The notes beneath the pieces are model-generated. The model was not told the origin of the DNA. It saw only the letters and a list, made by a program, of their open reading frames with translations, and did not search any database. A stretch of DNA of 64,000 nt from Candidatus Multivorans sp. (lineage in GTDB: Bacteria; Acidobacteriota; Thermoanaerobaculia; Multivoradales; Multivoraceae): assembly GCA_965224025.1 (NCBI GenBank), contig OZ245033.1, positions 3,392,001-3,456,000 on the forward strand, given 5' to 3'. This document shows, in pieces, positions 1 through 64,000 of the stretch. The position numbers and the translations under genes were made by a program. The number at the start of each line of letters is the position of its first letter. The first letter of the stretch is position 1.

Positions 1-571
1 CACGGTCGGCCTGGAGAGCATGGACCTGGTGAACCCGCGCGTGATGTGCGGCCTGTTCATCGGCGCCATGCTGCCGTTCCTGTTCTCGTCGATGGCGATG
101 AAGGCCGTGGGCAAGGCCGCCTTCGAGATGATCGAGGAAGTGCGGAGGCAGTTCCGCGCGATTCCCGGCCTGATCGAGGGGAAGGCGAAGGCGGACTACG
201 CCCGCTGCGTGGACATTTCAACCGCGGCGGCGCTCCGGCAGATGGTCGCGCCGGGTCTGCTTGCCATTCTGGTTCCGGTCGCGGTTGGCTTCTACGATGT
301 CGAGGCGCTGGCGGGCGTGCTTGCCGGCGTCACGGCGGGCGGCGTCCTGCTCGCGATCTTCATGTCCAACGCCGGCGGCGCCTGGGACAACGCGAAGAAG
401 TACATCGAAGCCGGCGCCCATGGCGGCAAGGGCTCGGACGCGCACAAAGCCGCGGTGGTTGGGGACACGGTGGGCGACCCGTTCAAGGACACCGCCGGCC
501 CGAGCCTGAACATTCTGATCAAGCTGATGTCCGTCGTGTCCCTGGTCATCGCGCCCCTGCTCGTACTATGA
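1..571 (+). CDS. hppA: Membrane-bound H+/Na+-translocating pyrophosphatase, C-terminal part (truncated by window start)
   Basis: Motifs [14 protein letters not shown] and [25 protein letters not shown]. Confidence 0.97.
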
Positions 572-701
572 CCGACAGCCGTGATAGATTCCGCCGCCGA
601 TTCGTTGCGGCTTGGGCGCCAACGAACATCACCATGCGCTCGCGGACAAACCTCGCCCTCCGTCTTCGATCCACCGCGACCGCCGCACCGAGGATGAACG
701 A

Positions 702-1070
702 TTGACACGGACATACGAACTGGTCTTCATCGCGGACCCACGCCTCTCGGACGAAGAGGCCGTGCAGTTGAGCGACGGTTTCGCCGAGATGCTGGTCGCG
801 GATGGCAGGACCCGGATCACTCAGGAAGAATCCTGGGGCAAACGCCGGCTCGCCTATCCGATCCGGAAGTTCACCGAGGGGCGGTACCACATCTACTACC
901 TGGAGTCCGACGGAGGCGACCACGGCCTTGCCGAGGTCGGGCAGAGGATGCTCCAGAACGAGCGCATCCTGCGTCACCTTGTGGTGCGGACGGACCGTGA
1001 TCTGAAACGCGCGGCAAGCAAGGGCAAGGCGCCGGTCCAGTCGACGGTCCTCGCCGAGGCTGCCAGCTAA
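702..1070 (+). CDS. rpsF: 30S ribosomal protein S6
   Basis: [28 protein letters not shown]; in-frame TTG start at 702 after GAGGA. Confidence 0.95.
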
Positions 1071-1086
1071 GGGGATATCGAGAGAC

Positions 1087-1317
1087 ATGCCGAAACGCAA
1101 GACCTTCTTCCGCCGCCGCAAGGTGTGCAAGTTCACCGCAGACGGGATCGAGTACATCGACTACAAGGACGTCGCGACCCTGCGGCCCTTCGTGCCGGAG
1201 AGGGCGAAGGTTCTCCCGCGCAGGATCTCGGGCAACTCGGCCCGCCACCAGAGAATGCTGGCCCGCGCCATCCGGCGGGCGCGCTTTCTGGCCCTGATTC
1301 CGTACACCACGGACTGA
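1087..1317 (+). CDS. rpsR: 30S ribosomal protein S18
   Basis: [38 protein letters not shown]. Confidence 0.98.
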
Positions 1318-1350
1318 ACTGTCAGGGAGGGAAGGGGCGAGGAACGAAAG

Positions 1351-1797
1351 ATGGAAGTCATCCTGCTTCAGGACATGAGGGCGCTCGGTGCGCGCGGCGA
1401 GGTCGTCGATGTCAAGCCCGGCTACGCACGGAACTACCTGTATCCGAGGGAGCTCGCCGCGCCGTCCACGGTGGCGAACCGGCACTGGTTCGAGTCGCAG
1501 CGGTCGAAGTTCGACGCCCGGCACGCGGCGGAGCGCTCGGCTGCCGCCGAGATCGCGGCCGAACTTGCGGCCTTGAAGCTCAAGATCGCCAAGCGGGCCA
1601 GCGAGGCGGGAACTCTCTACGGCGCCGTGACGCCGACGGAAGTGGTCGAGGCGCTCGCATCCAAGGGCGTTCAGGTCCATCGCCGGATGGTCGACCTGTC
1701 GGGCGGCATCAAGACGTTGGGCGATCATGTCGTGCGGGTCGACCTGCACACGGAAGTGATTGCCGAAGTTGCGGTCGAGGTCGTGCCTGAGACCTAG
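1351..1797 (+). CDS. rplI: 50S ribosomal protein L9
   Basis: MEVILLQD, LGARGEVVDVKPGYARNYL, IKTLG. Confidence 0.98.
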   Translation: MEVILLQDMRALGARGEVVDVKPGYARNYLYPRELAAPSTVANRHWFESQRSKFDARHAAERSAAAEIAAELAALKLKIAKRASEAGTLYGAVTPTEVVEALASKGVQVHRRMVDLSGGIKTLGDHVVRVDLHTEVIAEVAVEVVPET

Positions 1798-1816
1798 GGT
1801 CCCCAGCGAGGCGGAC

Positions 1817-3100
1817 GTGCTCGACGGGGCGTCCGAGCAGACCGTCGGCGCGGACGGTGAAACAGTGGGCGGCGACAGCGGATCCACGGAAGTCGAAGAC
1901 TTCCTTGGGGATCGTCCGACCCATCGTCTCGAGGATTGGCGCCGCCTCTGGGATCGGGATATCCCGTTCCCCATTCGCAGTCACCGCGGCTTCGCCGGCA
2001 GTCTGCTCGTGGCCCTCAAGCGGTTGCTGCGGCCGTTCGTCTTGCTGCCGCAGAAGGATCTCTGGGAGCGCCAGCGGGTCTTCAACCTCATCCTGCTGGG
2101 CCAGGTCCAGGATCAGGAGCAGCGTTTCCGGGAATGGCGCAAGCGCCAGGAGCAGGTCGATCAGGCACTCGAGCAGCGCATCGGCGATCTGGACCGGCGG
2201 ACCAGGCACCTCGAGAGCTTCCTGCGCCAGGGCCTGGACGAGGTCATGCGTCATGACGACGCGCTGTTCGGTCGCGTCGACCGAAAGCTGGACCGGTACC
2301 GCCGCGAAGCGGACGAACTCGCCGGTCTCCTGAGATCGGCTCTGGCCAGGGGCGGCGAGGAGGCGGCGGGGGCGTTTCGGTCCAGCGTCGACGACGCTTC
2401 CTACCTAGCGTTCGAGCACCGGTTTCGGGGCGGGGAGGAAGAGATCCGGCGGCGCCTTCAGGTCTACCTGTCTCGGCTCCGCGAGGCGGCGCCGATCCTG
2501 GACCTCGGCTGCGGCCGCGGCGAGGCGCTGGCGCTCCTCCAGGAGGAGGGAGTCGAGTGTCGCGGCATCGATTCCTCCGCTGCCATGGTGCGCCGCTCTT
2601 CCCAGAGGGGCCTTCGGGTCGAGCAGGGCGATCTGCTGGAGGGCCTGGCCGGCGTCGAGCCCGGATCCGTAGGCGGAATCGTCTCCTTTCACGTGATCGA
2701 ACACCTGCCTCCGGAGGCAGTCGACCGGCTCGTGCGGCTCGCCTTCGCGGCCCTTCGCCCCGGGGGGCTTCTCCTGCTCGAAACGCCGAATCCGCTCTCG
2801 GTTTCCGTGACCGCGCGGAGCTTCTGGCTCGACCCGACGCACGTGCGGCCGGTTCACCCGGAGACGCTGCGCGCCAGCTACGAGAGCGCCGGATTCGGCG
2901 GCATCGAACGGCTCGACCTGCGGCCCTACCCCGAAGAGGAGCGTCTGCCCGAGATCCCGCTCGAGGGTCTGGACGGTCAGAGCCGCGAACTGGCGGACCG
3001 CCTGAACCGCCTTCGCGACGAACTCGACGATCTCCTCTACGGCTACCGGGACTACGCGTTGGTCGGCGTGCGGCCCGTGTCGGAGTCGGCGCGGCCCTGA
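1817..3100 (+). CDS. Class I SAM-dependent methyltransferase with N-terminal coiled coil (glycan-cap methyltransferase-like)
   Basis: YLAFEHRFRG, ILDLGCGRGE, SFHVIEHL, ETPNP, FWLDPTHVRP; start uncertain (GTG 1817). Confidence 0.85.
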   Translation: MLDGASEQTVGADGETVGGDSGSTEVEDFLGDRPTHRLEDWRRLWDRDIPFPIRSHRGFAGSLLVALKRLLRPFVLLPQKDLWERQRVFNLILLGQVQDQEQRFREWRKRQEQVDQALEQRIGDLDRRTRHLESFLRQGLDEVMRHDDALFGRVDRKLDRYRREADELAGLLRSALARGGEEAAGAFRSSVDDASYLAFEHRFRGGEEEIRRRLQVYLSRLREAAPILDLGCGRGEALALLQEEGVECRGIDSSAAMVRRSSQRGLRVEQGDLLEGLAGVEPGSVGGIVSFHVIEHLPPEAVDRLVRLAFAALRPGGLLLLETPNPLSVSVTARSFWLDPTHVRPVHPETLRASYESAGFGGIERLDLRPYPEEERLPEIPLEGLDGQSRELADRLNRLRDELDDLLYGYRDYALVGVRPVSESARP

Positions 3101-3122
3101 CGCAAGGCCGCCCGGAGCGCGT

Positions 3123-6092
3123 TCAACGAGCGTCGCCGGAAGCCGGTAGGACCGGCAGTTCCACGGCCCGGCCCCGCAGCATGACGCCAAACACCCGGTG
3201 GCGCTCGGTGAAGACCGACGGCAGCGGCGCGCCCGGGACGTTGCCGCGAAAGCCGGTCCTCAGCAGCCGCGGATCGTCGAACTGCTCGACCACGTCCGGG
3301 CGCCCCGGCCCCGAGCGCCCGACGTTGGCTAGGAACTCACCGTCGCGGTAGATGACGACTTGGCGCGCCGTCTCGGCCCGTTCGAGGTCGGCCGCCCAGC
3401 CCGCGATGCTGGTGCCGCGCCGCAGCGCCGCCACCCGGTCGACCGCGCCGTCGAAGCCGTCGCCGGGCGCATGCACGGGGAGCCGGCGACCGTCCGAGAC
3501 GGGGACGATCTCCCTGCCGCCGCGCCCGCGCTCGAGTGGCCGGTAGGAGAATCGGAGCCGAGTGGCGACGCCGCCGTGACCGACCGCGAAGGCGACGATG
3601 CCCTCGCGCTCGACCTGTTCCCGGTCGGCCGCGAGCCGCAGCGTGAAGCCGTTGTCCCTGAGCGCCGGGCCGCTGAAGGCGGTCGCCTCCGAGCCGACGA
3701 CGGTGACCACCGTGTTGGACCGTCCGGTGTTGACCGCGTCGGACGCCCGGCCGTTGAGCCGGAAGAGCGAGCGGCCGCCTGCCGCGGGCCCCTCGGGCAC
3801 GGTCGCGTCCAGGTATCCCAACAGGTCGCGGGACGGCGGCGCCACCGGCAGCGTCTCCGACGCCCGGGCCTGGTCCCGGACGGAGCTCCGGCGCAGGCCC
3901 TCGATCAAGCCTTCACCGCCTCGCACCGCCTCGTACCGGTACTCGGAATCCACTCGGTAGGCGAAGGCCTCCGGAGAGTCGAGGCGTTCGAGCTCCAGTT
4001 CGCCGTCGCGATCCGTGGCCAGAAACAGGTCGATCCGGTTGTGGCCGGGGTGCAGCAGCGGCTCTGGCAGGATTGCCGAGACCCGAGTCCGGCCGCGCTC
4101 GAAGTGGGCGTGGACGGTGTCCGCCACGATTCCGTTCACGGCGACGACGACGGGTCGGTCCGGGGGCGTTTTCCGATCGACGAGGAACGCTTCGACGACA
4201 GCGGGCAGCAGCGTCGCCTCCAGGTCGATGTCGTCCCAGACGTGGGGGAGCTCGAGTCGAGCGCGGGTTGCGCCGGCGCGCACCGCCAGTTCGGAGACCG
4301 GCCGGCCGTGCAGCTCGGGCAACGAGCCGATCCCCGCCGGGTCGTTCGACTCGCCGAGCAGCGCGGTCTGCTCCGCGAGGCGGGAGCGGCGCCAGGAATC
4401 CCGCTCCGCCGGAACCTCAATTTCGGCGCCGTGCTCACTGAACCACAGTGGAGAGGCGCCGCCCCGCGCGCGTCCCATGCCGGTGTTGCCGGCGTCCCCG
4501 GCGAGTTCCAGCATGAGCGGCGTCAGGTCGACCAGAGAGATGGGACCGCGGTCGATCTCCGGCCGGTCCTGGAACGGCGCCTTGACGATCAGGGGCACGG
4601 CGACAAGGTCCAGGATCTGGCCGCCCGAGGGGTCGGGCGCCGGCAGCCGCAACGACCGGCCCGGCTGGAACGAAAGGCCGTGATCCGCCGCGATCACGAC
4701 CAGGCTGCGGTCGAACAGGTCGAGCGCATCCAGCTTCTCCAGCAGCTCGCCGATCAGCCGGTCCACGAACTGGAGCTGGAGCAGGTAGCGCTTCTGGTGG
4801 TGCTTGACCGTCCAGGCGTCGCTGGTCCAGGTTCCGTCCCTGAGACCGTAGGCCCTGCTGCGGGAGTACCTCCGGCCGGACGGCAGGTACTCCCAGGGAG
4901 CGTGGGGCAGCAGGACGTGCGTGAAGTACAGGCCCGGCCGCGCTCCCGGCGGTCTGATCGAGTCCATGAAGCGGCGGAAGTCGTTGACCCGTTCGTCGTT
5001 CCGGCGATGGGGGTGGGCCCGCGCCAGTTGCCGATCGCCGGGTGTCGAAGGCGCGGCCTCAGCGGTCGCCCGGTCGAAGCCGCTCCAGGTCCGGTCGAGC
5101 GGCGGAATTCGCTCCGCCCACGGTTCCGGCAGCGTCAGGCTGAGCCAGACGAAACGGAGGTCGGAGAGCAGCAGGCCGAAGCGCTGGCCGAAGGGAGGCC
5201 GTTCGTCCTCCAGCAGGTTCCGATCGGGCGGGCACAGCGAGGTGACCGGTTCCATGGCGAAGATGTCGTGGCTCGGCGCGAGCAGCGTGAACAGATTGAC
5301 CGCGTGGTCGGCGGCGGTCGGGAGCCGGCCCCGCTCGGGCGGCGAGCCGGTCAGCATCGCCGGCACCGCGTGGTTCGTCATGTTGGAGGCGGCCGTGGCG
5401 TTGGGATACCACGTGGCGCGGTCGGCGAAGCGCGCCAGATTGGGAAAGCGCCGGCGGTCGATCGCGCCCTCGGCGTCGAGGATCGAGATCATCGACCACT
5501 CGTCGAAGACGGCCAGGACGATCGGCGCCCGGGCGCCGCCGCTGCCCGGAAGCGCCGCGCCGCCGGCCCCGGCGAGGGCGCGCCGCACGTCGCCGTCGAG
5601 CACCAGGACCGCCGGCGCCACGACCGTGGCCCCCGCCACCAGCAGGGCGAGGGAACGAAAGGCGGGGAGGCGGAGGTAGGCCCACGCGACGGCGGCGCAG
5701 GTGGCCAGGGCGACGGTCCCGGCGGCGGCCGCGGGAAGGCCGCGAACGGCCTGCAGCGCGATCGTTCCGACGAGCAGTCCGGCGGCCGCCGCGACCGCCG
5801 GTCGCACCCAAGCCGGGCGGAAGAGCCGGACCGCGGCGGCCGGAACGGAGAGGACGAGGGCGGGGCCGATCGCGGCGAGCGCGACCAGGACCGCGATGTC
5901 AACAAACGCGAGCTGTCGGATGGCGAAGAACTCGGGCGTTCGCCGCAGCAGGTCGTAGACCGGCTGGGCGATCGCGAGTGTGCTCAGTCCGGCGATCGCG
6001 AGAACGCCGCGGCCGAGGCCCGTGCGTCCTCCGGTGCTCCGGGAATCCGGAGAATCGCCGGATGCTGGGAGGACTTGCCGGTTCGCGCCCAA
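3123..6092 (-). CDS. Membrane-anchored alkaline phosphatase/sulfatase-superfamily hydrolase/transferase with long C-terminal extension
   Basis: N-terminal TM helices; IVLAVFDE, HVLLPHAPW, VIAADHG motifs. Confidence 0.8.
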   Translation of the reverse strand: MGANRQVLPASGDSPDSRSTGGRTGLGRGVLAIAGLSTLAIAQPVYDLLRRTPEFFAIRQLAFVDIAVLVALAAIGPALVLSVPAAAVRLFRPAWVRPAVAAAAGLLVGTIALQAVRGLPAAAAGTVALATCAAVAWAYLRLPAFRSLALLVAGATVVAPAVLVLDGDVRRALAGAGGAALPGSGGARAPIVLAVFDEWSMISILDAEGAIDRRRFPNLARFADRATWYPNATAASNMTNHAVPAMLTGSPPERGRLPTAADHAVNLFTLLAPSHDIFAMEPVTSLCPPDRNLLEDERPPFGQRFGLLLSDLRFVWLSLTLPEPWAERIPPLDRTWSGFDRATAEAAPSTPGDRQLARAHPHRRNDERVNDFRRFMDSIRPPGARPGLYFTHVLLPHAPWEYLPSGRRYSRSRAYGLRDGTWTSDAWTVKHHQKRYLLQLQFVDRLIGELLEKLDALDLFDRSLVVIAADHGLSFQPGRSLRLPAPDPSGGQILDLVAVPLIVKAPFQDRPEIDRGPISLVDLTPLMLELAGDAGNTGMGRARGGASPLWFSEHGAEIEVPAERDSWRRSRLAEQTALLGESNDPAGIGSLPELHGRPVSELAVRAGATRARLELPHVWDDIDLEATLLPAVVEAFLVDRKTPPDRPVVVAVNGIVADTVHAHFERGRTRVSAILPEPLLHPGHNRIDLFLATDRDGELELERLDSPEAFAYRVDSEYRYEAVRGGEGLIEGLRRSSVRDQARASETLPVAPPSRDLLGYLDATVPEGPAAGGRSLFRLNGRASDAVNTGRSNTVVTVVGSEATAFSGPALRDNGFTLRLAADREQVEREGIVAFAVGHGGVATRLRFSYRPLERGRGGREIVPVSDGRRLPVHAPGDGFDGAVDRVAALRRGTSIAGWAADLERAETARQVVIYRDGEFLANVGRSGPGRPDVVEQFDDPRLLRTGFRGNVPGAPLPSVFTERHRVFGVMLRGRAVELPVLPASGDAR

Positions 6093-6093
6093 G

Positions 6094-8571
6094 TCAGGGG
6101 CCTTCCTCGTCCTCTCTCCAACGCTCGCGGACCAGGGACCAGTCGGTGACGTCCTCCGGCATGTTCTCGTCGGCCTTTGGCTCGCCGTACAGGGCCCGCT
6201 GCTGGTACCAGGGCAGGTCGTAGACGGGTCGCGTGTCGGGGTCGAAGGAGAGCACCGGCTCGGTGCCGGCGATGAACGCTTCGTCGATCAGGTGCTGTCC
6301 CACGGGGCGACGCGCCGGGAGCAGGCCGGAGTTGTACTCGATCCGCGCCAGGCGGACCTGGTTGGGCCGGGTGAACGTCTCCCGCGGATCGATCCAGCCG
6401 TCCTCGATCCCCTGGCGCAGGATCTCGTTCCAGATCGGCAGGGCCGCCGCGGCGCCGGTCATGTTGCGGCCGATGCGCTGCCGCTGGTCGTAGCCGACCC
6501 AGACCACGAGCGTGTACGTGGGGGTGTAGCCGGCGAACCACGCGTCGGTAAATCCGTCCGTGGTGCCGGTCTTGCCGGCCACGGCCGCAAGTCCGAGGCT
6601 TTTCGCTGACTGGGCGGTTCCGCGCTGAACCACTCCGGAAAGCACATGGGTCAGCAGGTACGCGACCTCCGGAGTCAGCACGGTCGACACCTGGGGCACG
6701 TGAGCCTCGAGCTCGCGGCCGTCCCGGGTCGCGACGCTCTCGATCATGTACGGCTCGACGTGGATCCCCAGGTTGGCCATCGTGGCGTACGCCGTGGCCA
6801 CCTCGAGCAGGCTCAGGTCGGCGGCGCCCAGGGCCAGACTCGGATACGGCGGCAGCGACGAACGGATGCCGGCCCGGTAGGCGAAGTCGACCACCCGGTC
6901 GGGGCCGACGATGTCCTGGAGCTTGACCGACGTGACGTTGATCGACTTCTCGAGCGCCTTGCGCAGGGTCAGGATGCCGAGGTACTTGCGGTAGTAGTTG
7001 CGGGGACTGTAACTCGGCAGGTTGTCGACGCCCACGAACACCGCCGGCCCATCGAAGAGCGTGTCGGCGGGGGTGAAGCCGTGTTCGAACGCGGCGCCGA
7101 AGACGAGTGGCTTGAAGAGCGAACCGACTTGGCGACGGGCCTGCACAGCGCGGTTGAATTCGCTTCGCTCGTAGTCCCAACCGCCGACCATCGCGCGCAC
7201 CGCGCCGGTCGACGACTCGAGCAGCAGCACGGCGCCCTCGACGATCGGCGCCTGGACAAGTTCGAGCGTAAAAGGCTGCCCCGGATCGGTTCCGCCGTCC
7301 AGCTCGGCCTCTCCGGCGGGCCGGAGTTCGAACCAGGCGATGTCGCCCCGCTCAAGGGGCGCCGCGTCGCGCCGGGTCCACGCGTACCCTTCGGGATGGA
7401 GCACAAAGCGGTCGTCGCCGATGCGGATCTCCGCCTCTCGCCGGCCGCGCCGGAGCACGACGCCCGGAGCCCAGGCACCGGCCTCCGGTTCGAAGCCGAC
7501 CCAGGCGGCGAGAAGACCCCCGACCGACTCGGCGAGGTCCTGCGCCTCGAGATCGTCCTGGTCGACACGGGACGCCGGCCCACGGTAGCCGCGCAGCCGG
7601 TCGATCCGAACCAGTCCCCGCCGCAGCGCCTGCTCGGCGGCGTTCTGCATCCGGGGATCCAGCGTCGTTCTGACCCGGAGACCTCGCTCGTAGAGGCCCT
7701 TCTGGCCGTGGGTGCGGTAGAGGTCGACCCGAACTCGTTCGGCGAAGTACGGCGCCACCGGCTTCGTCTCGCGCTGCTTGACCACGTTGAGCGGCTGCGT
7801 GGCCGCCTCCTCGGCCTGCTGTCTGCTGATCACGCCTCGCTCGGCCACGACGCGCAGGATCGTGTTGCGGCGATTGCGCACGACCTCGGGACGCAGGTAC
7901 GGCGTCCACACGCTCGGACCCGGCAGGATGGCCACCAGGGTGGCGGATTCCATGTGGTCCAGCTCGGCTGACGGCTTGCCGAAGTAGTAGCGGGAGGCAG
8001 CCTCGAGGCCGTAGTTGCGGTGGCCGAAGTAGGTCAGGTTGCAGTAGAGAGTCAGGATCTGCTGCTTGCTCAGCCGCTTCTCGAGTTCGATGGCGAGGAG
8101 CGTCTCCCGGATCTTCCGGCTCCAGACCTTCTCGCGGCCGAGATAGAGCGTTCGCGCCACCTGCATCGTGATCGTCGAGGCACCCGAGAATCTCTCGCCC
8201 CGCCGCCAGTTCTGCACGGTTGCTCGCGCCACGCCGATGATGTCGAAGCCGCCGTGAGAGTAGAAGTTCCGGTCCTCCGCGGTGAGCAGCACGCGCTCGA
8301 AGATTTCCGGCACCTCGCCTTCGGCGAGCATGATCCGCTTCTCGACGGAGTAACTCCGGAAGACCTCGCCGCGGTTGTCGAGGAGACGCGTGATCTGACT
8401 CGGATTCAACTCGGCGACGGTTTCCACCTGTGGCAGGTCGATCACCGCCGCGACGCCGATCCCCAGCAGGACGCCCGCGAGCGGCGTGGCCACAATCGGC
8501 GTAAGCCACCGCCAGTGCCGCAAGCCCCAGGCGAGCACGGGTTGCAGGGCGTTCCGCGGCGCCTCCATCAC
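6094..8571 (-). CDS. mrcA: Class A penicillin-binding protein 1A
   Basis: Transglycosylase EDRNFYSH, GASTITMQ; transpeptidase SLFK, SIN, KTG. Confidence 0.93.
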   Translation of the reverse strand: MMEAPRNALQPVLAWGLRHWRWLTPIVATPLAGVLLGIGVAAVIDLPQVETVAELNPSQITRLLDNRGEVFRSYSVEKRIMLAEGEVPEIFERVLLTAEDRNFYSHGGFDIIGVARATVQNWRRGERFSGASTITMQVARTLYLGREKVWSRKIRETLLAIELEKRLSKQQILTLYCNLTYFGHRNYGLEAASRYYFGKPSAELDHMESATLVAILPGPSVWTPYLRPEVVRNRRNTILRVVAERGVISRQQAEEAATQPLNVVKQRETKPVAPYFAERVRVDLYRTHGQKGLYERGLRVRTTLDPRMQNAAEQALRRGLVRIDRLRGYRGPASRVDQDDLEAQDLAESVGGLLAAWVGFEPEAGAWAPGVVLRRGRREAEIRIGDDRFVLHPEGYAWTRRDAAPLERGDIAWFELRPAGEAELDGGTDPGQPFTLELVQAPIVEGAVLLLESSTGAVRAMVGGWDYERSEFNRAVQARRQVGSLFKPLVFGAAFEHGFTPADTLFDGPAVFVGVDNLPSYSPRNYYRKYLGILTLRKALEKSINVTSVKLQDIVGPDRVVDFAYRAGIRSSLPPYPSLALGAADLSLLEVATAYATMANLGIHVEPYMIESVATRDGRELEAHVPQVSTVLTPEVAYLLTHVLSGVVQRGTAQSAKSLGLAAVAGKTGTTDGFTDAWFAGYTPTYTLVVWVGYDQRQRIGRNMTGAAAALPIWNEILRQGIEDGWIDPRETFTRPNQVRLARIEYNSGLLPARRPVGQHLIDEAFIAGTEPVLSFDPDTRPVYDLPWYQQRALYGEPKADENMPEDVTDWSLVRERWREDEEGP

Positions 8572-8594
8572 GCGCGTATCATACGGCCCGACTC

Positions 8595-9068
8595 ATGAGT
8601 CCCGAAGCCGAGGCGCCGCGCGGCCTGCCGCCGCTGCCGGAACCCTTCCCCGAGCCGTCGTCTGCGCGGCCGCGGGATCCGGGCCGGACGCGGCGTGGCT
8701 GTCTAGTCGCGGGCGTGGCCGGATGCGGACTGCTCGCGGTCGTCCTGGCGGTGGGGCTGGCGGTGGCCCTGACCCAGGCGGACGAACTGCTTGAGTTCGT
8801 ACTGGACTTCGGTCGCAACCGGATCATGGAGGAACTGCCTGAGGACATCACGTCGGAAGAGCGCAACCGTCTCGACCGGGCCTTTGATTCCGTACTCGAC
8901 CGCTACAAGACCCGTCCGGCGACGCCTGCCGATAACCGGCGGCTGCAGATGGCTCTCACCGACGCGCTGCGGCGGGCGGAGCGGGGACTCCTCGACCGCG
9001 ACGATCTGCGCCGGCTGACCGAGCGTCTCGAGCGGGTAGCGGCTTCCAACACTAGCCCGGAGATCTGA
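8595..9068 (+). CDS. Hypothetical single-pass membrane protein
   Basis: [13 protein letters not shown] followed by a hydrophobic stretch and helical domain; ends 1 nt before uvrB. Confidence 0.7.
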
Positions 9069-9069
9069 C

Positions 9070-11169
9070 TTGCACCGGGGCGTCGAGCCGGCGAACGGGC
9101 CCAAAGCTTCGGCGCCCGGCGCGGAGGCCGGCCCGTCGGATCGCTGGCGCAGGTCGCGACCAGGCCGTTTCGAGCTCATCTCGCCGTTCAAGCCGCAGGG
9201 CGATCAGCCGGCGGCGATCGCCGAATTGGCGGCGGGTCTCAGGGACGACGTTTCCGAGCAGGTGCTGCTCGGGGTCACGGGTTCGGGCAAGACCTACACG
9301 GTCGCCAAGGTGATCGAGGCGGTGAACCGGCCCACGCTGGTCCTTTCGCACAACAAGACGCTGGCGGCGCAGCTCTACCAGGAATTCAAGAGCTTCTTTC
9401 CGAACAACGCGGTGGAGTACTTCGTCTCCTATTACGACTATTACCAGCCCGAGGCCTACGTTCCACAGTCGGACACGTACATCGAGAAGGAGACGAGCAT
9501 CAACGACGAGATCGACCGACTGCGTCTGCGGGCGACGATCTCGCTCTTCGAGCGCCGCGACGTGCTCGTCGTGGCGTCCGTGTCGTGCATCTACGGCCTG
9601 GGCGCGCCGGACGTCTTCTTCTCGATGCTCCAGTTCTTCGAGCGCGGAACGGAACTGCCGCTCGAGCGAGCGCAGCGGAGCCTGGCCGAGATGCAGTACG
9701 AACGCACCCGGCTCGACCTGTTCCACGGCAGCTTCCGGGTACGGGGCGACGTGCTTGAGATCCTGCCGGCCTACGACGACCGGGGCATTCGGGTCGAGTA
9801 TTTCGGGGACGAGATCGACCGGGTCTGCCGGTTCGACGTGATCACCGGCCGGGTGCTGGAGGAGGTCGACCGGGTGCCGGTCTTTCCGCGCAACCACTAC
9901 GTGACGCCGGAGGAGCGGATGCGGCGGGCGATTGCCTCGATCGAGGAGGAACTGGGGGAGCACCTGGCCGTCCTCGAACGCGAGAACCGCCTGCTCGAGA
10001 TGCAGCGGCTGGAGCAGCGGACCCGCTACGACCTGGAGATGCTGCGCGAGCTCGGTTCGTGCGCCGGCATCGAGAACTACTCGCGCCACCTCTCCGGCCG
10101 AGCGCCGGGCGAAGCTCCGCCGACGTTCCTGGACTACCTGCCCGAAGACTTCCTGCTGGTGGTCGACGAGAGCCACCAGTCGATTCCCCAAGTCCATGGG
10201 ATGTACCACGGCGACCGCGCGCGCAAGGAGACCCTGGTGGAGTTCGGCTTTCGCCTGCCGAGCGCCCTCGACAACCGACCGCTCCGGTTCGACGAGTTCG
10301 AGCAGCGTTGCGCTCAGCGGATCTACGTGTCGGCCACGCCGGGCCGGTTCGAGCTGGAACGGACCGGCGGCGTGGTGGTGGAGCAGATCATCCGGCCGAC
10401 CGGCCTGCTCGATCCCCGGATCGAGTTGCGGCCGTCCGCGAACCAGATCGACGACCTGGTGGAGGAGGCGCGGGCGGCGATCGAGCGCGGCGAACGGATA
10501 CTGGTGACCACGTTGACCAAGCGGATGGCGGAGGAACTGACCCAGTACCTGACCGAGCTCGGCCTGCGGGTCCGCTACCTCCACAGCGACATCGACACCC
10601 TGGAGCGGGTCGAGATCACAACCGCGCTGCGGCGCGGCGAGTTCGACATCCTGGTCGGCATCAACCTGCTGCGGGAGGGGCTCGATCTCCCCGAGGTCTC
10701 GGCGGTCGCGATCCTGGACGCGGACAAGGAGGGATTCCTGCGCAGCGAAGTATCGCTGATTCAGACCGCGGGCCGGGCGGCGCGCAACCTGAACGGGCGG
10801 GTCATCTTCTACGCCGACCGGCGCACCGACTCGATCGACCGGTCGTTGGAGGAGACGGCGCGGCGCCGGCGGATCCAGGACCGCTACAACCGCGAGCACG
10901 GGGTCGAACCGGCGTCGATCCTGAAGGAGGTCCATAGCCCGCTGGTCCAGATGAGCAACCTGGACTACCTGCACAAAGCGGGCGCCGAGGCCGAGAAGGC
11001 GGTGGAGGATCTGCTCCGCGAGGACGCGCCCGAGATGCCACTCGAACGCCGCATCGCGCGCCTGGAGAAGGGGATGAAGCAGGCGTCACGGCGGTTGGAG
11101 TTCGAGCAGGCGGCGGTGTTGCGCGACCGTCTCAAGGAACTGCGCAGTCTGAAGGTGATGGGGAGGTGA
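9070..11169 (+). CDS. uvrB: Excinuclease ABC subunit B
   Basis: [35 protein letters not shown]-terminal UVR domain. Confidence 0.99.
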
Positions 11170-11173
11170 TGGG

Positions 11174-12970
11174 GTGATGCACTCCGGCCTCCGCCGCAGA
11201 CTCGCCGAGCTTCCGGATCAGCCGGGGATCTACATTTTCAAGTCGGAGGCCGGCGACGCGCTCTACGTCGGCAAGGCGAAGTCCCTCAAGCGGCGCGCCG
11301 CCTCCTACCGCAAGCCGGCGGAGGATCCGCGCATCGCCTTGATGCTCCAGGACGCGGCCGATATCGAGTTCGTCGTCACGGACTCGGAGGCCGAGGCCCT
11401 GCTGCTCGAGAACAACTGGATCAAGCGCCGGCAGCCCCGCTTCAACATCCGGCTGCGCGACGACAAGACGTACCCGTACCTCAAGCTCACCCTCGCCGAC
11501 GGCCACCCGCGCCTCGCCTTCACCCGGCGCATTCGCCGTGACGGCGCGGAGTACTACGGGCCCTACCTGCCCGCCGGACTGGCGCGCAAGGCGATCAAGC
11601 TGACGCAGAAGCTGTTCGGCATCCGCGTGTGCCGGATCGAGATCGACGGCAGCCTGCCGCGGCCCTGCCTCTACTACGACATGAAGCGCTGCCTGGGGCC
11701 CTGCGTCGACGGCCTGACCACCGACGAGGCCTACGCCGAGGCGGTGGAGAAGGCGCGTCTCTTTCTCGCCGGCAGGAACGACGAGTTGCTGCGGGATCTG
11801 CGCGGCCGCATGAAGACTCATGCAGCCGATCTGGAGTTCGAGGCCGCGGCCCGTGTTCGCGACACGGTGCAGGAAGTCGAACAGGTAAGTCAGCGGCGGA
11901 AGCTCTTCTTGGATAGGGGCGAGGATGTCGACATCTTCGGTGTCCACACCAGCGGCGACAACGCGGCGGTCGTCGTGCTGGTCATGCGCGGCGGCCAGGT
12001 TCTCGATCGTCGCGAGCTGTTCTGGGAGGGGATCTCGAGGATCACCGCCGAACGTCTGCTGTCGGAACTGCTGCCGCAGCTCTACGATCGGACCACCCTG
12101 ATTCCGAAGGAGATCCACCTGCCGGCGCCGATCGAGGGTGAAGAGGCGCTGGCTTCGTGGCTGAGCGAGCGGCGGGAATCGAAGGTCTACCTCCGCATGC
12201 CCTCGCGCGGACCGAAGGCTCAGCGGGTGGCTCTGGCCAACCGGAACGCACGGATGGCCTTCCGCCGGCGGTTCCGTGGCGCCGGGGCCGCCGGCGAGGC
12301 CAGCGAGGCGTTGCGGCGAGCACTCGACCTGGAAGAACCGCCGCGTTGGATCGAAGGCTTCGACATCTCGACCTTCGGCGGCAGCCAGACGGTCGCCTCC
12401 CTGGTGGTTTGGAGCGACGGCCGGATGGTCAAGAACCAGTACCGCAGCTTCAACATCCGGGGTCTGGAGCAGGCCGACGACTTCGCGTCGATCCGCCAGG
12501 CGGTGGAACGCCGCTACCGGCGCCGGCTGGAGGAGGTCGGCGAGATGCCCGACCTGATCCTGATCGACGGAGGGCGCGGCCAGTTGAACGCGGCGCTCGA
12601 AGGTCTGGCGGAACTCGGCGTCGACGAGACGCCGGTAGTTGGGCTGGCCAAGCGGGAGGAGGAGATCTACGTCCCGGCGCGACCGGCCCCGCTGCGGCTG
12701 AAGCGGAATCACGCCGGCCTGCGCGTCCTCCAGCAGGTGCGGGACGAGGCGCACCGGTTCGCCGTGTCGCGGCACCGCCGCCGCCGTTCCAGGCGGACCC
12801 TGCACAGCCGGTTCGACGACCTGCGAGGCATCGGGCCGCAGCGGCGCAAGCTGCTGGTGCGGCGCTTCGGCAGTTACACCGGCGTGACGCAGGCGTCGGA
12901 GGAGCAGCTCCAGGAGGTACTGGGGGCGAAGCTGGCGCGCTCGGTCTTCGACTCGGTCCATCGCGAGTAG
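11174..12970 (+). CDS. uvrC: Excinuclease ABC subunit C
   Basis: GIY-YIG (PGIY, YVGKAKSL), LRDDKTYPY, IDGGRGQL, RDEAHRFA, HhH. Confidence 0.99.
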   Translation: MMHSGLRRRLAELPDQPGIYIFKSEAGDALYVGKAKSLKRRAASYRKPAEDPRIALMLQDAADIEFVVTDSEAEALLLENNWIKRRQPRFNIRLRDDKTYPYLKLTLADGHPRLAFTRRIRRDGAEYYGPYLPAGLARKAIKLTQKLFGIRVCRIEIDGSLPRPCLYYDMKRCLGPCVDGLTTDEAYAEAVEKARLFLAGRNDELLRDLRGRMKTHAADLEFEAAARVRDTVQEVEQVSQRRKLFLDRGEDVDIFGVHTSGDNAAVVVLVMRGGQVLDRRELFWEGISRITAERLLSELLPQLYDRTTLIPKEIHLPAPIEGEEALASWLSERRESKVYLRMPSRGPKAQRVALANRNARMAFRRRFRGAGAAGEASEALRRALDLEEPPRWIEGFDISTFGGSQTVASLVVWSDGRMVKNQYRSFNIRGLEQADDFASIRQAVERRYRRRLEEVGEMPDLILIDGGRGQLNAALEGLAELGVDETPVVGLAKREEEIYVPARPAPLRLKRNHAGLRVLQQVRDEAHRFAVSRHRRRRSRRTLHSRFDDLRGIGPQRRKLLVRRFGSYTGVTQASEEQLQEVLGAKLARSVFDSVHRE

Positions 12971-13069
12971 GTGCGTCCTCAGGGCCGTTCCAAAGTCGAT
13001 GATTCTGCGGTCGGAGGTGCGGACATCACTCTCGGATCGACGGATCGGTGCCGAGCCGGCTCTCCGAGC

Positions 13070-13113
13070 CTGGGAACGCGGGCATCCTGCCCGCATCCGG
13101 CGCGAAGCGCCGG
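13070..13113. repeat. REP-like palindromes GCGGGCATCCTGCCCGC and CCGGCGCGAAGCGCCGG
   Basis: Two adjacent hairpins; the 21 bp at 13093-13113 recurs inverted at 20137-20157. Confidence 0.65.
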
Positions 13114-13138
13114 TCTCTGGGAGTTCTGCCGCGCTAGC

Positions 13139-13977
13139 AGTGCTTTCCAATCCTGAAATGAGCGTGAACGGGACCGTCATGGAGAATCGAGTCGGGTCGG
13201 TCTCGGAGTAGTTCTTGAGCGGCAGACGGTTCTGCACCGTCTGCCGCCTACGGTAGCGGCCGCTGCGAGGCCGCGGCGGCTTACGGGGGTTGTGCTCCGG
13301 CCTGGGCCGGAGGTGGCGTGCGGTGTATGGCATCGGGCTGCGCGGTCTGCGGTTCAGGCGCTCCGGCGCCGGTTGGGATCGGACTCCCGGTCGATGAGTT
13401 CGAAGAGTCGGGCACGAGCCAGCTTGAGGGCGGTCGCGGCGTCGAGGTCGCTCGTGGCGCCGGCCTGGTCTTCGAGGGCGGCGATGGTGACGCCGGGCCT
13501 GAAGTACCGCTGCGCGTCCGGCAGGGCCTTGAGCTTCTCGAACGGCGTCATGGCGTCCTGGTAGCGGTAGCGCTTCCTGGTGCGCCCCTTCTTGTCGGTG
13601 ACCTCGGTGGGAAACAGGCACGGGCGGTGGAAGTTGAGGAAGGGCGTGAGCACATCGCGGGCGAAGGCGTTGACCTCGCGGGCGAACAGCTTGGGGATGT
13701 GCCGGTATCCGAACTGGCGCCGGATCACGTTGCCGTTCCTGGATTCGACCAGGGCGTTGTCGTTGCCGTGCCGGCTGCGGGACTTGGTGAACTCGGGGAC
13801 GTGCAGTTGGTTGAGCATCTCCGCGACCTTGCGGTTGATGTACTCGGAGCCGTTGTCGGCGTGGAAGCCCAGCACCTTGAAGGGGCAGGACTCGATGAGC
13901 TCCCTTGAGCACCGGCGCCAGGCACCGCTGGGAGATGGCCCGCACCGTCGCTACGTGCTCCCCCGCTGGACAGCGCT
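13139..13977 (-). mobile_element. IS remnant (integrase-core DDE transposase, ISNCY/IS481-like): C-terminal half plus right end
   Basis: GFHADNGSEYIN, DNALVESRNG, FLNFHRPC; frameshifted upstream part; terminal sequence 13139-13168 is an imperfect inverted repeat of 15092-15120. Confidence 0.85.
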
Positions 13978-13982
13978 CGGCG

Positions 13983-14010
13983 TTGACAGGCTTGACAGCC
14001 GTGGTACACT
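13983..14010 (+). promoter_or_regulatory. Sigma70-type promoter
   Basis: TTGACA (13983) - 16 nt - TACACT (14005) with extended TGn; second TTGACA at 13992. Confidence 0.7.
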
Positions 14011-14054
14011 ACCGCCCAAACAACGGAGGTCCTCCACAACTAGGAGGTCCTCCA

Positions 14055-14544
14055 ATGAGGAAAGACAGTTGGTTTCGTGGCGCGGTCCTGAGCATCCTGT
14101 TCTTCGCGCTGATCGTGGGTGGCGTTCCGTTGCCGGCCAGCGCGCAACTACCTGACGGTGGCGGCGAAACTATCACCGTTACGGCTCCGGCCCCAACATA
14201 TCAGCCGGGAAACCCGGGGCAAGACACCGGCAAGGCTAGAAGGCGGAGACCGCCCAAAAAGAAAACGAGGCTCGGCGCAGGGACCGCTCAATACTACGAA
14301 ATGCACCGCAGGGTGCAGCGTTGAACAACGTGTGTAGTGACCTAGACTCTGCGCAAACCGCGGTAGCCGTAGCTGCGCTAGCCGCTGCAGTCTTGTCGCT
14401 TGGCTTGGCAGTAGGGGGAATATCCCCGGCGCGGCGATACTCTTGGCCGCCGCCGCGGTTGGGTTCGCCGGCTACAACGCTATGCTGACTTGGTGTAACA
14501 GCACCTTTCGACCTTGGTACGCCACACAATTCAGCGGAGGATAA
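14055..14544 (+). pseudogene. Frameshifted secreted protein (~163 aa reconstructed) with hydrophobic C-terminal hairpin
   Basis: AGGAGG RBS, signal peptide ending ASA|Q; two single-base insertions (within 14240-14321 and at G5 14414-14418) join three segments up to TAA 14542. Confidence 0.6.
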
Positions 14545-14547
14545 CCC

Positions 14548-14637
14548 GTGATCAGTGCAACTTTCGTTTGGCTTGTGTTTGGCGCGGTCGGCATCGTTAT
14601 TGCCGTTCTCGCGCGGCGGGAGAAGCGCCGCGGATGA
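14548..14637 (+). CDS. 29-aa single-TM peptide MISATFVWLVFGAVGIVIAVLARREKRRG
   Basis: GGAGG 7 nt before GTG; hydrophobic helix plus basic tail. Confidence 0.6.
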   Translation: MISATFVWLVFGAVGIVIAVLARREKRRG

Positions 14638-14869
14638 AGCGCTTGCGGTCTCCTGTACTGGGCTTGTCGCGTAGGTTGCGACTTCCGCCCTAGCCGCTTG
14701 GTTGGTTTGTCTCCCCGCCGCGCCGTCGAGTCCGAGGGCGCGGCCGGGAGCGCCGGCCAAGCCCGTAACGGTCCGACCACCGCCCCCCAACGGGTACCCC
14801 CGCGGGGCGCCGTTGGGCCGGGTCCACTCCTGGCCCGGAAGGGCTGAATCAAAACAGACAAGCCCGTGG

Positions 14870-15120
14870 TGAGAATCGGCCTGGTACCGAAACGCACCAG
14901 CGTCTCGCACACGAAACGGTAGGCCGATTCCCGGTCCCAGGAGCGCGATGTCCGCGGCCTCGGCGCCGACCACGAACGCGCGTACATCATTCAGCGTCTC
15001 CAAACGGTGGGTCTGTAGCGACACGATCATCCTCCGATGATCCCCGGTACCAACCGCTCACGCTCAGCTCTCGTTGGATTGACGCACCTCGCTCACGCTC
15101 ACTTCTCATTGGACAGCGCT
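14870..15120 (-). mobile_element. IS remnant: left end and frameshifted N-terminus of the same transposase type as 13139-13977
   Basis: MIVSLQTHRLETLNDVRAFV...RESAYRFVCETLVRF; subterminal 22-bp imperfect direct repeats at 15057 and 15092; IR partner of 13139-13168. Confidence 0.7.
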
Positions 15121-15399
15121 TGTCCGGGCGGTAGCGGTATCCACGCCGCTATAGTCAACAGCGCTTGCGACGACTGGAACGGCATGTCTGACGCGGCGCA
15201 GTGCGCAGGGCTGATTGGCGCCGTTGCCGCCGCGAGTTTTATCGTGGCTGGCTTGGCCGCACAGATAGAGACGGCAGGCGGAGTAACTCTAGCGGGCATT
15301 TTCCTGGTTCTTCGCTACGGTAGGGCGATCGCTTCCTACATGCGGGCAATTGCCGCAGTGCTTACGGAAGGCTGCGCGATGTACTTGTCGACCCTCTAA
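15121..15399 (+). pseudogene. 5'-truncated hydrophobic Cys-containing protein, possible paralog of 14055-14544
   Basis: Open frame begins at the IS end; NSACDD...hydrophobic hairpin...AVLTEGC. Confidence 0.5.
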
Positions 15400-15539
15400 T
15401 GATGGAGTTTCTGAGCCACCCTCTCGGTTTCCTAGCCTTCTGGCTGGCCATCCTGTTTGCTTGTGGACCTACGGCCCGTTTCTGCGGGCGATTTGTAGGC
15501 CGCTGGATGGCACAACGGAAAGCGAACCGCTCCGCTTGA
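15399..15539 (+). CDS. 46-aa membrane peptide MMEFLSHPLGFLAFWLAILFACGPTARFCGRFVGRWMAQRKANRSA
   Basis: TAATG stop/start overlap with upstream ORF; hydrophobic helix plus basic tail. Confidence 0.55.
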   Translation: MMEFLSHPLGFLAFWLAILFACGPTARFCGRFVGRWMAQRKANRSA

Positions 15540-15934
15540 AGCGGGCGGTGTTCGGATTCCTTCCCCACAACCCGGTTCTTTTCCCGGAGTGGCTGGTCCG
15601 TCTGCTCAAACTCTTGTGGAACGCGGCATTGAGGACCTGATCGTCTTCTGCGGCGGCGGCTGAAACGTCGTTTCGGAGAGTGACGCCTACCGCCGCCTCC
15701 GGGCAACCCGGGTGTGGCGGTTTCTACAAGTGGGGCGGCAGCATAGACTCAGGCGCATGCCTCGAACTGCCCGAAACGGTGAAGCCCACGCCATGTAGCA
15801 TGTGGAGCGGGTACCGAGGGCTGATCTCGGCATCGTGTGTACCTCCGCCTCCACGGACGTGGTACTCACAAGCCGACACGACCCTCACCCGTACCTCTGG
15901 GTGCGGGGGGATGGCTCGATGATTCCCCGCAGCA

Positions 15935-16854
15935 GGAGCCTTCGGCAGCTTGTCCAGCACGTTCCTCAGTCGATGCACCCAGCGTCTCTGCTCCCTGGTT
16001 TCGGGCCACACGTCGCGGATCGCGCCACAGGCCCAGAGCGCCGTCGCCGATGGCCAGGACCGGCGCTCGCAGGCCGCGGCGCTTCAGGTCCCGCAGGACG
16101 CTCGACCAGTTCTCCGCGCTCCCCGGTACCCGTCCTCGACCGCGATCAGCTCCTTAGTCCCGTCACGGCGCACACCCAGCAGGACCAGCGTGCACAGGCG
16201 ATCGTCCTCCAGACGGACCCGGAAGTGCACGCCCGTCCGCCCACACGTACACGTAGTCCTCGGCAGGTCCCGTCGCCGGAAGGACCGGTACTCCTCCTCC
16301 CAGGCCGACGTCATCCGCGTGATGCTGGAAGCCGACATGCCCGAGGCCTTGTCCCCCAGCAGGGCATCGAGAGCTTCCCTGAAATCGCCCGTCGAAAGGC
16401 CCCGTACGTACAGCACCGGAAGCACCTCCGACACCTTCGGCGACCGACTCATGTACGGCGGAAGGATCGAACTGGTGAAGCGATGATCAGGCCTCCGATC
16501 ATGCACGCGCGGAGCCTGCACTTTCGCCGTGCCTCCGCCGGTCGTCTCTCGCCGCGGCCGGCCTCTGCCGTTGCGCACCACCAAGGCCCGACCGTCGGTG
16601 CCGCGCTCGGCGCGGTGTCTCTCCACGTAGTCGGCGACTTCGGCGTCCAGAGCCTCCATCAACATCCGGCGAGCGCCCTCGCGGGCCAGCTCATCCAGCG
16701 TCGAGGGGACATTCCCCTCCGGGACGGTTCCAGTATCTTGAGCATCGGGCGGCGTGTCCTTTCTCCCGGCATCCGACCGGGTATTCAGTTGAACACCCAG
16801 GAGGATACGCCGCCTGATCTACATCAACGGATCCACAACTTCTGGCAGTAGCTC
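15935..16854 (-). mobile_element. IS256-family transposase pseudogene with left end
   Basis: LDELAREGARRML, VVRNG, FTSSILPPY, LYVRGLSTGDF, WPETREQRRWVH; frameshifted, 3'-truncated. Confidence 0.9.
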
Positions 16855-16964
16855 ACCTCCTTGGAAAACCGGCAGACCGGTTTCCCCCAGCTACCTCAGC
16901 CCGCTTCCACGGTTGACTCAAAGAGACCGACGAGCCAAGACTCCCGTACAATCAACACGACCGA

Positions 16965-17016
16965 GGTGGCTCACTTTCCAAGCGTTGGATGGCTCACTTT
17001 CCGAGCGTTGCCAACA
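16965..17016. mobile_element. IS21-type terminus remnant
   Basis: Tandem TGGCTCACTTTCC(A/G)AGCGTTG, period 23, ending in CAACA. Confidence 0.65.
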
Positions 17017-17118
17017 GAACTGCCGGTGCCGTACCTGCGGGGTCTGTCGACGGGCGACTTCAAGGAGGCGCTGGCGGCGGACCACCAACGCGATCGAATC
17101 GACCTTCGGCACGCTTCG
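17017..17118 (+). pseudogene. IS256 transposase scraps
   Basis: YLRGLSTGDFKEAL and, in another frame, RTTNAIESTFGTLR. Confidence 0.75.
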
Positions 17119-17450
17119 TTCTGCGTCGAGGCTCTCGATGAGGCCCTGTCCCGTTGCGGCCGGCCCGAGATCTCTAACACGGACCAGGGTTGCCAGTTCA
17201 CCAGCGCGGACTTCACCGGCCTGCTAGAGGAAGCCGAGGTGGCGATCTCGATGGACGGCTGCGGCCGTTGTATGGACAACGTGTTCATCGAGCGTCTCTG
17301 GCGCTCGCTGAAGCACGAGGCCGTGTACCGCCACGAGCTGGCCGACGGCCTCGAGGCGCGGCAGGTGATCGGCGCCTGGCTCGCTTTCTACAATCTCGAG
17401 CGGCCGCATTCATCCCATCAGGGGCAGGACGCCTGCCTACGTCTACCGCG
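17119..17450 (+). pseudogene. IS3-family transposase (OrfB) fragment
   Basis: NTDQGCQFTS, ISMDGCGRCMDNVFIERLWRSLKHE, FYNLERPHSS. Confidence 0.9.
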
Positions 17451-17556
17451 GCGCGAACCGGGATACGACGTCCAACGCTCGGCTCCGGGGCGAGTCGAAT
17501 TTTCCGCAGATTCCGCAGTCTTCCACAGCCCCGGCGGCTGCGGCGAACTGCTTCAT

Positions 17557-18514
17557 CAGTTGCTGCTGGGCTACTTCGAGGGTCTGGACTCGGAGCGGGG
17601 CATCGCGTGGCGGGCTCATGACTCCCTGGGCACTCGTCGGTTCCTCGGTTTGGGGGTGACCGAATCGGCGCCGGATCACTCGACGATTTCGCGCACTCGG
17701 CGGCAGACCGATGTGGAGACTCACCGCAGGGTGTTCCGTCGGTTCTCGGCCGTCTGGCGGAATCGGGTCTGGTGTCGGGCAAAACGGCAGGCGTGGATGC
17801 GACGACTCTGGAGGCGAACGCTGCGCTACGGAGCATCGTGCGTCGCGACACGGGCGAGGACTACGAGGAGTTCGTGCGGGGTCTGGCGGAGGCTTCGGGC
17901 GTGGCCACGCCCGAAGCGGGCGGAGCTGGCCCGTTTCGACCGCAAGCGCAAGAAGAAGCTGTCGAACGAGGAGTCGGAGAATCCTCACGATCCGGACACG
18001 CAGGTCACCAAGATGAAGGATGGCCGCGCGCACCTTGCATGCAAGGCGGAACAGGCGGTGGATCTGGAATGCGGGACCATCCTGGGCGTGCCGGTCCATG
18101 GCAGCGCCAAGGGAGACGGAGTCACTCTTCGGGACACTGGACGAGACCTTCGAGCAGGTGGAGTCGGCAGTCGGCGACTCGGCGGCTGCATCTGCGCGGG
18201 CGCCGCAACGCGCTCAAGCGCCTCTACATTCAGGCCTGCGGCTTCAACCTCGCCCTCCTGATACGTACGCTCGTGAGAGTCGGAACGCCACGGGTGCTCC
18301 AGCGGCGGGCTGCGGCGGTTCTCGACGCTCTGGTCGGCCCACATGCGACGCTCTGGGAACGACTTGCCGAGCCATTCCGGCGGCTCCTCGCCCGATGGCA
18401 GGCAAACCGCGCCGCGATGCGTCCCCAGTTCAATCTCGCCTTCCCTGGCGCCAACGTCGACTCTGGAGAAGACAGCATCGCTCGGACCGCACGACCGCTG
18501 CCACGGGCTGTTAG
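17557..18514 (+). mobile_element. IS1182-like transposase pseudogene with right end
   Basis: GYFEGLDSERGIAWR, PDHSTISRTR, VDATTLEANAA, KMKDGR, GFNLALL; several frameshifts and an internal deletion. Confidence 0.8.
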
Positions 18515-18759
18515 CCTGGACCTGAAACCGTCCAACGAAACGGGACCACCTCAGCGAGGCCGCTCGCACCGAGCCTGAGTTCCAGTTCGGCCCGGCCGAC
18601 GGGTGCGAGGAGCAGGTCCAGGGCATCGCGTGCTCGGGTGGCGAGAGCAACGTGGTCGGTGAGGACCGCCCCTACCCTTGGTGAGTCGACGCACGTCGGG
18701 CTGAGAGCCGGAGGCGGAAGGCCGGGCGTTCGCGTACGAGAGATGCTAGTCTTCCTCGC

Positions 18760-19177
18760 GCCGGAGGACCGGATGCGGTCGCTCCCGGCGGCGCCGCCGC
18801 CGGGGGAGGAAAGTCCGGACTCCAACGGACGGCATGCTTGCTAACGGCAAGGCGTGGTGACGCGACGGAAAGTGCAACAGAGAGCAGACCGCCGGCCCGA
18901 GGGTTCCGGAGTCCGATCCGGGCTTCGGCTGCTGGAGGGCCGGCAAGGGTGAAACGGTGCGGTAAGAGCGCACCGCTCGGCCGGTGACGGTGCGAGGCGA
19001 TGGCAAACCCCATGTGGAGCAAGACCAAATAGGGAGCGCGGATCGGGCTGTCCGTCCCGATTCCGGGCTGTTTGCAGCCCGGGACGCCCTCCGGGTAGGT
19101 CGCAGAGATGAATGGCCGCCTCCCCTTAGCCTCCAGGTGAGGGGACGAACAGAATCCGGCTTACGAGGTCCTCCGGC
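18760..19177 (+). ncRNA. rnpB: RNase P RNA (type A)
   Basis: GAGGAAAGTCCGG, GGAAAGTGCAACAG, GGGTGAAACGGTGCGGTAAGAGCGCACC, ACAGAATCCGGCTTA; P1 GCCGGAGGACC/GGTCCTCCGGC; TGnTAGTCT -10 at 18744-18752. Confidence 0.97.
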
Positions 19178-19179
19178 AC

Positions 19180-20115
19180 TTGACCTTTCGTAGCAGCGGA
19201 GCCCGGCCCGGCGCGAAACGTCCGGCCGCCGCTCGGCCCGGGGACCGGATCGGGATCGCCGCGCTCTCGGGACCGATCGACGAGGAACGCCTAGCCACGG
19301 GCGTAGCGGCACTCGAGGACCTCGGTTTCGAAGTGGTGCTGGCGTCCAACCTGCGTCCCGGAGCGACCCACGAAGGGAGGGCCCTCTTCGCGGGTTCGGA
19401 CCGTCAGCGTCTGGCGGCGTTCCACGAATTGGCCGCGGACGACAGCGTGGCCGGAATCGTCTTCGCCCGCGGCGGATACGGCGTCACCAGGCTGCTGGAG
19501 AGGATCGACTGGCCGCTGCTGGCGTCCCGACCGCGGCCTTACGTGGGCTACTCCGACCTGACTCCCATGCTCCTGGGCCTCGTGGCGCGCACCGGCACAG
19601 TTGCCTACCACGGTCCGATGGTGGTCGACTTCGCGCGTGGACTGCGGCCGGACGAAAGGACGTCCTTCCTCGACGCGCTGGCCGGGGAGCCGGGTGCGAC
19701 GTGGCAGTTGGAGCCGGTTGTCCGCGGGCTGTCGGCCGGCCGACCGGAGGCAACCCGCGGGCGGCTGCTCGGCGGCTGCCTGAGCATGCTGGCGGCCACG
19801 ATCGGGACGGGTTTTCCGCTCGACTTTCGGAACTCCATCCTCGTGCTCGAGGACATCGACGAGCCGGAGTACAGGATCGACCGGCTACTGGTCCAACTCC
19901 GGACATCGCGCGTTCTGGCCGGTGTGCGGGCGGTAGTTGGCGGCCACTTCACGAACTGCGACGCGCGCGACAGCCTGATCGACTTCGCGGAGGCGCTCGG
20001 TGTGCCGCTCCTGGTCGGGTTGCCGGCAGGCCACGAGGCGCCCAATCACACGTTGCCCCTGGGAACCGCGGTCCGGCTCGATCCGGCGGCGGGCACGCTC
20101 AAGGTGATGGCCTGA
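19180..20115 (+). CDS. ldcA: LD-carboxypeptidase (peptidase S66)
   Basis: ARGGYG, VGYSDLT, YHGPM, GGCLS, LEDIDE, AGH. Confidence 0.93.
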   Translation: MTFRSSGARPGAKRPAAARPGDRIGIAALSGPIDEERLATGVAALEDLGFEVVLASNLRPGATHEGRALFAGSDRQRLAAFHELAADDSVAGIVFARGGYGVTRLLERIDWPLLASRPRPYVGYSDLTPMLLGLVARTGTVAYHGPMVVDFARGLRPDERTSFLDALAGEPGATWQLEPVVRGLSAGRPEATRGRLLGGCLSMLAATIGTGFPLDFRNSILVLEDIDEPEYRIDRLLVQLRTSRVLAGVRAVVGGHFTNCDARDSLIDFAEALGVPLLVGLPAGHEAPNHTLPLGTAVRLDPAAGTLKVMA

Positions 20116-20136
20116 GGACGGCGGAATTGCCGGAAG

Positions 20137-20157
20137 CCGGCGCTTCGCGCCGGATGC
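20137..20157. repeat. REP-like hairpin, exact inverted copy of 13093-13113
   Basis: CCGGCGCTTCGCGCCGGATGC. Confidence 0.65.
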
Positions 20158-20212
20158 CGGCCAGAGGCCGGCGCACCCGGTTTCCGCCGCGCGCATAGCA
20201 TCCCGCGCAACG

Positions 20213-22351
20213 ATGGAAGCGCGCGACCCGATCACCAGTGCGCGCGGTGTGGGCCCCGTGTTGGGCCGCCGGTTGGCGGCCGCCGGTTGTCGGCGGATAG
20301 CGGACATGCTGGCTCACCTGCCCATCCGGTACGAGGACCGGCGCACGCTCGGACGCCTGCCCGGGCCGGGGAACGCCGGGCCGTCCGAGAACGCGCCGTG
20401 TCCGTTGACCGTAGTGGTGCGGCTGGAGAAGCTGAGGCGGGTGTTCGGCCGCGGCCGATTCTCGCGCGTGGAGGCGTTCGCGCACGACGGCGAGAACGGG
20501 GCCGGCGTGGTCTGGTTCAACCGGCCCTATCTGCTGAATCAACTGGAGGAGGGGGCGTCCTACCTGCTCCACGGCGTGCCCAGGCGTCGGGACGGGGACG
20601 GCGCCTGGGAACTGGCGAACCCGACCGTCGAGCGGGTGGGTGAGGAGCCGGTGGATGGAGGCGGCGTACGGCCGGTGTACGGCCGCATCGGAGACGTGCC
20701 GCCATCGCGGGTGGAGCGCCTGGTGGGCGGGGTCGTGTGCGACCTGGCGGAGTCCCGGGGCCCCAACTGGATCGACGAGTGGTTGCCCGGCGAGGAGTTG
20801 GCGCGGCACGGGCTGCCCAGCCTGGCCGAAGCCCTCGCCGAGGTTCATCGGCCAACGCCTCTGGCTTCGGTCGAAGAACTGAACGAGCGGCGCAGTCCGG
20901 CCCATGCCCGCCTCGCCTACGGCGAGTTCCTGCTCCAGCAGTTGCAGCTCGCCGCTGTTCGCAGGCAGCGCAGCCGGCAGGGGAAGCCGCACCGGTACCG
21001 GACCTGTGACGCGGTCTGGAGCGCGGCGCGGGATTTGCTGCCCTTCCAGTTGACCGGGGCCCAGGAACGGGTGCTGCGGGAGATCCTCGCCGATCTCTCG
21101 GGGCCGCGGCCGATGCTCCGCCTGGTGCAGGGCGATGTCGGCAGCGGCAAGACGGTCATCGCCGCCCTGGCCTTCGTGGCCGCGGCGCGGAGCGGTCTCC
21201 AGTCGGCCCTGATGGCGCCGACGGAGTTGCTCGCCGAGCAGCACTTCGCTTCCCTGGAGCGGTTGCTGGGATCACGCCTCACGCTGGCCCTCGTGACCTC
21301 CAGCCAGCGCGTCGCCAGCGACGGCGGCGGCGCGGTGCAGGAGCGGGTCGCCGCCGGCCGGATCGACCTCACCGTCGGCACTCACGCGTTGATCCAGGAG
21401 CGGACGCGCTTCGCGCGCCTGGGATTCGCCGTGATCGACGAGCAGCATCGTTTCGGCGTCGCACAGCGCCAGTCCCTGGCGGAGAAGGGGCTGCGGCCCG
21501 ACCTCCTGGTCATGACCGCGACGCCGATACCGAGGTCGCTGGCGTTGACCGTGTACGGTGACCTGGACGTGTCGATGCTCGACGAGATGCCGCCCGGCCG
21601 CGGTCCGATCGAGACCCGGGTGATGACCGGGGACCAGCGGGATCAGGCCGTGGCGCTGGTCCGCGAGCGGCTCCGGCGCGGCGGCCGGGCATACGTCGTC
21701 TTTCCCCTGATCGACGCCGGCGAGGGGGGCTTCGCGGCGTTGCCGTCTCTCGAGGAGTCGGGGGCCTGGTGGGCCGAGGCGCTCGGCGAGCCTCACGGTG
21801 TCGTCCACGGTCGCCTGGGGCGCGACGAGCGCGACGCGACGATGAGTCGCTTCTCGGAGGGCTCGATCCGGGTGCTGCTGGCGACGACGGTGATCGAGGT
21901 CGGCGTCGACGTACCGGAGGCGACCGCGATGGTGGTCCTCGGTGCGGAGCGGTTCGGACTGGCCCAACTGCACCAGCTTCGGGGCCGCATCGGCCGCGGA
22001 ACGGACCAGGCGCTCGGGGAGTCGATCTGCATCGCCGTCTGCGGCGGGTCGTCGGCCGAGGCACAGCGGCGGTTGGCTGTCTTCGAGGCATCGAACGACG
22101 GCTTCCTGATCGCGGAGGAAGATCTTCGTCAGCGCGGCCCCGGTGAGGTGCTCGGAACCCGTCAGGCCGGTCTGCCGCAGTTCCGCTTCGGAAATCCGGC
22201 CCGGGACTGGAAGTGGCTGGTGGCGGCGCGTGCGGACGCCGCGAGGCTTCTCGACCGGCTCGCGGAACCCGGGAACGAGCCGCTTCGACGGCAATTGGAG
22301 CGCCGGATTCCCGCGCTCGTAGCCCCGGCGCGAGGGACCGCCGAGCCGTGA
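20213..22351 (+). CDS. recG: ATP-dependent DNA helicase RecG
   Basis: QGDVGSGKT, DEQHRFG, MTATPIPRSL, AERFGLAQLHQLRGRIGRG. Confidence 0.98.
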   Translation: MEARDPITSARGVGPVLGRRLAAAGCRRIADMLAHLPIRYEDRRTLGRLPGPGNAGPSENAPCPLTVVVRLEKLRRVFGRGRFSRVEAFAHDGENGAGVVWFNRPYLLNQLEEGASYLLHGVPRRRDGDGAWELANPTVERVGEEPVDGGGVRPVYGRIGDVPPSRVERLVGGVVCDLAESRGPNWIDEWLPGEELARHGLPSLAEALAEVHRPTPLASVEELNERRSPAHARLAYGEFLLQQLQLAAVRRQRSRQGKPHRYRTCDAVWSAARDLLPFQLTGAQERVLREILADLSGPRPMLRLVQGDVGSGKTVIAALAFVAAARSGLQSALMAPTELLAEQHFASLERLLGSRLTLALVTSSQRVASDGGGAVQERVAAGRIDLTVGTHALIQERTRFARLGFAVIDEQHRFGVAQRQSLAEKGLRPDLLVMTATPIPRSLALTVYGDLDVSMLDEMPPGRGPIETRVMTGDQRDQAVALVRERLRRGGRAYVVFPLIDAGEGGFAALPSLEESGAWWAEALGEPHGVVHGRLGRDERDATMSRFSEGSIRVLLATTVIEVGVDVPEATAMVVLGAERFGLAQLHQLRGRIGRGTDQALGESICIAVCGGSSAEAQRRLAVFEASNDGFLIAEEDLRQRGPGEVLGTRQAGLPQFRFGNPARDWKWLVAARADAARLLDRLAEPGNEPLRRQLERRIPALVAPARGTAEP

Positions 22352-23547
22352 AGGTCCTCCTGGTCGCCAATGTCCTGCCGCCGCGGGATCTCTCCGGCGC
22401 CGGCGAACAGGTGCTGCAGCTCGCCTGGGGCCTGCGTGAGGCGGGCTGCGAAGTCGAGGTTCTCGGCCGCGACGGGTGCGGTCCGAAGGTCTCGAGAACC
22501 CTGTTCCCCTGGTACGCCCGGCGTGCCGTTGCGCGACGGGTCGGCGAGTGGCGGCCGGACGTGGTCCAGATGCACGAGAGCGACGGCGGTCTGGTGATCC
22601 GGGATCTTGCCCGGCAGGGCGGCGCCCACCGGCCCGTGCTTGCAGCCCTCCAGCAGGTGAGCTATGTCCGGGAGCGCCGGGCGGTCCGTCCGCTCGTCGA
22701 TGGCGACCGTGGCGCCGCGGTGGTTGCCCGCCCCGCGATGAGCGAGCGTGTCTTCCGCTCGCTGCGCACGCCTCTGCACATCGCGCTGGGCCGGATCACG
22801 GCCCGGTGCGCCGACGTACGCCTCGCCCCGAGCCGGGTCACCGCGAGGGAGATCGAACTCGACTACGGCGTCAACGGCGTTCAGGTGGTCCCCAACGTGA
22901 CGGGAGCGCCCCTGGACCACCAGGACGACCGCGACGCACCGGGTAGCCGGGGTGACGACGTCTCCGGGCAGGCGCCGTTCGTGCTCGCGGTCGGCCGGAT
23001 GCGGATCCGCAAGGGGTTCGAGATCCTCCTCCATGCTCTGGCGGCGGCCCGTGAACGGGGGCATCGGCCGCGGCTGATCGTCGCGGGCGACGGGGAGCGG
23101 CGTGAATCGCTCTCCGCGCTGGCGCGCAGCCTGCGGCTGGGAACGAGCGTACGGTTCGCGGGCCGCTGTTCGCGGTCGGAAGTCGCCCGGTTGCGGCAGC
23201 GGGCGACGGCCCTCGTCGTTCCCTCCACCTACGAAGGCATGCCGCTGGTGGTCCTCGAGGCGATGGGCGACGGGATCCCCGTCATCGCCTCTGCCGTCAG
23301 CGGCATTCCGGAGGTCGTCGTCGATGGGGAAACCGGCTGGCTGGTGCCGCCGGAACGTTCGAGCGCTCTCGCCGACGCGTTGATCGCGGCAGCGTCCGAC
23401 CCCGCTGAATCCCGTCGGCGCGGCGAGGCGGGACGGCGCCGGCTGGACCGGGGCTACCGGCCGCGGCACGCCGCGCAACACTGGTTGGAGGCACTGGAGC
23501 GAGTAGGTGGATCGCCGCCGCCGGTGTGGAAGAATCCAGACGGATGA
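22348..23547 (+). CDS. Glycosyltransferase family 4
   Basis: VGR..RKG, EGMPLVVLEAM, GIPEVV; GTGA overlap with recG. Confidence 0.92.
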   Translation: MKVLLVANVLPPRDLSGAGEQVLQLAWGLREAGCEVEVLGRDGCGPKVSRTLFPWYARRAVARRVGEWRPDVVQMHESDGGLVIRDLARQGGAHRPVLAALQQVSYVRERRAVRPLVDGDRGAAVVARPAMSERVFRSLRTPLHIALGRITARCADVRLAPSRVTAREIELDYGVNGVQVVPNVTGAPLDHQDDRDAPGSRGDDVSGQAPFVLAVGRMRIRKGFEILLHALAAARERGHRPRLIVAGDGERRESLSALARSLRLGTSVRFAGRCSRSEVARLRQRATALVVPSTYEGMPLVVLEAMGDGIPVIASAVSGIPEVVVDGETGWLVPPERSSALADALIAAASDPAESRRRGEAGRRRLDRGYRPRHAAQHWLEALERVGGSPPPVWKNPDG

Positions 23548-24347
23548 GTACAGGACCCGCCAGCTCCCGGGCGGCAACGAGTTTGCTGCCGGCCTCCTGG
23601 CGAGTCGAGTTACCGGAGTTCGAGGGTCCCCTCGATCTGTTGCTTCACCTGGTGCGAATCAACGAGATCGAGATCACGGACATTCCGGTTGCCCTGATCT
23701 GCGACCAGTTCCATGAGTATCTTGGCCTGATGGACGAACTGGATCTCGACATCGCCGCCGAGTACATCTACGAAGCGGCGCTCCTGATTCAGATCAAGGC
23801 CAGAGTCTTGCTGCCGCAACACGAACCCGCGCCGGGAGAAGAGCCGGAAGATCCGCGCCGGGAACTGATCGAGCGGTTGCTGGAGTACCAGCGGCTCAAG
23901 GAGGCGGCACAGACCCTGGCCGAAGTCGACGACCTGCGCCATGGGCTCTGGACCCGCGGCGCCAAGGAAACCGTAGGGCCGGGTGAGGACGACGACTTCG
24001 ACATGGGCGATCTGTCGCTGTTCGACCTGCTGCAGGTGCTGCGCGGTGTGCTGAAGCGCTATGACGAGGAGCACCCCGGTCCGCTGATCTACCAGGGCGA
24101 GACCTTCAGCGTCCGGGGCCAGATCGAGCGGCTCCTGGGACGCTTCGAGGGTGGGCGGTCGCTCGACCTGAAGGACGACCTGTTCGCTCTGTCGAGCCGG
24201 GCGGAAGCGATCGCGTGTTTCCTCGCCGTACTGGAGATGGCCCGGTTGAATCTGGTTCGGCTCCACGCGTCCGACGCCGGCGCCGTCTTCCTGTTCCGCA
24301 CCACGCGAGCGCTGGATCCGGTTCTGCTGGAGGATCTCACCGGATGA
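23544..24347 (+). CDS. scpA: Segregation and condensation protein A
   Basis: FEGPLDLLLHLV, DPRRELIERLLEY, FLAVLEM. Confidence 0.96.
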   Translation: MSTGPASSRAATSLLPASWRVELPEFEGPLDLLLHLVRINEIEITDIPVALICDQFHEYLGLMDELDLDIAAEYIYEAALLIQIKARVLLPQHEPAPGEEPEDPRRELIERLLEYQRLKEAAQTLAEVDDLRHGLWTRGAKETVGPGEDDDFDMGDLSLFDLLQVLRGVLKRYDEEHPGPLIYQGETFSVRGQIERLLGRFEGGRSLDLKDDLFALSSRAEAIACFLAVLEMARLNLVRLHASDAGAVFLFRTTRALDPVLLEDLTG

Positions 24348-24961
24348 CCGACACGGCCGAGATGGAGGCGGTGTTCGAGGCGCTGCTCTTCGCCAGCCCC
24401 GATCCTCAACCCGAGGAGAAGCTACTCGAAGTGTTCCCCGAACAGGATCGGGAACGCGCCGCTGGGGCGCTGGAGGCGGTTCTCGACCGCTACCGGGTTG
24501 ACGATGCGGACGGGCCGCCGAACCGCGGCGTCGTCCTGGACCGGGCCGGCGGCGGGTACCGTCTGGTCACGCGCTCCGACCTGCATCCGTACCTCCGCAG
24601 GTTCTTCGAGGTGGCGGGCCGCAGCAGGCTGTCCATGGCCGCGGTGGAAACGCTTGCGATCGTCGCCTACCGCCAGCCGGTCACGAGCCCGGAGATCCAG
24701 GAACTGCGGAGCAGGAACTCCTCGGGGGTGTTGAAGACGCTCCTCGAGCGCCGGTTGATCCGGATCTCCGGTCGCAAGGAAGTCGTCGGGAGTCCCTTCC
24801 TCTACGCCACGACGCGCGACTTTCTGCTGCACTTCGGTCTGCGCTCGCTCAGTGGGCTACCGCCGCTGGAGGAATTCGAAGAGACCTTCCTGGCCGCGGC
24901 CGAGGAAGAACCGTCCCAGAGCGCGATTGCCCTTGCGCCGGCGGAACCGATCGATGGCTGA
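24344..24961 (+). CDS. scpB: Segregation and condensation protein B
   Basis: EALLFAS, ETLAIVAYRQPVT, YATTRDFLLHFGL. Confidence 0.96.
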   Translation: MTDTAEMEAVFEALLFASPDPQPEEKLLEVFPEQDRERAAGALEAVLDRYRVDDADGPPNRGVVLDRAGGGYRLVTRSDLHPYLRRFFEVAGRSRLSMAAVETLAIVAYRQPVTSPEIQELRSRNSSGVLKTLLERRLIRISGRKEVVGSPFLYATTRDFLLHFGLRSLSGLPPLEEFEETFLAAAEEEPSQSAIALAPAEPIDG

Positions 24962-25769
24962 GGAGCTCAGGGGGGAGCGGCTACAGAAGATCCTCTCCCG
25001 TGCCGGAATTTCCTCACGGCGGGCCGCGGAGGATCTGATCCGCGCAGGCCGGGTCACGATCGGCGACCGGGTCGCGGTGCTCGGCGATCGAGTGGAGCAG
25101 CGGGGAAGGGGAACTGAGACGGTGCGAGTCGACGGCGAGCCCATCGCGCAGACCGCCTCCGCGCTCTACGTCCTGCTGAACAAGCCGGCCGGCCACGTCA
25201 CGACCCGCAGCGACCCGGAAGGGCGCCCCACGGTCATGGACCTCCTCCCCGAGAGGTGGCGCGGACGGCTCAAGCCCGTCGGACGGCTCGACTACCGGAC
25301 CGAAGGTCTGCTCCTCTTCACCGACGACGGCGATCTCGCCAACCGCCTGACCCATCCCCGCTTCGGATGCTCCAAGCGGTATCTTCTGAAGGTCCGGGGT
25401 TTTCCCGGCAAGGCGGCGGTCGAGCGACTCGGGCGGGGCATGTTCATCGCGGGCCGGCGAACGGCGCCGGTGACGCCGCGCCAGGTGCGAACACGACGGG
25501 GAGGCAGGACCGCACGGTCGTCGAGTTGGTGGGAGATGGAACTGCGTGAGGGGAGGACCCGGCAGATCCGGGAGATGTTCTTCCGCGTCGGACACCCGGT
25601 GCAGCGACTGCGCCGGGTGGCGATCGGCCGTCTCGAGGATGCCGGGCTCCGGTCGGGGAGCTGGCGCGAACTCTCGCCCGGAGAAGTGGCGACCCTGCGG
25701 GCCGGTTCGGGGCCGGTCTCGGGAAAGCGCTCCAGCGGCGGCCGTCGGCGGGGACCGCGGCGCCGGTGA
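24954..25769 (+). CDS. rluB: Pseudouridine synthase, RsuA/RluB family
   Basis: ERLQKILSRAGISSRR, VGRLDYRTEGLL, EGRTRQIR. Confidence 0.9.
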   Translation: MAEELRGERLQKILSRAGISSRRAAEDLIRAGRVTIGDRVAVLGDRVEQRGRGTETVRVDGEPIAQTASALYVLLNKPAGHVTTRSDPEGRPTVMDLLPERWRGRLKPVGRLDYRTEGLLLFTDDGDLANRLTHPRFGCSKRYLLKVRGFPGKAAVERLGRGMFIAGRRTAPVTPRQVRTRRGGRTARSSSWWEMELREGRTRQIREMFFRVGHPVQRLRRVAIGRLEDAGLRSGSWRELSPGEVATLRAGSGPVSGKRSSGGRRRGPRRR

Positions 25770-26428
25770 CGATCGTCGCCATCGACGGCCCGGCCGGCGT
25801 CGGCAAGAGCACCGTGGCCCGGAGGGTCGCGGCGAAACTCGGCGTTCCCTATCTCGATACGGGCGCCATGTACCGAGCGGTCGCGTGGAAGGCGCTGGAG
25901 GTCGGTCTTGACCCGGCCGAGGAGTCGGCAATGGAGAAGCTGATCGGAAGCATCGGGTTCGAGTTGCGCATCCGGGTAGCCGAGGCGGAGGTGGTCGTCG
26001 ACGGCTTCGTTCCCGGGCCGCGGCTTCGGACCCCCCGGGTCGATGCGGCGACCTCACGGGTCGCTGTTCATCCCCAGGTGCGTTCCTGGCTGGTCGCCAA
26101 GCAGCGGGAGTTCGCGGCCAGGGAGGGCGCGGTGGTCGAGGGCCGCGACATCGGCACGGTCGTGTTTCCCCGGACCAGGCACAAGTTCTTTCTCCACGCG
26201 CCGCTCGAAGTCCGGACGGAGCGACGCCTGCGCCAGCTTGGCGGCGAGGATGCCGGCGACCGCGAGCGACTCAGGCAGGAGATTGAGGCCCGGGACGAGC
26301 GCGACACCCGGCGCAGCGCCTCGCCGCTGCGGCGCGATGAAAGCTACGAAATGATCGACGCTTCGACCGGTGCGGCCGATCGGATCGTGGCCCGGATTCT
26401 CCGGTCGGTGCGGGCGACGGAGGCGTAG
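25766..26428 (+). CDS. cmk: Cytidylate kinase
   Basis: IDGPAGVGKST, DTGAMYRA, EGRDIGTVVFP. Confidence 0.98.
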   Translation: MTIVAIDGPAGVGKSTVARRVAAKLGVPYLDTGAMYRAVAWKALEVGLDPAEESAMEKLIGSIGFELRIRVAEAEVVVDGFVPGPRLRTPRVDAATSRVAVHPQVRSWLVAKQREFAAREGAVVEGRDIGTVVFPRTRHKFFLHAPLEVRTERRLRQLGGEDAGDRERLRQEIEARDERDTRRSASPLRRDESYEMIDASTGAADRIVARILRSVRATEA

Positions 26429-26478
26429 AATCCCCTTTGATGAGTGGGGTTCACAGCGGGTTCGGCAGCGACTGACGG

Positions 26479-29400
26479 ATGGCGGCCTCCGCGGACGAGC
26501 GCGGCGGGGGGACTGCCGAGCTTCGCATCATCTTCGGCCTGTTCGCGCTGGCCGCGATCCTGTTGGCCGTCGAACGATGGCCGCGGAGCGACGAGCCGCC
26601 GCTTCCGACTCGGGGGCAGACCGCCGCGATGGAAACGGCCTACCAGGAACTGCTGCTGGATCTGCTGGCGGATGCCGAACGCGCGGCGGAGGGTGTCCGC
26701 CGGACCGGGACGCTCCCGCTCGACTCGGCGGAGGCCAGACAGAGCGTCTTCGAGGAGTTGGATCGGGCCAGCCGCGAAGGCGGCCGCACCCTGGTCCTGG
26801 TCGATCCCGACGGACTGGCGCGGGCCTGGGGCGGCTCAGGGCTGAGGCACGATCTTCCCCTCGATCGCCTCCTGCCGGGAGGGATCAACCAGACGGCCGG
26901 CTTCACGGCAGTTTCGTTGTACGCGGCTGTCGACATGAGCACGGGTGAGGGCGGCTGGCGGCTGGTTGTCGGCAGCAGCTTTCCGACCGACACGTTGCCG
27001 GTCCGAACACCGTTCGGACTGCGGCGTCACGGCGTCAGGTGGTCCGTGCGGGACCACTCCGCGGAACCTCTGGCGCCGGCCCTGGAGGCGAACGGTATTC
27101 GCGAACTCGCGCCGCCGGACGGCGTTCCGGGGCCCTGGTTGCGTCTGCGATTCGAGCCTGCCTCCGAGCGAAAGCCAAGAGCCGCCGGCTCGCTCGCCCT
27201 GGCGGCGCTTGCCCTCGGTGTCGGCTTGTCGCTGGTCTGGGCCTTCCGCCGCTGGACCAGTGGGGCGCCGAAGAGGCCGCGGGCCGCGGCGGCGGCGCTT
27301 GGCCTGATCGGGATCTGCTCGGCAGTGGGCTACGGCCTCTATCGGTGGCGGATCTGGGCGGTCGACGCGGCGGGAGCGCCGGCGGATCTGGGTGTTTCGT
27401 TCGGAGGTCCGGTCGGACATTGGGTGGTTCTGCTGACCAGTTGGGTTCTGCTCGCCGGGACCGCGCTCTGGGCCGCGGGTTGGCCGGACGGTCGGGACTG
27501 GATGCACGTTCTGCTGACCGCTGCCGCGGCGGCTGTCGGAGTCGGCCTGCTTGCCGAAGCTACGCACACGCCCGCACTGCGTGCGTTGCTGGCCGAAGGA
27601 GTTCGCGGCGGTCTCGATGCTCCGAGTCCCGGGGAAGTCGCCGCACTGGCGGCGAGAACGAGTTCCTTCGTGGCGGCGAGCGATCTGAGGGACCTGGCGC
27701 TGGGCGATCCGAACGAGCTCGACGATCACCAGGATCTGGCCCTGGAGCTCTGGCGCCGATCGCCCCTGGCCGCTTCCGAGACGTTCTCGGCCCTCGCCGT
27801 GATCCGGGAGGACGAGATTTCGATTTTCTCCTACGGCTTGCCGGTGGACGCGGCGACCGGCGACCTCGCGGTTGAAAGCGCGCGCTGGCCACGCGGCGAC
27901 CTGCCGGTCTGGCAGCAGCAGCGCAGCGCGTCGGGTGAGGTCACGGCGGTCTCCGCCGGACAGGACTGGGGTGCGGTCCGCTACTGGACAGTGGCGTTTC
28001 CGCGACTCGATGTCTGGAGCAGCGTCACTTCGGGAACTGGCGCAGAACTCGAACTGCGCCTGCTTAGGGGTGGCCCGGGCCGAAGTCGGAGCGGCTCGAA
28101 TCCGCCGGGGAAGGCGCTCATTGCCTATGTCGACGGCGCGGGACGACCGCTCGTCTCGCGGTGGCAGGAGGACTGGCTGCTGCCGGCGCCTTCGGAGGCC
28201 GTGGATCCGCGGCGGGCGATGCGCGTCGAGACACCGGCGGGACCCGCCTTGGCCTGGTTCAACCCCAGCACCCTCGAAGGCCTCTGGGTTGTCGCGCTGC
28301 TGCCCGAGCAGGCCGTGGCGGAGCGCCTGTGGCGCATAGCGACGGTCGCCGCGCGGCTGGTGCTGGCCGTGTCTGCCGTGGCGTTCGCCGTGCTCCTGAT
28401 CGGCCTGCCGACGGCGAAACTGCGTGGGAGCCTCCTGCCCGATGTCCGGCGCTACTCGGTCCGGCTTACGGCGGTGCTGGCTCTGATCGCGATCGTGCCG
28501 CTGACGCTGCTCAACGGGTTGCTCTTTCGCAATCTGGGCGCCCGGATGCAGGCCGAGCAGGAAGTAGCCGGCCGTACCGCCCTCGTGTCGCTCGAGTACG
28601 TTCTGACGGACTTTCTTCTTGGATTGGAGGCGGGATTCTCGATGGACGCCCAGTTGGACCATGAACTCCTGGCCTGGCTGGCGGAAGTCGTGGGACACGA
28701 AGTGAACCTGTATTGGCGAGGCGGCGTCTATGCGTCGAGCAAGCCGGACCTCTTCACCGCCGGATTGATGCCCAAGCGCATTCCGGGAAACGTGTACGGC
28801 AGGTTGGCCCTGCTCGGCCACCCGACCGCCGCCCGCGTTCAGACGGCGGGCCGGGGCGCGTCCTACCTCGAGCTGTACACGCCGGTGTCCCTGGGAGAGG
28901 AGCGTCCGGGGCAATCGGGTCTGTTCGTGTCGGTGCCGCTGCTGGCGCAACAGGAGGCGGCCACCCGCGAACTCGCCGCCCTGAGGCGGCAGGCCCTGGT
29001 CATCACCACGGCGCTGGTGCTGTTGCTGGTCACCGTCGGTGCTCGGCTCGCGCGGGGATTCACCCGTCCGCTTATGCGCATGATCGACGGCGCCGGCCGG
29101 ATCGCCGGCGGCGCGGCCTCACTCGGCTTTGAGCCGCAGGAGACGGAGCTGAAGACGCTTGCCGGCGCCATCGACGGCATGGCGGCGCGGATCGCCGCGA
29201 ACCGCGCCCGGGAGGAGGCGGCACAGCGGCTGGAGGCCTGGGCTGAGATGGCGCGGCTGATCGCGCACGAAGTGAAGAACCCGCTGACCCCGATCCGCCT
29301 CTCGACCGAGCACCTGCGGCAGGTGTGGCGGGATGCCCCGGAGCGGCTGGAAGAGATCTTCGAGCGCTGCACCGACAACATCCTGGTTCAGGTTGACGAA

Positions 29401-29913
29401 CTGGCGCACACGGCGGGCGAGTTTTCGACCTACAGCAGGATTCCCCTGGCCCGATTGGCGCCCGGGGACCTGGCCGCGGCGGTTCGCGATGTGGTGGACG
29501 GCTATCGCCACCCGCCGCCGGACGGCGTCAACGTGGTTTTCGAGTCGGAAGTGGACGCGCAGGCGGCGCGGTCTTCCTTCGATCGGCGCCTAGTGCAGCG
29601 TGCGGTTCGCAACCTGCTCGAGAACGCCCTCCGCGCAAGCGAAAGCGGAGGCGAGGTTCGGGTCACGGTGGCGCCGGCCGACGCCGGCGGCGCCCTCGGC
29701 GTCACCGTGCATGACAGGGGCCGGGGGGTCTCGGACGCCGACCTGGAACGCATCTTCGAGCCCTACTTCTCGACCTCGAGCGGCGGTACGGGCCTGGGCC
29801 TTCCGATCGCCCGGCGCATCGTGGAGGAACACGGCGGCACGATCACGGCCGTGAGGAGAGCCGAGGGAGGACTCTCGGTGCGAATCGTCCTGCCCGTCGA
29901 TCAGGCTGGCTAG
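26479..29913 (+). CDS. Large multi-TM sensor histidine kinase (NtrY-like H-box)
   Basis: HAMP; WAEMARLIAHEVKNPLTPI; NLLENA, DRGRG, GTGLGL. Confidence 0.92.
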   Translation: MAASADERGGGTAELRIIFGLFALAAILLAVERWPRSDEPPLPTRGQTAAMETAYQELLLDLLADAERAAEGVRRTGTLPLDSAEARQSVFEELDRASREGGRTLVLVDPDGLARAWGGSGLRHDLPLDRLLPGGINQTAGFTAVSLYAAVDMSTGEGGWRLVVGSSFPTDTLPVRTPFGLRRHGVRWSVRDHSAEPLAPALEANGIRELAPPDGVPGPWLRLRFEPASERKPRAAGSLALAALALGVGLSLVWAFRRWTSGAPKRPRAAAAALGLIGICSAVGYGLYRWRIWAVDAAGAPADLGVSFGGPVGHWVVLLTSWVLLAGTALWAAGWPDGRDWMHVLLTAAAAAVGVGLLAEATHTPALRALLAEGVRGGLDAPSPGEVAALAARTSSFVAASDLRDLALGDPNELDDHQDLALELWRRSPLAASETFSALAVIREDEISIFSYGLPVDAATGDLAVESARWPRGDLPVWQQQRSASGEVTAVSAGQDWGAVRYWTVAFPRLDVWSSVTSGTGAELELRLLRGGPGRSRSGSNPPGKALIAYVDGAGRPLVSRWQEDWLLPAPSEAVDPRRAMRVETPAGPALAWFNPSTLEGLWVVALLPEQAVAERLWRIATVAARLVLAVSAVAFAVLLIGLPTAKLRGSLLPDVRRYSVRLTAVLALIAIVPLTLLNGLLFRNLGARMQAEQEVAGRTALVSLEYVLTDFLLGLEAGFSMDAQLDHELLAWLAEVVGHEVNLYWRGGVYASSKPDLFTAGLMPKRIPGNVYGRLALLGHPTAARVQTAGRGASYLELYTPVSLGEERPGQSGLFVSVPLLAQQEAATRELAALRRQALVITTALVLLLVTVGARLARGFTRPLMRMIDGAGRIAGGAASLGFEPQETELKTLAGAIDGMAARIAANRAREEAAQRLEAWAEMARLIAHEVKNPLTPIRLSTEHLRQVWRDAPERLEEIFERCTDNILVQVDELAHTAGEFSTYSRIPLARLAPGDLAAAVRDVVDGYRHPPPDGVNVVFESEVDAQAARSSFDRRLVQRAVRNLLENALRASESGGEVRVTVAPADAGGALGVTVHDRGRGVSDADLERIFEPYFSTSSGGTGLGLPIARRIVEEHGGTITAVRRAEGGLSVRIVLPVDQAG

Positions 29914-29915
29914 CG

Positions 29916-31497
29916 CTAGTCGTCGCGCAGCGGCGGTTCCAACTGAATCGTCTGGGTGGGGAAGGCGATCCGGACGCCGAGACGGTCCGCGAGGCGCAGG
30001 ATGTCCAAGGCCAGATCGTGGCGGCGCCGCAGCTCGGTGCTCCAGTCCGGCGCCAGGAAGAAGACGTAGAGCATGATCTCGAGGGCGTGGGGGCCGAACT
30101 CGTTCAGGTGGATCTCGAACGCGTCCTGCCGCATCGATTCGTTGTCGCGCACGAGCTGCCGGATGCCCTCGCAGAACGCATCGACGCTGGCCGGCGGCGT
30201 GTCGTAGGTGATCTGGATACGGGTGCTCCAGCGCCGGAAGCGTCTGGCGCCGTAGTTGTCGACCGAGGCGTCGATCAGGCGGGCGTTGGGCAGGGTGATC
30301 AGGGAGGCGTAAAACGTGCGGACGCGGGTGCTCCGGAAGCCGACCTCTTCGACCACCCCCTCGACATCGCCGATCTTGATCCAGTCGCCGACCCGGAACG
30401 GCCGGTCGAGGAGCACCGTGATCGAGCCGAAGAGGTTCTTCAGCAGGTCCTGCGCCGCGAGCGCTATCGCCAACCCACTCAGGCCCAGGCCGGCGAGGAG
30501 CGCGGTCACGTCTCCGCCCAGCCGGGCGATCAGGAACACGGCGCCGAAGATGGCGGCTGCCAGCTTCAGGGTCTTCGTGACGAACGGAACCAACTGGTCC
30601 TGGAACCGATTCTCGCTCCTGGCGGCGCGGGCCCGCAGCGCCGTCCCCAGAAGGTCGATCTGGGCGAAAGCGGCCCGGCCCAAGGCGAGCAGCAGAAGCA
30701 CGAGGAGAGTCGTATCGAGCCAGGCGTCGACCTGTGGCGGCAGACCCAACCACTGGATTCCCAGCCACCACGCCGCGGCCAGACCCAGCAGTCCGGTTGG
30801 CCGCAGAATGCGGCGCGCTCCAGACAGGTCGAGGTTCTCGTAGCGGCCGCTCAGAGGTTTCGCGAGCAGGCCGTAGGCGGTCCAGACGACGATCCGGTCG
30901 ATCAGGAGACCGAGCAGGAGCAGGAGCGGCAGGGCCAACCACTGCCAAGGGTAGAGGATGAAGCCGCCGCTCTTGAGGGACTCCGGGATACGGTCCCGAA
31001 GCCACATGGCGGCGGTGACCGGCGCTTCCTCGACGCCTTCGACCACGGTGCGTTCACGCACTTCCTGGTACAGGGCCCCAATTGCGGCGACCGTTGCCCG
31101 GTTGAACAGCCAGCGGCCGTCGCCGTCCGGCGCCAGGACGATCGGCGCCGACAGTTCGTCGCTGAACACCCAACGTTCGAGGTCGCCGTCTACCGGGATG
31201 GCGTCGAACTTCACGAGCTCGAGCCGGTCGATCACGTGCTTGAGTTCGTTCGCCAGGTTCCGGCCCTGCCGGGCGCGGACGGGGAAGGGAAGGTCGCCGA
31301 GGTCCAGGCAGGCTGCCGCGGCATCCAGATCCGGGCGGCCGTCCTCGGTTGCGAACGCCTCGAGGAAGACGCGCATCGTCTCGCGCGGACTCTCAAGCGG
31401 CGCGTCGGCGGCGGGCTGCGCGAACGCGAACCAGGCCGCCGCCAGCAGCGCGCCGGCGGCGACCAGGGAGATCCTGCGGAGGAAGGAGACGTTCATG
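29916..31497 (-). CDS. MscS-family mechanosensitive channel with periplasmic N-terminal domain
   Basis: ALAAQDLLKNLFG, DRPFRVGDWI, VEEVGFRSTRVRT, IAFPTQTI; start 31497 or 31517. Confidence 0.93.
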
Positions 31498-31584
31498 ACC
31501 GGGGGCCACTCTTCCAATCCGGGGAGGAACGGTCAAGGGGCGAGCGCCGCGGGACTACGGAAATGGGCTGGTAGCGTGACCGCG

Positions 31585-32427
31585 ATGCGCGGTTGCTGCC
31601 TGGCTCTCACCCTCACCCTCACCCTCTCCCTTTGCCCGACGGCCGGGTGCACGCCGGCGGGGTCGAGCGGTTCGGTGACCGAGGGAACCGGTACGCAACC
31701 GGTGCGGGCGCCCGAGCGCTGGTGGATCGAAGTGCTGGACCGGCGTCCGCACGACCTCAAGGCCTACACGCAGGGACTGCTCTGGCGCGAAGGCGTGGTC
31801 TATGAGAGCACCGGCTCGTACGGCGCCTCCAGCCTGCGCGCATGGCGCTGGAGCGACGGCGAAGAGCTGGCCCGGGTGGACCTGGACCAAAGACTGTTCG
31901 GAGAGGGGATTGCCCTCGTACCGGATGCCGGCGACCGGCTCGTTCAACTGACCTGGCGGCGGGGCGAGGCGCTCGTCTGGTCGCTCGACCCACTGCGGGA
32001 GCAGAGCCGCGTCCGGTACGACGGCGAGGGCTGGGGGCTGGCCTACGACGGTTCCGACCTGATCATGAGCGACGGCACGCCGGTGCTGACCCTGCGCGAT
32101 CCCCGTACTCTCGAGGTGCGCCGGCGGCTGCGGGTGACGAGGCGGGGCATGCCGCTCCCCGACCTGAACGAGCTCGAACTGGTCGACGATCTCCTCTTCG
32201 CGAACCTCTTCGGGAGCGACGAGATTGCCGTGATCGAACTTGCCTCCGGCTCGATGGTCGCCGTGGTCGACGCGTCGGGTCTGTTGACGGAGGAGGAGGC
32301 GGCCGCGGCCGATGTCCTGAACGGGATCGCCTACCGGCCCGGCACGGGGACCTTTCTGCTGACGGGAAAGTACTGGCCGTGGGTGTTCGAGGTGCGGATC
32401 GTGGGCTACGATGCCCCCGGTCCATGA
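31585..32427 (+). CDS. Glutaminyl-peptide cyclotransferase (beta-propeller, plant/bacterial type), probable lipoprotein
   Basis: HD..AYTQGL, ESTGSYG, FGEGI, QLTW, EGWGL, LNELE, VLNGIA, TGKYW; lipobox-like TAGC. Confidence 0.93.
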
Positions 32428-32542
32428 CGGCGCCGCCTGCACGTCACCCCTGGCGCCGGCCGGAGGTTCGCCGCGGTCTGTCCGGACCCCTGAGAGCAAA
32501 CGTACACGGGCCCGCCTTCAAGCAAGCGTAGGAGTTGAGACG

Positions 32543-33547
32543 ATGAGCGACCGCATCTGGTATCTGGCCACCTCCGGCAAGCAGGAAGGACCCTTTCTCG
32601 CCGGCGAGATCGTAGAGAAGATCCGTGCCGGCGCCGTTCCCCGAAGCGCACACGTGTACCGGGAGGGCTTGGGCAGTTGGGCGCCCGTGGTCAGCGAACC
32701 CCAATTCGCGTCCGCGTTCGGGAGTTCGATCCCGCGGCCGCCCGGGAGCGTCGCGGACGAGATCGACTACGTCATCGTGGGCGAGGAGATGCAGTTCGTC
32801 GAGATCACCCTCGATCCCGGGGAGGCGTGTGTCGCGGAGGCCGGGTCGTTCATGTACATGGACCCCGGCATCGAGATGAACACGATCTTCGGTGACGGTT
32901 CCGACCGTGGCGGAGGCGGCTTCATGGACAAGTTGCTGTCCGCCGGCAAGCGGGTGCTGACCGGTGAGTCCCTGTTCATGACGGTGTTCGGAAACAGCGC
33001 CGGCGACCGCCGGAACGTCGCCTTCGCATCGCCCTACCCTGGCCGCATCATCCCCCTCGATCTGCCCTCCCACAACAACAGGATCCTGTGCCAGAAGGAC
33101 GCGTTCCTGTGCGCCGCCAAGGGCGTGTCGGTCGGCATCGCGTTCCAGCGCAAGCTGGGCGCCGGCCTGTTCGGCGGCGAGGGGTTCATCCTGCAGAAGC
33201 TGGAGGGAGACGGTCTGGCCTTCGTTCATGCGGGCGGCACGGTCGTCGAACGGGATCTGGCCGCCGGCGAGACGTTGCGGCTCGACACCGGCTGCCTGGT
33301 GGCGTTCGAGCACCAGGTCGACTACGACATCCAGATGGTCAGCGGGATCAAGACGGCGCTGTTCGGGGGCGAGGGACTCTTCTTCGCCAGCCTGACCGGA
33401 CCGGGCAAGGTGTGGATCCAGTCTCTCCCGTTCAGCCGCCTCGCGAGCCGGGTGTTCGCGGCCGCGGCCCAGGGCGGCGGCGCGAAGAAGGGCGAGGGCT
33501 CGGTGCTCGGTGGTCTGGGAGGCCTGGTGATGGGCGACCGCCGCTGA
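32543..33547 (+). CDS. AIM24/TIGR00266-family protein with N-terminal GYF_2-like domain
   Basis: WY...GKQEGPF...VYREGLGSW; [23 protein letters not shown]. Confidence 0.9.
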
Positions 33548-33550
33548 CGG

Positions 33551-33823
33551 TCAGGTAGCGACGGTTTCGATCTTCAGCATCCGCGCCCAGGCGGCGCGCA
33601 GGCTGTCGGGGAGGTCGAGGTCCTCGAACAGATCGCGCACTTCGTCCCGCGAAACGTAGTCCCAGATGTCCTCCCACTGGGCGTAGCGGAGCATGCAGGA
33701 GACGGCGTAACACCGTTCCTCTCTGCTTCCGCCATGGAGCATCACGTTCAACTCCTCGGTGGTCACGCGCCGCTCCGGGAAGAAGTAGAGGGGCTGGTCC
33801 TGGTGCGAGGAGCTTGTAGCCAT
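33551..33823 (-). CDS. Hypothetical 90-aa protein
   Basis: MATSSSHQDQPLYFFPERR...; typical codon usage, fills the gap between flanking genes. Confidence 0.75.
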   Translation of the reverse strand: MATSSSHQDQPLYFFPERRVTTEELNVMLHGGSREERCYAVSCMLRYAQWEDIWDYVSRDEVRDLFEDLDLPDSLRAAWARMLKIETVAT

Positions 33824-33901
33824 CAAGGGAACGGACCGAGGCGCGGAAGGGGGCGGCGAAGCATCATAGCGCGGCCCGCTCGTGAAGCCACCGAAGTGCG
33901 C

Positions 33902-33930
33902 TTGACCGCCCGTGATGGCTGGGTTACCTT
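33902..33930 (+). promoter_or_regulatory. Putative sigma70 promoter of tRNA-Gly
   Basis: TTGACC - 17 nt - TACCTT, 20 nt upstream of the tRNA. Confidence 0.55.
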
Positions 33931-33949
33931 GGCGGTCCGCGGAGTTCTG

Positions 33950-34025
33950 GCGGGCATAACTCAGTTGGTAGAGTGCCAGCTTCCCAAGCTGGATGTCGCG
34001 GGTTCGAGTCCCGTTGCCCGCTCCA
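33950..34025 (+). tRNA. tRNA-Gly(CCC)
   Basis: Cloverleaf; anticodon arm CCAGC-TTCCCAA-GCTGG; GGTTCGA; CCA end. Confidence 0.97.
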
Positions 34026-34079
34026 GCCGCCAGTCCGTGCGGCCCCGTCCTGCTGACTTCGTACCGGGATAGAAAGTAG

Positions 34080-34508
34080 ATGGCGTTCTTCAAGAAGGAT
34101 CCAGGCGAGTCGGCGGCGGATGCCGCCCTGACGCCCCCCGGTGACGTGAGGTCGACTTCGGCCGCGCCGAGCCGAACGTACGTAGCGGCGGGCTCCCACA
34201 TCGAGGGCAGCATCTCCGGCGAAACGGAGGTTCTCGTCGACGGCGCCCTCGATGGGTGCGTGCAACTCGAGGGGCGGTTCGTTCTCGGTCGCCGCGGCCG
34301 GATCGAGGGCGACGTCAACGCCCGCTCGGTTCAGGTCTCCGGCAAGGTGAAGGGCAATGTGCGGGCCACGGAGAAGATCGAAGTAGGCTCTTCCGGCTCG
34401 ATCGAGGGGGATCTGGCCGCACCCTTGGTATCGATCGCCGAAGGCGGGGTCTGCAACGGCAGGATCGAGATGAGCGGCACGCTGGCGATCGGATCGCCGT
34501 CGGCTTAG
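34080..34508 (+). CDS. Bactofilin (polymer-forming cytoskeletal protein)
   Basis: Beta-helix repeats IEGSI, VDGALDG, IEGDV, VKGNV, IAEGGVCNGRIEM. Confidence 0.92.
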   Translation: MAFFKKDPGESAADAALTPPGDVRSTSAAPSRTYVAAGSHIEGSISGETEVLVDGALDGCVQLEGRFVLGRRGRIEGDVNARSVQVSGKVKGNVRATEKIEVGSSGSIEGDLAAPLVSIAEGGVCNGRIEMSGTLAIGSPSA

Positions 34509-34548
34509 GGGTTTCGCGGGCGAAGTCGCCGAGTCGGGCGGTTCCTGA

Positions 34549-35574
34549 CTAGGCCTCGTCGGCGGGCAGGCTCGACGCCAGATCGCAGGCGGCGCACAAC
34601 TCCTGCAGGTCCCGGGGTATGGGTGCGGTGTGGCTGGCAGGAAGTGCGCCGGAGAGGGAGGGGAGCGTCAGCTTCCGGGCGTGGAGCGCGGGGCGTGGAA
34701 ACTCCCGAAGCGGACGACGCAAGGCCGGCGGCAGGCCACGCCAGCGTTGTTCGCCGTAGGCTGGATCGCCGACCAGGGGGTGGCCGACCGCCTTGCAGTG
34801 GACCCGGATCTGGTGGGTTCTGCCGGTAAGGAGTTCGACTTCCAGCAGCGAAACGCCCGTTCCGGACGCGAGCACGCCGTAGCGGGTTGTCGCGGGACGG
34901 CCTCCCCGCGACTCCGGGACAATGGCCATACGCGTGCGGACGGTGGGGTGGCGGCCGATCGGGAGTTCGATCGTTCCGGTTTCGGGATCCGGCCGACCGT
35001 AGACGACTGCCAGGTACAGCTTCCCGACTTCTCGTTCGGCAAAGGCCCGGCTCAACCTGCGGTAAGCCTTGTCGGTGCGGGCGATGGCCAGAGCACCGCT
35101 GGTGCCCATATCCAGGCGGTGGACGATTCCAGGCCGCTCCGGGGATCCGACGCCTGCGATCTCCGGATGGTGGTGGAGAAGCCGGTTCACCAGGGTGCCG
35201 CTCCGAAGGCCGGCGCCGGGATGCACGACAAGTCCGGCCGGCTTGTCGACCACCAGCACCTGCTCGTCCTGGTGGAGCAGTCGGATCGGCCCGGCCTCGG
35301 GCTTCAGAGTAGTGGGCCGGAGTGGCGGAATCCGGTAGTCGATCCGCTCGTCGCCGCGCAGCCGGTAGGAGGGCTTGAGCGGTGTTCCGTTCACGGTCAC
35401 GCGGCCGTCGCGCAGGAGGTTCTGAACCTGGCCGCGGGGCAGATCCAGAGCTCGGGTCAGGTAGCGGTCGATCCGTTCACCAGTCGCGTCCGCAGGCGCC
35501 CTCAGGTGGCGCCGCGAACAGGGGAGTTCGGGAAGCTCGCGGGATGACGGCGGGGTCTCGTCTATCGAGTTCAC
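34549..35574 (-). CDS. rluD: RluA/RluD-family pseudouridine synthase
   Basis: KPAGLVVHPGAG, RPGIVHRLDMGTSG, TGRTHQIRVH. Confidence 0.93.
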   Translation of the reverse strand: MNSIDETPPSSRELPELPCSRRHLRAPADATGERIDRYLTRALDLPRGQVQNLLRDGRVTVNGTPLKPSYRLRGDERIDYRIPPLRPTTLKPEAGPIRLLHQDEQVLVVDKPAGLVVHPGAGLRSGTLVNRLLHHHPEIAGVGSPERPGIVHRLDMGTSGALAIARTDKAYRRLSRAFAEREVGKLYLAVVYGRPDPETGTIELPIGRHPTVRTRMAIVPESRGGRPATTRYGVLASGTGVSLLEVELLTGRTHQIRVHCKAVGHPLVGDPAYGEQRWRGLPPALRRPLREFPRPALHARKLTLPSLSGALPASHTAPIPRDLQELCAACDLASSLPADEA

Positions 35575-36101
35575 TTCGACGTGCGGGCCTGGATCAACCC
35601 GCGGCGGCTCTCTCCTGCCGCGCCCCGCCGCCGCCGAAGCTGTGGTCCGAAACTGTGCGCCAGCATCAGTACGATGCCGACCGTCACTCCGCTGTCAGCG
35701 ACGTTGAACGCCGGCCAGTGGTGGGCGCCGATGTACAGGTCCAGGAAGTCGGTCACGGCGCCCAACAGAATGCGGTCGACCAGGTTGCCGACAGCCCCTC
35801 CGAGCACCAGGGCGAGGGAGAGCAGGAGGAGCGGCTCGCGCTCCGAAGTGCTGCGGAAGTACAGCGAGACGGCGGTGAGCGCGGCGAGGCCGAGGGCGGT
35901 AAGCAGAAGTGTGCCGGCCAGCTCGCGGCCGGCGGGGAACAGACCGAAGGCGATGCCCGTGTTCTGGACGTGAACCAGGTCGAAGAAGCCCGGCAAGACC
36001 GGCAGCCGTCCGTGGAGTTCGAGGCTGGCTTCGATCCACAACTTGCTCCACTGATCGAGCGCCAGCACGAACGCGGAGAGGACGAGAAATCTCGACTTCA
36101 C
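35571..36101 (-). CDS. lspA: Lipoprotein signal peptidase II
   Basis: LDQWSK, NTGIAFG, GGAVGNLVDR, VTDFLD, WPAFNVADS. Confidence 0.97.
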   Translation of the reverse strand: MKSRFLVLSAFVLALDQWSKLWIEASLELHGRLPVLPGFFDLVHVQNTGIAFGLFPAGRELAGTLLLTALGLAALTAVSLYFRSTSEREPLLLLSLALVLGGAVGNLVDRILLGAVTDFLDLYIGAHHWPAFNVADSGVTVGIVLMLAHSFGPQLRRRRGAAGESRRGLIQARTSK

Positions 36102-36727
36102 GGGAGTGGGATCGTACCAGTCGCGCGCGTCCACGCGCTTGCGAGAGCCGCGGCCGTGCCGGGTTCGGCAAAGGCTCGGATCGCGGCCACGCCGTGTGCG
36201 CCCGCGCGGGCCAGCAGAGCCGCGTTGCGGGAATCGACACCGCCGACGGCGAGGATCGGGAGGGCGCCCTGCGCGGCCCGCTGCAGTCGTTCGAGACCCT
36301 GGGGGACACCGAACCGGAGCTTCTCGGGCGAGGCGAAGACGGGGCCGAAGAGGGCGTAGTCGACACCGGCATCGACGGCAGCCTCGATTTGCCGCTGGCT
36401 GTGCGTCGACACACCGAGCAGCAGGCCCCGCTCCCGGACCGTCGGGGCTACCTCGGCCCATGGTTGGTCCGAGCTCAGGTGGACGCCGTCGGCCCCGCAG
36501 GAGATAGCCGCTTCCAGATTGCCGTTGACGATCAGGAGGCCGGCAGCGACGCTTCGCAGTGTGCGGCCGATCGCGGTCAATGCGACGGAGTCGAGGTCCT
36601 TCTCGCGGAGCTGGATCGCGGCGCCGGCCGGCAGCGAGAGCGCCCAGCGTCCCAATCCGGATGCCCCGCCGCACAGGCGCCGGTCGCTGATGGCCAGCAG
36701 CGCCGGAACTTTGGACCTCGGCTTCAT
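36098..36727 (-). CDS. Thiamine-phosphate synthase family (ThiE/TenI)
   Basis: IQLREKDL, GADGVHL, GVSTHS, FGPVFASPEK, AVGGV. Confidence 0.88.
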   Translation of the reverse strand: MKPRSKVPALLAISDRRLCGGASGLGRWALSLPAGAAIQLREKDLDSVALTAIGRTLRSVAAGLLIVNGNLEAAISCGADGVHLSSDQPWAEVAPTVRERGLLLGVSTHSQRQIEAAVDAGVDYALFGPVFASPEKLRFGVPQGLERLQRAAQGALPILAVGGVDSRNAALLARAGAHGVAAIRAFAEPGTAAALASAWTRATGTIPLP

Positions 36728-37026
36728 CTTGCTCGATCGGGTTCCGGGATCGGCGCTTCCGGGTCGCCCGAACGCCTGCTGAGCAGGATGCGTTCGAGAT
36801 CGTGGATGCCCCAGATGAGATGAACGAGCCCGAATCCGGTGACCGCGCCGCGGACCCACGGCAGCATGAGAAACGCTCCCAGATGCGCCTGCGAGAGTGC
36901 CGATCTGGTGACCAGCAGGTTCCAGAACTCCCGCCACGGCGCGATGACCAGGAACAGCCCCGCCTCGACGCAATAGATCACGAAGAGAACGCGGAGCAGG
37001 CTGGACCAGGCGACACGCCAGCGCAT
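36724..37026 (-). CDS. Small hypothetical membrane protein
   Basis: 2-3 hydrophobic segments; ATGA overlap with downstream gene. Confidence 0.75.
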   Translation of the reverse strand: MRWRVAWSSLLRVLFVIYCVEAGLFLVIAPWREFWNLLVTRSALSQAHLGAFLMLPWVRGAVTGFGLVHLIWGIHDLERILLSRRSGDPEAPIPEPDRAR

Positions 37027-37200
37027 GGTCAGGAAAGAGCCCGCCGCGAGTTCCAGATTGTGGGCGCACTACCGGCCGCCGCCAGGGAAGACATGGGAGT
37101 CGCATTCTAGGACTCAGCGCCTCAAATCGGTACGCCAGTACCGATTCCAAGGCGGTGAGACCTAAGGCGGTTGGGGCCGAAGGCGCCTCCCCGCGTCGCC

Positions 37201-39441
37201 TCAGCGCAGGCGGGGAGGCGTGCGCCCGCTATCGCTGGGCGGCGACGACGACGGGCGCGAAGCCGGCGGCGACGAGGCCCTGGGCGCGGAAGAGCTGGAT
37301 GGTCTCGACGGTGGCGAGTAGCTGCGAGACGGCGGCGATGACGAGCGCGGCGACGAACTCCGGGGCGCGGACCGCGTCCGCGTGGGCGGCGCGGACCGCG
37401 TCCGCGTGGGCGGCGTGGAGCGCGGGCTCGAGGTTCTCGGCGGCGCGGACCGTGTGCGGGTCGGGGTGGACTTGGGCGTGGATGCCCGCGGCGGCGCCGA
37501 CCTGGTGCGGGTTGGTGTTGCGCGCCGCGGTGTGCTGGCGCGGTCCGGCCGCCTGGACGAAGGAGTCGCCGCCCGGGGGGAACTCGGCGACGCGTCCCGC
37601 CCGCGGATCGCGTCGAGGACGCGGCGCGCGGGCGTTGGTCTCCGGCTGCGATCGACCGTTCCTCCACTCGACCGTGGCGCTGCCACGCGGACCGTCGCCT
37701 CTTCGTCGGTGCTCCCAGGCGCTTCGACCGCGGTCGCCGGCCTCGGGGCGGGCGCCGCCGTCAGACCTCCGGTACGGACGCGCGTGGGTTTCGGCGTTTC
37801 CACTCGCCGGATCCCGGTGGCGGCATCGGATGGCGCCGCCGCATCGGTGGGAACCGAGCCGGCCCTCCGCGGTTGGATCGTGGTCTTGACATTGCCGCTG
37901 CCCGCGCGCTGAACCTCACCGGGGGCTGCCCGCCGAAGCGTGACGCCCGTGGCGGAGTTTGGTCCGGCGCCCGCTACCTGGGATGTGGAACCCGCGCGGA
38001 GCCCCCCAGCCGTGACGCCGACCAAGCCTGGCCGGTTGCGATCGGATGGGGTGCGCGCCACCGCGACGACGCCCGGTTCGGCGTCGGTCCGCTTGAGCCC
38101 CGTCTGGAGCGATTCGTGCAGGTCGGCTCTGCGGGCGATGAAGTCCGTGACGTCAGGGAGCTCGCTCTCGGAGATGCCGCGGCGCTTTCCGAGAAGGACC
38201 TGCTGCGCGGCCTCAGGATCCCGCCAGTTTCGGTAGTCGATGCCGTTCGTGTCGGTCGTGATGACGCCGCGGGCAAGCTTCGAGTGCCGGCGGCGCAGGG
38301 AGCGACCGTATGTGTAGCCGCGACCGTCGCCCAGGTAGCCTGACGGACAGAAAATCCAGGTGTTGAACGGATCCCAGAGGCCGCCGGCCCATCCGTAGAG
38401 GCCGTAGCGAAGGTCGAAGCCCAGACCCAAGTAGTGGCGCTGGTAGTAGCCGCGGGGGATCCAGCCGACATAGGACGGTCCCCAGTACCAGTAGACATGG
38501 CTGGGGGAGTAGATGGTGTTCGGGAACCAGAGCCAACCGTAGCCGGGGTTCAGGCTCCAACTGCCGTAGTGGTACGTGAGCGGACCCCAGGGATCCCGGG
38601 CGACCCAGTACAGTCCGGCGGGCGTATGCGTCCAGCGGCCCCGGCTGTACGGCTGCCAGTCGTCTTCGATCTCGGGCTTCCAGGCTCGGCGATCCTCGAC
38701 TTCGACCCACTGGCCATGACCGGTCAAGGCAGAGCCGTACCCGTCGGCATCGACGGCCGCGTAGGCCGCGAGCCGGGCGCGGTGACCCTCCGCCCATCGA
38801 TCCAAGGCCGCGGCAGCCGCGCCGGCGCCGCTCTGGAGCTCGATCCAGGGGTCGTCGAGGCCCCGAACCAGGAGCGCTTCGCCACCGCGGACGATCACCG
38901 AACCCCGCTGGGTGACGACCTCGGCGAACCCTTCCAGCACCGCGACTTCGGTCCAACTGTCGCCGTCGCTCTCGACCTGGTAACGGCCTTCCTGCTTGGC
39001 GTAGACCCTGGCGTTGGTCGTGTCGACCGCCGGCAGCTCCGAGTCCAGCAGGTGGTTCGCAACCTCCAGGCTCAGCCGGCCCCGGTGCAGGACGTAGAGG
39101 GAGTCCGCGTCGTCGGCGTCCGGTGATCCGGCGATCTGGGCGAAGGTGACCTCGCTGTCGTGGTCCAGGGCCAGAATCGAGCGGTCGGACATCAGCACCG
39201 CCAGACGGCCGTACGGTCTCGTCCAGAGTCGGTCTCCGCGCAGAACCGGCAGGTGGATCTCCAACTCGCTCTGAGCACCGGAGCGCGCCGCGAACAGGGT
39301 GGCGTCTCCGTCCAGCGCGCCGACGAAGCTGTAGACGCCGTCGACTTCTCCTCGTTCATGTTGTACCGGCTGCGCTTGCGCGGCGCTTGCAGCACCTGCC
39401 GCGACGACGATCAGGAGGGCTTGCGGGAGGGTGAATCTCAT
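37201..39441 (-). CDS. Secreted FecR-like/DUF6600-type protein with Pro/Ser/Arg-rich tail
   Basis: Signal peptide; GDRLWT; WQPYSRGRW, PWGPLTYHYGSW, YGWLWFP; low-complexity C-terminus. Confidence 0.85.
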   Translation of the reverse strand: MRFTLPQALLIVVAAGAASAAQAQPVQHERGEVDGVYSFVGALDGDATLFAARSGAQSELEIHLPVLRGDRLWTRPYGRLAVLMSDRSILALDHDSEVTFAQIAGSPDADDADSLYVLHRGRLSLEVANHLLDSELPAVDTTNARVYAKQEGRYQVESDGDSWTEVAVLEGFAEVVTQRGSVIVRGGEALLVRGLDDPWIELQSGAGAAAAALDRWAEGHRARLAAYAAVDADGYGSALTGHGQWVEVEDRRAWKPEIEDDWQPYSRGRWTHTPAGLYWVARDPWGPLTYHYGSWSLNPGYGWLWFPNTIYSPSHVYWYWGPSYVGWIPRGYYQRHYLGLGFDLRYGLYGWAGGLWDPFNTWIFCPSGYLGDGRGYTYGRSLRRRHSKLARGVITTDTNGIDYRNWRDPEAAQQVLLGKRRGISESELPDVTDFIARRADLHESLQTGLKRTDAEPGVVAVARTPSDRNRPGLVGVTAGGLRAGSTSQVAGAGPNSATGVTLRRAAPGEVQRAGSGNVKTTIQPRRAGSVPTDAAAPSDAATGIRRVETPKPTRVRTGGLTAAPAPRPATAVEAPGSTDEEATVRVAAPRSSGGTVDRSRRPTPARRVLDAIRGRDASPSSPRAATPSSRRPDRASTPRRATPTRTRSAPPRASTPKSTPTRTRSAPPRTSSPRSTPPTRTRSAPPTRTRSAPRSSSPRSSSPPSRSYSPPSRPSSSSAPRASSPPASRPSSSPPSDSGRTPPRLR
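37364..37411. repeat. Perfect 24-bp tandem duplication inside CDS
   Basis: GGCGCGGACCGCGTCCGCGTGGGC x2. Confidence 0.9.
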
Positions 39442-39798
39442 CTCTTTCCTCCAACGGGTCGGAGTCTGCACGCTACCACCGGGGACTCTCCGGCCGGGTT
39501 CGGTTCAACCCGGCGCTCTGGGCGCGTGCTCTTCTGCAGGAGGGTTGAGCAATCCGCGTGCCAGGAAAGTGGACACGACGCCCCTGGTTGGATGCGGGGC
39601 GCAGCGGCCTCGAAGCGGCGCCGCCAGACGCCTGCCCGGGAGCACGACCGGGGGGACTGGAGCGAAGGCCGGGGCGACTGGTCGTAACGGACCGTAGCGG
39701 GAACGTCACACCGGTGTCCATTCGTGGGGACAGTGGGCAAGCCCGCGGCCGGCCTTCTCGTATGATCGGCGCCGGCCTCCGCGCCGCGTAGGGATTGC

Positions 39799-40329
39799 AT
39801 GTCCGTTCTTCCGATCCGTCTCTACCCGGACCCCGTGCTGCGGGTGCAGTGCGCACCGTTGGAGGAGTTCGGCCCCGATCTGGCACGCCTGGTAGCGGAC
39901 ATGATCGAGACGATGCATGAGGCGCCCGGAGTCGGCCTTGCCGCGCCCCAGGTCGGCGTGGAGCTGCGCGTAGCGGTGGTCGACGCGACCGCCGGAATGG
40001 ACCCCGACGCGGTGCGGGTGCTGGTGAACCCGCGGGTCGTCGACTCGGCCGGCGTGGACACGGATACGGAAGGCTGTCTGTCCATTCCCGACTTCACCGA
40101 GAAGGTCACGCGGCCGGCCGCGGTTCGCATCGCGGCGACGGACCTGGAGGGTTCACCCTTCGAGATGGACGCGGAGGAGCTCGAGGCGCGGGCGATCCAG
40201 CACGAGCTGGACCACCTGGACGGCGTGCTCTTCGTCGATCGGCTGCGTGGGTTGCGAAGACAGCGGGCCAGGAGCTTTCTCCGCCGCCTGCGCGCGAGCG
40301 AACCGGCTACGGCCGGTGGGGAACGCTGA
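39799..40329 (+). CDS. def: Peptide deformylase
   Basis: GVGLAAPQVG, EGCLS, QHELDHLDG. Confidence 0.98.
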   Translation: MSVLPIRLYPDPVLRVQCAPLEEFGPDLARLVADMIETMHEAPGVGLAAPQVGVELRVAVVDATAGMDPDAVRVLVNPRVVDSAGVDTDTEGCLSIPDFTEKVTRPAAVRIAATDLEGSPFEMDAEELEARAIQHELDHLDGVLFVDRLRGLRRQRARSFLRRLRASEPATAGGER

Positions 40330-40352
40330 TCGCTCCGGCGGCAGGGGCGCCA

Positions 40353-40868
40353 TTGCGCTTTCCGGTATTGCCGGCGGCCCTTCTCGCGGCGCTGGGCCTC
40401 GTGGCCTGCGACGGTGGAGGAGGAAGCCCGACCGCGCCAACCCCTCCTGCGCCGCGGGGCGTCACCTTCTCCGCGGCGCAGGTCGCGGACGGGTCGATCG
40501 GGCTGCGCGGCATGGTGTCGGGGACGACGCTCGAGGTGGAGATTCATGCCGCCGGCGTCGAAGGTCTGTACGGTCTGGGCTTCGAGCTCCTGTTTCCCGC
40601 CAACCTGCTGCGCTACGAGGAGTCGGGCAGAGGCGTGTTCCCTAGCCTGGAAATCCTCGAGACCGCGCCGGGACAGCTTCTCGTGGGCGCCACCCATCTC
40701 GGCGCAGTCGCGGGTCTGAACGGCAGCGGTGCGATCGCCGTCGTCCGCTTCACGGCAGTCGCCAACGGCAGCGGGAGCTTCGACTTCAGCGCGCGGGAGG
40801 CCTTCGACAGTTTCGGGGATCGAATCGCCCTGAACTGGGCGGGGGCCACGGTTCAGGTCGCTCTCTGA
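40353..40868 (+). CDS. Lipoprotein with cohesin-like beta-sandwich
   Basis: Lipobox LVAC; LYGLGFELLFP, GSGAIAVVRFTAVANG. Confidence 0.7.
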   Translation: MRFPVLPAALLAALGLVACDGGGGSPTAPTPPAPRGVTFSAAQVADGSIGLRGMVSGTTLEVEIHAAGVEGLYGLGFELLFPANLLRYEESGRGVFPSLEILETAPGQLLVGATHLGAVAGLNGSGAIAVVRFTAVANGSGSFDFSAREAFDSFGDRIALNWAGATVQVAL

Positions 40869-41028
40869 GGCTGTCAACTCGTTCGTGGCTTCGCGGCGGC
40901 TGGACCGCCCCTGTCGCCGTTGCTACTGTCGCCGGTGCCATCCGCGCGCCCGAGGACGGGCGCGCGGAATGGGTCGCGTGTGGCGCGAATCGCGCCACCC
41001 GGGTTCAAAGTGACTCAGGAGTCGCTCG

Positions 41029-42462
<1,434 letters not shown>

Positions 42463-42473
42463 CCAGAGGCCGC

Positions 42474-42893
42474 ATGAGCAGAGGGCGAGCGGAATGCGAA
42501 CCGCGCCTGAGCGGTGCGGAGGCCGAGCAGGCCGCTGCCGACCTGCTGCGAAGAAAAGGGCATCGAATCGTGGGGCGGAACGTCGACACCGTTGCCGGCG
42601 AGCTGGACCTGGTCACGATGGACGGCGACACGCTCTGCTTCGTCGAGGTGAAGGCGCGTTTCGACCCGCGTTTCGGCGGCGCGGCCGCGGCGGTGGACCG
42701 TCGGAAGCGGCGCCGCCTGGTGCGGGCGGCGGAGGCCTACCTGAGCGAGCCGGACCGAACGCCGCTGCGGCTCGGTCCGTGCCGTTTCGACGTCGTGGCG
42801 GCGACCTGGCAGCCCGAGCAGGGCGAGTGGCGGTTCACTCACTATCCCGACGCCTTCACCGTCGACGACACGGGCGGGCGAAGCTGGCTCTAG
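42474..42893 (+). CDS. YraN/UPF0102 family protein
   Basis: GELDLV, FVEVKAR, CRFDVV. Confidence 0.93.
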   Translation: MSRGRAECEPRLSGAEAEQAAADLLRRKGHRIVGRNVDTVAGELDLVTMDGDTLCFVEVKARFDPRFGGAAAAVDRRKRRRLVRAAEAYLSEPDRTPLRLGPCRFDVVAATWQPEQGEWRFTHYPDAFTVDDTGGRSWL

Positions 42894-44856
42894 CCCGAAG
42901 TTCTGAGGCTCCTGGGGCCTCCTCGTCGTCGAGAGGCGTTGCAGTGCTTGGGTTTTCGGGTGTTGGGCCGCCCCTGTTTTCCGCCATTGGTAGCCATGTA
43001 ATGATCTCGTGGCATGTAGACATTCTGAATGGTTTAGTCTACAATGAGAAGCCATGTACATCGAACGGGTACCCAACCGAAACTCACCACCAGCCGTCCT
43101 GCTGAGAGAGTCCCACCGACAGGACGGAAAGGTCAAGAAACGCACTCTCGCCAACCTCTCCAAGTGGCCCGACCAACTCGTCGAAGGACTCAGAACCCTG
43201 CTCAAGGGAGGAGTCGCCCTGCCTTCGCTCGAGGCAGCCTTCGAGATCCTGCGCGCCAGACCGCACGGCCACGTCGCCGCCGTCCTCGGCGCGGCCCGAA
43301 GCCTCGGCCTCGAACGGCTCCTCGATCGACGGCCCTCGCGGGCGCTGGCGCTGGCCATGATCGCGGCCCGCATCCTCGAGCCGCGATCCAAGCTCGCCAC
43401 CGCCCGCGGACTCGCAAGCGAGACCATGAGCCACACCCTCGGCGAGGAACTCGGCGTGCAGGAGGCCTCGGCCGACGAACTCTACGGCGCCATGGACTGG
43501 CTGCTCGAAAGACAGCCGCGCATCGAGCGGACTCTTGCCCGGCGGCATCTGGAAGACGGCTCGCTGGTGCTCTGCGACGTGACCTCGGTCTACTTTGAGG
43601 GCAGGAAGTGCACGCTGGCCAGGCACGGCTACTCCAGGGACAAGAAGAGAGGCAAGGTCCAGATCGTCTTCGGCCTGCTCTGCAGCCGGGACGGATGCCC
43701 GGTCGCGGTCGAGGTATTCGAGGGCAACACGGCCGATCCGACGACCCTGAACGCCCAGGTGCAGAAGCTCCGCGACCGCTTCTCGCTGGAGAGGATCGTG
43801 ATGGTCTCAGACCGGGGCCTGATCACCGACGCGCGCATCCGCGAGGACCTCGACCCCGCGGGCCTGTCCTGGATCAGCGCCCTGCGCGCGCCGGCGATCA
43901 GGACGCTGGCCCAGGAAGGCCACCTGCAACTGTCGCTCTTCGACCAGCGGAAGATGGCCGAGATCAGGGTCCCGGAGCTGTACCCGAAGGAGCGCCTCGT
44001 GGTGTGCCGGAACCCGCTTCTGGCGGAGGAACGCGGCCGCAAGCGCCAGGAGCTTCTCGAAGCCACCGAGCGCAAGCTCGACGCCGTCGTTGCGGCGACG
44101 CGGCGCAAGAAGAACCCCCTGCGCGGCAAGGACGCCATCGCCGTGCGCGCGGACCGCGCCCGGGGCGCCTACAAGGTCGGCAAGCACTTCGAGGTCGAGA
44201 TCGAAGAGGACGGCTTCCAATACCGCCGCAACGAGGCGCGCATCGCCGAGGAAGCCGCTCTCGACGGCTTCTACGTCATCCGCACCAACGTCCCCGAAAA
44301 CGAACTGCCGGCAGCCGATGCGGTCCGCGCCTACAAGAGCCTCAGCCGCGTCGAACGCGCCTTCCGCTCCTTCAAGAGCGTCGACCTCAAGGTGCGCCCC
44401 GTCCACCATCGCCTGGCCTCGAGGGTGCGCGCCCACGTCTTCCTCTGCATGCTCGCCTACTACGTCGAGTGGCACATGCGCCGGACCCTGGCGCCCATCC
44501 TCTTCGACGACCAACGCCGCGACGACCAACGCGAGTCGCCAGTCGATCCCGCGCGCAGGTCGCCCGAGGCGATGGCCAAGGCCAACTCCCGGAGCACCCC
44601 CGACGGACTCCCCGTCCACAGCTTCCAGACCTTGCTCGCCGACCTGGCCACGCTGACCCGAAACCGGGTGCGGATGCACGGCGACGCCGACTCCACAGCC
44701 GACGTCCTCGCACGGCCCACTCCACTCCAGAACGAAGCCTTCAAACTACTCGGCATCCGCCCCTGAAGCCGACGTACCCAGTACAAGACACCGCCGAACA
44801 ACTGAAAACGCCCACCACTACAGGCGATTTCACGACTTGAAGCTCAGAACTTCGGG
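42894..44856 (+). mobile_element. Complete IS1634-family element
   Basis: 14-bp perfect IRs CCCGAAGTTCTGAG/CTCAGAACTTCGGG flanked by CTAG on both sides. Confidence 0.92.
43054..44766 (+). CDS. IS1634-family DDE transposase
   Basis: LLRESHRQDGKVKKRTLANL, DVTSVYFEG, GYSRD, DRG, VERAFRSFK, RPVHH. Confidence 0.93.
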   Translation: MYIERVPNRNSPPAVLLRESHRQDGKVKKRTLANLSKWPDQLVEGLRTLLKGGVALPSLEAAFEILRARPHGHVAAVLGAARSLGLERLLDRRPSRALALAMIAARILEPRSKLATARGLASETMSHTLGEELGVQEASADELYGAMDWLLERQPRIERTLARRHLEDGSLVLCDVTSVYFEGRKCTLARHGYSRDKKRGKVQIVFGLLCSRDGCPVAVEVFEGNTADPTTLNAQVQKLRDRFSLERIVMVSDRGLITDARIREDLDPAGLSWISALRAPAIRTLAQEGHLQLSLFDQRKMAEIRVPELYPKERLVVCRNPLLAEERGRKRQELLEATERKLDAVVAATRRKKNPLRGKDAIAVRADRARGAYKVGKHFEVEIEEDGFQYRRNEARIAEEAALDGFYVIRTNVPENELPAADAVRAYKSLSRVERAFRSFKSVDLKVRPVHHRLASRVRAHVFLCMLAYYVEWHMRRTLAPILFDDQRRDDQRESPVDPARRSPEAMAKANSRSTPDGLPVHSFQTLLADLATLTRNRVRMHGDADSTADVLARPTPLQNEAFKLLGIRP

Positions 44857-44885
44857 CTAGCGGGCCGGTTGGCTGCGTCCGCGAG

Positions 44886-44915
44886 TTGACAGTGCCGGAG
44901 AGGGGGCCGTATCCT
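44886..44915 (+). promoter_or_regulatory. Sigma70 promoter of tRNA cluster
   Basis: TTGACA - 18 nt - TATCCT, followed by GC-rich discriminator. Confidence 0.65.
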
Positions 44916-44959
44916 CCGCGACTCAGGGCCTGCCGGTTCTCCGGCGGGTTCGCTCCGGC

Positions 44960-45034
44960 GCGGGAATAGCTCAGTGGTAGAGCACAACCTTGCCAAGGTT
45001 GGGGTCGCGGGTTCGAATCCCGTTTCCCGCTCCA
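44960..45034 (+). tRNA. tRNA-Gly(GCC)
   Basis: AACCT-TGCCA-AGGTT anticodon region; CCA end. Confidence 0.97.
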
Positions 45035-45074
45035 TGCGAGCCGCGCCGCTCGAACCGGCGCCGAAGTCTCCCAA

Positions 45075-45149
45075 GGCGACGTGGCCAAGTGGTAAGGCGA
45101 GGGTCTGCAAAACCCTTATTCGCCGGTTCGAATCCGGCCGTCGCCTCCA
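45075..45149 (+). tRNA. tRNA-Cys(GCA)
   Basis: AGGGT-CTGCAAA-ACCCT; CCA end. Confidence 0.97.
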
Positions 45150-45162
45150 GACTTCCTGATAC

Positions 45163-45247
45163 GCCGGAGTGGCGGAACGGCAGACGCAGGGGACTTAAAA
45201 TCCCCCGCCCTTCATGGGGCGTGTGGGTTCGAATCCCACCTCCGGCA
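45163..45247 (+). tRNA. tRNA-Leu(TAA)
   Basis: GGGGA-CTTAAAA-TCCCC, long variable arm; CCA not encoded. Confidence 0.95.
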
Positions 45248-45315
45248 CGCCTCTGCTGTCGTGAACAGGCGTCCCCCGCGGGGAGCGGAAGAAACTGGTA
45301 CTGTTCCGGTCCAGA

Positions 45316-45561
45316 ATGGATCGGACACTGGCCGAGTTGGCGGATTCTGGCGACGACCGGCTGGTCGAGATCGCCGGTGTAGTGGGAGACGGCCCGGTCA
45401 GTTGGCGTCTGCGGGAGATCGGTTTCTGCCGCGGAGCCGCGGTGCGGTTCGTTCGCCGCGCGCCGTTGGGTGATCCGGCGATGTATGAGCTCCACGGCGC
45501 CATCCTCAGCCTGCGCCGCAGTGAGGCGAGTCGGATCCGCGTTCGGTCCCGCGGCTCATGA
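45316..45561 (+). CDS. feoA: Ferrous iron transport protein A
   Basis: RLREIGF, RRAPLGDP, LSLRRSEA. Confidence 0.95.
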   Translation: MDRTLAELADSGDDRLVEIAGVVGDGPVSWRLREIGFCRGAAVRFVRRAPLGDPAMYELHGAILSLRRSEASRIRVRSRGS

Positions 45562-47486
45562 CGGAGCTGGTCCGGCTGGGGCCGGCGCACGCCCCCCAGC
45601 GGCTCGCTCGTATCGCCATCCTCGGAGCACCGAACTCGGGCAAAACGACGCTGTTCAACGCCCTCACCGGGCACCGGGCGAAGGCGGGGAACTACCCGGG
45701 CGTTACGGTCGACCGGCGCGAAGGCAAGCTGCAGGACCGGTTCACGAAAGAGTCCACACGCTTGATCGACCTTCCGGGCGTGTACAGCCTGGAGCCGCAG
45801 TCGGAGGACGAAGCCGTAGCGGCTCGTGTGCTGCGGGGCGAGTTCGGCGAGCCGCCGCCCGACGGCATGGTTGTCGTCCTGGACGCGACGACGATCGAAC
45901 GCGCCCTGCCCCTCGTGGCGGAGGCCGCGAGTCTGGGCCTACCGCTTTGTATCGCTCTGACCATGATCGACGAGCTGAAGGCGCGGCATGGCGAGATCGA
46001 CGTCACCGCCCTCGAGGTCGAACTCGGCGTTCCGGTGCTCGGCGTGGTGGGTAACCGCGGCCTCGGCATCGATGATCTCGGCGCTCTGCTGGCCGGCCCC
46101 GGTGACTGGAGCCCGTCTCCGGCCCTACGGGAGGCCGCAGCGGCGGACACACCGGAGGAGAGGTTCGATTGGACCTACGGAGTGCTGGAGCGATGCCGCC
46201 GCGAGACTCCGCGACCGGATCGCTGGACCCGGAGACTGGACCGGTTTCTGCTCCATCCCGTGCTCGGGCCGGCGGTCTTTCTCACCTTCGTCGCCCTGTT
46301 CTTCCAGGCGATCTTCACCTGGGCCACGCCGGCGATGGACCTGCTGTCAGGGCTCATGGACGGCTTTGCCGACGGACTGCTCACCGCTCTGCCGGACACG
46401 TTGTTGACGCGACTGCTTGCCGACGGCGTGATTCGCGGCGTCGGGGCGGTAGTCGTGTTCCTGCCTCAGATCGTCCTGCTGTTCAGCGTCATCCTGTTTC
46501 TTGAAGGTTGCGGATACATGGCGCGGGCAGCCTTCGTCGTGGATCGGCTGATGGGTTGGGTGGGTCTCGAGGGTCGCTGTTTCCTGGCCCTGCTCTCCTC
46601 GTACGCCTGTGCGGTTCCCGGCATCATGGCGACCCGGACGATCCCTTCGGAACGGGATCGGCTGACCACGATCCTGGTGGCTCCGTTTGCCACCTGCTCG
46701 GCTCGGCTGCCGGTGTACACGCTGCTGATCGCGGCGTTCATTCCCGCCGATCCGGTGTTCGGGCCGTTCACCTGGCAGGGGCTGACCCTGGGCGGCCTCT
46801 ACCTCCTGGGAACGGCAGCGGCACTGGTCTCGGCGGCGGTGCTCAAGCGCGGCCTGCGGCGGGGTGCGTCGCTTCCGTTCTACCTGGAACTGCCGCCGTT
46901 TCGCCTGCCACGGCCGAGCGACATCGCGCTGGGCGTCTGGGACCGCGCGCGCATGTTCCTGCGCCGCGCCGGCACGATCATCCTCAGCGTCAGTGTCGTG
47001 CTCTGGTTCCTGCTCAACCTGCCGCGGCGCGACGCCGACCCGCAGCTCAGCGCCGCGGCCAACCAGCAGGCGATTCTCGAGGGCAGCTACGCGGCTTCCG
47101 TGGGCAGGTTCCTGGAGCCGGTGTTCGCGCCCATGGACTTCGACTGGCGCATCAACGTCGGCCTGGTCGCGTCTCAGGCCGCTCGCGAGGTCATGGTCGC
47201 CACGCTGGCGCAGATCTTCGCCCACGAAGGCGAGGACCGGGAGGGGCTCGGCGGCATCCTGGCCGGCGGCGGCGAGCGCGGGAGCGAGCCGGTGCTGTCG
47301 CGTGCGTCGGCGCTTGCCCTGCTCGTCTACTTCGCGTTCGCCATGCAGTGCATGTCGACCCTGGTCGTGATCCGTCGCGAGACGGGGAAATGGCGGTGGC
47401 CGGCCTTCACCTTCGTCTACATGACCGGCCTGGGCTGGCTGGGGGCCTGGGCCACGTTCCTGGTCGCCACGGCGGCCGGCGCCTGA
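45558..47486 (+). CDS. feoB: Ferrous iron transport protein B
   Basis: GAPNSGKT, NYPGVT, DLPG, GYMARAAF, CSARLPVY. Confidence 0.97.
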   Translation: MTELVRLGPAHAPQRLARIAILGAPNSGKTTLFNALTGHRAKAGNYPGVTVDRREGKLQDRFTKESTRLIDLPGVYSLEPQSEDEAVAARVLRGEFGEPPPDGMVVVLDATTIERALPLVAEAASLGLPLCIALTMIDELKARHGEIDVTALEVELGVPVLGVVGNRGLGIDDLGALLAGPGDWSPSPALREAAAADTPEERFDWTYGVLERCRRETPRPDRWTRRLDRFLLHPVLGPAVFLTFVALFFQAIFTWATPAMDLLSGLMDGFADGLLTALPDTLLTRLLADGVIRGVGAVVVFLPQIVLLFSVILFLEGCGYMARAAFVVDRLMGWVGLEGRCFLALLSSYACAVPGIMATRTIPSERDRLTTILVAPFATCSARLPVYTLLIAAFIPADPVFGPFTWQGLTLGGLYLLGTAAALVSAAVLKRGLRRGASLPFYLELPPFRLPRPSDIALGVWDRARMFLRRAGTIILSVSVVLWFLLNLPRRDADPQLSAAANQQAILEGSYAASVGRFLEPVFAPMDFDWRINVGLVASQAAREVMVATLAQIFAHEGEDREGLGGILAGGGERGSEPVLSRASALALLVYFAFAMQCMSTLVVIRRETGKWRWPAFTFVYMTGLGWLGAWATFLVATAAGA

Positions 47487-47558
47487 GCAACGGCCTCGGC
47501 GAACTTGCGGCGCCGGCCGGCGGAATGGCCGCAACGGGGGCCGGCGACCGGGAGTGAA

Positions 47559-48341
47559 TCAGGAACCGGTGAAACGCGGCAGGCGGCGTTCCGTCATCGC
47601 CCGCACACCCTCGGCGAAGTCCGCGGTCTGCCGCAGCCGGTCCTGCTCGACCTTCTCGTGGTCGGTGGCCGCACGGATCTCGGCGGCGAGCCGGCCGCGG
47701 AGGGTCTCGCGGATCGATCGCACGGCGAGAGGCGCCGAGGCGGCGATCTCTCCGGCGAGAGCCCGCGCCCGTGCCCGCACGTCGTCACGGGGAGCGAGTT
47801 CGTCGCAGAGACCGATCCGCAACGCCTCTTCGCCCTTGACGCGGCACCCGGTGTAGAGCATCTCCATCGCCCGCTGACGGCCGACCAGGCCGGGGAGGGT
47901 GACGGTCAGCCCGAAGCCCTGGATGAAGCCCAGGCGGGCGAAATTCGCGGCGAACCGGGCTTCGGCGCAGGCGACGCGGAAGTCCGGCATCAGGGCCAGC
48001 CCGAGACCGCCGCCGATGGCCGCGCCCTGGATGGCGGCGACGACCGGGGTCCGGGTTTGGAACAGGCGCACGGCCTCGTCGTAGAGGTGGCGCTGCGGGG
48101 TTCCGGTTGCTGGACGCGGAGAGTTCAGGTTCGCGCCCGCGCAGAAGTGCTTGCCCTCGGAACAGAGCACCACGGCGCGGCAGTCGCTCCGCTCGTCGAG
48201 GTCCTCGATCGCTGCCGCCAGCGCGGCAATCAGATCCTGGTCGAAGAAGTTGTTCGGCGGCCGGTGGATCTCCACTTCCGCCACCAGATCGTCGCCGACC
48301 GCGACCGTCACTTCGCCATTCCCGGCGGCGCTTCCGTTCAT
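47559..48341 (-). CDS. Enoyl-CoA hydratase/isomerase family
   Basis: FCAGANL, PVVAAIQGAAIGGG, DFAEGVRA. Confidence 0.93.
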   Translation of the reverse strand: MNGSAAGNGEVTVAVGDDLVAEVEIHRPPNNFFDQDLIAALAAAIEDLDERSDCRAVVLCSEGKHFCAGANLNSPRPATGTPQRHLYDEAVRLFQTRTPVVAAIQGAAIGGGLGLALMPDFRVACAEARFAANFARLGFIQGFGLTVTLPGLVGRQRAMEMLYTGCRVKGEEALRIGLCDELAPRDDVRARARALAGEIAASAPLAVRSIRETLRGRLAAEIRAATDHEKVEQDRLRQTADFAEGVRAMTERRLPRFTGS

Positions 48342-48381
48342 CTCGCTCCTCGCTTTCGCGTCGTGTTCCCGGGCCCGGACC

Positions 48382-49539
48382 CTATCTGCCCGGAACCGGT
48401 GCGGCCGTACCCTGGCCGCGGTAGTCGCCGAACAGCATTTCGACGCCGAAACGCAGGATCGGGACCGAGTCCCTCGGTTCGCCCCGCACGTCGCGCCGCC
48501 AAGCCATGCCGGGACCGATCTCGAGGAAGAGCCACTCGCGGAGGATCTGCTGGCGGTAGATCACCCGCACGAAGTAGTTCTCGATCAGAATCGGTGCGTC
48601 GGTCTCGCCGTTGGCGCCGACCTGGTGGGCGAGGGCGCGGCGGCGGCCAAGGCGGTGGTAGTAGCTCAACTCGGTGAACCAGTCGGCGCCCAGCGTGACG
48701 TCGGAGATCTTCCCGGCGCCGCGCCAACGCATCATCGAGCCGTTGGTGAAGGCGTGCTCGTAGTCGATCCGGGTCGACAGGCCCCAGCCGTCCTCCCGCT
48801 CCCAGAATAGAGCGTGGCGGAAGCGCACGAGGTCCGTGTCCGAGAGGAAGGTCCGGTGCTTGTAGCGGGCGCGCGCGAAGGGTTCGATCGGGAAGTCGAA
48901 GTTCATTCCGACATCGAAGTCGAGGTCCCCGCCGCCGCCCGAGATCGGCCGGTAGCCGAGTCCCACCAACCACTCGTCGTCGGCGGGATCGAACATCGTC
49001 GGCAGAGAGGTGGCGCCGCGGCGCTGGGAGTCCTCCAGCAGGTCCTCCCGGTCATCGCGGCCGATGAAGGCATTGAGACGCCGCTCCATTCTCGGGAAGT
49101 GCAGGCGGGCGCGAAAGCGCACGTCGTCCTTGAAGCCGTACTGCTCGTCCCAGATCACGCCCACCAGGGCCCGGCCGTGCGTCGCTTCGAGTTCCTCGTC
49201 CAGCCGGTAGTCGCCGAACAGGTGGTCGAACCACAGGGCCGTCTCGCACGCCGTCCGGTGGAGGCGCAGGTTGAGCCAGTCGAGCCAGGATCGGCCTTCC
49301 AGGTACTCGGACGCGCACGGGTCGACCTCTTCGCCCGTGACCTCCTCGCCCGCGGCCTCTTCGTCGCCATCGCCGTCGGTCCCGGCCTGGTCCGTGGAGC
49401 GGGTTGCCTGCCGGGGGTCGGGTTCGCGGTCCACGTCCTGACCTGCGACGGGAGCGATGGCGAGAACCGAAGCGCAGAGAACAGCCCATGCCACCCCCAG
49501 CCGAACACGCAAGGGATGCTGCGAGCGTCTTGCCAACAT
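48382..49539 (-). CDS. Hypothetical secreted/outer-membrane beta-strand protein
   Basis: Signal peptide ending VAG|Q; WFDHLFGD; alternating beta pattern; start uncertain. Confidence 0.7.
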   Translation of the reverse strand: MLARRSQHPLRVRLGVAWAVLCASVLAIAPVAGQDVDREPDPRQATRSTDQAGTDGDGDEEAAGEEVTGEEVDPCASEYLEGRSWLDWLNLRLHRTACETALWFDHLFGDYRLDEELEATHGRALVGVIWDEQYGFKDDVRFRARLHFPRMERRLNAFIGRDDREDLLEDSQRRGATSLPTMFDPADDEWLVGLGYRPISGGGGDLDFDVGMNFDFPIEPFARARYKHRTFLSDTDLVRFRHALFWEREDGWGLSTRIDYEHAFTNGSMMRWRGAGKISDVTLGADWFTELSYYHRLGRRRALAHQVGANGETDAPILIENYFVRVIYRQQILREWLFLEIGPGMAWRRDVRGEPRDSVPILRFGVEMLFGDYRGQGTAAPVPGR

Positions 49540-49671
49540 GGGTTCAGGGGCTGTGCCAACCGGCTCACGACCCGACCGCCGGCACCGCCCCATCTTCGCA
49601 CGCGAACCCGGAAATCCGCAGCCGCGAATCCTGCCCGCGTCAGCGCCTGACGGCGCTAGGCTAGGCGGGTC

Positions 49672-51033
49672 GTGCGCGCCCCGGTCGAGGAAACCCACAG
49701 TCTGCCGCACAGCGAGGAGTCTGAGCGCGCGGTGCTCGCCGCGATTCTGCTCGACGCCGACCGGCACCTGGCGGCTACCTCGGTCAGACTGAAGCCGGAG
49801 GACTACTACTTCCAGAGGCATCGGCTGCTGTACGAGGCGATGCTCGCGCTCCAGGAAGCGGACAGCCCGATCGACCTCCGGACGGTGCAGGCGCGGCTGG
49901 AGCAACGAGACCAGTTCGACGCCGCCGGCGGGGTGGCGTATCTGGCCACGCTGGAGGTGGATCTGCCCGACCTCGGCCGGGTCGACTCCTACGTCGAGAT
50001 CATCAAGGAACGGGCCCTGCGCAGGCGCCTGATCGATGCCTGCACGACGATATACAGGACGGCGCTCGACGGCGGTCTCGAGGCGGCAGACGCCCTGGAC
50101 CGTGCGGAGCAGGCCGTGATGGAGCTGAGCGAGGAGGCGGTGGCGCGGAGCTTCGTGCCCCTGGACCAGGTTTACCGCGAGACGGTCAAGCAGTTGGAAC
50201 AGCAAACGGCGGACGACTTCCCCGGCCTGCGCACCGGCTTCGTCGACTTCGACCGCATGACCCACGGTCTCCAGCCGGGCAACCTGGTGATCGTTGCCGG
50301 CCGGCCGGGGATGGGCAAGACGAGTCTGGCCCTGAACATTGCCACCCACGTTGCACAGGAGGAGAAGAAGGCGGCGGGCTTCTTCTCGCTTGAGATGAGC
50401 GAGCGCGAGATCGCCATGCGGGTGCTGTGCTCGACGACCGACATCCCCTTTCACCGGCTGCGCGGCGGCCAGCTCGGGGCGCGTGACTGGAGTCGCGTAC
50501 ACCAGGCGGTGGAAAGCGGCCGGGACTCGACTCTGTTCATCGACGATTCGGCCAATCCGTCGATGCTCGAGGTCGCCTCCAAGGCGCGCCGGCTGAATGC
50601 GCAGCACGGCCTCGCGCTCTTGGTCGTGGACTACCTCCAGTTGATGAACGCGGGGGGCAGGTACGAGAACCGCAACCTGGAGATCGGAGCGATCACGCGC
50701 GGCCTGAAACAACTGGCCAAGGAGCTCGACGTGCCGGTGGTGGCCCTGTCCCAGCTCTCGCGGCTGCCGGAGCGCCGGGGCAAGGACCACCGTCCCCAAC
50801 TCGCCGACCTCCGGGAGTCGGGCAACATCGAACAGGACGCCGATATCGTCATCTTCGTCTACCGCGAGGAGGTGTACGAACCCGACGACCCGGATGTGGA
50901 AGGCATGGCCCAATTGATCATCGCCAAGCACCGCAACGGGGAAACGGGGAGCGTCAATCTCGTCTTCATCGGCGACACGACCACGTTTCGCAACTACGAC
51001 GGCCGTCACACGCCGCCCGAGGGGCCGAACTGA
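49672..51033 (+). CDS. dnaB: Replicative DNA helicase
   Basis: GRPGMGKT, FSLEMS, VDYLQL, LSQLSR, DLRESGNIEQDAD. Confidence 0.99.
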   Translation: MRAPVEETHSLPHSEESERAVLAAILLDADRHLAATSVRLKPEDYYFQRHRLLYEAMLALQEADSPIDLRTVQARLEQRDQFDAAGGVAYLATLEVDLPDLGRVDSYVEIIKERALRRRLIDACTTIYRTALDGGLEAADALDRAEQAVMELSEEAVARSFVPLDQVYRETVKQLEQQTADDFPGLRTGFVDFDRMTHGLQPGNLVIVAGRPGMGKTSLALNIATHVAQEEKKAAGFFSLEMSEREIAMRVLCSTTDIPFHRLRGGQLGARDWSRVHQAVESGRDSTLFIDDSANPSMLEVASKARRLNAQHGLALLVVDYLQLMNAGGRYENRNLEIGAITRGLKQLAKELDVPVVALSQLSRLPERRGKDHRPQLADLRESGNIEQDADIVIFVYREEVYEPDDPDVEGMAQLIIAKHRNGETGSVNLVFIGDTTTFRNYDGRHTPPEGPN

Positions 51034-52196
51034 CTAGCGGCGCCAGCGCCCGGGTCGAGATCGACCTCGGCGCGCTGGCCGCCAACCTGCGTGTGGTTCG
51101 ACAGGCCGTCGGTGAGGCAGGAGTATTCGGAGTCGTCAAGGCTGGCGCCTACGGCCACGGCGCCGTGGCTGTGGCGCTCGAACTGGAGCGGCTGGGCGTT
51201 GACGGGATGGCGGTGGCGCGCGTGAGCGAGGTGGAGGAACTGCGGCGCGCCGGCGTGCGGAGCACGCTGCTGCTGCTGAGCGGACCGGCCTCGATCGAGG
51301 AACTCGAGCGTGCCGTCCATTGGGACGCGACGCCGGTGCTCACGAGGCGAGATCAGGTCGCCGACTGGTCGGCTTGGCGGCGGCGGTCGTCCGATGGCGG
51401 AATCCCCCTTGGTGTCGTGGTCGAGCTGGACACCGGCATGAGCCGCTACGGCGTGCCGCTCGACCAGTGGCCGTCGATGCTCCACGATCTCCGGGCCGCG
51501 TCCGAACTGAAGCTCACCGGCCTGATGTCCCACCTGGCGGAATCCGAATTGCCGGCAAGCCGCTTCACCGGCGAACAGGAGCGACGGTTTGCCGCCGCTG
51601 TGGCGGCGCTCCACCCGGAGGAGCGCCGGACTGTCTCTGTTCATCTCTCGAACTCGTCCGGCGCGCTCAGACGGGTCTCCGCGCGCTGGAATGCGGTGCG
51701 CGTGGGCGGCGCGCTCTACGGGCTTGATCTGGCGGCGCCCGCGGATCCCCTGCCGGCGTCCGGCTTGTGCCCGGTGATGAGCGTGAAGGCGCCCATTCTC
51801 GATCTCCGACAGGTGCCGGCCGGGGCCGGCGTTGGTTACCGCCGAACCTGGAAGGCTCCGCGCAAGGCGACGATCGCTCTGGTACCGGTCGGGTACGGCG
51901 ACGGGTTCAGCACCGGCTTCGGCGCCGGCGACGTTCTGGTGCGAGGCGCCCGCTGCCTGATCGCCGGCCAGATCAGCATGGACTCGCTGACCGTCGACGT
52001 CACCGGAGTTCCCGGCGTGGCGGTAGGGGACGAGTGCGTTCTGCTCGGCGCGCAGGCAGACGAGAGAATCGGCGTCGCCGAACTTGCCGCTCGCGCCGGC
52101 GTCGCGGCCTACGAAGTCTGGTGCGGCTTCAGAAGCCAGCTGCCACGGCTGCTACGCGGGGGGTACCGGCCTATAGGACCGGATCGCGCCCGGTGA
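51030..52196 (+). CDS. alr: Alanine racemase
   Basis: VEIDLGALAANL upstream of the listed start; VVKAGAYGHG, DTGMSR, VGYGDG, GQISMD. Confidence 0.95.
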   Translation: MTSGASARVEIDLGALAANLRVVRQAVGEAGVFGVVKAGAYGHGAVAVALELERLGVDGMAVARVSEVEELRRAGVRSTLLLLSGPASIEELERAVHWDATPVLTRRDQVADWSAWRRRSSDGGIPLGVVVELDTGMSRYGVPLDQWPSMLHDLRAASELKLTGLMSHLAESELPASRFTGEQERRFAAAVAALHPEERRTVSVHLSNSSGALRRVSARWNAVRVGGALYGLDLAAPADPLPASGLCPVMSVKAPILDLRQVPAGAGVGYRRTWKAPRKATIALVPVGYGDGFSTGFGAGDVLVRGARCLIAGQISMDSLTVDVTGVPGVAVGDECVLLGAQADERIGVAELAARAGVAAYEVWCGFRSQLPRLLRGGYRPIGPDRAR

Positions 52197-53046
52197 CGCG
52201 CCGGAACGCGTCGAGATAGCGCTCCCGGGTCTCGTTCACGACCTCTGGCGTCAGTTCCGGCGGCGGAGAGGCCTTGTCCCAGCCGGTGCCGGCCACCCAG
52301 TCGCGGACCGGCTGTTTGTCGAAGGACACGGGCTCGGCGCCCGGCCTCCAGGCCGCGGCGTCCCAGTAGCGCGACGAGTCCGGAGTCAGAACCTCGTCGA
52401 TCAGCAGCAGTTGGCCGTCGACCAGTCCGAACTCGAACTTCGTGTCCGCCAGGATCAGGCCCCGCTGCGCCGCAGATTCGCGGCCGCGCGTGAAGAGTTC
52501 GAGCGTGAGCCGGCGCAGCGTCGCCGCCATCTCCGCGCCCACGCCGCGGGCAAGGGTGTCGTAGTCGATGTTCTCGTCGTGGCCCTTCTCGGCCTTCGTG
52601 GCCGGCGTGAAGATGGGCTCGTCCAGTTTCTCCGCCCGCCGCATGCCGGCCGGCAGGTCGTGACCGCAGGCCCGGCCGGTCTCCTGGTACTCCTTGAAGG
52701 CGCTGCCGGCAAGATAGCCGCGCGCCACGCACTCATAGGGGACCACCTCCGCCTTGCGCACAAGCGCGGAACGCCCTTCCAGGTAACCGGCGTGCCGCTG
52801 CAGGTCGGCCGGGTAGCGCCGCGCGTCGGTCTCGACCAGGTGACCTTGAATCGTGTCTCCGAGGCGATCGAACCAGAAGTTGGTCAACTGGTTCAGGACC
52901 TTGCCCTTGTCCGGAATCTCCGGCGAGAGCACGAAGTCGTAGGCGGACACGCGGTCGCTGGCCACCAGGAGCAACAGGTCGCCCAGGTCGTAGATGTCCC
53001 GGACCTTGCCGCGGCGGGGCGCCGGAAGGCCCTCTAGAACGTTCAT
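52171..53046 (-). CDS. purC: SAICAR synthetase
   Basis: GKVRDIY, SDRVSAYD, ADTKFEFG, DEVLTPDSSR. Confidence 0.98.
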   Translation of the reverse strand: MNVLEGLPAPRRGKVRDIYDLGDLLLLVASDRVSAYDFVLSPEIPDKGKVLNQLTNFWFDRLGDTIQGHLVETDARRYPADLQRHAGYLEGRSALVRKAEVVPYECVARGYLAGSAFKEYQETGRACGHDLPAGMRRAEKLDEPIFTPATKAEKGHDENIDYDTLARGVGAEMAATLRRLTLELFTRGRESAAQRGLILADTKFEFGLVDGQLLLIDEVLTPDSSRYWDAAAWRPGAEPVSFDKQPVRDWVAGTGWDKASPPPELTPEVVNETRERYLDAFRRVTGRDPVL

Positions 53047-53175
53047 GGCGGCGGCAATGTAGCATGGCGTCTCCGCTCGCAGTCGGCCCTTGATTTCCTT
53101 GCCCGAGAGGGCGAACCGCAAGGAGGCAATCGTGGAGAACCGGTCGTCCCGGGGAAGCAGTCGGTAGCGGCGGGC

Positions 53176-54807
53176 GTGCGATACGACGTCCAGACCTTCC
53201 GCGGCGACCTGTTCGGCGCACTGACCTCGACCGTCGTCGCGCTGCCCGTCGCTTTGGCCCTGGGCGTCGCCTCGGGCATGGGGGCGGCTGCCGGGCTGCA
53301 CGGCGCGATTGCAGTCGGTTTCTTTGCCGCCGTATTCGGCGGCACGCGGTCCCAGATCTCCGGTCCCACGGCACCGATGACCGTCGCCATGACGGTCATC
53401 CTCACCACCCACGCATCGAATCTAACCGAGGCGCTGACGGTGGTCGTGCTCGGGGGCCTGCTCCAGATGCTCCTCGGGCTGGCGAAGGTCGGGCGCTACG
53501 TGGTCTACACGCCCTATGTCGTCGTGTCAGGTTTCATGTCGGGCATCGGCATCGTCGTCATCCTGATCCAGATCCTGCCGATGCTCGGGGCGCCGCCCGC
53601 CCCGGGAGGCCCCATGGGCGCGATCCGAGAGTTCCCGGAGGCGGCGGGCGTCGTGAACGTGGATGCGCTCGGGCTCGGCCTGACTACACTTGCCGTGGGC
53701 GTGCTCTGGCCGCGTCGGCTCGCGAAGTACCTGCCCGGCCCGTTGCTGGCTCTGATCGTGGGCACGCTCCTCGGTGTGCTCTGGTTCAGCGGCGCGCCGA
53801 TTCTCGGCCACGTGCCGGCCGGTCTGCCGACCTTGAAGATCGGGATGCCCGCCGCGGGTTTTCTCCTGCACGCGCTTCAGCCGGCTCTGATTCTCGCCCT
53901 GCTGGGTTCCGTCGCCAGTTTGCTTACCTCCTTGGTGGCGGACTCGCTCACCGGCACCCGGCACAAGCCGAACCGCGAACTGGTGGGGCAGGGCATCGGC
54001 AACATGGTCTCGGGGTTGCTGGGAGGCCTGCCGGGCGCCGGCGCCACGATGGGAACGGTGGTCAACATCCGCGCCGGCGGCTCGACGCGGCTCTCCGGCG
54101 CGCTGCGGGCGACGTTCCTGCTCCTGCTTGCGGTGGGGCTCGGACCGATCGTCGAGCCCGTTCCTCACGCAGTGCTGGCCGCCATCATGATGAAGGTCGG
54201 CTGGGACATCATCGACTGGCCTCTGATGGCGCGCGTCCATCGGATTCGCCGCGAGCACCTGTTGGTCATGCTGTTGACGCTGGGGCTGACCGTGTTCGTC
54301 GACCTGGTGACGGCGGTGGCGGTCGGCCTGATCGCTGCGGGAATGGCCCATGCTCGGCGGCTGGAGCGGCTCGAACTGGACAGTGTGGTGTCCGTGCCGC
54401 TTCTCGACCGCACGTTCTTCACCGAGGAGCAGGGATTGCCGGCAGCGGATCGGTATTCGGCGCGCGTTGGCCTCGTGGCGCTCAAGGGAACGTTCACGGT
54501 GGCCTCCTCGAACAAGCTGGTTTCGGTGATCGGAGGAGACATCAAGGATCACGAAGTGGTCATCTTCGACTTCTCCGAGACGGTACATCTCGATGACAGC
54601 GCCGCCATGGTGATGCGGCGCCTCTTCGAAGTGGCCGCCGCGGAGCGGACCGACGTGGTCATTGCCGGCGTTTCCGGTTCCGTCGCCAGGACGCTGCGGA
54701 CACTCGACATACTCCGGGGCATCGCGAAGGACCGCCTGACAGGGACCCTGGAAGAGGCGCGAACGGTCGCCTACGATCTGCTGAATGAGAGGTCCGCGAC
54801 GGGATAG
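53176..54807 (+). CDS. SulP-family anion transporter with STAS domain
   Basis: ALPVALALG, ISGPT, ELVGQGIGN, C-terminal STAS. Confidence 0.95.
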   Translation: MRYDVQTFRGDLFGALTSTVVALPVALALGVASGMGAAAGLHGAIAVGFFAAVFGGTRSQISGPTAPMTVAMTVILTTHASNLTEALTVVVLGGLLQMLLGLAKVGRYVVYTPYVVVSGFMSGIGIVVILIQILPMLGAPPAPGGPMGAIREFPEAAGVVNVDALGLGLTTLAVGVLWPRRLAKYLPGPLLALIVGTLLGVLWFSGAPILGHVPAGLPTLKIGMPAAGFLLHALQPALILALLGSVASLLTSLVADSLTGTRHKPNRELVGQGIGNMVSGLLGGLPGAGATMGTVVNIRAGGSTRLSGALRATFLLLLAVGLGPIVEPVPHAVLAAIMMKVGWDIIDWPLMARVHRIRREHLLVMLLTLGLTVFVDLVTAVAVGLIAAGMAHARRLERLELDSVVSVPLLDRTFFTEEQGLPAADRYSARVGLVALKGTFTVASSNKLVSVIGGDIKDHEVVIFDFSETVHLDDSAAMVMRRLFEVAAAERTDVVIAGVSGSVARTLRTLDILRGIAKDRLTGTLEEARTVAYDLLNERSATG

Positions 54808-54982
54808 TGTGTGGCCGGTTCCGACCCGCGGGTCGGGGATCGCGCGGCTCGGAAAGGCGACGCCTGAGGAGTCGGGGCATAGGGTTGGTGAAACAACCTC
54901 GCGCCTCTCGCGTCAAAGAGGGAGACACGATGCGTGGCGGCCGTTGCGGCCGGGACGCGTTCGAAGGAAGGAACGTAGCCCG

Positions 54983-56674
54983 ATGAACCTGTTCCCTGTA
55001 CAGCGAGTCCTAACGGTGACGATCGCCGCGCTCTGTGGCGCTCTCACCCTGCCTGCGGCGTCGACCTCGCCGGCGGCAGCGCAGGTGCGGGTGGGCTCGA
55101 CCTGGATCACCCGACCGGTCGTGCCCGATCTGGACATTGCCGATCGGCAGCTTCGCCTGGACCTGGACGAGGCGATCGCGATCGCGCTGCAGAACAACCT
55201 CGGTCTGCTGGTGCAGCGCTACCAGCGGTCGCAGTCGCTGTTCCGGATCAATCAGGAGTACGGCATGTACGACCTGGTGCTCGGGGTCAACGGCAACGTG
55301 AACAGCGACAGCCGTCCGTCCGCCTCCCAACTCGACGGCGCCACCGTGACCCAGAACGAGACGATCACCGCGAACGTCGAGTTGCGGCAGCCGATCTCGA
55401 CCGGCGGCGACTTCACGATCGACTTCCAGAACAGCCGTTCCGAGTCGAACTCGCGCTTTTCCGACATCAACCCCAGTCTGCGGTCGAGCCTGACGTTCGC
55501 CTTCAACCAGCCTCTGCTCAGGAATCGCGGCAAGAAGATCACGGAGCGCAATCTCGCGGTGGCGCGGCTCAGCAGCGACATCAGCCTGGAGGATCTGGAG
55601 GTCCAGGTCGTCGACACGGTACAGACGGTGGCGAACGGCTACTGGGCTCTTGTCGAAGGCCTGGAGCAGTTCAAGGTAGCCGAGGAGAGTCTGGCCCTGG
55701 CCGAGGAACTCCACGAGATGAATCGGATCCAGATCGAGGTGGGGACGCTGGCGCCGCTCGAACTCGTGCAGAGCGAAGCCGGTATCGCCACCCGTGAGGA
55801 GGAGATCATCCGTGTGCAGGCGCAGATTCAGGACGCGGCGGACGAACTCAGGCGGTTGCTCAATCTGGACGAGGCGTCGTTCTGGGATCTGGAGATCGTG
55901 CCGACAACCTCGCCGGAAATTGCCCGCGTCGTCATCGACCTGGAGGCTTCGCTGAGCTGGGCGCTCGATCGGCGGGCCGAGATCGACCGTCAGGAGCATC
56001 AGATCGCATCCCTGGTGATCGATTCGGAGTTCCTGAGGAACCAGGGGCGGCCCGACCTCAACCTGAGCGTGAGCTACGGGCGCAACGCGCTCGGCGGCGA
56101 GCGGATGACGTGCGAGCGGCCCGGTGAGCCCAGCATCGCCGATCTGTTCTCGCCGTGTCCCGAGGAGTACATTCAGACGGACTCGCTCGACTACTTTTCG
56201 ACCCTGGGCCAGTTCTACAGCGGCATTCTGGGACAGGTCTTCGAGGGCTGGAACGTCGGCCTGAACTTCTCGAAGCCGCTCCAGAACCGGTCGGCCAGGG
56301 CCCAGAGCCGGATCGCCGAACTGGCGCTGGATCAGGGGCGGCTTGAACTCCAGGACGTGATGCTGTCGATCCGTACCGAGGTCCGTACCGCCGCCCGTTC
56401 GGTGGAGACCGCGGGCAAGCAGATCGACTCCGCCCGGGTGTCGCGCGAGTTGGCGGAGAAGAACCTCGATGCGGCACAGAAGCGCTACGAGAACGGACTC
56501 TGGACGAGCTTCCAGGTGCTTGAGATCCAGGAGGATCTGACTGCGGCGCGAAGCCGTGAAGTCGAGGCGATCACGGGCTACCGGCGCGCCTTGCTTGCCT
56601 ACTTCAAGGCGATCGGCATGCTGCTGGACCAGAAGGGCATCGAACTAGTCGACGACGCCGAAGCCGGCAACTGA
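54983..56674 (+). CDS. TolC-family outer membrane protein
   Basis: Signal peptide; LDEAIAIALQNN, QPLLRN, KRYENG..TSFQVLEIQ. Confidence 0.9.
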   Translation: MNLFPVQRVLTVTIAALCGALTLPAASTSPAAAQVRVGSTWITRPVVPDLDIADRQLRLDLDEAIAIALQNNLGLLVQRYQRSQSLFRINQEYGMYDLVLGVNGNVNSDSRPSASQLDGATVTQNETITANVELRQPISTGGDFTIDFQNSRSESNSRFSDINPSLRSSLTFAFNQPLLRNRGKKITERNLAVARLSSDISLEDLEVQVVDTVQTVANGYWALVEGLEQFKVAEESLALAEELHEMNRIQIEVGTLAPLELVQSEAGIATREEEIIRVQAQIQDAADELRRLLNLDEASFWDLEIVPTTSPEIARVVIDLEASLSWALDRRAEIDRQEHQIASLVIDSEFLRNQGRPDLNLSVSYGRNALGGERMTCERPGEPSIADLFSPCPEEYIQTDSLDYFSTLGQFYSGILGQVFEGWNVGLNFSKPLQNRSARAQSRIAELALDQGRLELQDVMLSIRTEVRTAARSVETAGKQIDSARVSRELAEKNLDAAQKRYENGLWTSFQVLEIQEDLTAARSREVEAITGYRRALLAYFKAIGMLLDQKGIELVDDAEAGN

Positions 56675-56694
56675 CGCGCACGGAAGCGCGGCGC

Positions 56695-56738
56695 TGGTGC
56701 CGGAGGTGGGAGTCGAACCCACACGCCCGTAGAGGGCG
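56695..56738 (-). repeat. Duplicated 3' end of tRNA-Leu(CAA), att-like
   Basis: 34 bp identical to 56785-56818; variable-arm stem also kept. Confidence 0.9.
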
Positions 56739-56784
56739 CAGGGTCATTGGAGTCCCCGCAGGGGACCCCTTCAAGGGGCAGCGT

Positions 56785-56871
56785 TGGTGCCGGAGGTGGG
56801 AGTCGAACCCACACGCCCAGTTAGGGCGGGGGATTTTGAGTCCCCTGCGTCTGCCATTCCGCCACTCCGGC
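56785..56871 (-). tRNA. tRNA-Leu(CAA)
   Basis: GGGGA-CTCAAAA-TCCCC on minus strand; CCA end. Confidence 0.97.
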
Positions 56872-57021
56872 ATGGAAATCCGCACCCTGCGGGCGCCGCG
56901 GCGACGGTGGCGGAGAGTAGCATCGACGCGGTGCAACTTCCAGTGCTGGAGCTGCAAAGTCTGGACCCTCAACGACTTAGAGCCGGCGTCTCGAGCAAGG
57001 CGCAAATGGAGCGGGAACGGC

Positions 57022-57050
57022 TTGACGTTCTGAGCCCTCTAGGCTACAAT
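57022..57050 (+). promoter_or_regulatory. Sigma70 promoter upstream of carD
   Basis: TTGACG - 17 nt - TACAAT. Confidence 0.7.
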
Positions 57051-57190
57051 CCGCGCCCGTTAACTGTGTGGCTATCCGTAACTTAGAGATATCCAGACCA
57101 CCAACTGGCGGCCGATCTCGTAACTGCATTCAAGGTTCCGGCGATGTTTGCCGAGACGGGCGACTGCCATGTGTCTGAAGGGGGTCCAGA

Positions 57191-57706
57191 GTGTTCCGAG
57201 TCGGTGAAAAGGTCGTATACCCCAACCACGGCGTGAGCATGGTGGAACGCATCGCGCTGGGCGCCCCGGACGGCGGGGAGAAGCAAACCTACTACCACCT
57301 GCGGGTGCTGGGCAACGACTCGAAGGTGATGGTGCCGGAGGAAAACCTGGACCGCGTGGGCCTGCGGCGTCTGGCCAAGTCGCGGGAGATCAAGGACCTG
57401 CTGCGGTTGATCGCGGACGGCAACATCGATGTCTACAAGGACTGGAAGGGCCGCTACAAGCAGAACCTCGACAAGATGCGGACCGGCTCCCTGACTGACG
57501 CCGCCCAGGTGCTCAAGAACCTCCGCCTGGTGAGTCAGAAGAAGAGCCTGTCGTTCCGCGAGAAGAAGATGTACGAGAAGGCGAAGTACTTCATCGTCAG
57601 CGAGGTTCTGCACGTCAGAGAGATCGGCGAAGAGGAAGCGGAGGTGCTGGTCGAGAAGGCGCTCACGGGCAGCCTCGAAAAGATCTCCAAGGCCAAGGCC
57701 AGTTGA
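57191..57706 (+). CDS. carD: CarD/CdnL-family RNA polymerase-binding regulator
   Basis: FRVGEKVVYPNHGV, VMVP..N...VGLR, DWKGRYKQN, LSFREKKM. Confidence 0.95.
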   Translation: MFRVGEKVVYPNHGVSMVERIALGAPDGGEKQTYYHLRVLGNDSKVMVPEENLDRVGLRRLAKSREIKDLLRLIADGNIDVYKDWKGRYKQNLDKMRTGSLTDAAQVLKNLRLVSQKKSLSFREKKMYEKAKYFIVSEVLHVREIGEEEAEVLVEKALTGSLEKISKAKAS

Positions 57707-57818
57707 GGCTCTCGGGCCGCGACGCTTCCTGCCTCTAGCAACCAGGGCCACGACAGGCCGGATTCGACAGGGCGGTCGGGGATCGGCAGGGGAATACGAG
57801 CGAGGGCTGATGTAGATC

Positions 57819-58214
57819 GTGACAAAGCTCCTCGTCATCCTGATTGCCGTGCTGGTGGCGTGGATGTGGATCTCGCGGATGGTCCGCGGGCTGCTGCGGT
57901 CGCCGCGAACCGCCGAGGCGCGCTCCTTCCTGCGCCTGCTCCAGGTATTGCAACGGTCCGCGGCCGGCACTCCCGGTACGGGCCGGACCGGAGGCAGCCG
58001 GAGTGCACGCGGTACGGCCGGCGGTCGCCCGACTGGAGGCTCCGAGCACGACTCCGGGGCGACTCGCGGCCCGGGACGGACAAGCGCGCTGCTTCGGTGC
58101 CGGCGTTGCGGCGTTCACGTGCCTGAAGTTCAGTTGACCGCCGGCGTATGCGGCAACTGCGTCGAGGAGGACCGGGCCGGCAGTGGGACCGCGCCGCAGA
58201 ACGGAACGAAGTGA
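57819..58214 (+). CDS. Small membrane-anchored protein with CxxC...CxxC (PP0621-like)
   Basis: N-terminal TM; CRRCGVHVP...CGNC; GTGA overlap with priA. Confidence 0.7.
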   Translation: MTKLLVILIAVLVAWMWISRMVRGLLRSPRTAEARSFLRLLQVLQRSAAGTPGTGRTGGSRSARGTAGGRPTGGSEHDSGATRGPGRTSALLRCRRCGVHVPEVQLTAGVCGNCVEEDRAGSGTAPQNGTK

Positions 58215-60679
58215 GTTCGGCAACGCAGCCGCGGGATGCCGGGATCTGCGCCGCCGGAGGCGAGTACGCCGAAGTCGCGGTGCCGCTGCCGCTGCCCGAT
58301 CCCCTGACCTACAGCGTACCCGGGCGCTGGAGCGGCCTGGTCCGAGTCGGCGTCCGCGTGCGGGTACCCGTGGGCAAGCGGCGCCTGACGGGCTGGATCG
58401 TGGGCCTTCCGGCCCGCCCCCCGACCGGCGTCGAAACCCAACTGCGCCCGATCGAGTCGGTCGTCGACCTGGAACCCGTCCTGCCGGACGACCTGATGGA
58501 GATCGCGCGCTTCGCGTCTTCCTACTACTCCGCGCCGATCGGCGAAGTACTGAAGAACATGGTTCCCGGCCAGCTCACCGGCTGGGGCGACCGGCGCGCG
58601 GAACTCACCAACCGCGGCGCGCTCCACGACTGGCGCGACCCGCTGAGTCAGGCCCTGCAACGACTGCTCCTGGATCGGGGCCGCCTGACGCTGGCGACGA
58701 TCTGGAACGAGATCGGGGAGGCGACGCTCTTCGATCGGATCGAGAGCTGGCGGGAGAGCGGCCGCATCAGGCTGTACGAACCCGGCAGCCGAAGTTCCCG
58801 CTACCGTGCGGCCGTGGAACTGCCGCCGGGGGACCGCGAGGCCCAGCTTCAGGCCTGCGGGCGGTCTCCGGCGGGCCGCCTCGTGGTCGAGTACCTCGCG
58901 GAACTGAACCGGCCGGCGACGCTGGAGGAGTTGCGTTCGCAGACCGGTGCTTCGGCGGCGGTCGTGCGACGCCTGGGACGACTTGGCGTTCTCCGCTCCT
59001 TTACCCAGATCGAAACGATGGATCTGGCCCGCCATCGTCTGGCCGGCGATGGCGAGGCGGCGCCGATCGAACTGCGCCCGGACCAGGCGGTTGCCGCCGA
59101 CGAACTCGTGGCCGCGGTCCGGAGCGGGCAGTTCCGGCCCTGCTTCCTGGGCGGCATGACCGGATCCGGCAAGACCGAGGTCTACCTTCAAGCCGCTCGG
59201 GCGGCGGTCGGGGAGGACCGGTCCGTCATCGTTCTGGTGCCGGAGATCGCCCTGGTGCCGGCACTTGCGCGGACGCTGAAGGAACGCTTCGGCGACCTGG
59301 TCGCCCTGTTGCACTCGAACCTCGGCAGCGCCGAGCGCCAACAGGAGTGGGAGCGCATCCGCGGCGGCGACTGCCGGGTCGTCGTCGGTCCCCGGTCGGC
59401 CGTCTTTGCTCCCGTTCGGAACCTGGGCCTGATCGTGGTGGACGAGGAGCAGGACGCGGCCTACAAGCAGGACACGCGTCCCCGGTACAGCGGCCGGGAC
59501 CTGGCCCTGGTGCGGGCCCGCTCGTGCTCCGCGGCCGCCGTGCTGGTCTCCGCGACACCGAGTCTGGAAACCCGCTTGAACGTCGAGCGCGGTCGCTATC
59601 GCCACCTCCGGCTAACCGCCAGGGTCGGGTCGGGTTCGCTTCCCGAACCGATCCTGGTCGACCTCCGCAAGGAAGCCGGGGGCCCCCGCCGGCCGGGCGA
59701 CGTGACTTTCTCCCAGCCGCTAGTCGACCAGATCACGCACAGCCTGGAGCGAGGAGAGCAGGTGATCCTGCTGCGGAACCGGCGGGGCTACTCGCCGCAA
59801 CTGCTGTGTCGGGCCTGCGGCGAGAACATGCCCTGTGAGGACTGTGGTTTGCCCAAGAGCTTTCACCGCCGGGAGCGAAGACTGATCTGCCACTACTGCG
59901 GCGCCCGCGAGGACGTGCCGCGGCTCTGCCCCGACTGCGGCGAGGACGCCCTGCAGCCGATCGGCGCCGGCACGGAGAGGGTGGAGGAGGAAGTCCTGGC
60001 GCGGTTTCCGGGCGCCGTCGTGGACGTACTGGACCGGGACGCGACTCGGCGCGTCGGAGGCGCCACGGCGGTCCTGGAGAAGTTCCGCGGTGGTCGCACC
60101 CAGATCCTGATCGGCACCCAGATGGTGTCCAAGGGACACCACTTCCCCGACGTTGCGCTCGCGGCGGTACTCGCCGCGGACTCCTACCTCGGGTTTCCGG
60201 ACTTCCGGGCGGCGGAACGCAGCTACGCCATGCTCACGCAGCTTGCCGGGCGGGCCGGTCGCGGCGAACGTTCCGGCCGGTTCGTGATCCAGACGTACCA
60301 TCCGGATCACTATGCGATCCAGGCGGTGCTGAACGGAGATGAGGACGCCTTTGCCAGCCAGGAGATGCGGTTTCGCCGGGTGTTCCACTACCCGCCGTTC
60401 ACCCGCATGGTCCAGATCGTGGTCCGGGATCGGGACCGTGAACGCGGTTGGGGCCGGATCAGGGAGCTTGCAGGGGCCGCCCGTGCCCACCCGCTGGCCG
60501 CCGGCGTGCGCTTTTCGGGTCCCGCTCCGGCGCCGCTCGAGCGCCTCAAGGGGCAGTGGCGGTTTCAATTCCTGATGCGCTCGGGGAGCGGCGCGGACGT
60601 GCGGGGGCTGACCCGTGCCGTCGTGCCGGCGCCGGCGGTGGATCTGGCCGTAGATGTTGATCCGCAGGATCTGATGTGA
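58211..60679 (+). CDS. priA: Primosomal protein N'
   Basis: GMTGSGKTEVY, DEEQD, NRRGY, Cys-rich region, PDFRAAER. Confidence 0.98.
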   Translation: MSSATQPRDAGICAAGGEYAEVAVPLPLPDPLTYSVPGRWSGLVRVGVRVRVPVGKRRLTGWIVGLPARPPTGVETQLRPIESVVDLEPVLPDDLMEIARFASSYYSAPIGEVLKNMVPGQLTGWGDRRAELTNRGALHDWRDPLSQALQRLLLDRGRLTLATIWNEIGEATLFDRIESWRESGRIRLYEPGSRSSRYRAAVELPPGDREAQLQACGRSPAGRLVVEYLAELNRPATLEELRSQTGASAAVVRRLGRLGVLRSFTQIETMDLARHRLAGDGEAAPIELRPDQAVAADELVAAVRSGQFRPCFLGGMTGSGKTEVYLQAARAAVGEDRSVIVLVPEIALVPALARTLKERFGDLVALLHSNLGSAERQQEWERIRGGDCRVVVGPRSAVFAPVRNLGLIVVDEEQDAAYKQDTRPRYSGRDLALVRARSCSAAAVLVSATPSLETRLNVERGRYRHLRLTARVGSGSLPEPILVDLRKEAGGPRRPGDVTFSQPLVDQITHSLERGEQVILLRNRRGYSPQLLCRACGENMPCEDCGLPKSFHRRERRLICHYCGAREDVPRLCPDCGEDALQPIGAGTERVEEEVLARFPGAVVDVLDRDATRRVGGATAVLEKFRGGRTQILIGTQMVSKGHHFPDVALAAVLAADSYLGFPDFRAAERSYAMLTQLAGRAGRGERSGRFVIQTYHPDHYAIQAVLNGDEDAFASQEMRFRRVFHYPPFTRMVQIVVRDRDRERGWGRIRELAGAARAHPLAAGVRFSGPAPAPLERLKGQWRFQFLMRSGSGADVRGLTRAVVPAPAVDLAVDVDPQDLM

Positions 60680-62436
60680 CGGCGCCGGAACAAGGCGGCC
60701 GCCGCCGCGACGAGACGGTGGAGTGGCTGGAGAAGCCCACTCCCGAGCCCGCCGAACGACTCCTGGCAGCGGGATACGGGCTGCTTGCCGCTCCCCTTGC
60801 CCGCAGGGGAGTGGAGACCGAGGCGGAGGCGGAGACCTTTCTCAGACCGCACCGCCGTGGCTTGCACGACCCCTTCCTGCTGAGGGGGATGGAGGAGGCG
60901 GTCGAGCGGGTACTTGCCGTCTGCCGCGACCGCGGCACCGTCGCCGTGGTGGGGGACTACGACGTCGACGGAGTAAGCGCCTGCGCGCTGCTCACCGCTG
61001 TACTGCGAGCTCTGGCTGCCGATGTGGTTCCCATCCTTCCGAACCGGTTCACCGAGGGATACGGCTTTCAGGTCGTTCAGGTCGAGAAGGCGAAGCGCGC
61101 GGGGGCCTCGCTGATCGTCACGGTTGACTGCGGTACGACCTCGAACGAGGCGGTGGAGGAGGCGATCAGGCAGGGAATCGACGTGGTCGTGACCGATCAT
61201 CACATTGCCGGAAGCGACTTTCCGTCCCAGGCGATCCAGGTCAATCCTCAACAGGATGGCTGTACCTACCCGTTCCGCCACCTTTGCGGCGCCGGACTTG
61301 CGTTCAAGCTGGCGCAGGCAGTGCTGCGTCGGAGCGATCGCGAGGCCCCGCTGGCTGCGCTGTTGCGCGTCGCATGTCTCGGCACGATCGCGGATGTGGT
61401 GCCCCTGGTGGGTGAGAACCGCGTTATCGCCGCGCTCGGCCTGCAGGCGCTGGAGAAGTCACGTTCTCCGGGGCTTCGGGCCCTGATGCGGGTCGCTCGC
61501 ATCGAGGGCGCCGTGTCGTCGACGGAAGTCGCCTTTCGGCTGGGACCGAGGCTCAACGCCGCCGGCCGGCTGGCCAGCGCCGATTTGGCGCTCCGTCTGC
61601 TGCTGACCCGGGACACGGCCGAGGCGGACCGCCTGGCGGGGGAGCTCGACTCCCTGAACCGCCAGCGGCAGGGCGAAGAACGCCGCGTGTTGGAGGAGGC
61701 GACGGAGGTGTTCTCGGCCGACGGGCGGCGGCCCGGGATCTTCATGGCCTGGCGCCCGGAATGGCACAGGGGCGTGGTCGGCATTGCCGCCGGGCGCCTT
61801 GCCCGCGAGTTTCATCGTCCGGTGATCCTGCTGGGCGTCGATGGCGAGACGTGCACCGGCTCGGGTCGCAGCATCCCCGGTGTCGATCTCCACTCCTTCA
61901 TGACCCGTTTCGAGGCGCGGATGGAGCGATTCGGAGGACATCCCCAGGCCATCGGCCTGTCTGTGGGCGTGGCCGAACTGCCGGCTCTGAGAGACGAGAT
62001 GGAAGCGGCCGCCGATTGGGTGCCGGAAGTGCTGGTGCGGCGTCGGGAGTATGAACTGGACCTCTCTCCGGAACAGGTCGAGCCGGCCCTGTTCCGGGAA
62101 TTGGCGCGGTTGGAGCCGCATGGTGAAGGGAATCGCCGGCCGCTGATCCGGCTCGGACCGCTGGAGCGGAGCGGTCCGGTGCGTGAGTTCGGCAAGGACC
62201 ACGTCAAACTGCGCGTCAGGCGCGGGGGAAGCAGGGGTTCCGGGTCCGGCCGCCCCGTGCAGTTGCTCGGCTGGGGCTGGCGGGAACGACTGCCCGACCT
62301 CGACGGACTCTTCGAGGTGCTCGGGGCGCTGGAATGGGACAACTACGCCGGTGGTCTCGTGGTCAGGGTCGAGGACGCCAGGCGAATTGCGCGCGCCTGG
62401 AGCGTCGCAGAAGATCCGGAGGCCGGCGCCAAGTAG
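60676..62436 (+). CDS. recJ: ssDNA-specific exonuclease RecJ
   Basis: GDYDVDG, TVDCG, TDHH, PRLNAAGRL, GSGRS, FGGH. Confidence 0.98.
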   Translation: MTAPEQGGRRRDETVEWLEKPTPEPAERLLAAGYGLLAAPLARRGVETEAEAETFLRPHRRGLHDPFLLRGMEEAVERVLAVCRDRGTVAVVGDYDVDGVSACALLTAVLRALAADVVPILPNRFTEGYGFQVVQVEKAKRAGASLIVTVDCGTTSNEAVEEAIRQGIDVVVTDHHIAGSDFPSQAIQVNPQQDGCTYPFRHLCGAGLAFKLAQAVLRRSDREAPLAALLRVACLGTIADVVPLVGENRVIAALGLQALEKSRSPGLRALMRVARIEGAVSSTEVAFRLGPRLNAAGRLASADLALRLLLTRDTAEADRLAGELDSLNRQRQGEERRVLEEATEVFSADGRRPGIFMAWRPEWHRGVVGIAAGRLAREFHRPVILLGVDGETCTGSGRSIPGVDLHSFMTRFEARMERFGGHPQAIGLSVGVAELPALRDEMEAAADWVPEVLVRRREYELDLSPEQVEPALFRELARLEPHGEGNRRPLIRLGPLERSGPVREFGKDHVKLRVRRGGSRGSGSGRPVQLLGWGWRERLPDLDGLFEVLGALEWDNYAGGLVVRVEDARRIARAWSVAEDPEAGAK

Positions 62437-62445
62437 ACTTGGCCC

Positions 62446-64000
62446 ATGAGCACCGAGACGCCCCCCGGCTCTGACGAGGCATCCCCTTCGCCGGCAGCCG
62501 ACGACCGGGACACCGTCTACCGGCCCGGCGGGCGGAGGGACGCGCGCTTCGGGCGGCGGCGGCAACTCCGCACCCGGCTTCTGAGGGCTTTCCTGCTCGT
62601 GGTGCTGATTGCCGGCGTCGGCGGGCTGGCCTCGGTCTTCCTCAGTGGACGGCAGGAGCGCCCCGCCGTCGTCGCCGAGGAGGGCGGCGACGAGGCGACC
62701 GGTGCGGACGAGGCCGCGGTCCCGGGCGAACAGACGGTCCAACTCAGCGCTGAGCAGTTCGAATCGACGCTCGAGCGGGAAGGCGTGGAGGTGTTCCGCA
62801 TTCGGGGGGCGCGGACGAGTTCCGACGACCGGGGCAACGTGCTGCTGAAGGAGGTCGAGGTCGACTATCCGCGCGGCGATGACCGGTACAGCCTGCGCGC
62901 TGACGGCGCGACCTACAACGAGGTCACGAACGCGACCCATCTGGAGGGCGCGGTGACGCTTGAGGGGACGAACGGTCTCGTTGTCGACACGGACTGGATG
63001 GACCTGGCCGAGGGCGGCATGGTTCTGACGGCGGGGGACGGCAGCCGGTTCACGTTCGAGGGCATCACCGCGGTTGGCGACGGCCTGCGGGTCGACTTCC
63101 GACAGGAGATAGCGAACCTCGGGGGCGGTGTTCGGGCGACCGGCGCCGCGGCAACGAGCGAGACGGGGGACTCACGGCAGCCGCTGTCCCTGACCGCCGA
63201 GACGCTGGAGTATCGATGGCGTGAGGGACGGATGAGGGCGACCGGCGGCGCCGCGATGGAGTTCGGCGAGTCGCCCGAGCCGCTCTCCCTGACCGGCGAG
63301 ACGCTGGAGTACCGCTGGAGCGAGGGGACCCTGACCGCACGGGGCGGAACCACGACGCGGTTCGGCGACCTGAACCTCGCCGCCCGTTCACTGACGCTCG
63401 CCCTGGCCCGGGAAACCGGCGAGGCGCTGACCGCACTCGAGGCCCGCGGTCAGATTGTGCTGCAGGCGCCTCTCGGAGGCGGCGGGTTGCCGACACGGGA
63501 CGGCGAAACGGACGTGGCAGGCTCGACGCTGGTCCTGATCGGCGATGCGCTGGATGTCGGATTCGACTCCGATCAACTCCCGAGCCGGCTGCTGTTGAGC
63601 GGCCCGAACCGGGGCGGCCCCGGCGTGCTGCGAATCGACTATGCGGACGGCGCCCGGCGACGGGTTCGGGCACAGGTTCTTGCCTTCACCTTCGTCGACG
63701 GCGTGCCGTCCGAGTTCGAGTCTCGGGGGAGGGTCGTGTTCGACGAGCAGGTTCCGGAGCGGAGACAGCCCCTGCGGGTCGCTTCGAGCAGCGTCGCCAA
63801 TGGCCGTTTCGACAGCGAAGGCGCTCTGACGGAGCTGGTCCTGGGAGGCAACGTGGAACTGACGGATCGGCGCCGCGACCCGGTCCGTGCGCTCGCGGAC
63901 CGCGCCGCGATCGATCCCTCGACCGGGCGGGTCGAGTTCTTCGGGCAACCGGGCAAACTCATCCTTGCCCAGGGGGAACTCGAAGCGCCCCGCACGATGT
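62446..64000 (+). CDS. LptC/LptA-like beta-jellyroll protein (truncated by window end; absent from ORF track)
   Basis: ATG 62446, TM LLRAFLLVVLIAGVGGLASVFL, then LRADGATYN..THLEGAVTL-type beta repeats. Confidence 0.75.
   Translation, partial: MSTETPPGSDEASPSPAADDRDTVYRPGGRRDARFGRRRQLRTRLLRAFLLVVLIAGVGGLASVFLSGRQERPAVVAEEGGDEATGADEAAVPGEQTVQLSAEQFESTLEREGVEVFRIRGARTSSDDRGNVLLKEVEVDYPRGDDRYSLRADGATYNEVTNATHLEGAVTLEGTNGLVVDTDWMDLAEGGMVLTAGDGSRFTFEGITAVGDGLRVDFRQEIANLGGGVRATGAAATSETGDSRQPLSLTAETLEYRWREGRMRATGGAAMEFGESPEPLSLTGETLEYRWSEGTLTARGGTTTRFGDLNLAARSLTLALARETGEALTALEARGQIVLQAPLGGGGLPTRDGETDVAGSTLVLIGDALDVGFDSDQLPSRLLLSGPNRGGPGVLRIDYADGARRRVRAQVLAFTFVDGVPSEFESRGRVVFDEQVPERRQPLRVASSSVANGRFDSEGALTELVLGGNVELTDRRRDPVRALADRAAIDPSTGRVEFFGQPGKLILAQGELEAPRTM

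What the first reader, a model, noticed from the sequence alone, without database searches (positions are those of the whole stretch)
13983..15539. Two tandem 'hydrophobic-hairpin protein + tiny membrane peptide' modules: candidate undescribed toxin/immunity system
Seen: a consensus promoter and AGGAGG precede an ORF at 14055 with a signal peptide. Restoring two single bases gives ~163 aa ending ...AALNNVCSDLDSAQTAVAVAALAAAVLSLGLAVGGNIPGAAILLAAAAVGFAGYNAMLTWCNSTF..., followed 3 nt later by a 29-aa TM peptide with a basic tail. A second, 5'-truncated ORF (15121-15399) has the same layout (AIVNSACDD...Ala/Gly-rich hydrophobic hairpin...AVLTEGC). It is coupled by TAATG to a 46-aa TM peptide with a basic tail. 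The stretch looks less GC-rich than the flanks. Known: pore-forming bacteriocins and microcins use hydrophobic helices and have small adjacent membrane immunity genes. Inference: these are decayed members of a polymorphic family of Sec-exported, disulfide-closed membrane toxins with cognate immunity peptides.
Basis: partly seen in the sequence, partly recalled or inferred. Interest (0 to 1): 0.8.

Follow-up and report, generated by a model that had tools for sequence, protein, structure and literature searches.

The report
Decayed leader-tagged toxin-like gene cassettes
Two broken copies of a small, previously unnamed two-gene cassette of Acidobacteriota, most likely a secreted membrane-damaging peptide with its protective membrane peptide, which relatives carry intact in a dozen interchangeable versions.

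Summary
Window 13968-14879 is a ~910-nt cassette: sigma-70-like promoter, a 5'UTR with two GGAGGTCCTCC 11-mers, a gene with a Sec-type leader, and a 29-aa membrane peptide 3 nt downstream. A relative (L006) has the same cassette at 95% identity with an intact 163-aa gene. The window copy has two 1-nt deletions. The second module (15109-15539) has lost its promoter, UTR and leader. Its intact homologues (138-142 aa) carry the same leader as module 1.

The family is very rare: 2 hits in 1.84 billion representatives, no Pfam or NCBIfam match, and all 19 fetched loci are Acidobacteriota MAGs. It has a conserved UTR and leader and at least 12 unrelated mature domains. All 20 members have an even number of cysteines. 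In 19 of 20 the last pair brackets a C-terminal stretch of 43-66 residues, usually two hydrophobic or amphipathic helices. A small hydrophobic ORF abuts the stop codon in 13 of 19 loci, against 2 of 157 control genes.

A bacteriocin-like toxin plus immunity peptide is the best reading (about 0.5), but toxicity, export and protection are untested. This is a new variant of a known kind; the window copies are relics in a patch of transposase debris.

The parts
13968..14879 (+). Cassette 1 as a unit (promoter to 3' non-coding tail)
   Evidence: blastn: 95% identity to L006 5915-6830, with unrelated sequence on both sides
13983..14010 (+). Sigma-70-like promoter TTGACA-16-TACACT with TG
   Evidence: 10 of 12 matches; 1 site found against 0.2 expected. 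The same zone is conserved in several loci
14025..14053 (+). 5'UTR element: two GGAGGTCCTCC 11-mers (14025-14035, 14043-14053). The second one holds the Shine-Dalgarno. The two pair with each other as RNA
   Evidence: These are the only exact copies in the window. All 32 exact copies in the 19 loci lie within 70 nt upstream of the family ATG
14055..14544 (+). Module 1 gene (type A), a pseudogene. The leader is 14055-14144. One-base deletions next to 14318 and in the G-run 14415-14419 split it over three frames
   Evidence: The intact 163-aa orthologue is at L006 6001-6492
14548..14637 (+). 29-aa single-pass membrane peptide with a basic tail; candidate immunity partner of module 1; intact
   Evidence: 100% protein identity to L006 6496-6585, with 1 synonymous and 0 non-synonymous changes
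14638..14879 (+). G+C-rich non-coding 3' tail of cassette 1
   Evidence: Shared with L006 only. No Rfam match
13387..13896 (-). C-terminal remnant of a DDE-type (rve-like) transposase, abutting cassette 1
   Evidence: 55% identity to residues 253-385 of the intact 419-aa P0009; tblastn
14836..15030 (-). Weak N-terminal remnant of the same transposase type
   Evidence: 32% identity over 60 aa, E 5e-4
15022..15119 (+). Remnant of the transposase-proximal element end, with direct repeats at 15055-15078 and 15090-15113. It is fused directly to module 2, where a promoter, UTR and leader would be
   Evidence: blastn to L006 5829-5919 and L007 5858-5921; repeat family D5
15109..15399 (+). Module 2 gene (type B), 5'-truncated: no promoter, UTR or leader
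   Evidence: tblastn: 62-75% identity to P0001, P0003 and P0004 from residue ~43 onward. Helix 1 is hydrophobic and helix 2 amphipathic, with a hydrophobic moment of 0.47-0.58
15399..15539 (+). 46-aa membrane peptide with a basic tail; candidate immunity partner of module 2; intact
   Evidence: 87% identity to P0011 (51 aa). P0011's contig length (1714) and source label equal those of the intact type-B protein P0004

Best explanation
The stretch holds two relics of a self-contained two-gene cassette that is specific to Thermoanaerobaculia-like Acidobacteriota.

An intact cassette has these parts:
- its own promoter;
- a 5'UTR in which 2-4 tandem GGAGGTCCTCC 11-mers fold into a 10-bp hairpin that buries the ribosome-binding site;
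- a gene for a protein of 111-192 aa with a strongly conserved Sec-type leader and a hypervariable mature part (at least 12 unrelated types). The mature part ends in a stretch of 43-66 residues bracketed by two cysteines, usually two hydrophobic or amphipathic helices;
- a 28-76-aa one- or two-pass membrane peptide gene that abuts or overlaps the stop codon and changes together with the mature domain.

Most likely mechanism (inferred, not shown):
1. Translation is held low by the UTR hairpin.
2. The protein is exported by Sec and the leader is cut at the AxA-like site.
3. The helical hairpin is stapled by a periplasmic disulfide and enters the cytoplasmic membrane from outside, damaging it as membrane-active bacteriocins and microcins do.
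4. The co-translated small peptide shields the producer within the membrane.

In the window, copy 1 keeps its promoter, UTR, leader and peptide gene, but the toxin-like gene has two 1-nt deletions. Copy 2 has lost its promoter, UTR and leader at a junction with a transposase-end remnant. Neither can make the full protein; both small peptide genes are intact.
For: Shown:
- An intact 163-aa orthologue with an identical 29-aa partner exists in L006.
- Intact type-B homologues carry the same leader.
- Leader codons 1-20 are under purifying selection: mean dS 0.66, dN 0.11 over 66 pairs. Type-D mature domains have omega 0.28-0.31. These are therefore real genes.
- Conservation is confined to -70..+78 (0.71-0.77 identity, against 0.50-0.52 in every other segment; 55 pairs).
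- 20 of 20 members have an even number of mature cysteines. In 19 of 20 the last pair spans 43-66 residues and ends 0-16 residues from the C-terminus.
- An adjacent small hydrophobic ORF is present in 13 of 19 loci, against 2 of 157 control genes and 84 of 5000 random positions.
- Partners resemble each other within a type. L008 and L010 are 50% identical. The module 2 peptide and P0011 are 87% identical. The 86-aa partner is shared by L004, L005 and L007.
- The one clearly soluble 8-Cys member (L015) is followed instead by a 158-aa signal-peptide protein.
- The hairpin that buries the Shine-Dalgarno is the minimum-energy fold in 9 of 12 UTRs (-19.8 to -22.3 kcal/mol; z -3.3 to -4.4). L017 has a different hairpin that also holds the GGAGG.
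- All 20 have an AxA-like site; none has a lipobox or a double-glycine leader.

Background from papers (passages read):
- Sec-dependent class IIa bacteriocins exist, and a disulfide can staple their C-terminal hairpin (PMC3546714).
- Immunity proteins of class II microcins usually span the inner membrane (PMC12219008).
- CdzI is a small transmembrane immunity protein (PMC5380434).
Against: - No functional data of any kind.
- No match to any toxin, bacteriocin or immunity family: Pfam on 17 members and 9 partners gave nothing above cut-off; NCBIfam gave nothing; PADLOC gave nothing with E below 0.25; PDB by sequence gave 0 hits at E<=10.
- The AlphaFold models are of low confidence (pLDDT 57.1 and 54.2). 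Foldseek gave 0 hits at E<=0.001. The Cys-Cys distance could not be measured.
- No route across the outer membrane of a diderm producer was found. The 69 flanking ORFs scanned in the 19 loci include no peptidase-ABC exporter or membrane-fusion protein.
- L015 and L019 have no hydrophobic segment beyond the leader, and types D and L018 have weak ones.
- L018 has no partner. L004, L005, L007 and L012 have theirs about 180-210 nt downstream, and L012's is cut short at 39 aa.
- Partner and mature domain changing together is also what simple linkage would give.
- Three pairs of loci are near-duplicates (L002/L003, L004/L005, L016/L017), so there are 16 distinct cassettes, not 19.
Confidence: 0.5

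Rival explanations
1. Addiction (toxin-antitoxin-like) module. The membrane hairpin protein poisons only its own producer when the labile small peptide is lost. This stabilises the mobile DNA next to which the cassette sits. There is no killing of neighbours.
For: - Cassettes lie beside IS elements, toxin-antitoxin genes or conjugation genes in many loci: IS21, DDE_Tnp_1_4 and Mutator transposases; PIN, HEPN/NT and Phd; a TraG-like coupling protein.
- A DDE transposase abuts the promoter in L006, L010 and L015, with remnants in L007 and in the window.
- A buried Shine-Dalgarno is typical of mRNAs of small membrane toxins (my own knowledge of type I systems).
- No export route beyond Sec was found.
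Against: - A conserved Sec leader and paired periplasmic cysteines are not features of known type I toxins (my own knowledge).
- At least 12 unrelated cargo types behind one leader look more like diversification under between-cell conflict.
- 11 of the 19 loci show no mobile-element gene among the flanking ORFs scanned.
Confidence: 0.2
2. Non-toxic envelope proteins: variable, disulfide-stabilised, membrane-anchored or periplasmic proteins with a small membrane partner that helps insertion or anchoring. Possible roles are phage or conjugation exclusion, or contact with a host. The diversity would come from selection by phages or a host.
For: - The only universal features are the leader, an even cysteine count and the bracketed C-terminal domain. 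The hydrophobic hairpin is not universal.
- No similarity to any toxin family.
- Within a type the mature domain is under ordinary purifying selection (omega about 0.3).
Against: - Tight coupling to a type-specific small membrane ORF, strict translational occlusion and repeated decay of the large gene while the small one stays intact (window modules 1 and 2; P0006) fit a harmful product better.
- PADLOC found nothing.
Confidence: 0.2
3. Pilin-like subunit (VirB2/TrbC- or Flp-type: leader plus two hydrophobic helices) with a VirB3-like small membrane partner.
For: The layout of a leader plus two hydrophobic helices resembles VirB2/TrbC (my own knowledge). L008 gave a sub-threshold Flp_Fap hit (E 0.057, 13.7 bits against a cut-off of 32.2). 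L016 and L017 lie near a VirB11-sized ATPase and a TraG-like protein.
Against: No TrbC or Flp match reached its cut-off in any of 17 members. No secretion genes lie nearby in the other 17 loci. In L016 and L017 those genes are on the opposite strand. A pilin would not come in 12 unrelated versions behind one leader.
Confidence: 0.03
4. Chance ORFs, or frameshifts that are assembly errors, so that nothing is decayed.
For: The second deletion and the frameshift in P0006 lie in G-runs, where long-read assemblies err.
Against: The family is conserved across 19 loci with dN well below dS. Outside 13000-18700, intact long ORFs cover 0.84 of the window, including ORFs of 1144, 989, 875 and 843 aa. 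Two indels within 100 nt therefore far exceed the local error rate. The first deletion is not in a long run. Module 2's truncation is structural.
Confidence: 0.04

Closest known systems
Class II microcins of Gram-negative bacteria (PMC12219008, passages read)
   Same: Small (<150-190 aa) ribosomal proteins with a conserved N-terminal signal and highly diverse cores. They are often Gly/Ala-rich and bear cysteines. They act from the periplasmic side. The cognate immunity protein is usually a small inner-membrane protein encoded alongside.
   Different: The leader here is a hydrophobic Sec-type signal, not a double-glycine leader (0 of 20 match either published motif). No peptidase-ABC exporter or membrane-fusion protein lies nearby. 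The phylum is Acidobacteriota; that paper's text has no occurrence of 'acidobacteri'. There is no sequence similarity to any Pfam family.
Sec-dependent class IIa (pediocin-like) bacteriocins of Gram-positive bacteria (PMC3546714, passages read)
   Same: Sec signal peptide. A short N-terminal disulfide loop followed by a C-terminal helical hairpin tied by a second disulfide between mid-helix and the C-terminus. The immunity gene lies immediately downstream in the same operon.
   Different: No YGNGV box (0 of 20). The mature parts are 2-4 times longer. The producer is diderm. The partners are 28-76-aa membrane peptides, whereas class IIa immunity proteins are cytosolic and of about 100 aa (recalled, not from a call).
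CdzC/CdzD-CdzI contact-dependent glycine-zipper bacteriocins (PMC5380434, passages read)
   Same: Small, very hydrophobic Gly/Ala-rich proteins with a small transmembrane immunity protein in the same operon. G...G...G occurs in 8 of 20 members here.
   Different: [quoted passage not shown] No T1SS genes were found here.
Polymorphic toxin systems with orphan modules
   Same: A constant 5' part, swappable 3' toxin domains each with its own downstream immunity gene, and 5'-truncated 'orphan' toxin-immunity pairs downstream of a full-length gene. This is the layout of window modules 1 and 2.
   Different: The constant part here is only about 150 nt (UTR plus leader), not a large delivery domain. 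There is no T5, T6 or T7 secretion context. Module 2's truncation lies at a transposase-end junction, so it may be plain decay and not a stored cassette.

Membership tests
Class II microcins | [quoted passage not shown] | tested here: not met
   0 of 20 members match either motif (motifs)
Class II microcins | Dedicated peptidase-containing ABC transporter and membrane-fusion protein | tested here: not met
   Pfam on 69 flanking ORFs of the 19 loci found only two plain ABC_tran ATPases (L009, L010), with no C39 peptidase and no HlyD-type protein. Only about 6 kb on each side was examined
Class II microcins | Small protein with an adjacent inner-membrane immunity protein | tested here: met
   Members are 111-192 aa. 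An adjacent hydrophobic ORF is present in 13 of 19 loci, against 2 of 157 controls. The immunity function itself was not tested
Class II microcins | Antibacterial activity relieved by the immunity protein | not testable with these tools
   Needs expression assays
Class IIa (pediocin-like) bacteriocins | YGNGV/L box in the N-terminal domain | tested here: not met
   0 of 20
Class IIa (pediocin-like) bacteriocins | C-terminal helical hairpin stapled by a disulfide | tested here: inconclusive
   The cysteine pair spans 43-66 residues in 19 of 20. AlphaFold gives helix-turn-helix with the two Cys 23-28 residues from the turn. pLDDT is only 54-57 and no coordinates were available to measure the distance
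Cdz-type glycine-zipper bacteriocins | Extended GxxxGxxxG zipper and type I secretion | tested here: not met
   G...G...G occurs in 8 of 20 only. No T1SS genes were found
Polymorphic toxin-immunity systems (general definition) | Constant N-terminal or 5' part, variable C-terminal domains, and an immunity gene directly downstream that changes with the toxin domain | tested here: met
   Identity is 0.71-0.77 in -70..+78 against 0.50-0.52 elsewhere. There are at least 12 mature types. Partners are type-specific
Polymorphic toxin-immunity systems (general definition) | Demonstrated toxin domain and a dedicated delivery apparatus | tested here: not met
   No known toxin domain and no T5, T6 or T7 genes in the flanks
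Sec/signal peptidase I substrates | Basic n-region, hydrophobic h-region, AxA-like c-region; no lipobox and no twin arginine | tested here: met
   AxA-like site in 20 of 20; lipobox in 0 of 20; twin-arginine-like motif in 1 of 20. A hydrophobic segment spans residues 5-30 in all members. No dedicated signal-peptide predictor was available
VirB2/TrbC or Flp pilins | Match to the pilin family profile and a secretion-system operon context | tested here: not met
   No hit above cut-off in 17 members; the best was Flp_Fap at 13.7 bits against a cut-off of 32.2. The genomic contexts vary

The most novel reading that the evidence does not exclude
This is an undescribed class of Sec-leader 'cassette bacteriocins' confined to Thermoanaerobaculia-like Acidobacteriota.

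A ~150-nt constant module (tandem GGAGGTCCTCC repeats that form a translational off-switch, plus a leader kept by selection at the amino-acid level) would serve as both a common export/control handle and a recombination handle. Behind it, at least a dozen unrelated disulfide-stapled toxin domains, each with its own membrane or periplasmic immunity partner, would be exchanged.

A DDE transposase that repeatedly sits exactly at the promoter would help move or remodel these cassettes. The window would then show the graveyard stage of such an arms race: toxins dead, immunity peptides kept.
Probability: 0.35. Interest if true: 0.75.

Novelty: new variant of a known kind. Interest (0 to 1): 0.6.

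Why it matters
If the function holds, the conserved leader and UTR give a simple search handle for a whole set of unrelated membrane-active peptides and their protective partners. These come from a phylum where no bacteriocin system has been described in the searched literature. The approach would parallel the way the double-glycine signal opened up the microcins (PMC12219008).

It would also show that a diderm bacterium can build a polymorphic toxin-immunity system on nothing more than the general Sec pathway. That raises the open question of how such peptides reach other cells.

The tandem SD/anti-SD 11-mer hairpin is a compact, portable translational lock worth testing in its own right.

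For annotating this window, the practical result is that 13.0-18.7 kb is a patch of decayed mobile DNA, and neither large gene is functional.

Tried and rejected
- Family libraries gave nothing. Pfam and NCBIfam on all window pieces gave no hit above cut-off; the 29-aa peptide's Loki-CTERM hit, at 19.4 bits, falls just under its 19.9-bit cut-off. The same holds for Pfam on 17 members and 9 partners, PADLOC and Rfam with permissive filters over 13300-16200 (0 hits).
- Structure searches gave nothing. PDB by profile gave 0 hits at E<=10. Both AlphaFold jobs gave low-confidence helical models. Foldseek against PDB returned only generic helical hairpins (best E 1.2), which I do not use. A second Foldseek job was not run because of the low model confidence.
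- tblastn of L006 and P0004 against the plasmid and phage collections gave no match.
- A possible extra leaderless copy in L014 (8824-8997, E 1e-4) was inspected and rejected as a low-complexity match.
- No further copy lies in the window outside 13900-15600 (best outside hit E 0.009).
- A RiPP-precursor reading was rejected. No modifying enzyme is conserved next to the cassettes; only L009 has a radical SAM/SPASM gene upstream.
- My first control for adjacent ORFs used only the first start codon after a stop and missed the partners in L014 and L019. It was replaced by the fairer count.
- The first related-loci query (A2) had no conserved block. It was re-sent as A3.
The contigs that encode P0001, P0003, P0004, P0006, P0007 and P0008 could therefore not be inspected for partners, and the rest of the window's own genome could not be searched.
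Full report
**1. What is in the window**

The region lies in a window of 68.5% G+C, in a 5.7-kb patch (13000-18700) where long high-GC3 ORFs cover only 0.19 of the sequence. Elsewhere in the window they cover 0.84. uvrC (11174-12970) lies to the left. Transposase fragments lie on both sides: an rve-like fragment at 13354-13875(-), a Mutator-family fragment at 16084-16665(-), and an rve_3/DUF772 ORF at 16861-18261.

- the promoter-like site at 13983-14010;
- AGGAGG and ATG 14055;
- a signal-peptide-like start;
- continuation of the reading frame in two successive -1 frames to 14544;
- the 29-aa ORF 3 nt further on;
- the ORF ending at 15399, overlapping by TAATG with a 46-aa ORF;
- lower G+C than the flanks.

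**2. Intact relatives exist and confirm the reconstruction**

A word-indexed search with module 2 found four proteins. Two of them (P0003, 140 aa; P0004, 142 aa) start with a leader, MR(K/T)DSWFRGALLSVLFF..., that the window copy lacks. The same leader opens module 1 (score 100-113 against 19 +/- 4 in shuffles; 0 of 2000 shuffles reached it).

A profile of this type, run against 1.84 billion representative proteins, found only two proteins: P0001 and P0008. The family is extremely rare.

A scan of one genome per species with the leader patterns gave 19 loci. All are metagenome-assembled genomes titled Candidatus Multivorans, Thermoanaerobaculia, Vicinamibacteraceae, Holophagales or Acidobacteria(ota). 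Ca. Multivorans belongs to Acidobacteriota, class Thermoanaerobaculia. I did not establish the habitat of these genomes.

L006 carries the same cassette as window 13968-14879 at 95% identity, with unrelated sequence on both sides. Its gene is intact at 163 aa and is followed after 3 nt by the identical 29-aa ORF. Relative to L006 the window lacks one base next to 14318 and one G of the run 14415-14419, and has one extra T in the UTR loop.

Between the two copies the in-frame N-terminal part has 9 synonymous and 3 non-synonymous differences. The decay is therefore recent. A third orthologue (P0006, another contig) is broken at a different G-run. Assembly error is unlikely as a general explanation, because the rest of the window has long intact ORFs. 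Read-level data were not available.

**3. Anatomy of the family**

There are twenty distinct full-length members: 16 from loci, plus P0003, P0004, P0007 and P0008. They share:
- a leader with an AxA-like site, in 20 of 20;
- an even number of mature cysteines, in 20 of 20;
- a last cysteine pair spanning 43-66 residues and ending 0-16 residues from the C-terminus, in 19 of 20. L015, with 8 Cys, is the exception.

The bracketed stretch usually holds two hydrophobic segments. L015 and L019 have none, and type D and L018 have weak ones. In window module 2 the first helix is uniformly hydrophobic (H 0.65-0.77, moment below 0.1). The second is strongly amphipathic (moment 0.47-0.58) with a stripe of arginines.

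By tblastn at E<=1e-3 the mature parts fall into at least 12 mutually unrelated types:
- type A: window module 1, L006, L008, L010;
- type B: window module 2, P0001, P0003, P0004, P0008;
- type C: L002/L003, L009, L014;
- type D: L004/L005, L007, L012;
- eight singletons.

DNA identity among 11 cassettes (55 pairs) is 0.71 in -70..-1 and 0.77 in +1..+78. It is 0.50-0.52, the level of unrelated sequence under this scoring, in every other segment. The leader is kept by selection on the protein (dS 0.66, dN 0.11). Within type D the mature domain has omega of about 0.3.

**4. The downstream small ORF**

Any start codon from -31 to +25 of the stop was allowed, with an ORF of 25-80 aa and a 17-residue Kyte-Doolittle mean of at least 1.85. 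By this count:

| Set | With an adjacent small hydrophobic ORF |
|---|---|
| Family loci | 13 of 19 |
| Other called genes in the same loci | 2 of 157 |
| Random positions | 84 of 5000 |

Three pairs of loci are near-duplicates, so the independent count is 10 of 16. Of the six loci without a hit:
- L004, L005 and L007 have an 86-aa ORF with two hydrophobic segments about 180 nt downstream;
- L012 has a shortened version of it;
- L015 has an overlapping 158-aa signal-peptide ORF;
- L018 has nothing.

Partners resemble each other within a type. L008 and L010 are 50% identical. The window's 46-aa peptide and P0011 are 87% identical, and P0011's contig length and source label equal those of the intact type-B protein P0004. 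That suggests the two lie on one contig, but does not prove it. Partners are unrelated between types.

No accessory gene is conserved. The 69 flanking ORFs scanned give varied housekeeping contexts, frequent IS and toxin-antitoxin genes, and no dedicated exporter.

**5. A conserved 5'UTR element**

The exact 11-mer GGAGGTCCTCC occurs twice in the window, only at 14025 and 14043. It occurs 32 times in the 19 loci, always within 70 nt upstream of the family start codon. It is found in 14 of 19 loci, in 2-4 copies spaced 17-19 nt apart. L008 has the variant GGAGGGCCTCC twice.

As RNA, two copies pair into a 10-bp stem with one central mismatch that contains the Shine-Dalgarno. This is the minimum-energy and centroid fold in 9 of 12 UTRs tested (-19.8 to -22.3 kcal/mol; z -3.3 to -4.4; 0-2 of 200 shuffles fold as well). 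It is weaker in L011 and absent in L014. In L017 it is replaced by a different hairpin that also holds the GGAGG. The window's copy folds the same way, although over a longer stretch its z is only -1.68.

There is no informative covariation, because the repeats hardly vary. A role as a protein-binding palindrome in DNA is not excluded.

**6. Link to a transposase**

In L010 and L015 an intact 419-aa DDE-type (rve-like) transposase is transcribed divergently. It starts 134 nt from the family ATG. It scores below the cut-off for IS481 in NCBIfam, and its plasmid homologues are annotated as integrase or DDE-type transposase. L006 has a frameshifted copy.

These three loci share one homology block from about 4416 to about 6054 (81-85% identity). 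The block covers the transposase, promoter, UTR and the first ~13-18 leader codons, although L015's mature domain is unrelated to those of L006 and L010.

The window has a C-terminal remnant of this transposase abutting cassette 1 (55% identity). It also has the transposase-proximal end, with its two subterminal repeats, fused directly to module 2 at 15022-15119. L007 has the same end remnant.

Module 2 therefore probably once had the L010-like layout and lost its promoter, UTR and leader by a deletion. Whether the element targets the cassette's 5' edge or carries it along is open.

**7. Interpretation**

The best reading is a bacteriocin-like, Sec-exported, disulfide-stapled helical-hairpin protein that damages the cytoplasmic membrane from the periplasmic side. 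It would be kept silent by the UTR hairpin and neutralised in the producer by the type-specific small membrane peptide.

This rests on architecture and on analogy:
- class II microcins have a conserved signal, diverse cores and inner-membrane immunity proteins (PMC12219008, passages);
- Sec-dependent class IIa bacteriocins can have a disulfide-tied C-terminal hairpin and an immunity gene directly downstream (PMC3546714, passages);
- CdzC/D pair with CdzI (PMC5380434, passages).

The family is not a member of any of these. The double-glycine motif (0 of 20), the YGNG box (0 of 20) and a dedicated exporter are all missing.

Shown: the cassette, its conservation, the cysteine bracket, the partner ORF, the UTR fold prediction and the decay in the window. 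Inferred: export, cleavage, disulfide formation, toxicity and immunity.

The main gaps are the absence of any route across the outer membrane and of any functional or confident structural evidence. An addiction-type module and a non-toxic variable envelope protein remain live rivals.

**8. Novelty**

Full-text searches found no paper for Candidatus Multivorans, for the leader motif, or for Thermoanaerobaculia with toxin, immunity and polymorphic. Papers combining sponge, Acidobacteriota, symbiont and bacteriocin (7 listed, seen as the search listing only) did not appear to describe such a family. The search library does not cover subscription journals.

I rate this a new variant of a known kind. 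The logic is that of a leader-tagged bacteriocin with immunity. What is new is the Sec-type conserved leader, the tandem SD/anti-SD UTR, the cysteine-bracketed modular cargo, and the restriction to one group of Acidobacteriota. The window itself holds only two dead copies.

Noticed in passing
window 14025-14053; L001-L019, within 70 nt upstream of the family ATG: Tandem GGAGGTCCTCC 11-mers (2-4 copies, spaced 17-19 nt apart) occur only in front of family genes. They are predicted to fold into a hairpin that buries the Shine-Dalgarno. Each unit is also a near-palindrome in DNA, so it could be an operator instead.
   Followed up: partly
L010 and L015 4608-5867(-); L006 4580-5837(-); window 13387-13896(-) and 15022-15119; L007 5858-5921: A DDE-type 419-aa transposase sits divergently at a fixed distance from the cassette promoter in three loci, with remnants in two more. 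One homology block covers the transposase, promoter, UTR and the first ~13-18 leader codons, even when the mature domains are unrelated.
   Followed up: partly
window 13000-18700: A 5.7-kb patch of decayed mobile DNA with only 0.19 coverage by long high-GC3 ORFs. It holds a Mutator-family transposase fragment (16084-16665, -), an rve_3/DUF772 fusion ORF (16861-18261, +) and a 53-nt inverted repeat (16370-16422 / 17020-17072).
   Followed up: partly
protein P0006 (89 aa, from another contig): An orthologue of module 1 that leaves the frame at a different place (a G-run after ...QPGNPG) and then reads the window's other frame. The type-A gene is thus broken independently in two of the three close copies seen.
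   Followed up: partly
L007 4669-5748 and 7109-7327: A sodium:alanine symporter gene that is intact upstream of the cassette in L004, L005 and L012 is in two pieces on either side of the cassette in L007, next to a Mutator-family transposase.
   Followed up: no
L015 6001-6480 and 6453-6929: A family member with 8 cysteines and no hydrophobic hairpin is followed by a 158-aa signal-peptide protein instead of a membrane peptide. The partner's predicted location matches that of the large protein.
   Followed up: no
L016 2272-5640(-); L017 5354-9016(-): One cassette type lies about 1.7 kb from a VirB11-sized T2SSE ATPase and a TraG/TraD-like coupling protein, which suggests a conjugative element.
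   Followed up: partly
L001-L019, family genes: Family genes have lower G+C than the neighbouring genes in 16 of 16 distinct loci (mean 0.61 against 0.68). The GC3 contrast (0.68 against 0.84) is inflated, because the neighbours were picked by a GC3 filter.
   Followed up: yes
window 15680-15922 (+): An 80-aa cysteine-rich ORF just downstream of module 2. It gave only chance-level matches to family members (E about 0.2).
   Followed up: no
L012 and L013, around 5995-6003: These two members have no ATG at the usual start and appear to begin at a TTG one codon upstream. Their last 11-mer copy is degenerate (GGAGGATCTCT).
   Followed up: no
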